Origin: Parcubacteria group bacterium Gr01-1014_72
GTDB lineage: Bacteria > Patescibacteriota > Minisyncoccia > Phycocordibacterales > VMFH01
Assembly (NCBI GenBank): GCA_007375925.1
Contig: VMFH01000001.1
Coordinates: forward strand, 1-28,636
Direction: 5' to 3'
Length of the DNA stretch: 28,636 nucleotides
Shown here: positions 1 to 28,636 of the stretch, in pieces
Layout: each line of letters begins with the position of its first letter
Numbering within the stretch: the first letter of the stretch is position 1
Notes under the pieces: model-generated
Database searches by the model: none
Seen by the model: only the letters and a program-made list of their open reading frames with translations
What the model was told of the DNA's origin: nothing
Made by a program: the position numbers and the translations under genes

Positions 1-696
1 GATGCCGCGGTCGCTCGTGAGGTCAAAGGAGATGAAAGGAAACAAGGAGGAGAGGGGCGAGGAGTTCAACTTGGAGTGCACGAGGAGCTCGTCCTCCGCA
101 ATCGGCATGACGCTGCGAAATCCTCCCTCCTGCTGAAAGAGGGCGGGTTTCAGGTACACGAGTTTTGACTCAAGGATTGACTTCACCTCGGACTCAATCT
201 TGTCCAGCTCTCCGTCGGAGTCGGCGTAGATTGAGATGTAGAGACCGACGTCAAAGAGCTTCTCCTGCGCCTGCTGGAGATCGTCGCGCAGTTTCTCCAG
301 GTCCTGGTGCGCCGTATCAAGCATGGGGTCGCGCACGAGCCCCTTCTCCTCGCGGTACGCGATCTGGCTCTGAATCACCGCCACCTTTTTCTGGAACTGG
401 CGGAGCACCTTCGCGGTGTCAATCGGGTGAATGAAGATGGAGATGTCAAACACCTTATCAAGGTTGATGATGGGCGCGAACCACCCTTCCGAGAGGTAGC
501 GGGGGTACGAGATGACGAAGAAGGTGCGGACGATTTTTTCGCCGAGGTTGAGCTCCCGCGGCGTCACCTTGAGGGCGGAGGGCGCGATGATGTCGCGTAG
601 CTCCAGCACTCCCGCCTCGTAGATCTCCTGCGGGAGAACGGAGGCGATCTGCGGCGCCTTCTCTTTTTTCCCGAATAGGTTGCTTAAGAATCCCAT
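1..696 (-). CDS. virB4: VirB4/TraC-family T4SS-like ATPase, N-terminal part (runs off the left edge)
   Basis: Not in the ORF track because it is partial. Manual translation from ATG at 696 is open to position 1: MGFLSNLFGKKEKAPQIASVLPQEIYEAGVLELRDIIAPSALKV...SYPRYLSEGWFAPIINLD...RDPMLDTA...EKLFDVGLYI...SSLFPFISFDLTSDRGI, typical of CPR VirB4-like N-termini; follows prgI and TraC-like genes. Walker motifs lie outside the window. Confidence 0.75.
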   Translation of the reverse strand, partial: MGFLSNLFGKKEKAPQIASVLPQEIYEAGVLELRDIIAPSALKVTPRELNLGEKIVRTFFVISYPRYLSEGWFAPIINLDKVFDISIFIHPIDTAKVLRQFQKKVAVIQSQIAYREEKGLVRDPMLDTAHQDLEKLRDDLQQAQEKLFDVGLYISIYADSDGELDKIESEVKSILESKLVYLKPALFQQEGGFRSVMPIAEDELLVHSKLNSSPLSSLFPFISFDLTSDRGI

Positions 697-705
697 AGTG
701 TGTAT

Positions 706-823
706 CGATGCGAATCTACGAATTATGCGAATGCTACGAATAAGTCTGTTTCCCCATTCGTATAATTCGTATCCATTCGTATATTTGCATCGTGTACCTT
801 CATCATATTTGCATCGTGTACCT
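706..823. repeat. Imperfect inverted-repeat element A (empty form)
   Basis: Left arm 706-741 cgatgcgaatctacgaattatgcgaatgctacgaat; 14 nt spacer 742-755; right arm 756-792 attcgtataattcgtatccattcgtatatttgcatcg; 19 nt direct duplication atatttgcatcgtgtacct at 781-799 and 805-823. Confidence 0.9.
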
Positions 824-1469
824 AGGTTACTTGTATCGGCTTCTCCGTCTCTCCCGGGTTGAAGAGCTTGTAGAAGAGCTCCACGACCTCTTCGGTGCCG
901 AGCTGTGCAGTTCGGACGCCGCAGCGCTGGAGTCCCTGCATGACCACCGCGACGCGCTGCTGAAGCTGCGTCCGGTTTTCTTCAAACGCAAGCGTGCGCG
1001 CCTCGGGGGTCGCCCCGCCCCGCTTTCCGAGAGACGGAATCGCAATCGGTATCCCCGCGGCGGCTTTGATGAGGGTTGGTGCGTAGGGGACCACGACGAA
1101 GAATGTCTTCGTCATGATGCTCACCGTTTCGGTGAAGTGACGGATGAAGGCCATGTACTCGCGTATCTGGATTTTGAGGAGGTCGGCGGTCTGTTTCTTG
1201 TACCGATCCTCAAGGAGCGCGACGTAGGGGCGGATGTCAAGGCGGCGCGACTCCACAAAAATTTGTATTGAGAAATCAAGCGAATTGAGAAACGCCTGAA
1301 ACTGCGCAATGATGGCATTCTGCTCATCCTCCGACTTGAGCGCGAAGTTGAGGGACGATGCGAGCACCACGGCGCGCATCCCCGCGCCCCTCAGCATCAC
1401 AATGCCGTCGCGCACCTCCTCAATGGGCACGAAGTCCTGCGTTGCTTTTGCATTCTGTGGTGAAGTCAT
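822..1469 (-). CDS. TraC-like/T4SS-associated protein (215 aa)
   Basis: TQDFVPIEEVRDGIV...SSLNFALKSEDEQNAII..FQAFLNSLDFSIQI..SRRLDI..Y pattern of the family found between prgI and virB4 in CPR. Confidence 0.75.
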   Translation of the reverse strand: MTSPQNAKATQDFVPIEEVRDGIVMLRGAGMRAVVLASSLNFALKSEDEQNAIIAQFQAFLNSLDFSIQIFVESRRLDIRPYVALLEDRYKKQTADLLKIQIREYMAFIRHFTETVSIMTKTFFVVVPYAPTLIKAAAGIPIAIPSLGKRGGATPEARTLAFEENRTQLQQRVAVVMQGLQRCGVRTAQLGTEEVVELFYKLFNPGETEKPIQVT

Positions 1470-1473
1470 GTAG

Positions 1474-1510
1474 CGATGCGAATATACGAATTATGCGAAT
1501 GATACGAATA
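1474..1510. repeat. Inverted-repeat element B, left arm
   Basis: cgatgcgaatatacgaattatgcgaatgatacgaata; 35/37 identical to 706-742; complementary to 1980-2016 with one G-T pair and one small bulge. Confidence 0.9.
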
Positions 1511-1529
1511 GGCCCACCATCAAATTATA

Positions 1530-1952
1530 CTAGGTGTTAGCTTCTACACCAAACCGTTTATGAGCCGCCTTCTCAATTTGAATAATACGAATCGGTTTCA
1601 AGTACCGATTTCTGAAATTAACGAGCAGTGCAAGTTTTTTGTTGAGATGCTGAAGATAGCGCTGCGTCTGATGGAAATCTTCTTTAAGAATAAGAGGTTT
1701 CGCCTTAATTTCTAAAATAATCTTTTCCTCAATGAGAAAATCAATAATATTACCCATTTCACCCACCCTGTATTCCCGCACATAAGGAATTTTGCGCCCA
1801 ATCAAACCTTTTTCAATTTCATCACCGTACTGCTTTTCGCGCGCGAATCTACCGAGAGAATTATGAGCATCAAAACAGATACCTGTGATGATATAGGAAA
1901 TCTCGGGATAGATTATTTTACCAACGGGTTTATTCGTTTCATTCGCACTCAT
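1530..1952 (-). CDS. GxxExxY family protein (PD-(D/E)XK nuclease superfamily)
   Basis: LGRFAREKQY (GxxExxY motif), IIDFLIEEKIILEIK (PD-(D/E)XK-like), Q..RYL and LLVNF motifs. Start placed at the ATG at 1952 (MSANETNK); visibly more AT-rich than neighbouring genes. Confidence 0.9.
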   Translation of the reverse strand: MSANETNKPVGKIIYPEISYIITGICFDAHNSLGRFAREKQYGDEIEKGLIGRKIPYVREYRVGEMGNIIDFLIEEKIILEIKAKPLILKEDFHQTQRYLQHLNKKLALLVNFRNRYLKPIRIIQIEKAAHKRFGVEANT

Positions 1953-2016
1953 TCGTATATTTGCATCGTGTACCTTTATATTCGTATCATTCGCATTCAT
2001 TCGTATATTTGCATCG
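1932..2016. repeat. Inverted-repeat element B, tandemly duplicated right arm
   Basis: Copies at 1932-1968 and 1980-2016; 1950-1975 cattcgtatatttgcatcgtgtacct is identical (26 nt) to 774-799. Confidence 0.9.
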
Positions 2017-2020
2017 CGTA

Positions 2021-2464
2021 CTACTTCCCTCGCATTGTCTCTTCTGCCCCCAACCCCATGTGCTCCTTGATATCAAGACTCCATGTGAGGTCCTTGAGCT
2101 TGCTGTCGGAGAGCTTCGGAACGTAGGAGGTGTCCCACGCCGCCGGCGTATTCGCGGATTCGGCCCTCTCATGCGGTTTTCGCTCCCGCTTCTTCCAGAT
2201 ATAGAGGCGATTCCCCGTGATGTAGTGGAAGGCGGCCTCAAGCGTGAAGACGAAGGGCTTCCCGTTGAACTTGTAGAAGGCGAGCGCGAGCCCGAGCCCC
2301 GCGACGGGAACGATGAGGGGAATGGAGACGAACCACCACGGAATGAATTTGTACAGGACGAAGGAGAGCCCGGCGGCGCCGACGACGTAGAGGAACTGCT
2401 TCACGGTGAGCCGCCCGAATATCTGGTCTTCAATCTCTATGAATTGTGGGACTTGGAAACGCAT
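2021..2464 (-). CDS. prgI: PrgI-family membrane protein
   Basis: MRFQVPQFIEIEDQIFGRLTVKQF signature followed by two hydrophobic helices; start placed at ATG 2464. Confidence 0.85.
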   Translation of the reverse strand: MRFQVPQFIEIEDQIFGRLTVKQFLYVVGAAGLSFVLYKFIPWWFVSIPLIVPVAGLGLALAFYKFNGKPFVFTLEAAFHYITGNRLYIWKKRERKPHERAESANTPAAWDTSYVPKLSDSKLKDLTWSLDIKEHMGLGAEETMRGK

Positions 2465-2469
2465 AGCAA

Positions 2470-2630
2470 TGATACAAATATACAAATGACATCCGAATCT
2501 ACGAATACCTACAAATCCTCCTTTTTCTTATTCGTAGCCATTTGCAGATTTGTCTCTGATTTGTAGATTAGTATCATACATTTATTTGCAGCCATTCGCA
2601 GATTCGTACCCAATTCGTAGATTGGTATCA
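2470..2630. repeat. Inverted-repeat element C (diverged, empty form, duplicated right arm)
   Basis: Left arm 2470-2516 (47 nt, acRaat units), 13 nt spacer cctcctttttctt, right arms 2530-2576 and 2584-2630; the reverse complement of 2584-2630 aligns without gaps to the left arm. Confidence 0.8.
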
Positions 2631-2631
2631 T

Positions 2632-4056
2632 TTACACCGCCTCTCTGTATGGGTCCTGTTCGTAGCGTTTTGGAGGCGGTGGTGGAACAGTAATGCGGTT
2701 TGATGTCCCACGAACAATACCGGAGAGTTTTTCGGCAACGAGGTTTCCACTGGCAGTTTCAGTGGAGATTGTTCGTATTTCTTGCGGAGGCGCAGGCCTA
2801 AGCGTCTCCGCCGCCGGCCGAGGAGGACGCGGCGAAACCGGCGGCATGAGTGGGGCCTGCGGCGGCTCCTTCGGGCGACTTTCAAACCGCGCCGGAGGCG
2901 TGCCTATGGGCAGATTTGCGGGAGGTTGTGGTTTCGTAGGAACGTATAGCGCGGCAGGTAGGGGCGGTCGCGGAGGGACGGGGCTTGGCGCCAGTGTGTT
3001 CATTCGTGAGAGCGATGTTACGGGAGGGACCTCAATGTCGCGGAGTACCTCATCGCGCCGAAGCGCGCTCTCCTCGGGAGTCGGTACAGCTGGCCCGGCG
3101 CTCTCCTTCTCCACCATGATGCCCGCCTCCACTGCCGCGCGCTCTTCGTGGATTTCGTGCAGGGCATCACGTATCTCCCGAAATACTCCTTCATTGACCG
3201 CTTTTCCGATGAGCGTCGCTTTTTCCCTGCTTGTGCGCAGGCGTGTTTCAAGGTGGCCGATGAAATCGCCCGGGTGCGTGAGCCCCACCATGAGGAGTCC
3301 CGATTCACTGGCGACGGCGCCGATCTGGTCAATGTGGAGCCCAAATGTCTGCCCGATTTCCTGTAATTTCTGCGCGACATCCACAGAGGTGACGGCTTGC
3401 TTGACGCTCGCGGGCACTTTCGCGTACGCGACCTCAATGCGCTCCTTCGTGTAGCCCGTTCCCTTCGCGATATCAATGAGCTTCGCGATGACTGACCCCT
3501 CAAGAATCTCGGACGGTTTCGGTTTCGGCGACTCTGTCGTCGGACGAGACAGGGGCGGCAGAAGCGGCTCTGCCATCGGTCGAGGCGGAGGAAGCGGTGG
3601 ACGTGGTACTGAAATACCTTGCGGCACTCTCGGAGTGGGAGCTCCCGAGGGTGTGATAAGATTTTTCTGTTTGCTTGGAGTTAGCGTTCCCATGTTCGGA
3701 AATATGGCGGTGGGGCGAGGAGATGGTACTGGCAGAGTGCGGACTCCCACAGCAGCCGATGTCGTCACAGGCACATTTCCAGATGAACCGACAATATTTT
3801 TAATGAAGAGGTCAGCAATTTCTCCCGCCCGCGCCCTCTGCTCATCACCAAGCTCCTTCTCAAGAAGGGTAATTGTCTCTCCGCGGGTGGGCTGTTTACC
3901 CGCGAGCAAGTTTGATGCGAGCGAGTAGAGAGCGCCGATTTCATCAAGCGTCAGGTCAAACACGGCGCCGACATCGTCGCAGAGGGAGATGTAATCCTTG
4001 TCAGTTTTGCCCTTTACGGCAGCACGTATTTTTTTGAACTCGTCAAAGTAATTCAT
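2632..4056 (-). CDS. Proline-rich hypothetical protein with duplicated helical domain and C-terminal DPYRE motif (474 aa)
   Basis: Long ORF co-oriented in the operon; GLHIDQIG..G.THP.DF..L...L domain; ends QDPYREAV, a motif I recognise from Parcubacteria proteins. Confidence 0.8.
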   Translation of the reverse strand: MNYFDEFKKIRAAVKGKTDKDYISLCDDVGAVFDLTLDEIGALYSLASNLLAGKQPTRGETITLLEKELGDEQRARAGEIADLFIKNIVGSSGNVPVTTSAAVGVRTLPVPSPRPTAIFPNMGTLTPSKQKNLITPSGAPTPRVPQGISVPRPPLPPPRPMAEPLLPPLSRPTTESPKPKPSEILEGSVIAKLIDIAKGTGYTKERIEVAYAKVPASVKQAVTSVDVAQKLQEIGQTFGLHIDQIGAVASESGLLMVGLTHPGDFIGHLETRLRTSREKATLIGKAVNEGVFREIRDALHEIHEERAAVEAGIMVEKESAGPAVPTPEESALRRDEVLRDIEVPPVTSLSRMNTLAPSPVPPRPPLPAALYVPTKPQPPANLPIGTPPARFESRPKEPPQAPLMPPVSPRPPRPAAETLRPAPPQEIRTISTETASGNLVAEKLSGIVRGTSNRITVPPPPPKRYEQDPYREAV

Positions 4057-4062
4057 GGTGTT

Positions 4063-6999
4063 TTATGGGTTCGCGGCCAAGAACTGATTCAGAAGTGTAT
4101 CGTAGCTTGCCTGTGTCGCTGAATCGGTGCTCAGTCGGTTCCAGTCCGTGAAGAATTCCTTCCCCCTCCTGTCTTTAAGGAGCCATAGGAGTGCGTCTTT
4201 GTTCTCAACCGTCATCTGCTTTTGAGCATTTCCGGGATTTGCAATTTCGCGCGCAAATTCGTCAAGCAGGTGCGTGGCAATCTTAAAGTGGTCGTCCGTG
4301 TCCTTCTCGCGCATAGTTGTCGTAGCGAGGACTGTTCGCGTGAGGCGCCGCAGATATGATTTCTGTTGCCAGATGCGGCCGGGTGCCATGGCGATTTCCG
4401 ACGGCGACCGCCCGCGAAGCGCCTCACCAAGCGCCTCCTCCCCCCTCTCCGCATAGAAGTCTTGTGTTGTCGAGAAGTCGTTCTCATACCGTTCACGAGA
4501 AGGCAGTGAGAGGTCGCGTACCTTACCACGTAGTTTCTCAATCTTTATCTTCTCCCACCCCTCATCGCTCATGCCGACACTTTGTGCCGCAAGAATTTCG
4601 TAGATTTCCTGAACGGGTTTCAGCACTTTTTTCTGATCAGGCGTTGCTGTAGCGTACTCTGTATTTATCCTGCTGAGCGCGCCCGTCCAGTTGTTAATCG
4701 CATCGGCATTCGGCGCTTCAACACCGAGACCGTTCGTCCGGTCAAGCGCGCGCACCGCGGAGATATTCTTGAGGTCGCGCATATTCTCCTTCTCCGCTTC
4801 TCCGAAGGACTCGCTCTTGCGGATGTCATTTATGATGCCGTAGCGAAGGGTGGAGACAAAGGTGGGGTCGGTAAACATCTCGGGACTTGCCCAGTGCATC
4901 TGCTCAATTTCTTTCATTGAGTAGGAGCGAACCTTGTCATAGACACGCTTCGGCAGTTTAAGCTTCCCTTTCTTCACCATCTCCTCACGGAAGTTCTTAA
5001 GCGTATCCTCCTTGCCTTGAAGCGTCATTGTGCCGGCCTTAATTTCATCATCACAACGCTTCGCGATTGCGCGCAGTTCTCCCTCATCCACCTTGAGACG
5101 TTTCAGTCCATCAGAAACGGGTTTATTGCGTGCATTGACATACTGTTTGCGCTCTTCAGTCGTGTGATCCTCCGACCTCATGAGTGCATCCATCTGCGCG
5201 TTGGTGAGGAATTGAGCAACGTCAGAGTCCTTAAGAAGATCTTTCGGCATTGAGGTTGTTCCTTCAAGAGAAATCTGTGAGACAGCCCTTTGTATCGCGG
5301 CCGGATCTTTGAAAGTCCCATCCGGATTTCGCTCGGCCGTGCGGATCATCTTTACCGCGGAGTCTCGCGCTTCTATGTCAGCAAGGCGCGCCTTCCGTTG
5401 CTTGTCCTCCTTATATGCCTCCTGCACAGACTTATCCCCGATTTTCATGGAAACGAGTCCCCCTGTTGTCATCTCGCGAACCTTGCCTCCGACGAATGTG
5501 CTGCCAAGATATGACTTGCCGATTTTCTCATCAAGTTTGCGAACACCCCACTCCCCCTTGAGTTTATTGAGGAGCGGTATTCGCTTCGCGACGGCCTGGA
5601 ATGCTCTGCTCTCGCCTTTGATAGTGACCCCGCGAAGTCCTTGCCGTCCCACCGCCGCCCACATGCCGGTCTCAAGACCCTGGATACTCTTGCCCCACTT
5701 CTGGAACGTCTCGGCGCCGAAAGCCCCCATGTCAACTGCAAGTTTGAGTGTGAGCATCATGAGCGAGATGAGGATGAGGAAGTTGACGATGATGCTGATA
5801 CTCCCCGGCTGCGAGCTCGTGAGCGCGGCGGCGAAGGATTGCTCGCTCGTCCCGACGCCCAAGGTCGCCACCCCCGTTTTGAAGGCGCCCGACTGGACGA
5901 CGCTGATGACGACATAGGTGAGCGCGAGGTAGGCGGGGGCGAAGAGCGCATTTTGAATGAGAAGCTTCCACCACGTACTCGTATACGATGCGAGTCCGGG
6001 CAGGATCCACGCGGCGAAGGCAAGAGGCGACGTCGCCATAAGCATCATGAGCATAACTCCGCGGAAGATGAACATGATCGCTCCCGCGAAAAATACGAAG
6101 GCGGTGATGAGCATGAAGATGGAGCCGTAGATGGTAACGAGCGTGATGCTGAAGGCGACGTTGAGACCGGCCTTCACGCCAAGCCCTTCGCTCCCGTAGA
6201 GCGTCTGAATCCGGAGCCCCTCCATGAGTTTCGCGGCGATGCCGTTGTCAAGGGCGATTGCGGTCGCGCCCGATCCCGTCTGCGCGCTCGTAATATTCGT
6301 CGGTTCCACAATGAGGTCGTAGAAGTGAATGGCGATGATGTTCGTTCCGTCCACGACGGCCTTCGTGATGAAGAGCGAGAAGTTGACGAGGAGCGCGATG
6401 ATGATGAGCTTGCCGACGAGCTTGCGCGGGCCGTCTCCGCCGAGGCCGAGTATGGTCTGGATGGAGATGTAGAGGAGGATGAAGATGAAGAGAATGTTCG
6501 TGAGGTCGCGGAAGATGCGCCAGCCGATGTCAACGACGGGAATTTTCTGGAGGAACGCATCCATGTTGATGATGCTGTTGATTGAGAAATCAAGGAGGAG
6601 TCCCGCGAGCCAGACGAGGCGCGAGACGAGCGACATAAGAATATTCCCCACCTCGGCGAAGCAGGAGATGAAGTTGATGCCACTCGGGATAAACCCTGCG
6701 GTGAAGGTGATACACCCCGGAATCTGGGGCGGTGTGTTCTTGACCGCCGTCGCGGCTTGCTTCTGCGCAACTCCCGTTTGTCCTACGACAGAAGTTGGCC
6801 CTGGCGCGCGTGTATTATCCAAACCTGGAAGGACAGCATCAATTCCCGGAATGCCCTCTTCGGGAAGAGTCCCTTCTAGAAGTCCTCCAGTTTGGTCTAC
6901 GCCTTGTGCGTGAGCGCTCTGCGGCAAAAATCCTACTGCCCCGAGGAGTACCCCGAGGAGAGCAAGCAGTAGAAATTTTTTTCTAAAAAAATTTTTCAT
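4063..6999 (-). CDS. VirB6/TrbL-like polytopic membrane protein with long C-terminal tail (978 aa)
   Basis: Signal peptide (SAHA-QG); GWRIFRDLTNILFIFILLYI...LIIIALLVNFSLFITKAVVD..N and SPLAFAAWILPG...WW...LF helices; start ATG 6999 directly after the upstream TAA (7001-7003). Confidence 0.8.
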   Translation of the reverse strand: MKNFFRKKFLLLALLGVLLGAVGFLPQSAHAQGVDQTGGLLEGTLPEEGIPGIDAVLPGLDNTRAPGPTSVVGQTGVAQKQAATAVKNTPPQIPGCITFTAGFIPSGINFISCFAEVGNILMSLVSRLVWLAGLLLDFSINSIINMDAFLQKIPVVDIGWRIFRDLTNILFIFILLYISIQTILGLGGDGPRKLVGKLIIIALLVNFSLFITKAVVDGTNIIAIHFYDLIVEPTNITSAQTGSGATAIALDNGIAAKLMEGLRIQTLYGSEGLGVKAGLNVAFSITLVTIYGSIFMLITAFVFFAGAIMFIFRGVMLMMLMATSPLAFAAWILPGLASYTSTWWKLLIQNALFAPAYLALTYVVISVVQSGAFKTGVATLGVGTSEQSFAAALTSSQPGSISIIVNFLILISLMMLTLKLAVDMGAFGAETFQKWGKSIQGLETGMWAAVGRQGLRGVTIKGESRAFQAVAKRIPLLNKLKGEWGVRKLDEKIGKSYLGSTFVGGKVREMTTGGLVSMKIGDKSVQEAYKEDKQRKARLADIEARDSAVKMIRTAERNPDGTFKDPAAIQRAVSQISLEGTTSMPKDLLKDSDVAQFLTNAQMDALMRSEDHTTEERKQYVNARNKPVSDGLKRLKVDEGELRAIAKRCDDEIKAGTMTLQGKEDTLKNFREEMVKKGKLKLPKRVYDKVRSYSMKEIEQMHWASPEMFTDPTFVSTLRYGIINDIRKSESFGEAEKENMRDLKNISAVRALDRTNGLGVEAPNADAINNWTGALSRINTEYATATPDQKKVLKPVQEIYEILAAQSVGMSDEGWEKIKIEKLRGKVRDLSLPSRERYENDFSTTQDFYAERGEEALGEALRGRSPSEIAMAPGRIWQQKSYLRRLTRTVLATTTMREKDTDDHFKIATHLLDEFAREIANPGNAQKQMTVENKDALLWLLKDRRGKEFFTDWNRLSTDSATQASYDTLLNQFLAANP

Positions 7000-7000
7000 T

Positions 7001-9376
7001 TTATGGATTGGGTGTTTCTTGATTCCCGTCGGTATTTCCCGAGTTTGCGGCGCTTGGTGGCGGTGCTTCTTCAAATGAAACCTGATGGCTTCCGAGAGGA
7101 GCCGTTTCGCCAGGTTTTACGACTTCAAAAACAAGGTAAAATTTGCTCTGCCCATCCTGCAATCGCGAGGATTTCCCCGTGTAAGTGATTGTTACAGGGG
7201 TTCCTTTTGTAAGAAGAAGTGGTTCTACAACAAAAGCGTTTATGCTTATTGTGTTCGGTAACGGTAAAGGAGCCGTTATAGCCGAGAGTGAAAGTGCTTT
7301 TTTGAGAATAACGCCGGTTGTACCCGGAATGACAATCTCACCCGTCTCCCGCGTTAGATTCCCACCTGTTATTGAGAATTCACTGAATACGCTTTCCGGA
7401 GAGCGACCGCCGTCAGAATCAGTTTTCTTCTCAAAAAGTCCGACCCGAATTGATGCATTCGCGATATCTTCATTCGGTGTAATGGTGAAGTTCCCTGAGA
7501 AGGTTCCATCGGTCGTGAGAGGTTCTTTTCTTACTGTCACGGGAGTTACCGCAATGTCGGGGCTGTTTGCGTCAGTCGTACCGAAAACCTGAACCTCCAC
7601 GAGTGCAAGATATGCAGTACCCGGGTTTGTTTTTTGGATCCGCACATAACGCCCGAGGCGGGGAGAGGGAAGTGAGATATCAACATAATTCCTGCTTCCA
7701 AAGGCGCTTGAGGATATCGTTGTTCCAAAGGTAATAGCGGGATTACTACCATTGCCGGTGCGCAGGCGGTTGAGTTCTTCCGCGTTTGACAATTTTGGAT
7801 CAGTAAAGTCTGTCGTAGTGACAAAGAGGTCCATGTCATAATTTGTGAATTGGTTTTTTGATTCTCGGTATATTCTGATGCGTTCAACTGGTTGAGGTGC
7901 TTCAGTTGGCTCGGCAAGGGTTACCTGCCAGTAAGGATGAGTTTCATTATTTGTCAGGGAATAGCCGTACGGCGCATCTTTGTTGTATGTTCCTATTGTC
8001 ATCCCGTCTACAGCGACATCCGAACCCGGGTAGTAGAAATAACCATCTGAGATGTAAGTGCTTGATTGCCCTGTCGGCTTTCCAAGTGCAAGATTTGTCG
8101 GTCCTTTCTGCTGTTCTCCGTTGGACTGTAGAGAACCAAGCTCCCCCGGCGCCGATTTCTCGGCCTCTTTCACAAGCCCATCAGCGAAGGTAGTGGTGGC
8201 GCGATCAGTAATGAGACTCCTGTCCGGGCTTCCCTCCTCCTCCCCTCGTAGTATGCAACGCGGGTCGGTTGTCCGCGCGGCTCCGCTACAAGTAGGAATT
8301 TGGCGGGCAGTGTTCACCGCTCCCTCCACCGTCGGCGAGTCGTAAAAAACGCTTTCATCAGCAAATTCCTCATCTCCGACGCCCGCGAGTCCCGCCGTGC
8401 CGTTTATGACCTGCACAATGAGCTGATTGACGAGCGCCGTGACGATTTCGTTGATCTCGTCCGCCATCTCAAGTTTTCGGAGGGATGAGCCGGTGTTTTC
8501 GTGGAACTTCTGCTCAATGAAGGAGCCGGGGGTCTGCACGTTGCCGTACTGAAGACACTCAGTTTTCACATCACCCGGAGACTCGTAGTCGCCGATCCTC
8601 TCTCTTGCTTGCGCTTGCGTTTCCCTATTCACGCAGGGTTTCCACGAGAGGAATCCCCTCCCCCAGTCAAGCTGCTTCACCTCTATGTTTTGGCGGCCGA
8701 TAATTCTAATCCCGAGCTCGCTCTGCGCCTCCAGGTAGGCGCCGTAAGGGTTGTTTCCGCCGTAGTTTGAAACGGCGAGCCACCCTCCCCACCCTCCTGC
8801 GCGGAAGTCTCCGCGGAGAAACCCTTGTGCCGATCCGGCCGCCCCCTTTACATTCGCAACAATGTCGTCAAGCGTGCAGCGGATTTTTTTCTCAAACCGA
8901 TTGCTCAAGTTGAGCGAGAGCGCGAGGCGCACATCAAGTCGGAAGGGGTCGCAGAGGAGGCCGAGCTCGGTGCCGTTAATAAACTCACCCGCCCCTTGGG
9001 AGGCGATATTGCGAAGAAATCTGGCGGGATTTGTGACGAAGGCGGGAGAGCCGTTGAAGCCCGAATTAATCCAGTTCACGACGCTGTTCGTGAGCTGGTC
9101 AATCATGGCCTGCGCCATCGTCGTTGCAAGGGGGTCCAGCACTCCTTCCTTGAGCTTCTGCCAGAGGTCCGTTCCGGTCTGGATTGTCTCCTCGGTGAGG
9201 GTTTTTCCAGCGATAATTTTACGGACGATGCCAACCTTCGTGTTTTTTAGGTCACCCACAGGGACTTCTGCTCCCTGTGCGTGTGCTTTGTGTGTCGATA
9301 CAACAAAAAAGAAGCTCGGCACAAGGAGTGATAGGACGAGCGCCGCCGCGAGCAAATTCTCGGGGGTTTTGTTCAT
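7001..9376 (-). CDS. Secreted T4SS-locus protein: conserved CPR N-terminal domain, F-type lectin (FTP/discoidin-like) domain and beta-rich C-terminus
   Basis: Signal peptide (KAHA-QG); N-terminal WINSGF.G.PAFV.NP...C.PF...C...GGW..W...NNPYG...WG.GFLS...TPG domain; NLALGKPTGQSS..AVDG..HPYWQVTL..GRYVRI..LALVEVQVFG at 7580-8101. GGAGG 9 nt before ATG 9376. Confidence 0.85.
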   Translation of the reverse strand: MNKTPENLLAAALVLSLLVPSFFFVVSTHKAHAQGAEVPVGDLKNTKVGIVRKIIAGKTLTEETIQTGTDLWQKLKEGVLDPLATTMAQAMIDQLTNSVVNWINSGFNGSPAFVTNPARFLRNIASQGAGEFINGTELGLLCDPFRLDVRLALSLNLSNRFEKKIRCTLDDIVANVKGAAGSAQGFLRGDFRAGGWGGWLAVSNYGGNNPYGAYLEAQSELGIRIIGRQNIEVKQLDWGRGFLSWKPCVNRETQAQARERIGDYESPGDVKTECLQYGNVQTPGSFIEQKFHENTGSSLRKLEMADEINEIVTALVNQLIVQVINGTAGLAGVGDEEFADESVFYDSPTVEGAVNTARQIPTCSGAARTTDPRCILRGEEEGSPDRSLITDRATTTFADGLVKEAEKSAPGELGSLQSNGEQQKGPTNLALGKPTGQSSTYISDGYFYYPGSDVAVDGMTIGTYNKDAPYGYSLTNNETHPYWQVTLAEPTEAPQPVERIRIYRESKNQFTNYDMDLFVTTTDFTDPKLSNAEELNRLRTGNGSNPAITFGTTISSSAFGSRNYVDISLPSPRLGRYVRIQKTNPGTAYLALVEVQVFGTTDANSPDIAVTPVTVRKEPLTTDGTFSGNFTITPNEDIANASIRVGLFEKKTDSDGGRSPESVFSEFSITGGNLTRETGEIVIPGTTGVILKKALSLSAITAPLPLPNTISINAFVVEPLLLTKGTPVTITYTGKSSRLQDGQSKFYLVFEVVKPGETAPLGSHQVSFEEAPPPSAANSGNTDGNQETPNP

Positions 9377-9391
9377 CTGTCGCACCCTCCA

Positions 9392-10357
9392 TTATATACT
9401 GCCCGCAATGACAGAACCACCCTCGTCCCTGTTGAAAAACACGCCGCTCTTTATGAAGTATGCATCCAGTTTTTTAAGCGCAGTGTGGAGTGATTCCGCG
9501 GCCCCTTGGTAGGCATTGATTGCCTCCGCCGCGCGCACCGGGTCCTCAAAGAGAAGGGACAGGGCCTCAATCACAGCCGTTACTCTGGAGAGTGAGGTGA
9601 GAAACTCAGCATGGAGCGTCTCGGCGCCTTGCGGCGCGGGTGTCTGTAGGGTAGCGGAGGTGATACTTTTGTAGCCATCCAGTATCGGTCCGAGGGCACG
9701 CAACCGCTCGGGGTCCTTTGTCCGAATTGCGCTCTCAAATATGGCGATTTCGTTCTCCACACCATCCGGGGAGTTCTCTACCAGCGCGACTCCGAGTGCG
9801 TTTCCGTAGTAGCGGATGGTCGCCGTATCTTTCTTGTCAGAAGTGATTACGTCTGCGCTCGTCTAGACACGGCCGAATGACGTTTTACCCGCACTCTGTA
9901 TTGCATCCTTGATTATACCCCCGCTTTCCTCGGCGCTTAGGGACACGCCGGCTTCTTTGAGGGAGAGGTAGCGGGCGAAGAACTCGCGGCTAACTCGTTC
10001 GGTGGTGCTGAGCTCCTCCGTTTCGCCGCTCTGCCCCTGCGCCGCAGCCTTTTCCGTAAACGCATCGTCGGGGCCCCTCCGCGCAGGATTCCGTCCCGTT
10101 CGCACTTCTTCTCCGTCCGCTGTGCCGTCGGCGTCGGTATCCGCCTCGCGCGGGTTCGTCTGCCATAATGATTCCTCCCAGTCCTTAAGGCCGTCGCCGT
10201 CCGTATCGGCATCAAGCGCCACCGCGCTCCCGCTTCTGCCAAATGCACCGGTGCGGTACTCGGTCGGCGCATTTTTGTACTCAAGAATGAGGAAAATTCC
10301 CCCAACGAGCGTGATGGTGATGACGACGGCGGTGAAGAAAGAGCGGGGTACTATCAT
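9392..10357 (-). pseudogene. TSP3-repeat membrane-anchored protein split by one in-frame TAG (9863-9865)
   Basis: ORFs 9863-10420 and 9392-9760 are in the same frame and joined by 34 open codons (FGRV*TSADVITSDKKDTATIRYYGNALG). The joined product aligns with the intact paralog 12183-13094. DTDGDGLKDWEE/DTDADGTADGEE Ca-binding motifs. Start placed at ATG 10357. Confidence 0.75.
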
Positions 10358-10449
10358 GAAAGTAGGAGAAGAAACCTCTGCACTACTGGAGTATACCATA
10401 CCCTGTCTCATTTTTTGCATTTTTCAACGGCGCAATCCACAGAAGCCGC

Positions 10450-10479
10450 TTGACTTTTTGCCGAATCTCGTCCCATAAT
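10450..10479 (+). promoter_or_regulatory. sigma70-type promoter
   Basis: TTGACT (10450-55), 18 nt spacer, CATAAT (10474-79) upstream of the plus-strand gene. Confidence 0.55.
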
Positions 10480-10618
10480 TCTCCTTAGAAGTTCAGTAAC
10501 AAAACAAAAACAACAAAGGGTTTCTAACCCTTTGTTCCGAGAGTGCTCGGACGAAATGAAAAGTTGGAACCTTTCATTTCGCTCTCCGCTCGTCGGAACC
10601 AACCAAAGGAGGCATGTC

Positions 10619-12043
10619 GTGAAGATTACTCTCATGTCGGTGTTTCTCGGGCTCGTACTGCCCCTCGGCGCGCCTCTCTTTGGTGCCCAAAGTACGCTCA
10701 AAGTCATTGTGGAATGGCTGGAACAGGAAGTTACCTGGTACCCAGCGGTGCCCTACTCGCGCGTTTATTTCCTCAAGGCGCGCATCATGGCGACGGAGGA
10801 TGTATACCTCCACTCGCTGGAAGTTTGGCCATGGGGGACGGTGAAGTACTCCTCCATTTTTACGCGGATCGTGCTTGCCAAAGAGGACCGCACCATGATC
10901 GGATACGATCTTGATGAGAGTGGCAGGTTCGTGCGAGACAGCAGTAACAAAGTGCTTCCACAGGAGACCGTCGCGCTCTTTACCCCCCTCAAACTTCTCG
11001 CGCGAACGCCCGTCACACTTCTCATTGGAGGTGAGATCGGGCCAATTGACGAGGAGTCAGGAAACCTCCTGACACTCAAGGCCTTCGGTCTTACGGTGAA
11101 GAAGGATGATAAATGGAACAGTCCTCCACTCAACCCCTCTGTTGTCACGGGTTTTCCCATGGCGGGACGGGTCTTTACGTTGCGGGCGACCAGAACGATT
11201 GGGAGTATCACCCTTGAGAACGACCCATCGTTTAAGAGCCATGAGGTGACGGATACCGGCAAGGAAGTCGTCCTCGGCCGTTTCAAGATGAAGGTTGGGC
11301 CCGAAAACGGGTTCGACGTGCGGAATGCCTACATGCGCTTCAACGCGAGTGTGGGATTTGCGCATGCGAAGGATGTCACAGACATTACTCTTGAGCTCGA
11401 AACACCATTCTCCTTGTACCGGTACAGCACACGCGGGTCCCTCAACTACGACGACTGGTATCAACAAAAAATCGCCTTTAATAGAGGCTCATGGACAGAC
11501 GCTGATTGTGAAGGGTGTCCGGTCTACCCATCGGTTGATGCGGGTGAGTGGTGCACGATAGAGCTTCGCGGTCGCCTCGGAAAGACATTCCGGAACGGTA
11601 GCACAATCTCTGTGGAGCCGGACGTGGTAAGGTGGTCGGGTTTTGACCCCTCGCTTCTCTATGTAGAGGAGTATGAGGTGATACCGACGCGCACTACCGA
11701 ACCGCCGACAGTTCTGACGGTCAATGTGCCGGGCATGAAAATGCCGGAGGTGAGGCTGATCCTGTCGAAAGTTCTCGACTCTGGCGGTCAGTCTGATCTG
11801 GACTACTTTCGGGCTTACTTAAAAATGGAAAGTGAGCCGTGGCGCTTCGCCATTCTGGAGTACTCCACAAATTTTGTTGACTGGCGAGAATTCCCCTCGC
11901 TATATAGACTGGATTCTGTCGCGACCGATGCGCAAGGGAAAGGGTCTATTGAGATTTTGGTGTACAAAGTGCACGCACCTCAACAGATCTTCTTCCGGAC
12001 AAAGAACTACTACCCCGGATATATACGCAGAAGTAATTGGTAA
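10619..12043 (+). CDS. Secreted/surface protein with beta-rich (Ig-like) regions and a C-terminal LEYSTN..DW...FFR domain
   Basis: AAGGAGG (10606-12) 6 nt before GTG 10619; hydrophobic signal VKITLMSVFLGLVLPLGAPLFGA; own promoter and terminator. Confidence 0.8.
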   Translation: MKITLMSVFLGLVLPLGAPLFGAQSTLKVIVEWLEQEVTWYPAVPYSRVYFLKARIMATEDVYLHSLEVWPWGTVKYSSIFTRIVLAKEDRTMIGYDLDESGRFVRDSSNKVLPQETVALFTPLKLLARTPVTLLIGGEIGPIDEESGNLLTLKAFGLTVKKDDKWNSPPLNPSVVTGFPMAGRVFTLRATRTIGSITLENDPSFKSHEVTDTGKEVVLGRFKMKVGPENGFDVRNAYMRFNASVGFAHAKDVTDITLELETPFSLYRYSTRGSLNYDDWYQQKIAFNRGSWTDADCEGCPVYPSVDAGEWCTIELRGRLGKTFRNGSTISVEPDVVRWSGFDPSLLYVEEYEVIPTRTTEPPTVLTVNVPGMKMPEVRLILSKVLDSGGQSDLDYFRAYLKMESEPWRFAILEYSTNFVDWREFPSLYRLDSVATDAQGKGSIEILVYKVHAPQQIFFRTKNYYPGYIRRSNW

Positions 12044-12072
12044 TGAAGGTTGTATGTGCGGGTACTCTCACG

Positions 12073-12147
12073 GGCCGTTCCGCTATCCGCCTCCGTCTCC
12101 GCCAGTTGGCGGATGACGGATGGCGGAGCGGAACGGCCTTTTTCTTT
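12073..12147 (+). terminator. Compound intrinsic terminator containing a tccgccagttggcgga core
   Basis: Outer stem ggccgttccgc/gcggaacggcc, nested tccgcc, tccgtc, tccgcc stems, followed by tttttcttt; lies between convergent genes. Confidence 0.85.
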
Positions 12148-12182
12148 GGCAGAGAGAGTTTTCGGGTGTGGGTGCGCAAACA

Positions 12183-13094
12183 TTACTGCAGGATATTGAA
12201 AATCGCTCCCGGCTCACCTTCGCTGAAATGAACACCCTGCAGCTTAAAAAATTTCGCGAGACGAAAATGTACCTCTACTGACGCAACGACCGCTTCGTTG
12301 TAACTCTGAAATGCCTCGGCCGGAATACTTCCCTTTTGTGCAAAACTGGCAAGTTCTGCTACTGCCGCTCCCTGCGCGACATATGCGTTCGCGAGTATGA
12401 TATGGAGCCCGCTCGTCATGGGGGGATATTCCGAGATATTTTTCAATGCAATACCAAGGGAGCTGTACTTGATCCCAACTTCGCCAAGTGCCGCGATGTT
12501 TTCCGCGTTCGGCGTTCTCAGAGCAGTCATGAATAGTTCCGCCTCACGAAACTCCTTCCCTTTGAGGTGCGCGAGGATTACGCTTCCAATCACATTTGCA
12601 TATTTGCGAGGCGCCAGCGTTTCCTCGCTCTCCTCTCGCGGCGGCGCTAACACCTCAATCTCCCCAGAGACTTCCTTCTCTGCTCTATTCTGTGTAGGTT
12701 CGGGTGCGGGGGGAGAAGCAGGAGGGAATAGTTTGAGCATTGATGGGAGGAAATCTTCTCTCGGAAACGGGGGGCGCAGTAAAGCGTCGGTACTACGATC
12801 CTTTGGCCCCTGCTTTTTCGGATCTCTTCCCAGACGCACCTCCTCGCCGTCATCGGTACCATCCTTATCGGTGTCCCGTTCTTTTGGATTGGTCCCGTGT
12901 AGCTCTTCTTCAAAATCAAACAGCAAATCGCCATCAGAGTCTTTTATAAACGTCGCCGCTTCCCTCTCTTCGGAGAATTGTTTTATCACTGTACTCTTTT
13001 CCGTTCCCACCGGAACATCGGCGCCACCTCGTGATAGGATGGTTGCGATAATGAGTACTACCGCGATGAGTGCAGTGACGAGAAACGACGGCAT
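12183..13094 (-). CDS. TSP3-repeat membrane-anchored protein (303 aa), paralog of 9392-10357
   Basis: N-terminal TM helix, DSDGDLLFDFEE and DTDKDGTDDGEEVRLGRDP motifs, helical C-terminal domain ending FFKLQGVHFSEGEPG. Confidence 0.85.
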   Translation of the reverse strand: MPSFLVTALIAVVLIIATILSRGGADVPVGTEKSTVIKQFSEEREAATFIKDSDGDLLFDFEEELHGTNPKERDTDKDGTDDGEEVRLGRDPKKQGPKDRSTDALLRPPFPREDFLPSMLKLFPPASPPAPEPTQNRAEKEVSGEIEVLAPPREESEETLAPRKYANVIGSVILAHLKGKEFREAELFMTALRTPNAENIAALGEVGIKYSSLGIALKNISEYPPMTSGLHIILANAYVAQGAAVAELASFAQKGSIPAEAFQSYNEAVVASVEVHFRLAKFFKLQGVHFSEGEPGAIFNILQ

Positions 13095-13142
13095 ACCGCA
13101 TCATGATAGCGCACATGCCGGCTATGGTATACTTCTTTTACG

Positions 13143-13496
13143 ATGAAATCGCGTGGACTCCCCTTTTTTGCGAGCGCCTTAATTTTTCCTCTTCTCCTCC
13201 TTTCAGTGCCAAGTAATGCGCACGCGATCATACCAATACCCTGTGCGATCGGTATCTGTATCGGCGGCCCGCCGATTAGCTCTGTTATACCATGTGTGAA
13301 CGGACTGTGGATTGACGGTATTTTTATGTATATCTATGGTACGAAAACGTTTCCAATAGCACCCCCGACGCACCCGGGCCAGTTTGTGCTCGGCTCGGCG
13401 GCGGGGTTCATGGTCTGCCTTCAGCCGTGCCCCATCGGTCTTTGCCCGATTGGCGGGGGATTTATCATACTTCCTTTGACAGGGGCAAGCGCATAA
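13143..13496 (+). CDS. Small secreted Cys-rich protein (117 aa)
   Basis: Signal peptide ending NAHA; six Cys in the mature part; extended -10 TGgTATACT (13125-33) 9 nt before the ATG. Confidence 0.75.
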   Translation: MKSRGLPFFASALIFPLLLLSVPSNAHAIIPIPCAIGICIGGPPISSVIPCVNGLWIDGIFMYIYGTKTFPIAPPTHPGQFVLGSAAGFMVCLQPCPIGLCPIGGGFIILPLTGASA

Positions 13497-13518
13497 CGTA
13501 ATCATTACCCCCCTATCG

Positions 13519-13550
13519 TCGTGTCAATTCGCCGCGGCGAATTGACACGA
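13519..13550. repeat. Perfect 32 bp palindrome (GTGTCAA...TTGACAC type)
   Basis: tcgtgtcaattcgccgcggcgaattgacacga equals its own reverse complement. Confidence 0.95.
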
Positions 13551-13560
13551 TTTTACGGCC

Positions 13561-13656
13561 TTATGGGGCCCTTCTACGCATCGCGCTTTTTGTCAGACAC
13601 TTCCACGCGTCGGGGGTAAGATTCTCCGCGCGCGCGGTTTCCAGCCCACACGTCAA
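13561..13656 (-). pseudogene. rsmA: Displaced 3' fragment of a second rsmA allele
   Basis: Translates LTCGLETARAENLTPDAWKCLTKSAMRRRAP*; aligns with the intact RsmA C-terminus HCGISTNARPENLTRAEWKCL (12 identities); shares tggaagtgtct and aatcttac at DNA level. Confidence 0.75.
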
Positions 13657-13700
13657 CCTGCCAGGTCGGCGTCTTGAAACGGCTCTATTGAGGCATATTT

Positions 13701-14486
13701 CTACTGCTCAATTTTTTTGTTTGCAGCAAGACACTTCCACTCTGCACGCGTAAGATTTTCAGGACGGGCGTTTGTGGATATCCCGCAATGCTCAAAAACT
13801 TCCAATGAGACTCCGAGAACACTTCGCAACAACTTCCTTTTTTTAGAAAAGCCTTTTTTTAGGAGTGCAAAAAATTTTTCTTCTTCAGCCACATCGGCGA
13901 AAAGATTACGAGAAATGTTTTCTATAGCGATAATTGCCGAATCAACTTTCGGTGGAGGCGAGAAACTTCCGGCTTTCACGGTATCAATGTAGTGGGGCAT
14001 TCCGTATGCCTTTACGCTTATGGAGAGAATACTCTCCTTTCCGTCCGCGGCGATGATGCGTTTCGCAACCTCCTTCTGAAGGAGGAGCACCATGCGTGAC
14101 GGCTGTTCCTGCGTGCTTAAAAATTTTTTGAGGAATGCGCCGGTGATGTAGTAAGGGAGATTTGCTACGAGCTTGTAGCTCATAGCTAGTAGCTGGTAGG
14201 CAAGAGGGTTAAAGAGAAGAATATCTTGTTGTATAAGAGTGAGTCGTCCGGAAGTGATTTCACTGAAGAATTTTTCCTGGAGGAGTGGGATGAGGCGCGC
14301 GTCCTTTTCAACGGCGACGACGCGCGCGCCTGCGCCAAGCAGGCGCGCGGTGAGAACCCCCTCCCCGGGTCCCACCTCAAGCACCGTTTCTCCGGGCGTA
14401 AGATGCGCCGCCGCAACTATTTTTCGTAGCGCCCCTTCCGAACGCAGAAAATGCTGCCCTAGCGATTTTTTCCTTAAAACTCTCAT
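13701..14486 (-). CDS. rsmA: 16S rRNA m6,2A dimethyltransferase RsmA/KsgA
   Basis: KKSLGQHFL, VLEVGPGEG, VANLPYYIT, QKEVAKRI, F.PPPKVDSA motifs. Confidence 0.97.
   Translation of the reverse strand: MRVLRKKSLGQHFLRSEGALRKIVAAAHLTPGETVLEVGPGEGVLTARLLGAGARVVAVEKDARLIPLLQEKFFSEITSGRLTLIQQDILLFNPLAYQLLAMSYKLVANLPYYITGAFLKKFLSTQEQPSRMVLLLQKEVAKRIIAADGKESILSISVKAYGMPHYIDTVKAGSFSPPPKVDSAIIAIENISRNLFADVAEEEKFFALLKKGFSKKRKLLRSVLGVSLEVFEHCGISTNARPENLTRAEWKCLAANKKIEQ
14172..14199. repeat. Four tandem heptamers (CTNNTAG) inside rsmA
   Basis: cttgtag ctcatag ctagtag ctggtag; encodes YQLLAMSYK just before VANLPY. Confidence 0.7.
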
Positions 14487-14513
14487 CAAATTTTATTCTT
14501 CCCAAATGTCCCA

Positions 14514-14543
14514 GGTGTCAATCCGCCGCGGCGGATTGACACC
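14514..14543. repeat. Perfect 30 bp palindrome (GTGTCAA...TTGACAC type)
   Basis: ggtgtcaatccgccgcggcggattgacacc; differs from the 13519 core by one compensatory T-A to C-G pair. Confidence 0.95.
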
Positions 14544-14550
14544 AGTAGTC

Positions 14551-16500
14551 TCAATCGAAATGAATGGTTTTGCTCGGCGTGCTTCTGTTATAGAGCGCGA
14601 TCTCCTCTTCGAGCGACTCTTCGGGAACGTCAAAGATGAACTCGGAGGGAACGTTTAGCTGTCGCATGCCGAAGATGAGGCGACTCCCCGCATAGGAGAG
14701 GATCACCTTTTTTCGGGCGCGGGTGACGGCAACATAGAAGAGGCGCCGTTCCTCTTCCGCTTCCGCGCCGGAGAGCGCCTCCTCTGAGAGGCGCCGGTGC
14801 GGAAAAAGGTCCTCCTCAAGTCCGGTGATGAAGACGCAGTCAAACTCAAGACCTTTCGACGCGTGCACCGTGAGGAGCTTCACCGCGTCGCACTCCTTCA
14901 TGAGCTCGTCCTGGTCGCTCGCGAGCGCGGCGTCTGTGAGAAAGTGCAGAACGCCCGCGGGGCCTTCGCGGTCGTAGCGCGCGGCGAAGCTCGCGAGCTC
15001 GCGGATGTTTTCCAGCCGCTCCTCCCCTTCCGCATCGCTCTCCTTGAGCGCTTTGCCTTGCCCCGTCTCCGCAAGGATGAAGCGGACGAGCTCGCTCGGC
15101 GGTTTCCGCTCGCTCGCTTCCTTGATGCGTGCGAGGAGGGAGCGAAATGAAACGAGCCTTTCCTTCATCGCGGCGGGGAGTTCTCCCTCGCGGCCGGCAA
15201 GAATCTTTAGGAGAGAAACTTTTCCGATGCCCCGCGGAGGCACATTGACGATGCGTTTGAAGTCGGAAATTGAATCAGGCTCGCGCGCGACGCGCAGGTA
15301 CGCGAGCACGTCTTTCACTTCACGCCGCTCAAAGAAACGTGTGCCGAGCACTTGGTACGGGACATCGGCCATGAGGAATGCCTCCTCAAGCGAGCGCGAC
15401 TGAAAGTTCGCGCGGTAGAGCACGGCTATCTCGCGTGCGGGAACACCCTCCGCAATGAGGCGCCTTGCACGATCGGCGACGAAGCGCGCCTCGTCCGTCT
15501 CGTCAATCGCCTCAAAGAGGCCCACGCGCTCGCCCTCGCGGTTCGCGGTGAAGAGATTTTTCTCGCGGCGGAATTTGTTTTTCGCGATGACGCGGTTCGC
15601 CACATCAAGAATCCGCTTCGTGGAACGGTAGTTCTCCTCAAGGAGCACCACGCACGCCTCGGGGTAGTCCTTCTCAAACTCAATAATGTTTTTGATATTC
15701 GCCCCGCGCCAGCCGTAGATTGATTGATCCACGTCGCCGACGACGCAGATATTTTTCTCCGTTCCCGCAAGCGCGCGGGCGAGGAGGTACTGCACGCGGT
15801 TCGTATCTTGGTACTCGTCAATATGAATGTAGCGCCAGACGCGCGCGTAGTGTTCCCGAATCTCCGGCTGCGCAAGGAGCTCGTGCGCCTTGAGGAGAAG
15901 GTCATCAAAATCAAGCGCCTTCTCGGCGCGAAGGAGCGCGTCGTAGCGCTCCCACACCCGCGCCACCAGTTCGCCGAAGTAGTCTCCCAAGGCTGTCTCG
16001 CGGTAGGAGGCAAGGCCGACCGCATTTCCCTTCTCGCGCGAGATGGCGCCTTGCACCTTCCCCGCGTCAATCTGCTTCGGATCGTGGCCGCTCTCTCGCA
16101 GCGCGTCTTTGAGCGCGCGGATTGAATCGGCGCGGTCAAAGATTCCGAAGCGCCGCGGCACACCGACCCGCTCGCCCTTCTCGCGGAGGATGTGCACCGC
16201 GAGTGCGTGGAAGGTGGAGACGAAGGGGTGTTCGTGAAAGGAGACGGGGAGGTTTAGCGTCGCATCTTCCGCGATGAGCCGCTCCACGCGCCCCTGCATC
16301 TCACCAGCCGCCTTGTTCGTGAAGGTGATAGCGAGAATTTCATGCGGGGCGACGCCGCCATGAAGGAGATGGAGGATTCGGTGCGCGATGACGCGCGTTT
16401 TTCCAGCGCCCGCACCGGCGATGATGAGAAGCGGTCCCTTCGTGTGAAGGGCCGCTTCTTTTTGGCGCGCATTCAGCTTTTCAAGGTGTGAGTTGTGCAC
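14551..16500 (-). CDS. pcrA: PcrA/UvrD superfamily 1 DNA helicase
   Basis: AGAGAGKT, ITFTNKAA, DEYQDTN, VGDVDQSIYGWRGA, LEENYRS, TVHASKGLEF, EERRLFYVAVTRA; lacks the C-terminal Tudor-like tail. Confidence 0.97.
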   Translation of the reverse strand: MHNSHLEKLNARQKEAALHTKGPLLIIAGAGAGKTRVIAHRILHLLHGGVAPHEILAITFTNKAAGEMQGRVERLIAEDATLNLPVSFHEHPFVSTFHALAVHILREKGERVGVPRRFGIFDRADSIRALKDALRESGHDPKQIDAGKVQGAISREKGNAVGLASYRETALGDYFGELVARVWERYDALLRAEKALDFDDLLLKAHELLAQPEIREHYARVWRYIHIDEYQDTNRVQYLLARALAGTEKNICVVGDVDQSIYGWRGANIKNIIEFEKDYPEACVVLLEENYRSTKRILDVANRVIAKNKFRREKNLFTANREGERVGLFEAIDETDEARFVADRARRLIAEGVPAREIAVLYRANFQSRSLEEAFLMADVPYQVLGTRFFERREVKDVLAYLRVAREPDSISDFKRIVNVPPRGIGKVSLLKILAGREGELPAAMKERLVSFRSLLARIKEASERKPPSELVRFILAETGQGKALKESDAEGEERLENIRELASFAARYDREGPAGVLHFLTDAALASDQDELMKECDAVKLLTVHASKGLEFDCVFITGLEEDLFPHRRLSEEALSGAEAEEERRLFYVAVTRARKKVILSYAGSRLIFGMRQLNVPSEFIFDVPEESLEEEIALYNRSTPSKTIHFD

Positions 16501-16610
16501 GCGCTGTACTATATCATACAGTGCTCGCGGGTCTCTCTTTCAATTTTGTTCCATATTTTTCGCCCTATGTTCCATGATTTCCGCTGTCCCCACCCCCTCC
16601 CCACCCCTCG

Positions 16611-16638
16611 TTGACTTCACCCCTGCCTTCGCTATAGT
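16611..16638 (+). promoter_or_regulatory. sigma70-type promoter for the M23 gene
   Basis: TTGACT (16611-16), 16 nt spacer, TATAGT (16633-38). Confidence 0.6.
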
Positions 16639-16826
16639 AGAGAGGTCCTGTCACGGGCGCAAACGGTCAGTATGGCTCAACCGAGCCCTTTTCTGGAAGA
16701 TTGAGTGATTTACCGGCTAAGATTTGGCTTATTCCTCTCACCCTTCATGACCCCGCTTCGAACGGCCAGGTAGGCCGAAAGAGGCGGGCGACATATATTG
16801 GTTTTTGTTGGAGCACGCGCCTTTCT

Positions 16827-17822
16827 ATGGGGGCAGTGCTTGGTTCCCTTTTCATGGCTACCATTGTCTTTCCTTCCGTCGCCGCGGCGGGAGTTTTTTC
16901 TTTCTTTGCAGAGTTGTTTTCAGATAGGGACGAACGGGCACAGGCGGCAAGCGTCGGAAACGCCCAGACGATGGCGCTCCTGGAAGCCGCGCGCAACCGT
17001 GACCCGAATCCTTCAAAAGGGGGCGGTGATATAACGATTGTCGGCGGCACGGCGCTTCTTCCCGAGACCGGTCCCTCCGGCACCATTGCGAACATTGAGG
17101 ATACTCCCCTCGCGGGTGAAATCAGCATCTACGTTGTACGCGAGGGAGATTCCCTCTCCGCCATTTCCAAGATGTTTGGGGTGTCGGTGAACACGATCGT
17201 GTGGGCGAACGACATCAAAAATGCCATCATTCGCCCCGGCGACCGGCTCGTCATTCTCCCCGTGTCCGGCGTCCAGCACACCGTTAAGAAAGGGGAGACA
17301 ATCCAGAGCATCGCCCTCAAGTACAAAGCTGACCTTGCCGAGGTGCTCCAGTTCAACGACCTCCAGCCCGGCGCGGAGCTCGCCATCGGTTCAACCGTCA
17401 TCATCCCGGATGCCGAGCTCGCCGCTCCGATACTCACCATGCCGTCTCGCGTCCGCGGCGCGGGCGGGCCGTCATACGACGGATACTACCTCCGGCCCGT
17501 TGCCGGCGCTCGCAAGACGCAGGGGCTCCACGGGTACAACGGCATTGATCTCGGCGCACCCGAAGGTACCCCGGTGCTTGCCGCCGCGTCAGGACAGGTC
17601 ATCATCAGCAGAAATTATGGCTGGAACGGAGGGTACGGCAACTATGTTGCGATTGAGCACGGCAACGGGACCCAGACGCTCTACTCGCACCTCTCGCTCA
17701 ACGCCGTGTTTGAAGGGTTCCATGTCGCGCGCGGACAGATCATCGGGTACGTCGGGCAGACCGGCAAGGTGACCGGCCCGCACCTCCACTTTGAGGTCCG
17801 CGGGGCAAGGAATCCGTTTTGA
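16827..17822 (+). CDS. Peptidoglycan endopeptidase with two LysM domains and an M23 domain
   Basis: YVVREGDSLSAIS and HTVKKGETIQSIA (LysM); HGYNGID, GGYGNYV.I.H, TLYSHL, GQTGKVTGPHLHFEV (M23). Start placed at ATG 16827 before the hydrophobic N-terminus. Confidence 0.93.
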   Translation: MGAVLGSLFMATIVFPSVAAAGVFSFFAELFSDRDERAQAASVGNAQTMALLEAARNRDPNPSKGGGDITIVGGTALLPETGPSGTIANIEDTPLAGEISIYVVREGDSLSAISKMFGVSVNTIVWANDIKNAIIRPGDRLVILPVSGVQHTVKKGETIQSIALKYKADLAEVLQFNDLQPGAELAIGSTVIIPDAELAAPILTMPSRVRGAGGPSYDGYYLRPVAGARKTQGLHGYNGIDLGAPEGTPVLAAASGQVIISRNYGWNGGYGNYVAIEHGNGTQTLYSHLSLNAVFEGFHVARGQIIGYVGQTGKVTGPHLHFEVRGARNPF

Positions 17823-17841
17823 TTCACGAAATTTGAAACAC

Positions 17842-17892
17842 AAAAACCGTCCCGCTCCGCCAGTTGGCGGATAGCGGGACGGTTTTTCTTTT
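17842..17892. terminator. Bidirectional intrinsic terminator containing a tccgccagttggcgga core
   Basis: aaaaaccgtcccgc/gcgggacggttttt stem with A- and T-tracts, between the convergent M23 and comM genes. Confidence 0.9.
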
Positions 17893-17909
17893 TCCTACTG
17901 CGCTACCCA

Positions 17910-19469
17910 CTACAAACTACCACCTAGTTTCTTCGGTCGGTACGACAGCGCTTCCAGAAGATGATGTTCGCGGACATCCAGCGCTCCCTCTAGGTCGGCG
18001 ATGGTGCGGGCGAGCTTGATGACGCGGTGGTAGCCGCGTCCCGAGAGGCCGAGCTTCTCTGCCGATGAGGCGAGGAGCGTTTTCTCTCTGTCGGGGAGCG
18101 GCACGAAGCGTTCAATATCGCGAACGTTCATCTCGGAGTTTGTTGTGATGCGTCTTCCCGCCTTCACGAAGCGTTTCCCCTGCACCCGGCGCGCCTGTTC
18201 TACTCGTCGGCGAATACCCTCGCTTTCTTTGTCGCCCTCATCCGGCTTCTTCTCGCCGAGCGCTTTGATCGGCATGCGCGACACCTCAATCCAGAGGTCA
18301 ATGCGGTCAATGATGGGGCCCGAGATTTTTCGTTGGTAGCGCTGTATGGAGAGCGGCGTGCAGATGCACTCTTTGCCTCGCGTGCCGAAATTTCCGCATG
18401 GACAGGGATTGAGCGCCGCAATGAGGATGAAGTGCGCCGGAAACTCCGCCGTGCCTTTCGCGCGCGAGATTGAGACGACCCTGTCCTCAAGCGGTTGGCG
18501 CAGGGCCTCAATGACGCGGCGGTCAAACTCGGCGAACTCATCTAAGAAGAGGACGCCCTTGTGCGCGAGCGTTACTTCGCCCGGGCGCGGGAACGTGCCG
18601 CCGCCGACCATCGCGACGTAGGAGGAGGTGTGGTGTGGCATACGGACAGGGGGCTCTCTGACAAGCGTGTTCCCGAGGGCGCCGGCAACGGAGTGTATCG
18701 CGGTAACATCCAGACACTCCTCGTGCGAGAGGGGCGGGAGAATGGTACGGAAGGCGCGGGCGAGCATCGTCTTCCCCGTCCCGGGCGGGCCCCACATTGC
18801 GAGGTTGTGCGCTCCCGCGGCGGCGATCTCAAGTCCGCGCTTCGCGCTCTCCTGACCGCGCACGTCCGAGAAATCAAGCTCCGGCCGCGCTCCCGCGCGC
18901 GCGATTCTCGTCGGGGGCGTGGGGAGAAGTTTTTTCGCGTCCCCCTCTCCCGCGGTGTTGAGGTGATTGATGATGTCGCCGAGGTGCGAGGCGGCGAAGA
19001 CGGAAATCCCTTCAATGAGTGCCGCTTCAGCGGCGTTCTCGGCGGGAAGAAACACCTCGCGGATGCCCGCCCTTTGCGCACTACGAACAATCGGGAGTAC
19101 CCCGCGAACTGGGCGGAGTCCCCCATCAAGCGAGAGTTCGCCGATGAAGAGCCGCCCCACTGGATCAAACCGGATGTCCTCTGCCGCAAGGAGGTACGCG
19201 AGCGCAATCGGCAGATCAAAGAGAGGCCCCTCTTTCTTGAGATCCGCCGGTGCGAGTGAGATGGTTATCCTCTGGTTCCGATGTTTCGGCGACTTGAAGC
19301 CGCTGTTTTTGATGGCGGCCGAGACACGATCCTTTGATTCCTCCACACCTTTGTCGGGAAGGCCGACGATTGAGAACGCGTGGAGCCCCTTTGAGAGGTC
19401 AACCTCAACAGTAATGAGACCTGCCGAGAGGAGGTTTGCCTGGCCACTACCGACCTTCGCGAAGGGCAT
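17910..19469 (-). CDS. comM: ComM/YifB MCM-like AAA+ ATPase
   Basis: VEVDL..GL..FSIVGLPD, DLKKEG..FDLPIA, GPPGTGKTMLAR, RPGEVTLAHKGVLFLDEF, LRQPLED, NPCPCG, SGPIIDRID, ARTIADL. Confidence 0.96.
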   Translation of the reverse strand: MPFAKVGSGQANLLSAGLITVEVDLSKGLHAFSIVGLPDKGVEESKDRVSAAIKNSGFKSPKHRNQRITISLAPADLKKEGPLFDLPIALAYLLAAEDIRFDPVGRLFIGELSLDGGLRPVRGVLPIVRSAQRAGIREVFLPAENAAEAALIEGISVFAASHLGDIINHLNTAGEGDAKKLLPTPPTRIARAGARPELDFSDVRGQESAKRGLEIAAAGAHNLAMWGPPGTGKTMLARAFRTILPPLSHEECLDVTAIHSVAGALGNTLVREPPVRMPHHTSSYVAMVGGGTFPRPGEVTLAHKGVLFLDEFAEFDRRVIEALRQPLEDRVVSISRAKGTAEFPAHFILIAALNPCPCGNFGTRGKECICTPLSIQRYQRKISGPIIDRIDLWIEVSRMPIKALGEKKPDEGDKESEGIRRRVEQARRVQGKRFVKAGRRITTNSEMNVRDIERFVPLPDREKTLLASSAEKLGLSGRGYHRVIKLARTIADLEGALDVREHHLLEALSYRPKKLGGSL

Positions 19470-19474
19470 AAGAG

Positions 19475-19537
19475 AAAATTTCTAATGACTACTTTCTAAT
19501 ATCTAATAGGAATTAGGAATTCTTGAATTAGGAATTT
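19475..19537. repeat. AT-rich degenerate inverted repeat (ctaat/attag units)
   Basis: aaaatttctaatgactactttctaatatctaat followed by aattaggaattcttgaattaggaattt, between dksA-like and comM. Confidence 0.6.
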
Positions 19538-19541
19538 CCCC

Positions 19542-19898
19542 CTATCCCATGTGCCGTTTGCATGTCGTTGCGGCGGGGTTTGCGTTCAGACGGTCTTCCT
19601 CAATCGCCTCTCCGCCGACAGCGCAGTTGCCGTAGGCGCCCTCCGCAATCCGTTTGAGCGCGCTCTTCACCTCGTTGTAGCGGATCTCCAGCTGTTTCAA
19701 GATCGCCGCGTTCTCCTCAAACGCCTCCATGCTGTCGGCAACCTCATTCTGGTCAGAGGCAAGTATATCCATTTTTTCTGGCACCGGCTCCCAGTCGGCC
19801 GGGTTTGACGGATTCACGCGCCCGACGCTCTTGAGCTCCGCCTCAAGCGTTTTGAGTTCTTCCTCAAGCTTCTGTTTGTATCCATCAAGATTTTTCAT
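19542..19898 (-). CDS. TraR/DksA-family protein
   Basis: Coiled coil with DQNEVAD tip, ALKRI..G.YG.C and RL.ANPAATTCKRH; start ATG 19898. Confidence 0.85.
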   Translation of the reverse strand: MKNLDGYKQKLEEELKTLEAELKSVGRVNPSNPADWEPVPEKMDILASDQNEVADSMEAFEENAAILKQLEIRYNEVKSALKRIAEGAYGNCAVGGEAIEEDRLNANPAATTCKRHMG

Positions 19899-20017
19899 GG
19901 TTCCATTATAGCAGAGCGGTGAAAAGAGCAAGGGCGTTCGAGTTGGCAAGATCGATGTTCTCTGATAGTCTTTTTTCGGATTCAAGACTACACAACCAAA
20001 CAATGAAAGGATAGCAA

Positions 20018-20233
20018 ATGAATGTACATTTTGACAGAAACTCCGGGCGGCTCATGTTGACCGCGCTAAACGAAGATGAGCGCGAGATGATTCGGGCGAT
20101 TTCGGAGACCCCCACTGCCTCCGGTCTTCCCGAACGCACGGGAAGCGGCGTGCCGTACCAAGTCATTCTTGACCTCACGGGGGTTACCGCGACGAGGAAG
20201 ATTTCTCGGGAAGAAGTCCCCGCCGGTTTCTAA
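20018..20233 (+). CDS. Small hypothetical protein (71 aa)
   Basis: AAAGGA shortly before the ATG; fills an otherwise empty spacer; plausible composition, no recognised family. Confidence 0.45.
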   Translation: MNVHFDRNSGRLMLTALNEDEREMIRAISETPTASGLPERTGSGVPYQVILDLTGVTATRKISREEVPAGF

Positions 20234-20304
20234 TTCGCGACTTCCCTAACAAATTCACAGAGCCGTTCCGATCTCTCGGAATGGCTTTTTTTAAGTTTCT
20301 AAAA

Positions 20305-21765
20305 TTAACGGACGAGCTGCCGTTGCAGGAGCCGCTTGTTGATTTCGGCGAGCGCCTCCTCGCTTCCCGCAATCACAATCGTCTCTTTGTCGGGGAGCGC
20401 ATAGATGAGCGTGGTCGTGCTGGTGTCCGAGCCTGCCTGCGCAGGCAGGCGAAGTACCCGCGCGTCTTTGTTGCGGACGACAATATCAACGAACGGCGTG
20501 GTGCGCAGTGACGTGGTCGTCCCGCGCGCGCTCCTTCCAATGAGGGGGACGAGATCGTCGCCGAGGTTGCGCTCCCACTGAAGCATCCCTGCGAAGGCGG
20601 TCTCAAAACTCTTCGTCTTGAAGACGATGAACGTCTCCTTCACGCTCCCTCCGTAGAAGCCGAGCGCGAAATTGTTTTCAATTGAGCGCAGGAGCGAAGG
20701 CGGCGCCTTGAGCTCCATGCGCTCCGCGAAGGCGCTCGCAGAGAGGGGTTCCGTCGGCGGGGTTCCGGGAGTCACTCTTTCCTTCAGCGCTTCGTCGCCC
20801 GTAGTTTCCGTCAGGGTGAGGAGGACGATTGTTCCCTTCGCGATGGTAACCTTTCCCCGTTCGTCGCGGATGAGGCGGATGAGCTCGGTGCGCTTCCTCC
20901 CTGCGGCCGGGAGTTCCCTGCTAGTTTCGGCCGAAATAATTGCAGAGCGCTCGCCCCTTTCTCCCTCTTGTGGCGGCGGCGATTCATTTTTTACTCGGAA
21001 CAAGAAGAGAGTTCCGATGGCACCTCCTCCGCCCAAGATGAGGACGAGACTTATGATTAAAAGCAGGCGCGCGCGTGAGGCGGTCGCGGCTGTCTCCTCC
21101 GGGAAAAGAACGGGGCCTGCGCCTGCCCGCGCGGCGGGGGCAGGCGGCACGGTGAGCGCTTCGAGCGGCACCTCTCCCCGCGGCGGCGAAGTGCGCGCTG
21201 GTTCGGCGGGGGCGCGAACGGTGTGTGTGGATGGCGGCACGCGAACAGGGGTCTCGGGGTCAAGGGGCGACACTTTTTCCGCCGGTGCGACGAGGCCGCC
21301 TTCTGGCGAAACTCCCGCGCTTGGAATTGGTACCGGAGGAGTAGCAGGTGTTTCTCGCCGAATGGCGCGAATGCCGCTTGCGGGTGCTGGGCTTGCGGCG
21401 GTTGCTCCCACGGGAGCGCTGGTTCGGGTCTCGGCGCTCCCCACCCCGACGGGGGGTGACTCGGTCTGAAACTCCGATCCTTGTAACTCTCCTCTCACCT
21501 CTTGCTCAAGCGCAGATTCAGCGCGCGCTGGTTTTGCCGCTGTGCTCTCGTCGGGGATTTGCGGCGCGACCTGTGGTCGCACCGCCCCCACTTTCTGTCG
21601 CGCGAGTTCGTTTGCGCGCCTGCTCTCGGCTATCGCAATCTTTGCAAGCGAGCCCTTTTGGGAGCGCAAGGCCGCCTCAACGTCCGCCTGGTAGGTGCGC
21701 AGCGGGCGGAGGATATCGTCTTTTTTCTCTGCGCTGTCTGTGCCGTCAGTGTTTTCCTGTGGCAT
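20305..21765 (-). CDS. CPR-type bitopic membrane protein with Pro/Ala-rich cytoplasmic linker (486 aa)
   Basis: LRTYQADV.....S...IAIAE N-terminal motif, single TM helix, F..AFAGML.WE..L..DL C-terminal domain. Confidence 0.85.
   Translation of the reverse strand: MPQENTDGTDSAEKKDDILRPLRTYQADVEAALRSQKGSLAKIAIAESRRANELARQKVGAVRPQVAPQIPDESTAAKPARAESALEQEVRGELQGSEFQTESPPVGVGSAETRTSAPVGATAASPAPASGIRAIRRETPATPPVPIPSAGVSPEGGLVAPAEKVSPLDPETPVRVPPSTHTVRAPAEPARTSPPRGEVPLEALTVPPAPAARAGAGPVLFPEETAATASRARLLLIISLVLILGGGGAIGTLFLFRVKNESPPPQEGERGERSAIISAETSRELPAAGRKRTELIRLIRDERGKVTIAKGTIVLLTLTETTGDEALKERVTPGTPPTEPLSASAFAERMELKAPPSLLRSIENNFALGFYGGSVKETFIVFKTKSFETAFAGMLQWERNLGDDLVPLIGRSARGTTTSLRTTPFVDIVVRNKDARVLRLPAQAGSDTSTTTLIYALPDKETIVIAGSEEALAEINKRLLQRQLVR
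20431..20450. repeat. Perfect 20 bp palindrome within a CDS (encodes LPAQAG)
   Basis: gcctgcctgcgcaggcaggc. Confidence 0.9.
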
Positions 21766-21839
21766 AAAGGATTCCCGCAGTTTTCTGCGAAGGTGTCCCG
21801 AAGCGGTTATATGTTTTACACACTTCCTCTTTTCCGCTT

Positions 21840-24047
21840 TTAGCGTCTGTGGTCGCCGTGCTGTCCGTGAGGACGATCTGTTCGCGTCCCGGCACTGCTT
21901 CCCGGCGCGCTTCCACGGCGCTTCGCGAAGTCGGGGTCAATGTCCTTGAGCGAGAGGCGAATGCGGTCGCCCTCCACCTCCTTCACAATGACGGGAATCG
22001 TCTCGCCTTCCTTGAGGACGTCCGTTACCTTGTTGATGCGCCACGGCGCGATCTCGGAAATGTGCAGCAGCCCTTCGGTGCTTCCCCCTATTCTAACAAA
22101 TGCGCCGAAATCCGCGATGCGGGTTACCACGCCGTCAAACCGCTCCCCCGCTTTGTACTCGCGCGTCATGTCGGCAATAATCTTCGCCGCTTTTTCCGCC
22201 GTGCCGTTCTTTCCCGTGATGAAGACAGAGCCGTCGTCCTCAATGTCAATCGCGTCAACGCCGGTAGAATCTTTGATCTCGTTGATCGTCTTGCCGCCCG
22301 TGCCGATGATGAGCCCGATCTGCGAGGGCTTCACCGTGAGGAGAATGATTTTTGGCGCGGAGGGAGAGATGTCCGGTCGCGGTGCCGCAAGTTCTTTTTC
22401 AATTGTATCCAGAATATGATGTCGCGCATCCTTTGCCCGCACGAGCGCCTCCGCGAGAATCGGGAGCGGAATGCCGTCCACCTTCACGTCCATCTGGATT
22501 GCCGTGACGCCGACCCGCGTTCCCGCCACTTTTAAATCCATGTCGCCGTGGTGGTCTTCCGGTCCCTGAATGTCGGTGAGGAGCGCGTACTCATACTTCA
22601 TTTCGCCCTTGGCGGATTTCGCTACGCGGAGCATCAGCCCCGAGGCAATGCCCGCGACCGCGGCTTTGATAGGGACGCCTGCGTCCATGAGCGCGAGTGC
22701 GCTCGCGCAGACACTCCCCATGGAGGTGGAGCCGTTTGAGGAAAGGGATTCGGAGACGATGCGGATGGTATAGGGGAATGTTTCTTTCGGCGGGAGCACA
22801 TGCTTGAGCGCCTTCTCCGCGAGCGCGCCGTGTCCCGTCATACGTCGGTTTGTGCCACCAATGCGACCCACTTCGCCGGATGAGTACGGCGGGAAGTTGT
22901 AGTGATGCATGAAGCGCTTTTTCGTCTTGACCTCCATGCCGTCAATTATCTGCGCGTCGCCGGGTCCGCCGAGCGTGAGCGCGGAGAAGATGTGTGTCGC
23001 GCCGCGATAAAAGATGCCGGAGCCGTGGAGGATTGGGGAGATGCCGCCCGCTTTGGCGAAGAGGGGGCGCACGTCGGTTAGTTTCCGTCCGTCGGCGCGG
23101 CGCGCCCGCATAATCGCCTCCTCGTGAATGAGTTCAGAAAGTTTATCCTCAAAAAAGTTGTCAGCGATGCTAGGTTTCTGGTCGGGAAACTTCTCCAGAG
23201 CGCCCGCGAGCCACTCCCGCTTCAGTTCATTGATGTGCTCGCCGCCCGTCTTCCCTATGAAGATGCGCTTCATAAAGGTTGGTGCAATCTTCTCCTCAAA
23301 CAGCGGCGGCATTTCCGGCGGCATTTCCGGTTTCGGAATCACAATTTTCGCCTTCGCGCGCAGGGCGATGATTTCTTTTTGCCACGCCTGTACCCGCTCA
23401 ATCTCCTCGCTCGCTCGCGTGAGGCCGTCCACGATGACACCCTCCGACATCTCCCGCCCGTCATTCTCAATCATATTGATGTTGCCGTCCTTGCCGCAGA
23501 CGGTCTGCTCCATCTCAAAGATTCCCTGCTCGCGGTCGGGGTAGGTCGGGTTGACGATGAACTCATCCCTCCCCTCAAACTTTCCGATGCGCACCCCCGA
23601 GACCGGCCCGTTCCACGGGATGTCTGAAGTGCCAAGTGCGAGGGATGCGCCGATGACGGCAAGGATGTCGGGGTCGTCTTCGCCAAGCGAGAGGATAGTG
23701 ACGACGACCTGTACCTCATGGCGGACGTGGCTGTCAAAAAGGGGCCGGATGGTGCGGTCCACGATGCGTCCCGAGAGTATGGCCTCATCCGAAGGCCGCC
23801 CTTCCCGTCGGATGAAACGGCTCCCGAGAATCTGCCCCGAGGCGTAGAAGCGTTCTTCGTAATCAACGGTGAGCGGGAAGAAGTCTCCCCCGCCCTCGCG
23901 GGGCTTCGTTCCCATGACGGCAGTTATGAGTACCACGGTGTTCCCGTAGCGCATCAAGACCGACCCGTTCGTCTGTTCCGCCAAATCATTAAACTCCGCG
24001 ATGAGCGGTTTGCCCCCGATCGGGAGCGAGTATTCTTTTTTCTTCAT
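21840..24047 (-). CDS. pnp: Polyribonucleotide nucleotidyltransferase (PNPase)
   Basis: FFPLTVDYEER, R.VDRTIRPLF, RRADGR, HYNFPPYS.GE, RR..GHGALAE, SNGSTSMGS.C, GDMDLKVAG, then KH and S1 domains. Confidence 0.98.
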   Translation of the reverse strand: MKKKEYSLPIGGKPLIAEFNDLAEQTNGSVLMRYGNTVVLITAVMGTKPREGGGDFFPLTVDYEERFYASGQILGSRFIRREGRPSDEAILSGRIVDRTIRPLFDSHVRHEVQVVVTILSLGEDDPDILAVIGASLALGTSDIPWNGPVSGVRIGKFEGRDEFIVNPTYPDREQGIFEMEQTVCGKDGNINMIENDGREMSEGVIVDGLTRASEEIERVQAWQKEIIALRAKAKIVIPKPEMPPEMPPLFEEKIAPTFMKRIFIGKTGGEHINELKREWLAGALEKFPDQKPSIADNFFEDKLSELIHEEAIMRARRADGRKLTDVRPLFAKAGGISPILHGSGIFYRGATHIFSALTLGGPGDAQIIDGMEVKTKKRFMHHYNFPPYSSGEVGRIGGTNRRMTGHGALAEKALKHVLPPKETFPYTIRIVSESLSSNGSTSMGSVCASALALMDAGVPIKAAVAGIASGLMLRVAKSAKGEMKYEYALLTDIQGPEDHHGDMDLKVAGTRVGVTAIQMDVKVDGIPLPILAEALVRAKDARHHILDTIEKELAAPRPDISPSAPKIILLTVKPSQIGLIIGTGGKTINEIKDSTGVDAIDIEDDGSVFITGKNGTAEKAAKIIADMTREYKAGERFDGVVTRIADFGAFVRIGGSTEGLLHISEIAPWRINKVTDVLKEGETIPVIVKEVEGDRIRLSLKDIDPDFAKRRGSAPGSSAGTRTDRPHGQHGDHRR

Positions 24048-24051
24048 TATA

Positions 24052-24169
24052 ATCCCAATCTACAAATTGTATCCAAATGCTACAAATATTATAGAATCCT
24101 AATCTACAAATCTGCATCCAAATGCCGCAAATTATTCGGATGAGTGCATTCGTAGCCCACTATTCGGAT
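24052..24169. repeat. Inverted-repeat element D (same acRaat/attYg family)
   Basis: Tandem arms atcccaatctacaaattgtatccaaatgctacaaat (24052-87) and atcctaatctacaaatctgcatccaaatgccgcaaat (24096-132), then complementary attcggat/attcgtag units (24134-169), just upstream of pnp. Confidence 0.7.
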
Positions 24170-24283
24170 ACGGAGTGATCTGCGGATGGGAGACTTGAAC
24201 CGACCGTTCAAATCTGTGTATCCGAAGACCACGCCCGTCTAATAATGGAGAGTAGTGTAGCAGAAACAACCACGCCGCGGTAT

Positions 24284-24311
24284 TTGACAAAATAAATCAT
24301 TTATGTAATGT
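24284..24311 (+). promoter_or_regulatory. sigma70-type promoter with no convincing downstream CDS
   Basis: TTGACA (24284-89), 16 nt AT-rich spacer, TAATGT (24306-11). Confidence 0.55.
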
Positions 24312-24314
24312 GGC

Positions 24315-24620
24315 TATAGAGTTTTGTGAATTTGCGGCAGGAACGAAGCTCGCGGAAGCGAGGAGCGTGTGTAAGCCGTTCGGTAATACGAGGTTGCCCC
24401 TAGGTTGGGCAGAGGTAACACTCTCAGCAAAGGCGGCGGTAGCCGCGGTCGTCGAATGGACTAAGGGACCCGCATGTCGGCCGGCGATATGTTTCTGAAT
24501 GCGCATCGGTAAGGAGGTGCGCAGACCGAATTCCCCACCTCGGGGTCTGGCTGAGCGTTTCTTCCGCGATTGGAGGGTGGACCGTGCTCCACCCTCCTCA
24601 ATTTCTCTCGCTCTCTATAT
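24315..24620 (+). ncRNA. Candidate structured ncRNA, family not recognised
   Basis: Promoter upstream, terminator downstream, 5'/3' closing helices and at least 7 internal helices, with G-U pairs that work only on the plus strand (details in findings). Confidence 0.55.
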
Positions 24621-24649
24621 CTTGGTATCCCGCACACGCCGAGAATATC

Positions 24650-24676
24650 AACGGCTTCCCCACGGAGCCGTTTTTT
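24650..24676 (+). terminator. Intrinsic terminator
   Basis: aacggcttcc-ccac-ggagccgtt followed by further Ts. Confidence 0.75.
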
Positions 24677-24770
24677 GTAACCCCCGTGTCAAACCTGCCG
24701 GGTCGACACGATTTTTTGCCTCTGTAGAGGCGTTTTTATCCAACGTTTTTTATCCCGCGCGGGCGGTGTG

Positions 24771-25016
24771 TCACAAATTGTATGTCGTGTCGCTACGGCG
24801 GTCTATTTCAATTTCAACAGCCCTCCCTTTTTCATCAAGTGAGAAAAGAATTCTGATATCTCTCTTGCGAATGCGGTAACGGTTGGGCAAACCCTCTAGT
24901 TTTTTCATGCTAAGACCGGTAAAGTCGCCCACTACAATGCGAGCGAGGAGCATAACAATAATGGTACGACGTTTTCCATCAAGCTTTTGAAGGAATTTTT
25001 GTATTTTGTCCGGCAT
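24771..25016 (-). CDS. RelE/ParE-superfamily toxin
   Basis: 81 aa, basic; KFLQKL, KKLEG....YRIRKRDIRILF; overlaps the upstream antitoxin. Confidence 0.85.
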   Translation of the reverse strand: MPDKIQKFLQKLDGKRRTIIVMLLARIVVGDFTGLSMKKLEGLPNRYRIRKRDIRILFSLDEKGRAVEIEIDRRSDTTYNL

Positions 25017-25251
25017 TGAAGCGATGAATTGCGGACAGTAATTGTTCAGCGGTTATTAATTTCTCCCGTCCTTTTGTGAGGTCAAGAAGTGTTTCCCATG
25101 TTCCTTCATCTCCCCACTCGTCCACGGGTGTAATTTTGAATGCCGGTTTTGAACGCCGGACGACAACGAACGATTTCCCCCTCCCGACCGCCCTGATGTA
25201 GGTTTCGGTGTTTTCGCGCAGTTCTTTGAGTCCGATGATGTTCGTTTTCAT
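24979..25251 (-). CDS. Phd/YefM-family antitoxin
   Basis: IIGLKELREN...YI..V..G.SFVV.RRSKP.F.I.P N-terminal Phd pattern. Confidence 0.85.
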   Translation of the reverse strand: MKTNIIGLKELRENTETYIRAVGRGKSFVVVRRSKPAFKITPVDEWGDEGTWETLLDLTKGREKLITAEQLLSAIHRFNAGQNTKIPSKA

Positions 25252-25261
25252 ACACAAAAGA

Positions 25262-25275
25262 TTATCTTAAGATAA
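25262..25275. promoter_or_regulatory. Putative TA operator palindrome
   Basis: Perfect 14 bp ttatcttaagataa, 10 nt upstream of the antitoxin ATG; autorepression at such palindromes is typical of type II TA loci. Confidence 0.65.
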
Positions 25276-25288
25276 CCTTCCACACAAC

Positions 25289-25317
25289 TTGACAAAAACG
25301 TTTGTTAAGCTTATACT
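25289..25317 (+). promoter_or_regulatory. Near-consensus sigma70 promoter for the HAD gene
   Basis: TTGACA (25289-94), 17 nt spacer, TATACT (25312-17). Confidence 0.85.
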
Positions 25318-25352
25318 TCTGTCAGTATCACAAATAAGGAGAAAGGAAGTTC

Positions 25353-26042
25353 TTGAAAAACAGAATACACGCAGTCATTTTTGACTGCGACGGCGTGATC
25401 GGCGACACCGAACCGCTCCACCTGGTGGCGCGGCAAATTGTGTACGCTCGGTACGGTTTCATCCTCACTCGAGAGTTCTACATCGAGGCGATGATGTCGC
25501 GTTCCCATGAAGAGCAGATGCGGGCGGCAAGCTGCGACCCTAAGCATTCCGAGGTCATCAGGTCTGAAGTGCGTAATGTGTACAATCTTATGCGCCAAGA
25601 ACTGCTTCGGGAAGTGCCCGGTGCGGCTGATTGTCTTCGGCGTTTCGGTGGCGACTTCTTCCTCGCGGTCGCTTCAACCCAACCAAGGGATGTGGTGGTG
25701 GGTGTGATTGGGCAAGCTGTTGGAAACGCTCTACTTCACTTGTTTGGGCGGAACATCGTTTCCGGCGAAGATGTGCCGAACAACAAACCGGCGCCTGATG
25801 TGTACCTCAAAACGGCGGAACTGCTCGGGATTGCTCCCGCGAACTGCGTCGCGATTGAGGATTCGGTCCCAGGCGTGAAGGCGGCCAAAGCCGCCGGCAT
25901 GAGGTGTATCGGATTCATGGGCGAATTTAGCACTCGCCAATCGCTTCTTGGTGCAGGTGCGGATATTGTGGCAGAGGGCCACCATCAAATCAACCGCGAA
26001 ACGGTTGAGAGTCTCTCTCTGGGAGTTGTCTCGTACATTTGA
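25353..26042 (+). CDS. HAD-superfamily phosphatase (CbbY/beta-PGM-like)
   Basis: Motif I FDCDGVIGDTE, motif II AST, KPAPDVY, motif IV IEDS..GV.AA.AAGM; TTG start after a purine-rich SD. Confidence 0.93.
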   Translation: MKNRIHAVIFDCDGVIGDTEPLHLVARQIVYARYGFILTREFYIEAMMSRSHEEQMRAASCDPKHSEVIRSEVRNVYNLMRQELLREVPGAADCLRRFGGDFFLAVASTQPRDVVVGVIGQAVGNALLHLFGRNIVSGEDVPNNKPAPDVYLKTAELLGIAPANCVAIEDSVPGVKAAKAAGMRCIGFMGEFSTRQSLLGAGADIVAEGHHQINRETVESLSLGVVSYI

Positions 26043-26224
26043 GGTCCCAACACTTCAAATCGCCACAGCGCACGTAGCGCTGGGGCGATTTTTACTTCTA
26101 GGCAACTTGACAAAGTATTCCTGTTCAGGATATTTTTCTACTGGAGTTCAGCAAACCCCGTTAGAGAACCCGCGTGGGGCATTCTCTAGCGGGGCAAACA
26201 ACAACAATCAAAACGGAGGTACCG

Positions 26225-26725
26225 ATGCGGGAACAGAAATATGCAGTGGTCTTTGACTATGAGAGTGCGGTTGTCACGGGTACGGGGGAACTTTTACGGA
26301 GACTAACACCCTCCTTTCACTTTGCTGTTCTCTCCCCGTTTTCTATGGAGGAAACTGGCAAGAAACTTCGGAAGGTACTGGGGGACGATGCGGTTGTCAT
26401 TGAGCACATAGTCTCCCACAAAGGCCTTCCCCAGCAAAATGTTTGGGAGTTCTTGGAAGGCATGGGGCTACTCAATGTAAAACCTGAAAACACTGTTTTC
26501 ATTGGGAGTCTCCCGGAACGAGTTTCGGCCGCGGCCGCGCGCGGTATGACCGTCATCGGGCGCCACAACAATGCATGTACTGATGATGCTCTCCGCGCGT
26601 GCGGCGCAAGCTACATCCTGTATCAGTACCGGAACCTCACACCGCTTACCGTTCACCAGGTTCTGCAAAATGTGGAAGACCGGAAATGTGCGAGGTCCGT
26701 CCCTGCCGTTCCTGTGTCGGTCTAA
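26225..26725 (+). CDS. Degenerate HAD-like protein
   Basis: GGAGGT before ATG 26225; AVVFDYES (second Asp of motif I lost), VKPENTVFIGS..ERV.AAAARGM.VIG, L..CGA.YI. Confidence 0.75.
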   Translation: MREQKYAVVFDYESAVVTGTGELLRRLTPSFHFAVLSPFSMEETGKKLRKVLGDDAVVIEHIVSHKGLPQQNVWEFLEGMGLLNVKPENTVFIGSLPERVSAAAARGMTVIGRHNNACTDDALRACGASYILYQYRNLTPLTVHQVLQNVEDRKCARSVPAVPVSV

Positions 26726-26748
26726 TTGCCTAATTGATGAGCCGCACA

Positions 26749-26788
26749 AAACCCCGAAGCGACTTGACCGCTCCGGGGCTTTTCTTTT
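26749..26788 (+). terminator. Putative intrinsic terminator
   Basis: ccccg/cgggg and agcg/cgct stems followed by cttttctttt. Confidence 0.6.
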
Positions 26789-26842
26789 CCCGTTTCTTCC
26801 CTCTCCCTTTTCGCTAAATGCTAAACGCTTTACGCTGTCACC

Positions 26843-27358
26843 CTACCTCCCCCTCCCCAGAAGATACTTTCTCGGATTTTCATCAAGGTCAATGAAGTCG
26901 TCAGTTGCCTCGCGCAGTTTCTGCGAGGTGGATTTGCCGAAGGCGATCACTTCTACCTGGCAGCCCTCGTTTGTTTTCAGATACTCAACGAGCGGCACGA
27001 AGTCGCCGTCGCCGGAGACGATGATGACCGCGTCAAGCTTGGGTGCGAGCTTGATCGCGTCCACCGCAAGTCCGACATCCCAGTCCGCCTTCTTGGCGCC
27101 GCTCCCGAAGACGATGAGGTCTTTCGTTTTGGTCTCAATGCCCGCCTTTGCGAGCGCCTCAAAGAACGCCTTCTCCTCGCCGGACTCCGTCGTGATGACG
27201 TACGCGACCGCGCGGATGAGTGCGCGGCCGTCCACCGCATCCTTCACGACCTGGCCGAAGTTGACGTTTGCGCGGTAGAGGTTTTTTGCGCTGTGGTAGA
27301 GGTTCTGCGTGTCAATAAAAACGCCGACACGCTGGTCTTTATGTTTGATGATACTCAT
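26843..27358 (-). CDS. NYN-domain (LabA/DUF88, PIN-like) protein
   Basis: VFIDTQNLY, KADWDVGLAVD, SGDGDFVPLV, L...G..VEV..F..STS..L....D.FIDL. Confidence 0.93.
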   Translation of the reverse strand: MSIIKHKDQRVGVFIDTQNLYHSAKNLYRANVNFGQVVKDAVDGRALIRAVAYVITTESGEEKAFFEALAKAGIETKTKDLIVFGSGAKKADWDVGLAVDAIKLAPKLDAVIIVSGDGDFVPLVEYLKTNEGCQVEVIAFGKSTSQKLREATDDFIDLDENPRKYLLGRGR

Positions 27359-27455
27359 ATGAAAAAGCTGTTAGCTACTAGGTTTCGGCCACCAGCTTTA
27401 GTGTATAGCCAAAAGCGAAAAGCTCAAAGCATTTATTAGGAGAAGTGCCTAAGGG

Positions 27456-27722
27456 CTACTTCTTGAGCTCAAGTTTCTTCACGATAGCGCTGTAGCGGCG
27501 GGGATAGCGCTTTTGGAGATACTTCATGTGCGTCTGCCGATCAGCGACCATCTGGAGGAGGCCACGCCGCGAGTGCTTATCCTTCTGATTTTTCCTGAGA
27601 TGTTTCGTGAGGTCCTCAATACGGCGCGTCAGAATCGCTACCTGCACCTCCGGAGAGCCAGTGTCTTTCTCGTGAGTCGCCACTCCCTTCATGACGTTCG
27701 CTTTTTTCAGTCTTGTAAGCAT
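27456..27722 (-). CDS. rpsO: 30S ribosomal protein S15
   Basis: HEKDTGSPEVQVAILT.RI..LT.HL....KD.HSRRGLL.MV..R; 88 aa from ATG 27722. Confidence 0.98.
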   Translation of the reverse strand: MLTRLKKANVMKGVATHEKDTGSPEVQVAILTRRIEDLTKHLRKNQKDKHSRRGLLQMVADRQTHMKYLQKRYPRRYSAIVKKLELKK

Positions 27723-27731
27723 GTGTGGACT

Positions 27732-27760
27732 ACTATAGCACAAAGGCCTTCCGGGCGCAA
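27732..27760 (-). promoter_or_regulatory. rpsO promoter (near-leaderless)
   Basis: TTGCGC, 17 nt spacer, TGcTATAGT; 9 nt to the ATG, no SD. Confidence 0.7.
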
Positions 27761-28075
27761 CTCTAGAAAAAGGTCGCTCACAAGTGAACGACCGTTTCTT
27801 TGCGGGCGGGGCGTGTGCGTCAGTCGTGAGTACAGCAGTGCGGTATCTCGGGAGACCTCGCGCAGATTTTTATCAGTCGGCGCCACAATTCGTGGCCCGA
27901 ATACAGAACCAGAGGATTTCGCCTTGTCCGCACCCCCTCCCCCCGTCCTGTTGTTCCAACACCCTTCTTTCTCTCGGTACAACCGCAATTTGATTTCATA
28001 ATATTCGCATCCTTTCAACACGTGGCACGCAGAAGCTCTTTACTGTGTTCTATTGTACGCTCAAAAGACTTATGT

Positions 28076-28121
28076 TAAAGGACATACTGTGGATAACCAG
28101 TTATCCACAGTATGTCCTTTA
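28076..28121. promoter_or_regulatory. 22 bp perfect inverted repeat containing two DnaA boxes
   Basis: taaaggacatactgtggataac-ca-gttatccacagtatgtccttta; TGTGGATAA and TTATCCACA match the consensus DnaA box. Confidence 0.8.
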
Positions 28122-28423
28122 CATGTCCTTTATAGGGAGTACAATAATTCCGGGCCTGATTTTTGTGCAGTGATGCATGAATTCTTGGGCAACCAGGTCT
28201 TTAATTTTTTTTCGGGGTCACTCCTCATTTGATCGGTACGGTCTGTCCTTGAATTCGTTCCTAACTTTTCGCACTTTTTCGGACGTAATTTCTCGGGCCT
28301 CTCGTCGCCGATCCACCTCCTTTCCAAACCGCCGTTTGCACAGCACTCTCCCACTCGCTGTTCTCCACGGCGGTTTTTTTATTATCCGCCCGCAGAATAC
28401 CCAACTTATTGCGGTGCGGTTGT

Positions 28424-28636
28424 TCACTCCACGAAGTATTTTCCGCGAATTTCCTTGATACTTTCCTGTTCAATCTGTTCACGCTTTTGTTTTCCGGCGT
28501 CCCCGAGTCTCTTTAGTTCCTCCTCTCCCAGAGCGGCAAGTTCTCTCGCCCTTTGTTCAAGGTATTCAGGGGTGTTTCTTGACGGCTCATCAAGCATTTC
28601 CTCAAGGAGAGCGTTCAAAATATGGCCTATTTTCGG
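28424..28636 (-). CDS. cca: CCA-adding enzyme/tRNA nucleotidyltransferase, C-terminal end (partial)
   Basis: Frame is open to the right edge: PKIGHILNALLEEMLDEPSRNTPEYLEQRARELA, matching the GP.IG.IL..LLE.VL..P..N..E.L C-terminal pattern. Confidence 0.7.
   Translation of the reverse strand, partial: PKIGHILNALLEEMLDEPSRNTPEYLEQRARELAALGEEELKRLGDAGKQKREQIEQESIKEIRGKYFVE

Follow-up and report, generated by a model that had tools for sequence, protein, structure and literature searches.

Two successive junctions in an operon of a groundwater bacterium carry the same pair of inverted-repeat arms, which enclose a GxxExxY gene at one junction and a short loop at the other. This raises the question of whether such arms belong to a mobile cassette, to a hairpin acting at the RNA level, or to the target sites of a cellular nuclease. 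To address it, we analyzed the window, meaning the whole 28,636-nt stretch of DNA containing the operon, together with the remainder of the genome and related genomes. Arms are named by their position in gene sense (A for 5' and B for 3'), as the two are not equivalent. The features of the locus are the following:

1..696, minus strand: C-terminal (ATPase) part of a split VirB4/TraC-like protein (weak TraC_F_IV match), the host gene downstream of copy A
702-826, minus strand: copy A overall, a gene-less hairpin
702..742, minus strand: B arm of copy A (3' arm in gene sense), four ATTCG[C/T] words, terminus ..ATCGATAC
743..754, minus strand: loop of copy A, 12-14 nt, the same loop as in the empty copies C9:1085 and C9:2842
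755..826, minus strand: A arm of copy A, its outer end partly duplicated in tandem (A arm 755-803, duplicate 805-823)
822..1469, minus strand: 215-aa host gene, homologue of the VirB4 N-terminal part
1470-2023, minus strand: copy B overall, arms around the GxxExxY gene
1470..1510, minus strand: outer B arm of copy B, terminus ..ATCGCTAC
1530..1952, minus strand: cargo of copy B, GxxExxY protein of 140 aa, PD-(D/E)XK
1931..1978, minus strand: inner A arm of copy B, including the cargo start codon and the M-S-A-N-E-T-N-K codons
1979..2023, minus strand: outer A arm of copy B (tandem duplicate)
2021..2463, minus strand: prgI-like host gene, likely start ATG 2463 (compare orthologues, MRFQ.PQFI..)
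2464..2634, minus strand: third copy, alike in design but diverged (B-like arm 2468-2516, A-like arm 2584-2632)

Three successive operon junctions are therefore occupied by a full copy (B), an empty copy (A) and a diverged third copy. The coordinates given for the first two in the preliminary description all hold, and so does its account of their likeness: the left arms (706-742 and 1474-1510) are identical at 35 of 37 positions with two mismatches, the right-arm blocks 774-799 and 1950-1975 are identical across 26 nt, and both right-arm ends are duplicated, with 805-823 being an exact repeat of 781-799 and 1980-2027 repeating 1932-1979 at 79%. The arm spacing of copy A, given there as 14 nt, measured 12-14 nt. 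The arms of copy B enclose the GxxExxY ORF as described, with its ATG (1952-1950) and the subsequent MSANETNK codons located inside the arm; its outer A arm (1979-2017) pairs with 1473-1510 at 95-100% and includes an in-frame upstream ATG at 2000. The prgI TAG stop (2021-2023) overlaps the first base of this outer A arm, and no nucleotide separates the outer B arm from the start codon (ATG, 1469) of the 215-aa gene, a VirB4-N-like gene that is kept in 140/151 genomes of the order. Its TAG stop (822-824) directly abuts the duplicate of copy A's A arm, and 5 nt beyond the end of copy A's B arm lies the ATG (696-694) of the C-terminal VirB4/TraC-like gene, whose orthologues start with MGxF.. directly after the 215-aa gene. 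The third copy has arms of 49 nt that are 76% complementary as well as extra partial arms inside its loop, and the stop of gene 2632-4056 lies at its outer end.

The arms are 37-45 nt long and consist of arrays of ACGAAT words at a spacing of about 8 nt. A search of this genome and related CPR genomes for the arm motif, which the preliminary description had proposed, identified about 29 loci in the 570-kb genome of this tiny bacterium. With a 20-nt arm core and up to 3 mismatches, 39 matches were obtained in the genome and 0 for the reversed control; the recurrence of the arms is beyond chance. The nuclease gene is present in only 2 of about 30 copies, and the empty form is a gene-less version of the hairpin with a loop of 10-20 nt. 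Empty copies form loop subfamilies in which each identical loop occurs at 2-4 loci, and they have multiplied as whole units inside the genome. In the related genomes, an exact arm 22-mer was present in 7 other CPR genomes, and locus L068, with 64% identity in its flanking protein, has an exact 31-nt arm block in common with the window; at the level of sequence, the arms are better conserved than the host flanks.

Closer examination revealed that 17 of 20 loci are oriented in sense relative to the neighbouring genes (binomial p about 0.003 as calculated by hand), with the preceding stop codon, the A arm, the loop or cargo, the B arm and the following ATG in this order. The stop codon of the preceding gene overlaps or abuts the A arm, and at least 13 loci have a B arm that ends 0-8 nt ahead of the ATG that follows; the three antisense copies fill their junctions just as tightly. 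In addition, the 16S rRNA gene (contig C55) carries a family-2 empty ACGAAT hairpin and a four-helix-bundle cassette at two helix tips. The elements occupy normally very tight junctions of co-transcribed genes, mostly in sense, with one at a 16S helix tip.

Two functions that the B arm might serve for the downstream gene were rejected. The arm contains TATAAT-like words, but a two-hexamer promoter scan detected no site in the arms, and its total of 5 did not exceed that of shuffles (2.9 +/- 1.7). The equally tight fit of the antisense copies also counts against the B arm as a promoter. Replacement of a ribosome-binding site was dismissed for a genome without Shine-Dalgarno use (10% of starts compared to 17% background); since these sequences are unused genome-wide, their absence near the B arm is uninformative.

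The bias toward the sense strand and the long stems (31-44 predicted base pairs, dG -26 to -41 kcal/mol) could also reflect a host module at the RNA level, in which RNase III would cut polycistronic mRNA and rRNA at the hairpins as processing or insulating sites, the loop genes would be passengers and little spread would occur as DNA. RNase III is encoded in the genome, the 16S helix tip copy fits such a role, and RNase III is known to cut rRNA intervening sequences of the same design in Coxiella and others (PMC4990558) and to be bound by Correia elements in Neisseria mRNAs (PMC2649163). However, the two strands fold alike (sense versus antisense 11/19, p 0.27), therefore strand-specific RNA selection is not visible, and a search of the stems for G-U versus A-C strand asymmetry found none. 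Together with the tightly fitted antisense copies and the in-frame cassettes, foreign cargo composition and orthologous junctions detailed below, this renders an RNA-level module improbable.

The protein encoded by the copy B cargo matched PF13366 (PDDEXK_3; E 2.3e-15, 57.4 bits, cut-off 22) and TIGR04256 (53.8 bits, cut-off 35), and 36 homologues of the subfamily all retain its catalytic residues D71, E81 and K83. The structure model (pLDDT 85) has a predicted alpha-beta core, for which the best structural matches were Cas4, lambda exonuclease and tRNA-splicing endonuclease at a TM of only about 0.45; a sequence search of solved structures with the cargo gave no meaningful match. As modelled, the cargo is a PD-(D/E)XK fold protein with the D ... 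E-x-K signature. The N-terminus M-x-T-N-x-T-N-K is kept in the 36 homologues and corresponds to the translation of two ACGAAT words. A conserved C-terminus (KPIRIIRIDT) was considered as a counterpart encoded by the B arm and rejected, as the B arm of the homologues follows the stop codon and the motif is coded by other letters.

A full GxxExxY unit consists of an A arm with the ATG and first codons, a gene for about 130 aa and a B arm. The enrichment of GxxExxY genes for flanking arms, on which the preliminary description had made its proposal depend, was seen in every case examined: both PF13366 genes in the genome (2/2) are inside ACGAAT-type arms and represent two subfamilies, each with its own arm subfamily, and all stand-alone PF13366 genes in seven related genomes (8/8) are framed in the same manner, the arm in every case supplying the ATG. 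The arm-gene design recurs in closer homologues located at RtcB/Archease, PurQ/PurF and DUF2229 junctions. Relatives also carry in-frame insertions of the cassette within recG and lepA, a setting in which cleavage by RNase III would destroy the mRNA. The AT-richness noted earlier for the copy B cargo was evident as well (GC 0.385 compared to 0.58 in the flanking genes). Cargo GC is 0.38 with a GC3 of 0.38-0.46, host GC is 0.55-0.58 with a GC3 of 0.67-0.75, and the cargo was more AT-rich than its flanks in 12/12 other cassettes checked. The cargo is compositionally foreign to the host, which an RNA-level module leaves unexplained. The function of PF13366 was given as 'Unknown' in a 2012 survey of the PD-(D/E)XK superfamily (PMC3424549). 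In the literature on GxxExxY, PDDEXK_3, PF13366 and TIGR04256, a sparse body represented partly by titles and abstracts, no association with repeat arms was found. The preliminary description knew of no mechanism linking GxxExxY genes to such arms, and our literature search likewise found no published description of this class of arm-nuclease cassette.

The close link between gene and arms is also compatible with a domesticated nuclease and its repeat partner, similar to Ssn and NTS. The arms would then be genome-wide binding or cleavage sites serving a cell function such as the control of incoming single-stranded DNA or recombination, and the repeats at the nuclease's own gene would reflect this partnership instead of self-mobilisation. 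Among homologues of the GIY-YIG nuclease Ssn, 42% have hairpin repeats on either side of their gene, and Ssn cuts single-stranded DNA at these repeats (PMC11893778); in the present case the ACGAAT word is conserved with the nuclease subfamily in many CPR lineages and the catalytic residues are under purifying selection. We nevertheless assign this possibility little probability, considering that 31/40 relatives have no PF13366 gene, that the cargo looks recently acquired, that four-helix-bundle proteins use the same cassette design, and that the gene is truncated in L068 and frameshifted in L101 while the arms persist.

Occupancy of two junctions was compared across 94 distinct orthologous loci. 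Both junctions are usually tight (-4 to 35 nt), with 63 of 86 loci at junction 1 and 67 of 85 at junction 2 not exceeding 35 nt. Junction 1 contains a type I GxxExxY gene in G000 and L019 (the copies in L068 and L101 being the defective ones mentioned above), a type II GxxExxY gene in L022 and L071, and a four-helix-bundle gene in L098. At junction 2, four-helix-bundle genes were present in L014 and L028 and, in decayed form, in L056; hairpins of several arm families were found there in other loci. Comparison of the orthologous prgI/virB4 spacers, another of the checks proposed at the outset, showed that both occupancy and cargo differ among loci: corresponding host junctions are empty, hairpin-bearing or filled with different cargos by lineage, and the cargo decays in some lineages. 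This decay and the lack of any hairpin at most orthologous junctions also argue against the RNA-level module. The cargo of G099 at the same junction is only 35% identical to that of copy B and groups with the other subfamily, therefore the junction was colonised at least twice. The full-plus-empty arrangement was observed in three genomes (G000, G103 and G099); the host tree for these had no well-supported forks, and the arrangement could in part be due to common descent.

At closer range, variation was not apparent. The closest relative of the window's species in genomes and metagenomes has a best flanking-protein identity of 69%. The GxxExxY protein P0052 is encoded on 70 contigs, and on every contig read its neighbours were constant, with no site polymorphism. 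The sole sequencing run holding the window, represented by contigs only, contained no empty-site joint for the window loci; five apparent 'joints' in that run are other hairpin copies, three of which were traced via their loop letters and two of which are probably of the same kind. With regard to a homing endonuclease gene, occupancy differed between distant orthologous loci, and no variant was seen in this run. Of the earlier claim of a mobile cassette, the part that is supported is that DNA was inserted and copied, as indicated by occupancy, foreign composition, shared loops and the gene-arm link, while target duplication and movement between near-identical strains were not seen. A check for target duplications had been proposed in the preliminary description, and the flanks of the listed copies contain no direct repeat.

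The lack of target duplication combined with an orientation bias is typical for single-strand transposition, and the genome encodes one Y1_Tnp gene (C55:10426-10854, E 3e-39). The hairpins might accordingly be moved in trans by this single IS200-type Y1 (HUH) transposase acting on single-stranded hairpins, as in REP/RAYT systems, with GxxExxY as a passenger. The Y1 gene, however, has different hairpins on its flanks, which are short and GC-rich, in place of ACGAAT arms, TnpB was not found in the genome, and the arms co-vary with the GxxExxY subfamily and not with the Y1 gene. With unrelated hairpins at the sole Y1 transposase, RAYT-like mobilisation was rejected as very improbable. A recognised transposase as autonomous partner was also not evident, with no DDE or TnpB gene associated with the arms.

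On balance, the small palindromic elements at this locus are probably insertions of the rRNA-intervening-sequence type that form one family, a mobile cassette with MITE-like empty copies. Such an element would be selfish DNA dependent on the transcription of host operons. By folding, its hairpin would restore the proximity of the upstream stop to the downstream start, and insertion would therefore do little harm. The GxxExxY nuclease would recognise the arrays of words within the arms that surround its gene and, by analogy to RAYT/REP or Ssn/NTS, would promote the copying or maintenance of the family; in rRNA and possibly mRNA, the stem may be a substrate of RNase III. A stronger version is possible but not likely: arms and gene would form a minimal element of a novel class that mobilises itself, with a nuclease of about 130 aa recognising its own ACGAAT arrays and directing new copies to tight junctions, empty hairpins and rRNA helix tips. 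Unrelated four-helix-bundle proteins are found in the same cassette type, therefore the cargo is not necessarily the mobilising enzyme.

Proteins of the GxxExxY and 'four helix bundle / 23S IVS' kinds rank with the most frequent small bacterial and archaeal proteins of unknown function, and the origin of bacterial rRNA intervening sequences has been a question since the 1990s. The present family appears to be a form of selfish DNA that has received little description and is related to these sequences. If the cassette is mobile, selfish DNA would gain a class without a transposase, rRNA intervening sequences would have a source and many 'extra domains' of CPR housekeeping proteins would be explained, and small sequence- or structure-specific nucleases might result, as with Ssn. 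The window is a convenient test case, offering full, empty and diverged copies in one operon, with two nuclease/arm subfamilies in the genome.

Among known systems, REP/REPIN sequences are scattered intergenic hairpins with a small RAYT gene bracketed by inverted repeats and no target duplication. The present family resembles them as a scattered, genome-specific hairpin repeat that brackets a small enzyme gene in inverted orientation without target duplication, but its enzyme does not belong to the Y1 HUH proteins and the arms are longer (37-45 nt) and made of repeated words. Terminal inverted repeats and multiple dispersed copies are shared with MITE/TIR elements, from which the family differs by the absence of target-site duplication and of a known transposase family and by a full form with a nuclease gene. 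Rickettsia palindromic elements (RPEs) are inserted inside Rickettsia genes. Correia/CREE elements of Neisseria have short inverted repeats, are co-transcribed with genes and form hairpins that bind RNase III (PMC2649163). Common to both and to our family are inverted-repeat hairpins beside or inside genes, and the in-frame recG and lepA insertions of relatives resemble RPEs. The NTS (dRS3)/Ssn system (PMC11893778) likewise combines a small nuclease gene flanked on both sides by a hairpin-forming repeat with many copies near other genes; in contrast, the nuclease here is PD-(D/E)XK and not GIY-YIG, and the gene lies within a single hairpin, an arm of which supplies the start codon. The rRNA intervening sequence of Coxiella has terminal inverted repeats of 28 bp and a small ORF in the loop of a long stem, and ORF-bearing intervening sequences (Coxiella, Leptospira; S23p / PF05635 'four helix bundle') are AT-richer than their hosts, sporadic and regarded as selfish and horizontally acquired (PMC4990558). 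Unlike these, the copies in the window are located between protein-coding genes and not at an rRNA helix tip, the cargo encodes a PD-(D/E)XK nuclease, 6-nt word arrays make up the arms and dozens of copies are empty. What the two have in common are terminal inverted repeats forming a long stem, an optional small AT-rich ORF within that stem, and, elsewhere in this genome, a location at 16S helix tips, one with an empty ACGAAT hairpin and one with a four-helix-bundle cassette.

The first 9.4 kb of the window consist of a run of genes, all on the minus strand, which together with the repeats found there are as follows:

1-696, minus strand, VirB4/TraC-like C-terminal gene
702-826, copy A, empty hairpin
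822-1469, minus strand, 215-aa gene, homologue of the VirB4 N-terminus
1470-2023, copy B, full cassette with the GxxExxY gene
1530-1952, minus strand, GxxExxY gene with matches to PF13366 and TIGR04256, both above cut-offs
2021-2463, minus strand, prgI-like gene
2464-2634, next spacer, third copy of the same design, more diverged
rest of the 9.4 kb, minus strand, larger genes of unknown family

As stated in the preliminary description, the left arms 706-742 and 1474-1510 differ at two of 37 positions, the right-arm block 774-799 is identical to 1950-1975, and a tandem duplicate of the right arm is present in both copies; in copy B, complementarity between the outer right arm (1979-2017) and the left arm (1473-1510) is 95-100%. 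The copy B ORF was likewise correctly described as a GxxExxY gene (both cut-offs were exceeded) that is AT-rich (38.5% GC versus 58% in the flanking genes) and has its ATG and first eight codons within the arm. The VirB4-like ATPase is split over two ORFs, the 215-aa one for the N-terminal part and another for the C-terminal part (window 1-1469; orthologous loci L014-L116), usually 1-4 nt apart or overlapping, an arrangement that is kept across the order.

The arms are arrays of an [A/G]CGAAT word spaced by ~8 nt, and the element is asymmetric. In the sense of the host genes, a 5' A arm that starts with (G)TAC[A/G]CGATGCAAAT and ends in ..ACGAATG, this end providing an ATG, is followed by a loop or cargo and then by a 3' B arm that starts with CCCATTCGTATC and ends in ..ATTCG[C/T]ATCG[C/A]TAC. 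The A arm differs from the complement of the B arm in the same way in almost every copy, giving a constant mismatch near the stem base and a constant small internal loop.

The element is tied to the GxxExxY nuclease family, as the preliminary description had proposed. Both PF13366 genes of the window's genome, G000, lie inside such arms, the second of them between nusG and rplK on contig C24. The protein encoded there belongs to the other of two GxxExxY subfamilies (type II; the window protein is type I), with 50% identity to the window protein and an insertion in one loop, and its gene carries a second arm subfamily, AACACGACACGAAT.., for which there is a separate handful of empty copies. Among 40 genomes of the same order, all eight stand-alone PF13366 genes are located between inverted arrays of an NC[G/T/A]AAT word, the start codon being part of the arm. 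Another three copies, each a complete domain with arms of a CGCAGA word (L001 in genome G024, L002 in G038, L003 in G040), keep the frame of the genes that they lie in, namely recG (two copies, between helicase motifs II and III) and lepA (one copy, in the G domain); the fusions form open frames of 760-885 aa with no stops. The closest homologues of the window protein (61-69% identity) have closely similar arms at other junctions (RtcB/Archease, PurQ/PurF and a DUF2229 operon) and a common N-terminus, M-x-T-N-x-T-N-K, that is the translation of two arm words. D71, E81 and K83 (catalytic) are invariant among homologues, and the AlphaFold model (pLDDT 85) has a PD-(D/E)XK core, for which the best structural matches, to Cas4, lambda exonuclease, tRNA-splicing endonucleases and a Holliday-junction resolvase, were weak (TM ~0.45). 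On metagenome contigs carrying P0052 (L124-L133), two GxxExxY cassettes occupy successive junctions of another CPR operon, in which the flanking genes, DUF2229 and BcrAD_BadFG, contain inteins as well; selfish elements of several kinds are thus clustered in one operon.

The genome-wide search for the arm motif suggested in the preliminary description returned ~29 loci in G000 (570 kb, 77 contigs, ~80% complete; blastn-short), and a 20-nt arm core occurred 39 times with up to 3 mismatches versus 0 for the reversed control. Cargo is absent from nearly all copies, which are hairpins with a loop of 8-20 nt and, in many cases, additional arms in tandem; the occupied junctions include NusG/L11, SecD/SecF, GroES/GroEL and MetRS. 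The first A-arm bases overlap or directly follow the stop codon of the upstream gene, and the B arm ends 0-8 nt upstream of the next ATG in at least 13 loci. Both arms were present and the neighbours readable at 20 loci, of which 17 were in sense orientation (binomial p ~0.003 by our own arithmetic); the three antisense copies (C30, before MetRS; C32; C59, between GroES and GroEL) fill their junctions as tightly as sense copies do. Grouping the empty copies by loop revealed the same loop at different loci (that of copy A, 14 nt, also at C9:1085 and C9:2842; four more types at 2-4 loci each). The element has thus been copied within G000, its empty copies as whole units. The sole IS200-type Y1 transposase of this genome (142 aa, C55:10426-10854) is unlikely to have mobilised it, since the short GC-rich hairpins flanking the Y1 gene are unrelated to the arms; no TnpB was found in G000.

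Two other sequences recur in G000. Lone or terminal arms at three loci (C29:1016-1124, C29:3878-3987 and C30:12580-12600) adjoin a common flank, ..GGCGGA(T)GAAGATATAGT.., which may represent either another repeat or a sequence favoured as a neighbour. A 16-nt GC-rich palindrome, TCCGCCAG[C/T]TGGCGGA, occurs 22 times in G000 with up to 2 mismatches (window 12098-12113 and 17856-17871, C32:5989, C55:8667, C64:1952, C75:1044 and others). In most cases another hairpin carries it at its tip, and in 7 cases it separates two words of an ACGAAT-type arm; it has the look of a second palindromic insert, very small, that lands in hairpins already present. Upstream of long ORFs of G000, Shine-Dalgarno-like motifs were not enriched (27/259 versus 17% background). 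Several of the 215-aa gene's orthologues have a TATAAT-like hexamer 6-7 nt upstream of the ATG, which points to mRNAs with a short leader or none.

The 215-aa gene is conserved in 140 of 151 genomes of the order. Its junctions with prgI (junction 1) and virB4C (junction 2) were compared for 94 distinct loci, taken from both genomes and metagenomes:

length up to 35 nt (often overlapping or TAAtATG): junction 1, 63/86; junction 2, 67/85
length 55-300 nt, many strongly folding: junction 1, 14 (4 with dG z < -3); junction 2, 14 (12 with dG z < -3)
length above 300 nt, cargo-sized: junction 1, 6; junction 2, 3
junction 1 cargo, GxxExxY type I: G000, L019, L068 (truncated) and L101 (frameshifted)
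junction 1 cargo, GxxExxY type II: L022 and L071
junction 1 cargo, four-helix-bundle (PF05635-like) gene: L098
junction 2 cargo, four-helix-bundle genes: L014 and L028; frameshifted in L056

Occupancy and cargo differ between lineages, arm words differ between orthologous loci, and the element decays in some lineages. The preliminary description had looked to these spacers for differences in occupancy and for target duplications; the former were found, and no target duplication was detected in the flanks of the G000 copies. Since the junction 1 cargo of genome G099 is only 35% identical to that of the window and belongs to the other subfamily, at least two colonisations of this junction took place. 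Occupancy was correlated between the two junctions (counts 9 with both occupied, 7, 4 and 57), with a Fisher p of 3e-5 that overstates the significance, the loci being related to one another; the host tree has no well-supported forks, and part of the pattern may be inherited. A hairpin was present in junction 2 at all five loci with GxxExxY in junction 1 and a measurable junction 2, as well as in the window. A purely RNA-level host function of the hairpins is weakened by these mostly empty orthologous junctions and the decayed cargo at some loci, as well as by the in-frame insertions in relatives, the existence of antisense copies and the equally good folding of both strands.

The element is inserted DNA, and the composition of the cargo points to an origin outside the host. 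Both G000 cargos have a GC3 of 0.38-0.46 versus 0.67-0.75 in neighbouring genes, and all 12 other cassettes checked were AT-richer than their flanks. The arms show signs of constraint on their sequence: L068 and G000 have an exact 31-nt B-arm block in common, with the flanking protein only 64% identical, and an exact 22-nt A-arm core is present, each time in an empty hairpin, in seven other CPR genomes (labels include Jorgensen-, Azam- and Taylorbacteria; estimated chance expectation in the collection ~0.07).

Most likely, this is a palindromic insertion element with two forms, a full one that contains a GxxExxY gene and an empty one that multiplies in the manner of a MITE. The mobile-cassette or MITE-like reading of the preliminary description thus holds as far as inserted, copied DNA and variable occupancy are concerned, and the cassette is probably mobile on evolutionary time; no target-site duplication was found, no close relative of the window species was present among the searched genomes and metagenomes, and no movement was seen between near-identical genomes (P0052 metagenome contigs; one run holding the window). 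The nuclease would recognise the word arrays and promote spread or maintenance, the hairpin would rejoin stop and start and make the insertion harmless, and the stem may be processed by RNase III, which G000 encodes. A partnership between a domesticated nuclease and repeats, like that of Ssn and NTS (PMC11893778), is a possible alternative. A 2012 superfamily survey listed the function of PF13366 as unknown (PMC3424549), and repeat arms are not a subject of the other papers naming GxxExxY, PDDEXK_3, PF13366 or TIGR04256 in the literature searched, judging by titles and abstracts.

The 16S rRNA gene of G000 (C55, locus L033, 2631-5620, minus strand) is ~3 kb long and contains three inserts:

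C55 3499-3959, group I intron
first hairpin of the 5' domain (Rfam model positions ~69-79), 416-nt insertion, four-helix-bundle (PF05635) gene enclosed by inverted repeats of its own
second helix tip, 126-nt insertion, empty family-2 ACGAAT hairpin in rRNA sense

The architecture of the two helix-tip inserts is the one described for the intervening sequences of Coxiella and Leptospira, a type regarded as selfish, horizontally acquired and of unknown origin (PMC4990558).

Follow-up and report, generated by a model that had tools for sequence, protein, structure and literature searches.

Nested GC-rich hairpin modules, REP-like in character, in the genome of an ultra-small groundwater Patescibacteria bacterium

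The SDR1-8 repeats of Nostoc punctiforme (Elhai et al. 2008, Genome Res 18:1484) are reportedly near-identical sequences of ~20-30 nt with a common hairpin structure, said to be nested in their own copies and embedded in tandem heptamer-like units, with an RNA intermediate proposed. The hairpin tips described here resemble them by description: tips are nested in one another and adjoined by tandem short units (TCCGYC and, in some copies, ATTCGT or AGCTAC); the phylum is a different one, and the evidence points to a DNA-level process rather than the RNA intermediate proposed for SDRs. A second likeness is to REP/REPIN-RAYT systems (PMC3116915, PMC3733652), in which short GC-rich palindromes occur outside genes, in tens of copies and frequently at the 3' ends of genes; this genome, too, has a Y1 transposase. 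In published CGTC REPs (PMC3733652) the stem opens with A/T positions and there is a CCA tail, neither of which is seen in the copies here. GTAG, the other REP tag, was seen in few copies only (C55 508 and C59 22606), REPIN doublets as a replicative unit were not found, copies being mostly singletons, and what is conserved is no separate unit but the tip of a longer palindrome particular to its locus. Compared with MITEs, which have terminal repeats and target-site duplications, it is here the centre that is conserved, the outer arms are locus-specific and there is no duplication. Rickettsia palindromic elements share with this genome the translated in-frame palindromic insertions in housekeeping genes (here LeuRS, TsaD and 6PGD), but are ~100-150 bp in length, against 20 nt for the palindrome in a coding sequence (CDS) discussed below, whose insertion origin is only putative.

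Template-switch mutations at quasipalindromes are said to be described by the Ripley model and by E. coli studies, and RNA hairpins are reported to be created by template switching (Monttinen and Loytynoja 2022). Perfect inverted repeats written into existing sequence of unchanged length, as seen here in ArgRS, RsmA and MraY, are of this type. The difference lies in the genome scale reached here (128 stems of at least 11 bp) and in the recurrent common tips, which need an additional step between hairpins.

The window, the whole stretch of DNA analysed (28,636 nucleotides), belongs to Parcubacteria group bacterium Gr01-1014_72, an ultra-small groundwater bacterium known from a 570-kb Patescibacteria MAG (80% complete). 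An earlier note on this DNA had proposed a family of ~18-nt, frame-preserving micro-elements inserted at hairpin tips, in terminator loops and in one CDS. Its expectation that the motifs would be over-represented was strongly borne out: genome-wide, TCCGCC-N4-GGCGGA occurs 19 times, the N2 form nine times and TCCCGC-N3-7-GCGGGA 41 times, with ~0 expected; third-order Markov simulations give 0.4 perfect TCCGCC-N4 copies, and shuffles of the window give 0.00 and 0.06 expected matches vs 2 and 3 seen. The most frequent arm of 6-N4-6 hairpins is TCCGCC (19 copies), that of N5 hairpins TCCCGC (28 copies). Altogether, 69 tip motifs are present in 570 kb, nearly all intergenic, as the short imperfect palindromes of REP populations are, and many followed by a T-run. 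TCCGCC..GGCGGA and TCCCGC..GCGGGA tips occur inside each other, and inside loops of repeats that are homologous in other respects. The flagged palindromes are thus members of a genome-wide, REP-like population of nested GC-rich hairpin modules; that they are copies of one 18-nt mobile element is not supported.

Two sites carry the 16-mer TCCGCC-AGTT-GGCGGA, at 12098-12113 and 17856-17871, exactly as the earlier note had given them. The first is the tip of a long nested hairpin at 12073..12138 (unstranded), with the layout GGCCGT-TCCGC-TA-(TCCGCC,TCCGTC,TCCGCC)-AGTT-(GGCGGA-T,GACGGA-T,GGCGGA)-GCGGA-ACGGCC, followed by a T-run (12139-12143) and situated between the convergent ORFs 10532-12043 (+) and 12183-13094 (-); its DNA fold has -36.5 kcal/mol (z = -8.5). 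The second is the tip of a terminator-like bidirectional hairpin at 17842..17887 (unstranded; A5-CCG-TCCCGC-TCCGCC-AGTT-GGCGGA-TA-GCGGGA-CGG-T5; -23.2 kcal/mol, z = -9.4), with an M23 peptidase gene (16701-17822, +) and a ComM/YifB-like gene (17910-19469, -) on either side. Both hairpins are GC-rich, have a T-run and lie just 3' of a gene, as intrinsic terminators do; a simple terminator scan listed neither, for which bulges and long stems are assumed to be the cause. The unpaired TA is real in both: the 12073 hairpin has it on the 5' side of the tip, the 17848 hairpin on the 3' side. The two terminators had been called otherwise unrelated; this is incorrect, as CCGTYCCGC and GCGGRACGG surround the 16-mer in both. 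They belong to an oriented module of ~34 nt with 11 copies in the genome and the consensus CG-TYCCGC-(TCCGYC)1-3-AGTT-(GRCGGA)1-3-NA-GCGGRA-CG, in which one to three TCCGYC units are nested within TYCCGC stems. The asymmetric loop (AGTY) and the fixed-side bulge are conserved across the 11 copies, and orientation relative to transcription is mixed. In the 19 TCCCGCT-N3 copies the stem is conserved and 14 distinct loops occur; 12 of the 19 have flanks CG..CG, so that the stem starts CGTC. A conserved stem with a free triloop could equally be due to recognition by a sequence-specific protein, a point against the template switching proposed below.

The related core noted in the 14514 palindrome was found at 14522-14535 (TCCGCC-GC-GGCGGA). 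This perfect palindrome of 30 nt (14514..14543, unstranded; GGTGTCAA-TCCGCC-GC-GGCGGA-TTGACACC; -15.9 kcal/mol, z = -6.8) lies between uvrD/pcrA (14551-16500, -) and rsmA (13701-14489, -), in a spacer of 61 nt. It belongs to the TGTCAA/TTGACA palindromes, whose GC tip is interchangeable, a family distinct from the module of the terminators. A sibling downstream of rsmA (13522..13547, unstranded; TGTCAA-TTCGCC-GC-GGCGAA-TTGACA) has outer arms identical to those at 14516-14541, with a symmetric tip change in both arms; in the family as a whole, six copies have six tips, differing by symmetric changes. In repeat family (a), hairpin 1 reads TCCCGC-TACT or TTCTA-GCGGGA in some copies and TCCCGC-[TCCGCC-AGTC-GGCGGA-TA]-GCGGGA in another, and hairpin 2 shows the same kind of tip variation. 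The flanks CCCGCAGA and ATGAATGCGG are common to an IS200-like left-end hairpin and to the hairpin of family (b), while the hairpins themselves differ. Siblings among the larger repeats differ in nothing but the tip that fills the loop, which supports the idea that tips are placed into hairpin loops; that part of the earlier claim stands, the 18-nt unit does not. In Rfam, neither the hairpins nor composite repeat (a) match any family, the sole match being tRNA. As to a link between tips and tRNA acceptor stems, no tRNA-Lys turned up in the genome, which is 80% complete.

The perfect 20-nt palindrome at 20431..20450 (minus strand; arms CCTGCCTGC / GCAGGCAGG plus a flanking G and C) does lie in a CDS and does read RVLR-LPAQAG-SDT, in the minus-strand ORF 20305-21765 (P0001; 486 aa, no Pfam domain; best homologs at 36-40% identity, none above 40%, in a search of 5.8 billion proteins). 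The loop encoded in part by it (R-LPAQAG-S) is six residues longer than in 19/19 orthologs, as the proposed 18-nt indel requires, and the palindrome arms recur once more in the genome, intergenic, at C14 ~500; a TA or NA dinucleotide also adjoins most copies of the tip. The six-residue gap falls in a variable loop and can be placed equally well in the adjacent S/T run, so that it is not firmly attributable to the palindrome. Further, the palindrome has no similarity to TCCGCC and is no member of that family; the recurring oriented unit is at least 30 nt long; loops of sibling repeats, full minus empty, differ by ~13 nt, which resembles replacement rather than insertion with duplication; and 10 of the 11 tested perfect CDS hairpins outside recognisable repeats show no length change. 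A single autonomous family of ~18 nt (16 nt plus a 2-nt duplication), entering terminator loops and, in frame, genes, is therefore very improbable. What remains of the micro-element proposal is over-representation at hairpin tips, with neither a discrete 18-nt unit nor frame preservation as a property of an element supported, and the existence in this genome of palindromic in-frame insertions (LeuRS, TsaD, 6PGD).

Ten perfect CDS hairpins with stems of 10-17 bp align without gaps to 3-24 orthologs (ArgRS, RsmA, GT4 glycosyltransferase, UvrC, MraY, FBA), among them an 11-bp stem inside rsmA (14323..14349, minus strand, gap-free vs 24 orthologs) and, in a conserved helix of MraY, a perfect hairpin of 13 bp. 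Because the orthologs align without gaps, these hairpins formed in place, as perfect inverted repeats of unchanged length, which is what a template switch produces. The CDS 20-mer looks like a locally made palindrome of the kind written into many genes here without length change. Perfect hairpins with stems of at least 11 bp number 128, vs 1-3 in Markov-3 simulations; among hairpins of at least 12 pairs, perfect ones (104) outnumber those with 1-2 mismatches (35). On the sense strand of CDS, three G:T and six A:C mismatches were counted; wobble pairs are not favoured, since G:T does not exceed A:C. SbcD (TIGR00619) was found in 0/21 same-order genomes (the control search matched 13/14 well-known genomes), and the lineage appears to be without the hairpin nuclease SbcCD.

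Our favoured reading, held tentatively and at somewhat less than even confidence, is that palindrome modules spread and stay complementary through DNA-level, hairpin-templated copying (template switching); we infer both the mechanism and its direction. During replication, a strand would switch template within a hairpin, one arm being corrected against the other, and near-palindromes would become perfect; switching between hairpins with a common stem sequence would replace the loop of one by the tip of the other. Hairpins would be tolerated at gene ends and in spacers, doubling there as terminators, and the process that makes these palindromes would also have produced the CDS 20-mer, in a variable surface loop. 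A wider claim, which we regard as possible and rather unlikely, is that Patescibacteria have their smallest copy-and-paste DNA units in GC-rich palindromic tips of 14-36 nt, written into existing hairpin loops (those of terminators, of IS ends, of other repeats and even of tRNA-gene copies) by transposase-independent hairpin-templated replication, which also writes perfect palindromes into essential genes. If palindromic modules are indeed written and exchanged by hairpin-templated copying, ultra-small genomes without SbcCD would have a mutational force acting on their terminators and repeats and also on conserved segments of proteins, the MraY helix being one example, and a route to "mobility" without transposase would exist. 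For annotation, the warning would be that a perfect palindrome in a CPR gene is as a rule no insertion, and that tips common to several terminators need not mark a transposon.

Against template switching stands that no event was observed and that there is no close relative: the nearest GTDB genomes share only the order, each in a different family, so that an empty-site comparison with close relatives is impossible. The only public run containing the window (contigs only, ~7x depth) showed no indel polymorphism at the sites, and runs X2 and X3 contained almost none of the window's words. Independent Logan contigs from the run that contains the window match 11426-12307 and 20327-20973 with zero differences, and the two sites within these intervals are therefore not artefacts of MAG assembly; among the Logan contigs listed, none was shown to span 17856. 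In metagenomes, the 17848 outer stem with any loop gave >120 matches, none with the tip; all are generic terminators without relation to this one, either simple in the loop or extended in the stem in a way of their own, so that the scan is not an orthologous empty-site test.

The same scan bears on selection without mobility, in which tips would be favoured as optimal terminator or mRNA-stabiliser hairpins, or as binding sites of a dimeric protein, and would arise repeatedly by substitution like highly iterated palindromes. The CCGCGG and CAGCTG cores, typical methylase or restriction sites, agree with this, as do the intergenic positions with frequent T-runs, the invariant stems with free loops, and the perfect 16-mer TCCGCC-AGCT-GGCGGA in at least eight families of the order. 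A passage in PMC13756078 has HIP1 arising by substitution, not insertion. Selection of this kind leaves unexplained the asymmetric AGTY loop and fixed-side bulge of the 11 module copies, which hairpin function does not need, and their mixed orientation to transcription; G:U is not tolerated, and the tip is absent from all 80 terminators that share the outer stem (AAACCGTCCCGC..GCGGGACGGTTT) in metagenomes. We consider this explanation improbable, and somewhat more so than the one that follows.

The main rival to template switching is mobilisation by a Y1 (HUH) transposase: a TnpA of IS200 type, or else a RAYT, would move REP/REPIN-like miniature elements as single-stranded hairpins, with loops as exposed single-stranded targets. 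The presence of such an enzyme counts against template switching: one Y1_Tnp gene (PF01797, 132.7 bits) lies at C55:10453-10815 with GC-rich hairpins on either side, and its left-end hairpin shares both flanks with repeat family (b). An identical 26-mer, with the asymmetric loop and the bulge included, was found in three distant Patescibacteria species (no match in viral contigs); it fits mobility and points to horizontal spread of a discrete element, for which local template switching alone is insufficient. A 21-mer was confined to this genome in a phylum sample of 400 genomes. The hairpins of the transposase gene (TCCCCGCCCC-TT-.. and TACCGCACCGC-TTGC-..) are neither TCCGCC nor TCCCGC modules, so that the only Y1 gene is not flanked by the same repeats, as a RAYT gene would be. 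Most copies have no GTAG tag and are singletons, as noted above; Y1 counts do not track motif blooms (17 copies in G005 and four in G024, without a Y1 match in either); and the gap-free perfect CDS palindromes, accommodated by template switching, are not explained by a transposase. Transposase mobilisation is on these grounds unlikely. In its favour, Y1_Tnp-like ORFs occur in 27/41 same-order genomes, several of the loci being bordered by genome-specific palindromes, and in one relative (G040) TCCCGC hairpins are arranged as REPIN-like inverted doublets ~44 nt apart.

All four palindromes of the earlier note (terminator hairpins at 12073-12138 and 17842-17887, the palindrome at 14514-14543, and the CDS 20-mer at 20431-20450) were confirmed exactly in the window sequence; independent Logan contigs from the single groundwater run containing the window DNA also match two of them, the hairpin at 12073 and the 20-mer in the CDS, without differences. 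The host genome (G000; 570 kb, 77 contigs, 80% complete, 54% GC) is of the small-genome type, with Candidatus Zambryskibacteria (Patescibacteria) as closest protein match in databases. The supposed over-representation of GC-rich hairpin tips was borne out genome-wide: TCCGCC-N4-GGCGGA is present in 19 perfect copies, against 0.4 expected from Markov-3 simulations, TCCGCC-N2-GGCGGA in nine (middle GC in eight), and the commoner relative TCCCGC-N3-7-GCGGGA, usually as CG-TCCCGCT-NNN-AGCGGGA-CG, in 41-45, depending on how overlaps are counted. Both motifs are top outliers among all 6-N-6 hairpins of the genome. Almost all copies are intergenic; two TCCCGC matches within a tRNA region of contig C63 are probably anticodon arms. 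TCCGCC-N4 variants with one unpaired mismatch are barely above background (9 vs 5.4), and variants with a symmetric change on both arms are present.

The two window terminators, previously regarded as unrelated apart from an identical 16-mer, are both copies of one module, with about 34 nt in common; both folds are very stable. The module is found in 11 copies in the host genome, oriented by the asymmetric loop AGTY, in the order (C/T)YCCGC, one to three TCCGYC units, AGTY, one to three GRCGGA units, GCGGRA, with CG on both sides in nine of the 11. Spare bases lie mainly in the right arm: where TCCGCC is present only once, which holds for seven copies, a 2-nt bulge (TA, CA or GA) always lies 3' of the tip, and a left-side bulge is found only in three copies, all multi-unit. 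The 14514 palindrome is not a copy of this module; it belongs to a separate TGTCAA-tip-TTGACA family, whose six members all differ in their GC tip, and a second window copy is found at 13522. These two copies (13522-13547 and 14516-14541) bracket rsmA, and TTGACA, the -35 consensus, can be read on both strands in their outer arms.

Placement of tips into loops within the host genome is supported insofar as homologous repeats differ by tip. In a composite repeat some 110 nt in length (C71:~4120-4240, C75:~3880-3990, C44:~1-110, C8:~1800-1930, C59:~11690-11870), a complementary, locus-specific outer stem encloses two inner hairpins and conserved junctions, in the order GAAAC-RCG, hairpin 1, CTATGCTC, hairpin 2, CTGCGCAATG. 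Hairpin 1 is TCCCGC-(TACT or TTCTA)-GCGGGA in three copies and TCCCGC-(TCCGCC-AGTC-GGCGGA-TA)-GCGGGA in the C71 copy; hairpin 2 alternates likewise in the C8 copy. No Rfam family matched this repeat, a possible structured RNA or, alternatively, hairpin-nested element. A second repeat family (C26 2784, C65 4599, C8 57, C53 4131) matches an IS200-like element on either side of that element's left-end hairpin and has the TCCCGC module inside the hairpin. Loops with and without the tip differ by about 13 nt, which looks like loop replacement, not the proposed 18-nt insertion with 2-nt duplication; a micro-element of 18 nt fits less well and is highly improbable.

At 20431-20450 an in-frame insertion, as claimed, is possible. 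The minus-strand ORF (20305-21765) encodes 486 aa without a Pfam match, and 40 of 41 same-order genomes have an ortholog. When its C-terminal 170 residues were aligned with 19 orthologs by MAFFT, the window protein proved six residues longer (seven versus one ortholog), exactly in the palindrome-bearing loop, beyond which the frame runs on into conserved sequence. Since this loop is unconserved, the G of LPAQAG (the palindrome-encoded residues) may correspond to the conserved Gly and part of the excess could sit in an adjoining S/T run, the palindrome as the insertion is only compatible with the alignment. The palindrome's arms (CCTGCCTGC) bear no relation to TCCGCC and recur once in the genome, intergenically, upstream of pgk on C14. 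Rickettsia-like in-frame insertion is real in this genome, but with larger elements. A repeat of 63 nt, in which AGCTAC units surround a core GC palindrome (C41:2583-2645, L123; C45:5895-5957, L124; 97% identical) lies in the same frame within a 26-residue LeuRS insertion and a similar TsaD insertion, and is absent from all five orthologs examined; a roughly 30-residue in-frame insertion in 6-phosphogluconate dehydrogenase (C38:2-934, L034) holds a 40-nt perfect AT-type palindrome (429-468). Similar palindromes in TGT, TsaD, TrmD and an HhH-GPD protein encode the same HSN-I/V-L-K/Q-N-like peptide.

Perfect hairpins with stems of at least 8 bp and loops of at most 8 nt number 339 (about 90-100 expected), and those with stems of at least 11 bp 128 (1-3 expected), 33 of them in confident CDS. 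Ten CDS hairpins were compared with orthologs (ArgRS, three, one with a 17-bp stem; RsmA, window 14323-14349; GT4 glycosyltransferase, three; UvrC; MraY; FBA), and none had a hairpin-attributable gap; they therefore arose in situ, and a few residue changes were the price. The perfect 13-bp-stem hairpin of the MraY-like transferase (C32:7592-7619, L023), in a conserved transmembrane helix, differs from the ortholog consensus in only about three residues. Among hairpins with at least 12 pairs, 104 are perfect and 35 have one or two mismatches, and sense-strand mismatches in CDS hairpins include three G:T, not above the six A:C; this favours symmetrisation at the DNA level over selection on RNA folding. 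A reading of selection without mobility fits less well and is improbable. Our favoured mechanism, held tentatively and at somewhat less than an even chance, is hairpin-templated copying, in which template switching would occur within and between hairpins; no other reading accounts together for the gap-free CDS palindromes, the predominance of perfect over imperfect hairpins, the tip variants changed symmetrically and the exchange of tips among homologous repeats. A search for SbcD (TIGR00619) in 21 same-order genomes (the host and 20 others) gave no match; the control search matched 13 of 14 reference genomes.

The main rival, mobilisation of the tips by a Y1 transposase, can point to a single IS200-like Y1 (HUH) gene in the host genome (142 aa; C55:10453-10815; L108 1474-1902), flanked by GC-rich hairpins, and to Y1-like ORFs common in the order; it is nevertheless unlikely, as the gene's own hairpins are unlike the tips and Y1 gene counts across genomes do not follow the motif blooms. 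In relatives G009, G007, G003, G018 and G038 (L114-L118), ORFs of 220-270 aa that weakly match Y1_Tnp share their loci with a genome-specific palindrome (..AAGGTY-N-RACCTT..) present in two to four copies, a REPtron-like arrangement.

Beyond the host, the motifs form patchy blooms in same-order genomes (TCCGCC-N4, up to 13 copies; TCCCGC-N3-7, up to 116, with doublets in one relative). The density of long perfect hairpins is similar (relatives' loci 0.19 per kb vs 0.22 per kb), with families private to each genome. Beyond the host, GTDB yielded the exact 26-mer that includes the asymmetric loop and bulge in only three species (a Kerfeldbacteria, a Saccharibacteria and another Patescibacteria); a sample of 400 genomes from the phylum gave no match, nor did viral contigs. 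In all three species it tips a hairpin whose outer stem is its own, flanked in two by terminator-like A- and T-runs. This sporadic identity hints at horizontal spread. A literature search found no publication on such tips in the phylum Patescibacteria. The SDR of Nostoc are very small, nested repeats. Besides these, REP/REPIN elements (PMC3116915, PMC3733652) are the closest published analogues.

In relative G026 (L187, G026:C32:5300-6605), two partial tRNA-Lys(CTT) copies (~381-445, ~829-902) flank a GIY-YIG-like ORF and an intact tRNA-Lys (742-815); both have the 16-mer TCCGCC-AGCT-GGCGGA in place of GCAGGTGC. The acceptor stem of the intact tRNA is TCCGCCC/GGGCGGA, so that this palindrome equals an acceptor-stem minihelix.

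Follow-up and report, generated by a model that had tools for sequence, protein, structure and literature searches.

The locus at positions 24284-24676 of the window (the whole 28,636-nt stretch of DNA analyzed here) is almost certainly, as judged from comparative sequence analysis, a stand-alone gene for a structured non-coding RNA (ncRNA) of an uncatalogued family. The family is absent from Rfam 15, and six other CPR/Patescibacteria genomes carry members that share its fold; the seven carriers represent at least two classes of these ultra-small bacteria. Taken as a whole, the data are best explained, with moderate confidence, by a stable, trans-acting structured ncRNA of an uncatalogued family that may serve as a protein-binding or ribonucleoprotein (RNP) scaffold RNA.

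To our knowledge, bacterial RNAs of at least 300 nt with complex folds are few. Those that are understood (RNase P, tmRNA, SRP RNAs, group I/II introns, and riboswitches) have each revealed basic biochemistry, and OLE, ROOL, GOLLD, and raiA RNAs are still orphans and the subject of active research. Patescibacteria comprise a large share of bacterial diversity and are mostly uncultured, host-dependent bacteria with reduced genomes, and a 300-nt non-coding gene is a notable investment for a genome stripped down to this extent. With its defined fold, clear boundaries, and small size, the RNA offers a concrete object for structure determination and for a search for partners, and its extremely patchy occurrence raises the question of what the carriers have or lack compared with other members of the phylum.

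The RNA gene, its boundaries and its signals

The RNA gene is located on the + strand between pnp and a toxin-antitoxin pair. The features of the window that delimit it are as follows:

21840-24047, - strand: pnp, with RNase PH, KH, and S1 domains (Pfam)
24284-24311, + strand: sigma-70-type promoter read in the sequence, TTGACA (24284-89), 16-nt spacer, TAATGT (24306-11)
24313-24622, + strand: RNA gene as modelled, full match of covariance models R1 and R2
about 24330-24605, + strand: family core from P1 to the terminator hairpin (R1/R2 matches)
24572-24597, + strand: perfect 10-bp hairpin ggagggtgga/tccaccctcc at the position of the family's intrinsic terminator; 10/10 pairs covary
24650-78, 24686-24717, and 24717-38, + strand: three tandem terminator-like hairpins with T tracts, two of them called by a scanner, plus direct reading
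24771-25016, - strand: RelE-like toxin ORF (Pfam)
24979-25257, - strand: Phd antitoxin (Pfam)

The window corresponds to contig C51 of a 570-kb assembly that is 80% complete and has 54% G+C; the source genome is the sole member of its taxonomic family among the species genomes compared, and a groundwater origin of the DNA is indicated.

An earlier note, made from the letters of this DNA, had proposed that the RNA possesses its own promoter (TTGACA-16-TAATGT) and terminator, and both are found at the positions it gave (24284-89 and 24306-11 for the promoter boxes, and 24650-76 for the terminator). The -10 box of this copy is weak and, because it matches the consensus at only three of six positions, the promoter was not called by the consensus scanner; transcription would be expected to start near 24316-19. 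Among the sequencing runs listed for this DNA, the source DNA run alone contains the sequence, and none is an RNA-seq or metatranscriptome run. A near-consensus promoter is present in five of the seven copies, with TTGACA or TTGACT as the -35 box, a 16-17-nt spacer, and a TAnnnT-like -10 box, and equivalent promoters lie directly 5' of P1 in the homologs G003, G299, G430, and G351. This placement in five of the seven copies therefore points to a start a few bases 5' of P1, the -10 box of the present copy being located approximately 12 nt farther upstream than that of the others.

On the 3' side, the same note had listed the perfect hairpin at 24572-97 among the helices of the RNA. The hairpin exists as described; its position identifies it as the intrinsic terminator of the family and not as an internal helix, since five to seven consecutive U follow the post-P1 hairpin in each of the six other copies. 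The present copy has a poor U tract after the hairpin (UCAAUUUCUCUC), and the tandem hairpins at 24650-24738 are likely to provide 3' ends if the 24572-97 hairpin leaks. The predicted RNA would be about 290 nt long from P1 through the terminator hairpin, and up to about 360 nt if transcription reaches the 24650-78 terminator. In this window, no gene follows the RNA on the + strand before another promoter at 25289. Across the copies, promoter and terminator occupy matching positions.

Coding and repeat readings of the region were rejected. The ORFs of the region had been described as not protein-like, and in agreement with this they gave no Pfam match on either strand at E<=10, and reading frames are not conserved among the copies: the frame that runs through the CUCAGCAAAG block encodes unrelated peptides in G299 and meets a stop in G003, which does not suit a pseudogene or a small protein. 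A repeat or MITE was dismissed because the RNA region is unique (single-copy) in the genome according to a repeat search; the only repeated sequences are arms at 24051-24125, upstream of the RNA.

Predicted fold

The helices listed in the earlier note can be read in the sequence where it placed them, and nearly all of them are reproduced in the minimum free energy (MFE) fold of 24310-24680 (-149.2 kcal/mol). On the + strand, the MFE of this region has a z-score of -2.28 relative to dinucleotide shuffles, with 1 of 100 shuffles folding as well, compared with z = -1.30 for the minus strand; the core of this copy alone reaches z = -3.2. Folding energy distinguishes most members of the family from shuffled sequences (z = -3.2 to -6.8 in five of the seven copies), although two of the seven fold no better than shuffles. 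The elements of the fold, all on the + strand, are given below; "cells" refers to the cells of the seven-sequence alignment described in the next section.

24315-24329: 5' strands of outer helices H1/H2, partners at 24608-24619; 80-88% of cells paired
24332-24345: 5' strand of P1, pairing with 24556-24569 and sealing both ends; double-sided changes at 12/13 pairs, 94% of cells paired
24346-24348: invariant junction AAG, within a GAAG block invariant in 7/7 copies (alignment)
24349-24362: P2 hairpin, ctcgc-GGAA-gcgag; 5/5 pairs covary, loop sequence varies among copies
24363-24381: P3 hairpin; 7/7 pairs covary, 98% of cells paired
24382-24422: P4 hairpin arm, beginning with conserved G(G/U)AAU; tip ttgccc/gggcag at 24394-24412
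24423-24432: 5' strand of P5, CUCAGC-AA-AG, pairing with 24547-24555 (CU-G-GCUGAG) and closing the core domain
24433-24446: P6 hairpin, gcggc-GGTA-gccgc; 4/5 pairs covary
24447-24450: 5' strand of P7, GGUC, pairing with GACC at 24524-24527 and enclosing P8, P9, and P10
24451-24466: P8 mini-hairpin, GUC-GAAUG-GAC, followed by conserved UAAGG (alignment)
24472-24492: P9 hairpin, catgtcg/cgatatg; 8/8 pairs covary
24495-24523: conserved CYGAAUG block and P10 hairpin (24500-24523), tgcgcatc/ggtgcgca, ending in conserved CAG
24528-24546: invariant GAAUU, P11 hairpin CCCC/GGGG (24533-36/24542-45), and UCUG junction (alignment)

P1 closes a five-way junction (P1-P5) whose sole unpaired bases are the invariant AAG, and P5 closes a second domain composed of P6, P7 (with P8, P9, and P10 inside it), and P11. 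In the second domain, the conserved bases (AAAG, UAAGG, CYGAAUG, CAG, GAAUUCC, and UCUG) reside in junctions and internal loops. More generally, of the 334 alignment columns filled in four or more of the seven sequences, 43 are invariant, and these are concentrated in junctions and internal loops, while hairpin tips are variable and tolerate insertions of up to about 70 nt. The tip of P4 is variable or missing in some copies, two homologs carry insertions of 49-60 nt at the P6 site, and the tip of P10 has insertions of 20-70 nt in other copies, with 7/8 of its stem pairs covarying in structure-blind alignments. P5 is identical in six copies and reads CCUAGC/GCUAGG in G430, which amounts to two compensatory changes, and the GUC/GAC pair of P8 becomes UUC/GAA, GCC/GGC, or CCC/GGU elsewhere. 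The invariance of the GAAUU block is partly a matter of ascertainment, as three members were found with a pattern derived from that block; G351 and G430, found only with covariance models, still have GAAUU(C/U)CC and GGG. The features by which the family is defined were all found, namely the promoter, the P1-P11 fold, the blocks GAAG, CUCAGCAAAG, GUC-N5-GAC-UAAG, GAAUG, and GAAUUCC...GGGNNNGGCUGAGC, and the terminator.

Three helices required revision or a more cautious assignment. The outermost pairing proposed before (tatagag at 24315-21 with ctctata at 24613-19) exists in this sequence but is probably not a part of the family fold. The 5' segment of H1/H2 contains the predicted -10 box in G003, G299, G298, and G430, and in the same four homologs the 3' partner of the outer helix is located beyond the U tract of the terminator; the outer helix is doubtful for the family for these two reasons. 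P7 is a revised helix proposed by RNAalifold on MAFFT alignments: it is paired in 28/28 cells of the seven sequences, with the pair types GC/AU and UA/CG/AU/UG, compared with 20/28 cells for the partner originally assigned by the model. The helix agacc/ggtct (24523-27/24544-48) is paired in 34/35 cells; it competes with P7 and P11, was left out of the main fold, and may represent an alternative conformer.

Homologs and covariation

The homologs escaped sequence comparison and were recovered with covariance models and one pattern scan. The check suggested earlier, a BLASTn or nhmmer search for relatives, yielded nothing in either of its two settings: BLAST of the region found no match in 60 relatives, and BLASTN and nhmmer found none in 80 metagenome loci around pnp homologs. 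In contrast, R1, a covariance model that uses only this sequence and the fold predicted for it, gave a full-length match in G003, a genome from the same order and another family (74.8 bits, E about 1e-22), and further models together with the pattern scan raised the number of homologs to six. The G003 copy is approximately 45% identical to the present one over the alignment, and 38 of 102 pairs differ on both sides yet stay paired. A two-sequence model (R2) was built from these two copies, and a pattern taken from the longest invariant block was scanned over 185,579 species genomes, which gave nine loci, three of them confirmed by R2. Two further members were found by covariance-model searches around the pattern-scan genomes and in a phylum-wide sample:

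RA.bin66: 120 bits with R2, pattern-scan member
MAG labelled Candidatus Saccharibacteria: 118 bits with R2, pattern-scan member
H51-bin326_1: 65 bits with R2, pattern-scan member
G351: 54 bits, covariance-model search member
G430: 73 bits, covariance-model search member; a complete 1.14-Mb genome of another class

With R2, the seven members score 54-337 bits and the homologs alone 54-120 bits. R1 by itself finds four homologs at 55-83 bits, and the family is therefore independent of the iterated models.

In the seven-sequence alignment, 78 of the 102 modelled pairs change on both sides and stay paired, a count that comes partly from model-fitted alignments of sequences too few for a formal R-scape-type test. 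Standard pairs occupy 91.8% of cells, as against 37-43% when the partners are slid by 1-3 columns and 66% in column shuffles, and none of 500 shuffles reaches any of the observed measures. Since this alignment had been fitted to the model, the analysis was repeated blind to structure with MAFFT and RNAalifold, which, with no model, recovered the core domain: P5, P6, P8, P9, P10, P11, and the terminator were found with compensatory changes, and P7 was proposed in addition. With the exception of tatagag/ctctata and agacc/ggtct, the helices listed in the earlier note are preserved by compensatory changes in the six homologs. Pairwise identity among the copies is uniformly low (43-63%), with no grouping, and the G+C content of the RNA varies from 39 to 57% among the carriers.

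Comparison with catalogued RNAs

A search of the whole window with Rfam 15 (cmscan) gave no match at gathering thresholds, and at E<=10 the segment 24000-24900 returned only noise; likewise, none of five copies, homologs included, matched any Rfam 15 model, and a search of the literature on structured RNAs of CPR/Patescibacteria found nothing relevant. The proposal of a novel structured ncRNA on the + strand is thus borne out by both the blank Rfam results for this copy and its homologs and the existence of covarying homologs, and the reported absence of RNase P, tmRNA, SRP, and intron signatures agrees with the lack of Rfam matches in the region.

Canonical RNAs were sought elsewhere in the genome, as had been advised, and were found in part. 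The RNase P RNA model (RF00010), which has no match in the region at E<=10, matches contig C59 of the same genome over its full length (C59:11139-11506, 46 bits, E 1e-13); RNase P RNA is also above the cut-off in G003 and four relatives and is present in all five genomes of the order that are 99-100% complete. tmRNA is characterized by tRNA-like paired ends with a T arm and by a tag reading frame. ARAGORN found no tmRNA (RF00023) in the window and no complete one in the whole assembly, whereas contig C12 carries smpB followed by a partial match to the tmRNA model that is cut by the contig end. Both housekeeping RNAs thus have a place elsewhere in the assembly. The Rfam models for small SRP RNA, large SRP RNA, and 6S RNA gave no match in this genome, nor in five genomes of the order that are 99-100% complete; the small SRP model was, in addition, blank in three other carriers. 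Because the models are blank in complete relatives, this result reflects a property of the lineage or of the models and is not evidence on the locus; the blank SRP/6S models in eight Patescibacteria genomes instead argue that the RNA complement of the phylum is poorly catalogued. A search for the M domain of Ffh in this assembly, which is 80% complete, gave no match.

The family could, in principle, be a derived SRP or 6S RNA missed by Rfam. Neither RNA was detected in this genome or in the five complete genomes of the order, and, as with ffs and ssrS, the gene sits among housekeeping genes that vary from genome to genome; in addition, SRP (4.5S) and 6S RNAs are likewise encoded by stand-alone genes in variable contexts and are trans-acting and protein-binding. 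We consider this identity very unlikely on the strength of both distribution and fold. An essential housekeeping RNA would be expected nearly everywhere, whereas sensitive models find the present family in about 1-3% of the genomes searched (1/39, 1/150, 0/150, and 1/150 in the individual samples), which is far too patchy. In SRP RNA, helix 8 is capped by a conserved GNRA tetraloop and binds Ffh through symmetric and asymmetric loops. No helix-8-like hairpin is present here: P2 is the only hairpin capped by GGAA, and most other copies carry another loop at that position. 6S RNA is a rod of approximately 180 nt that imitates an open promoter by means of a large central bubble; the covariation-supported fold consists of two multi-helix junctions and not of a rod with a bubble. 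In agreement with this, no SRP or 6S family (RF00169, RF01854, and RF00013 among them) was matched by cmscan at E<=10.

Other classes were also set aside. Group I/II introns were rejected because no Rfam intron model matches and the RNA lies between genes and carries its own promoter and terminator; the GACUAAG motif presumably resembles the J8/7 motif of group I introns. Guide and scaffold RNAs (retron msr-msd, omega RNA, bridge RNA, tracrRNA, and DRT ncRNA) act with a reverse transcriptase, TnpB/IscB, an IS110 recombinase, or Cas proteins, and Pfam annotation of the neighbors revealed no such partner enzyme at any of the seven loci. OLE, ROOL, GOLLD, raiA, and HEARO RNAs are all represented in Rfam 15, and none of their covariance models matched any of the five copies compared. 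As a group, these orphan large ncRNAs (the raiA motif RNA being about 200 nt) are the closest in kind: they are likewise stand-alone or loosely linked genes with covariation-supported multi-helix junctions, conserved junction bases, and variable tips, they have a narrow, patchy range, and their functions are unknown or partly known. OLE, ROOL, and GOLLD are larger than the present RNA, and three-dimensional structures of all three are available (PMC12286853). Whereas the raiA motif RNA is found near raiA, OLE with Oap proteins, and HEARO with IscB, the present RNA is tied to no particular gene. All copies found are from Patescibacteria, and neither in sequence nor in structure does the RNA match any of these families (Rfam 15).

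Genomic neighborhood and distribution

The genes flanking the RNA differ at all seven loci and are ordinary housekeeping genes by Pfam annotation (pnp / RelE-Phd, sigma-70-like / uvrA, TatD / MetRS, His phosphatase / thioredoxin-like, DHH / hypothetical, hypothetical / NUDIX, and MscL / KhpA). The orientation described before as divergent from pnp is correct for this window and incidental, because the neighbors differ in every genome; a search of the 80 pnp-homolog loci with R2 gave one weak partial match (75 nt, 12.6 bits, E 0.05), and synteny between the RNA and pnp is not conserved. No conserved neighboring or co-occurring protein was found across the seven loci, and a shared upstream gene was rejected, since the 121-aa ORF directly 5' of the RNA in L100 bears no relation to the one in L094.

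A P1-closed domain followed by a terminator hairpin resembles a transcription-terminating riboswitch, and the next gene is co-oriented with the RNA at three of the seven loci, as a cis-acting leader controlling a downstream gene through this terminator would require. At the other four (this window, G299, G351, and G430), the RNA and the next gene are convergent; the downstream genes of the seven loci are not related to one another, and in this window three more terminators follow, with no + strand gene before the promoter at 25289. Convergence at four loci therefore excludes a leader or riboswitch role; a cis-acting reading is largely refuted by gene orientation, and we regard it as extremely improbable. 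The RNA's own promoter and terminator, the differing neighbors, and the convergent next gene at four loci argue instead for a stand-alone trans-acting RNA.

The distribution of the RNA is very patchy. The counts that follow denote genomes in which it was or was not found among those searched, as weak members can escape the stricter filters applied to large batches. A core-domain covariance model built from six sequences and used with lax filters was positive in 1 of the 39 nearest relatives (only G003); the RNA was detected in 1 of 150 genomes of the order, 0 of 150 of the class, 1 of 150 of the phylum, and 1 of 39 relatives of G299. The two family-mates of G003 gave no match, and neither did one congener and three other family-mates of G430.

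This patchiness, the absence from the two G003 family-mates and the G430 congener, and an insertion site that differs in every genome are what would be expected of a relic or cargo of horizontal transfer, that is, an accessory RNA gene, perhaps selfish or linked to defence, that spreads among Patescibacteria alone or with an element since lost; the copy in this window, moreover, adjoins the RelE/Phd pair and the repeat-arm element. We nevertheless consider such an origin unlikely. The RNA is single-copy, no reverse transcriptase, integrase, transposase, recombinase, or Cas gene was found near any of the seven loci (Pfam), and two core-motif patterns had no matches in viral contigs. The uniformly low identity among the copies and the spread of their G+C content further speak against recent transfer and for long residence in the carriers; both ancient transfers and repeated loss of an ancient RNA are possible. 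The sigma-70-like gene beside the G003 copy has only 34-35% identity to genes in G003 family-mates, with no close ortholog.

Possible mode of action

The sealed ends, the constitutive-type promoter, the conserved junctions, the invariant helix, the free peripheral stems, and the independence from neighboring genes are together consistent with a trans-acting RNA with a defined three-dimensional core. In the mechanism that we propose, transcription would start at the sigma-70-type promoter a few bases 5' of P1, as the signals suggest, and would end at the intrinsic terminator directly 3' of P1, so that both ends would be locked in one long helix. Conserved junctions combined with variable tips are the pattern to be expected of a defined three-dimensional core with a conserved surface, and the RNA would act in trans as a scaffold or RNA subunit of a ribonucleoprotein, or by sequestering a protein, with the invariant helix P5 and the bases of the junctions as its sites of recognition. 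Neither base-pairing with mRNAs nor control of the neighboring gene would be involved. Protein binding as such, whether as an RNP scaffold or subunit or as a protein-sequestering RNA, is a plausible but tentative assignment, and the very patchy occurrence would be unusual for a core cellular ribonucleoprotein.

As the main alternative, the two nested junctions and the nearly invariant P5 could constitute the catalytic core of a ribozyme acting on itself or on another RNA. The pattern of conservation resembles that of RNase P RNA, with invariant junction nucleotides, one helix kept in sequence, and free variation elsewhere. RNase P RNA is also of similar size (300-400 nt), with ends sealed by a terminal helix, nested junctions, one nearly invariant helix, and length-variable peripheral stems, and it is encoded with its own promoter and terminator amid housekeeping genes. 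P4 of RNase P RNA is nearly invariant, and its signatures are absent from the present RNA. No known ribozyme family in Rfam 15 matches, and no conserved cleavage-site signature or substrate was identified; we therefore regard a ribozyme as rather unlikely. A broader reading, in which the RNA is ancient and specific to Patescibacteria, has a catalytic or RNP function of an undescribed kind, perhaps with a switch at 24524-27, and has been retained in scattered lineages, is conceivable but doubtful.

The segment 24524-27 (GRYY) can pair with either of two partners of like sequence, 24447-50 or 24544-47, possibly giving an alternative conformer, and in G351 all three segments (24447-50, 24524-27, and 24544-47) change together, which hints at a conformational switch and would be in keeping with a ribozyme.

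Housekeeping RNAs in the source genome and other Patescibacteria

Searches with Rfam models of the signal recognition particle (SRP) RNA and 6S RNA were performed on whole genomes, namely the source genome (G000), the comparison genomes G001, G003, G007, G010, and G011, and G298, G299, and G300, which, like G003, carry a copy of the RNA. The small SRP RNA model gave no match at E<=0.1 in the eight Patescibacteria genomes other than the source genome, five of which are 99-100% complete, and the large SRP and 6S models gave no match in the same five complete genomes. In the source genome, none of the three RNAs (small SRP, large SRP, and 6S) was detected. Most control genomes do give matches in these searches, and the SRP RNA of this lineage apparently lies outside the coverage of current models. 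The M domain of Ffh was also searched for in the source genome and was not found.

Two other housekeeping RNA loci are present on separate contigs of the source genome (C59 and C12):

C59:11139-11506, RNase P RNA (46 bits with the type A model)
C12:2183-3097, smpB and a partial match to the tmRNA model

The type A RNase P model has a cut-off of 100 bits, and the RNase P RNAs of five relatives score 103-129 bits with it, compared to 46 bits in the source genome, whose RNase P RNA is unusually divergent. The partial tmRNA match, located approximately 300 nt downstream of smpB, covers model positions 56-185 and extends to the contig end. ARAGORN identified no complete tmRNA in the assembly, and the gene was probably truncated by an assembly break.

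Genomic surroundings of the RNA

The following features flank the RNA in the window:

24051-24125, A/T-rich repeat, two overlapping copies with acaaat-type units, in the interval separating the start codon of pnp from the promoter of the RNA
24650-24738, plus strand, three tandem terminator-like hairpins with T tracts, 3' of the RNA
24771-25257, minus strand, type II toxin-antitoxin pair
26571-27278, plus strand, longer ORF without an assigned family
26843-27358, minus strand, NYN-domain ORF (Pfam E 6e-38)

The upstream repeat copies show a 90-95% match to another site in the source genome (C26:4910-4958), also match a 14-mer at window positions 2558-2571, and look like members of the hairpin-arm repeat family of the window. 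In the toxin-antitoxin pair, the antitoxin belongs to the Phd/YefM family (Pfam); the toxin ORF (81 aa), located downstream of the antitoxin gene and overlapping it, has no Pfam match and carries a RelE/ParE-like pattern at its C-terminus. Further downstream, the NYN-domain ORF overlaps the longer plus-strand ORF, and the NYN gene is likely the real one.

At the G003 locus (L088), the neighbor of the RNA is a different gene:

L088:253-1356, divergent from the RNA, sigma-70-like gene with regions 2 and 3 only

This is a second, sigma-70-like gene in G003, sharing only 33-35% identity with other sigma-factor genes of G003 and its family-mates.
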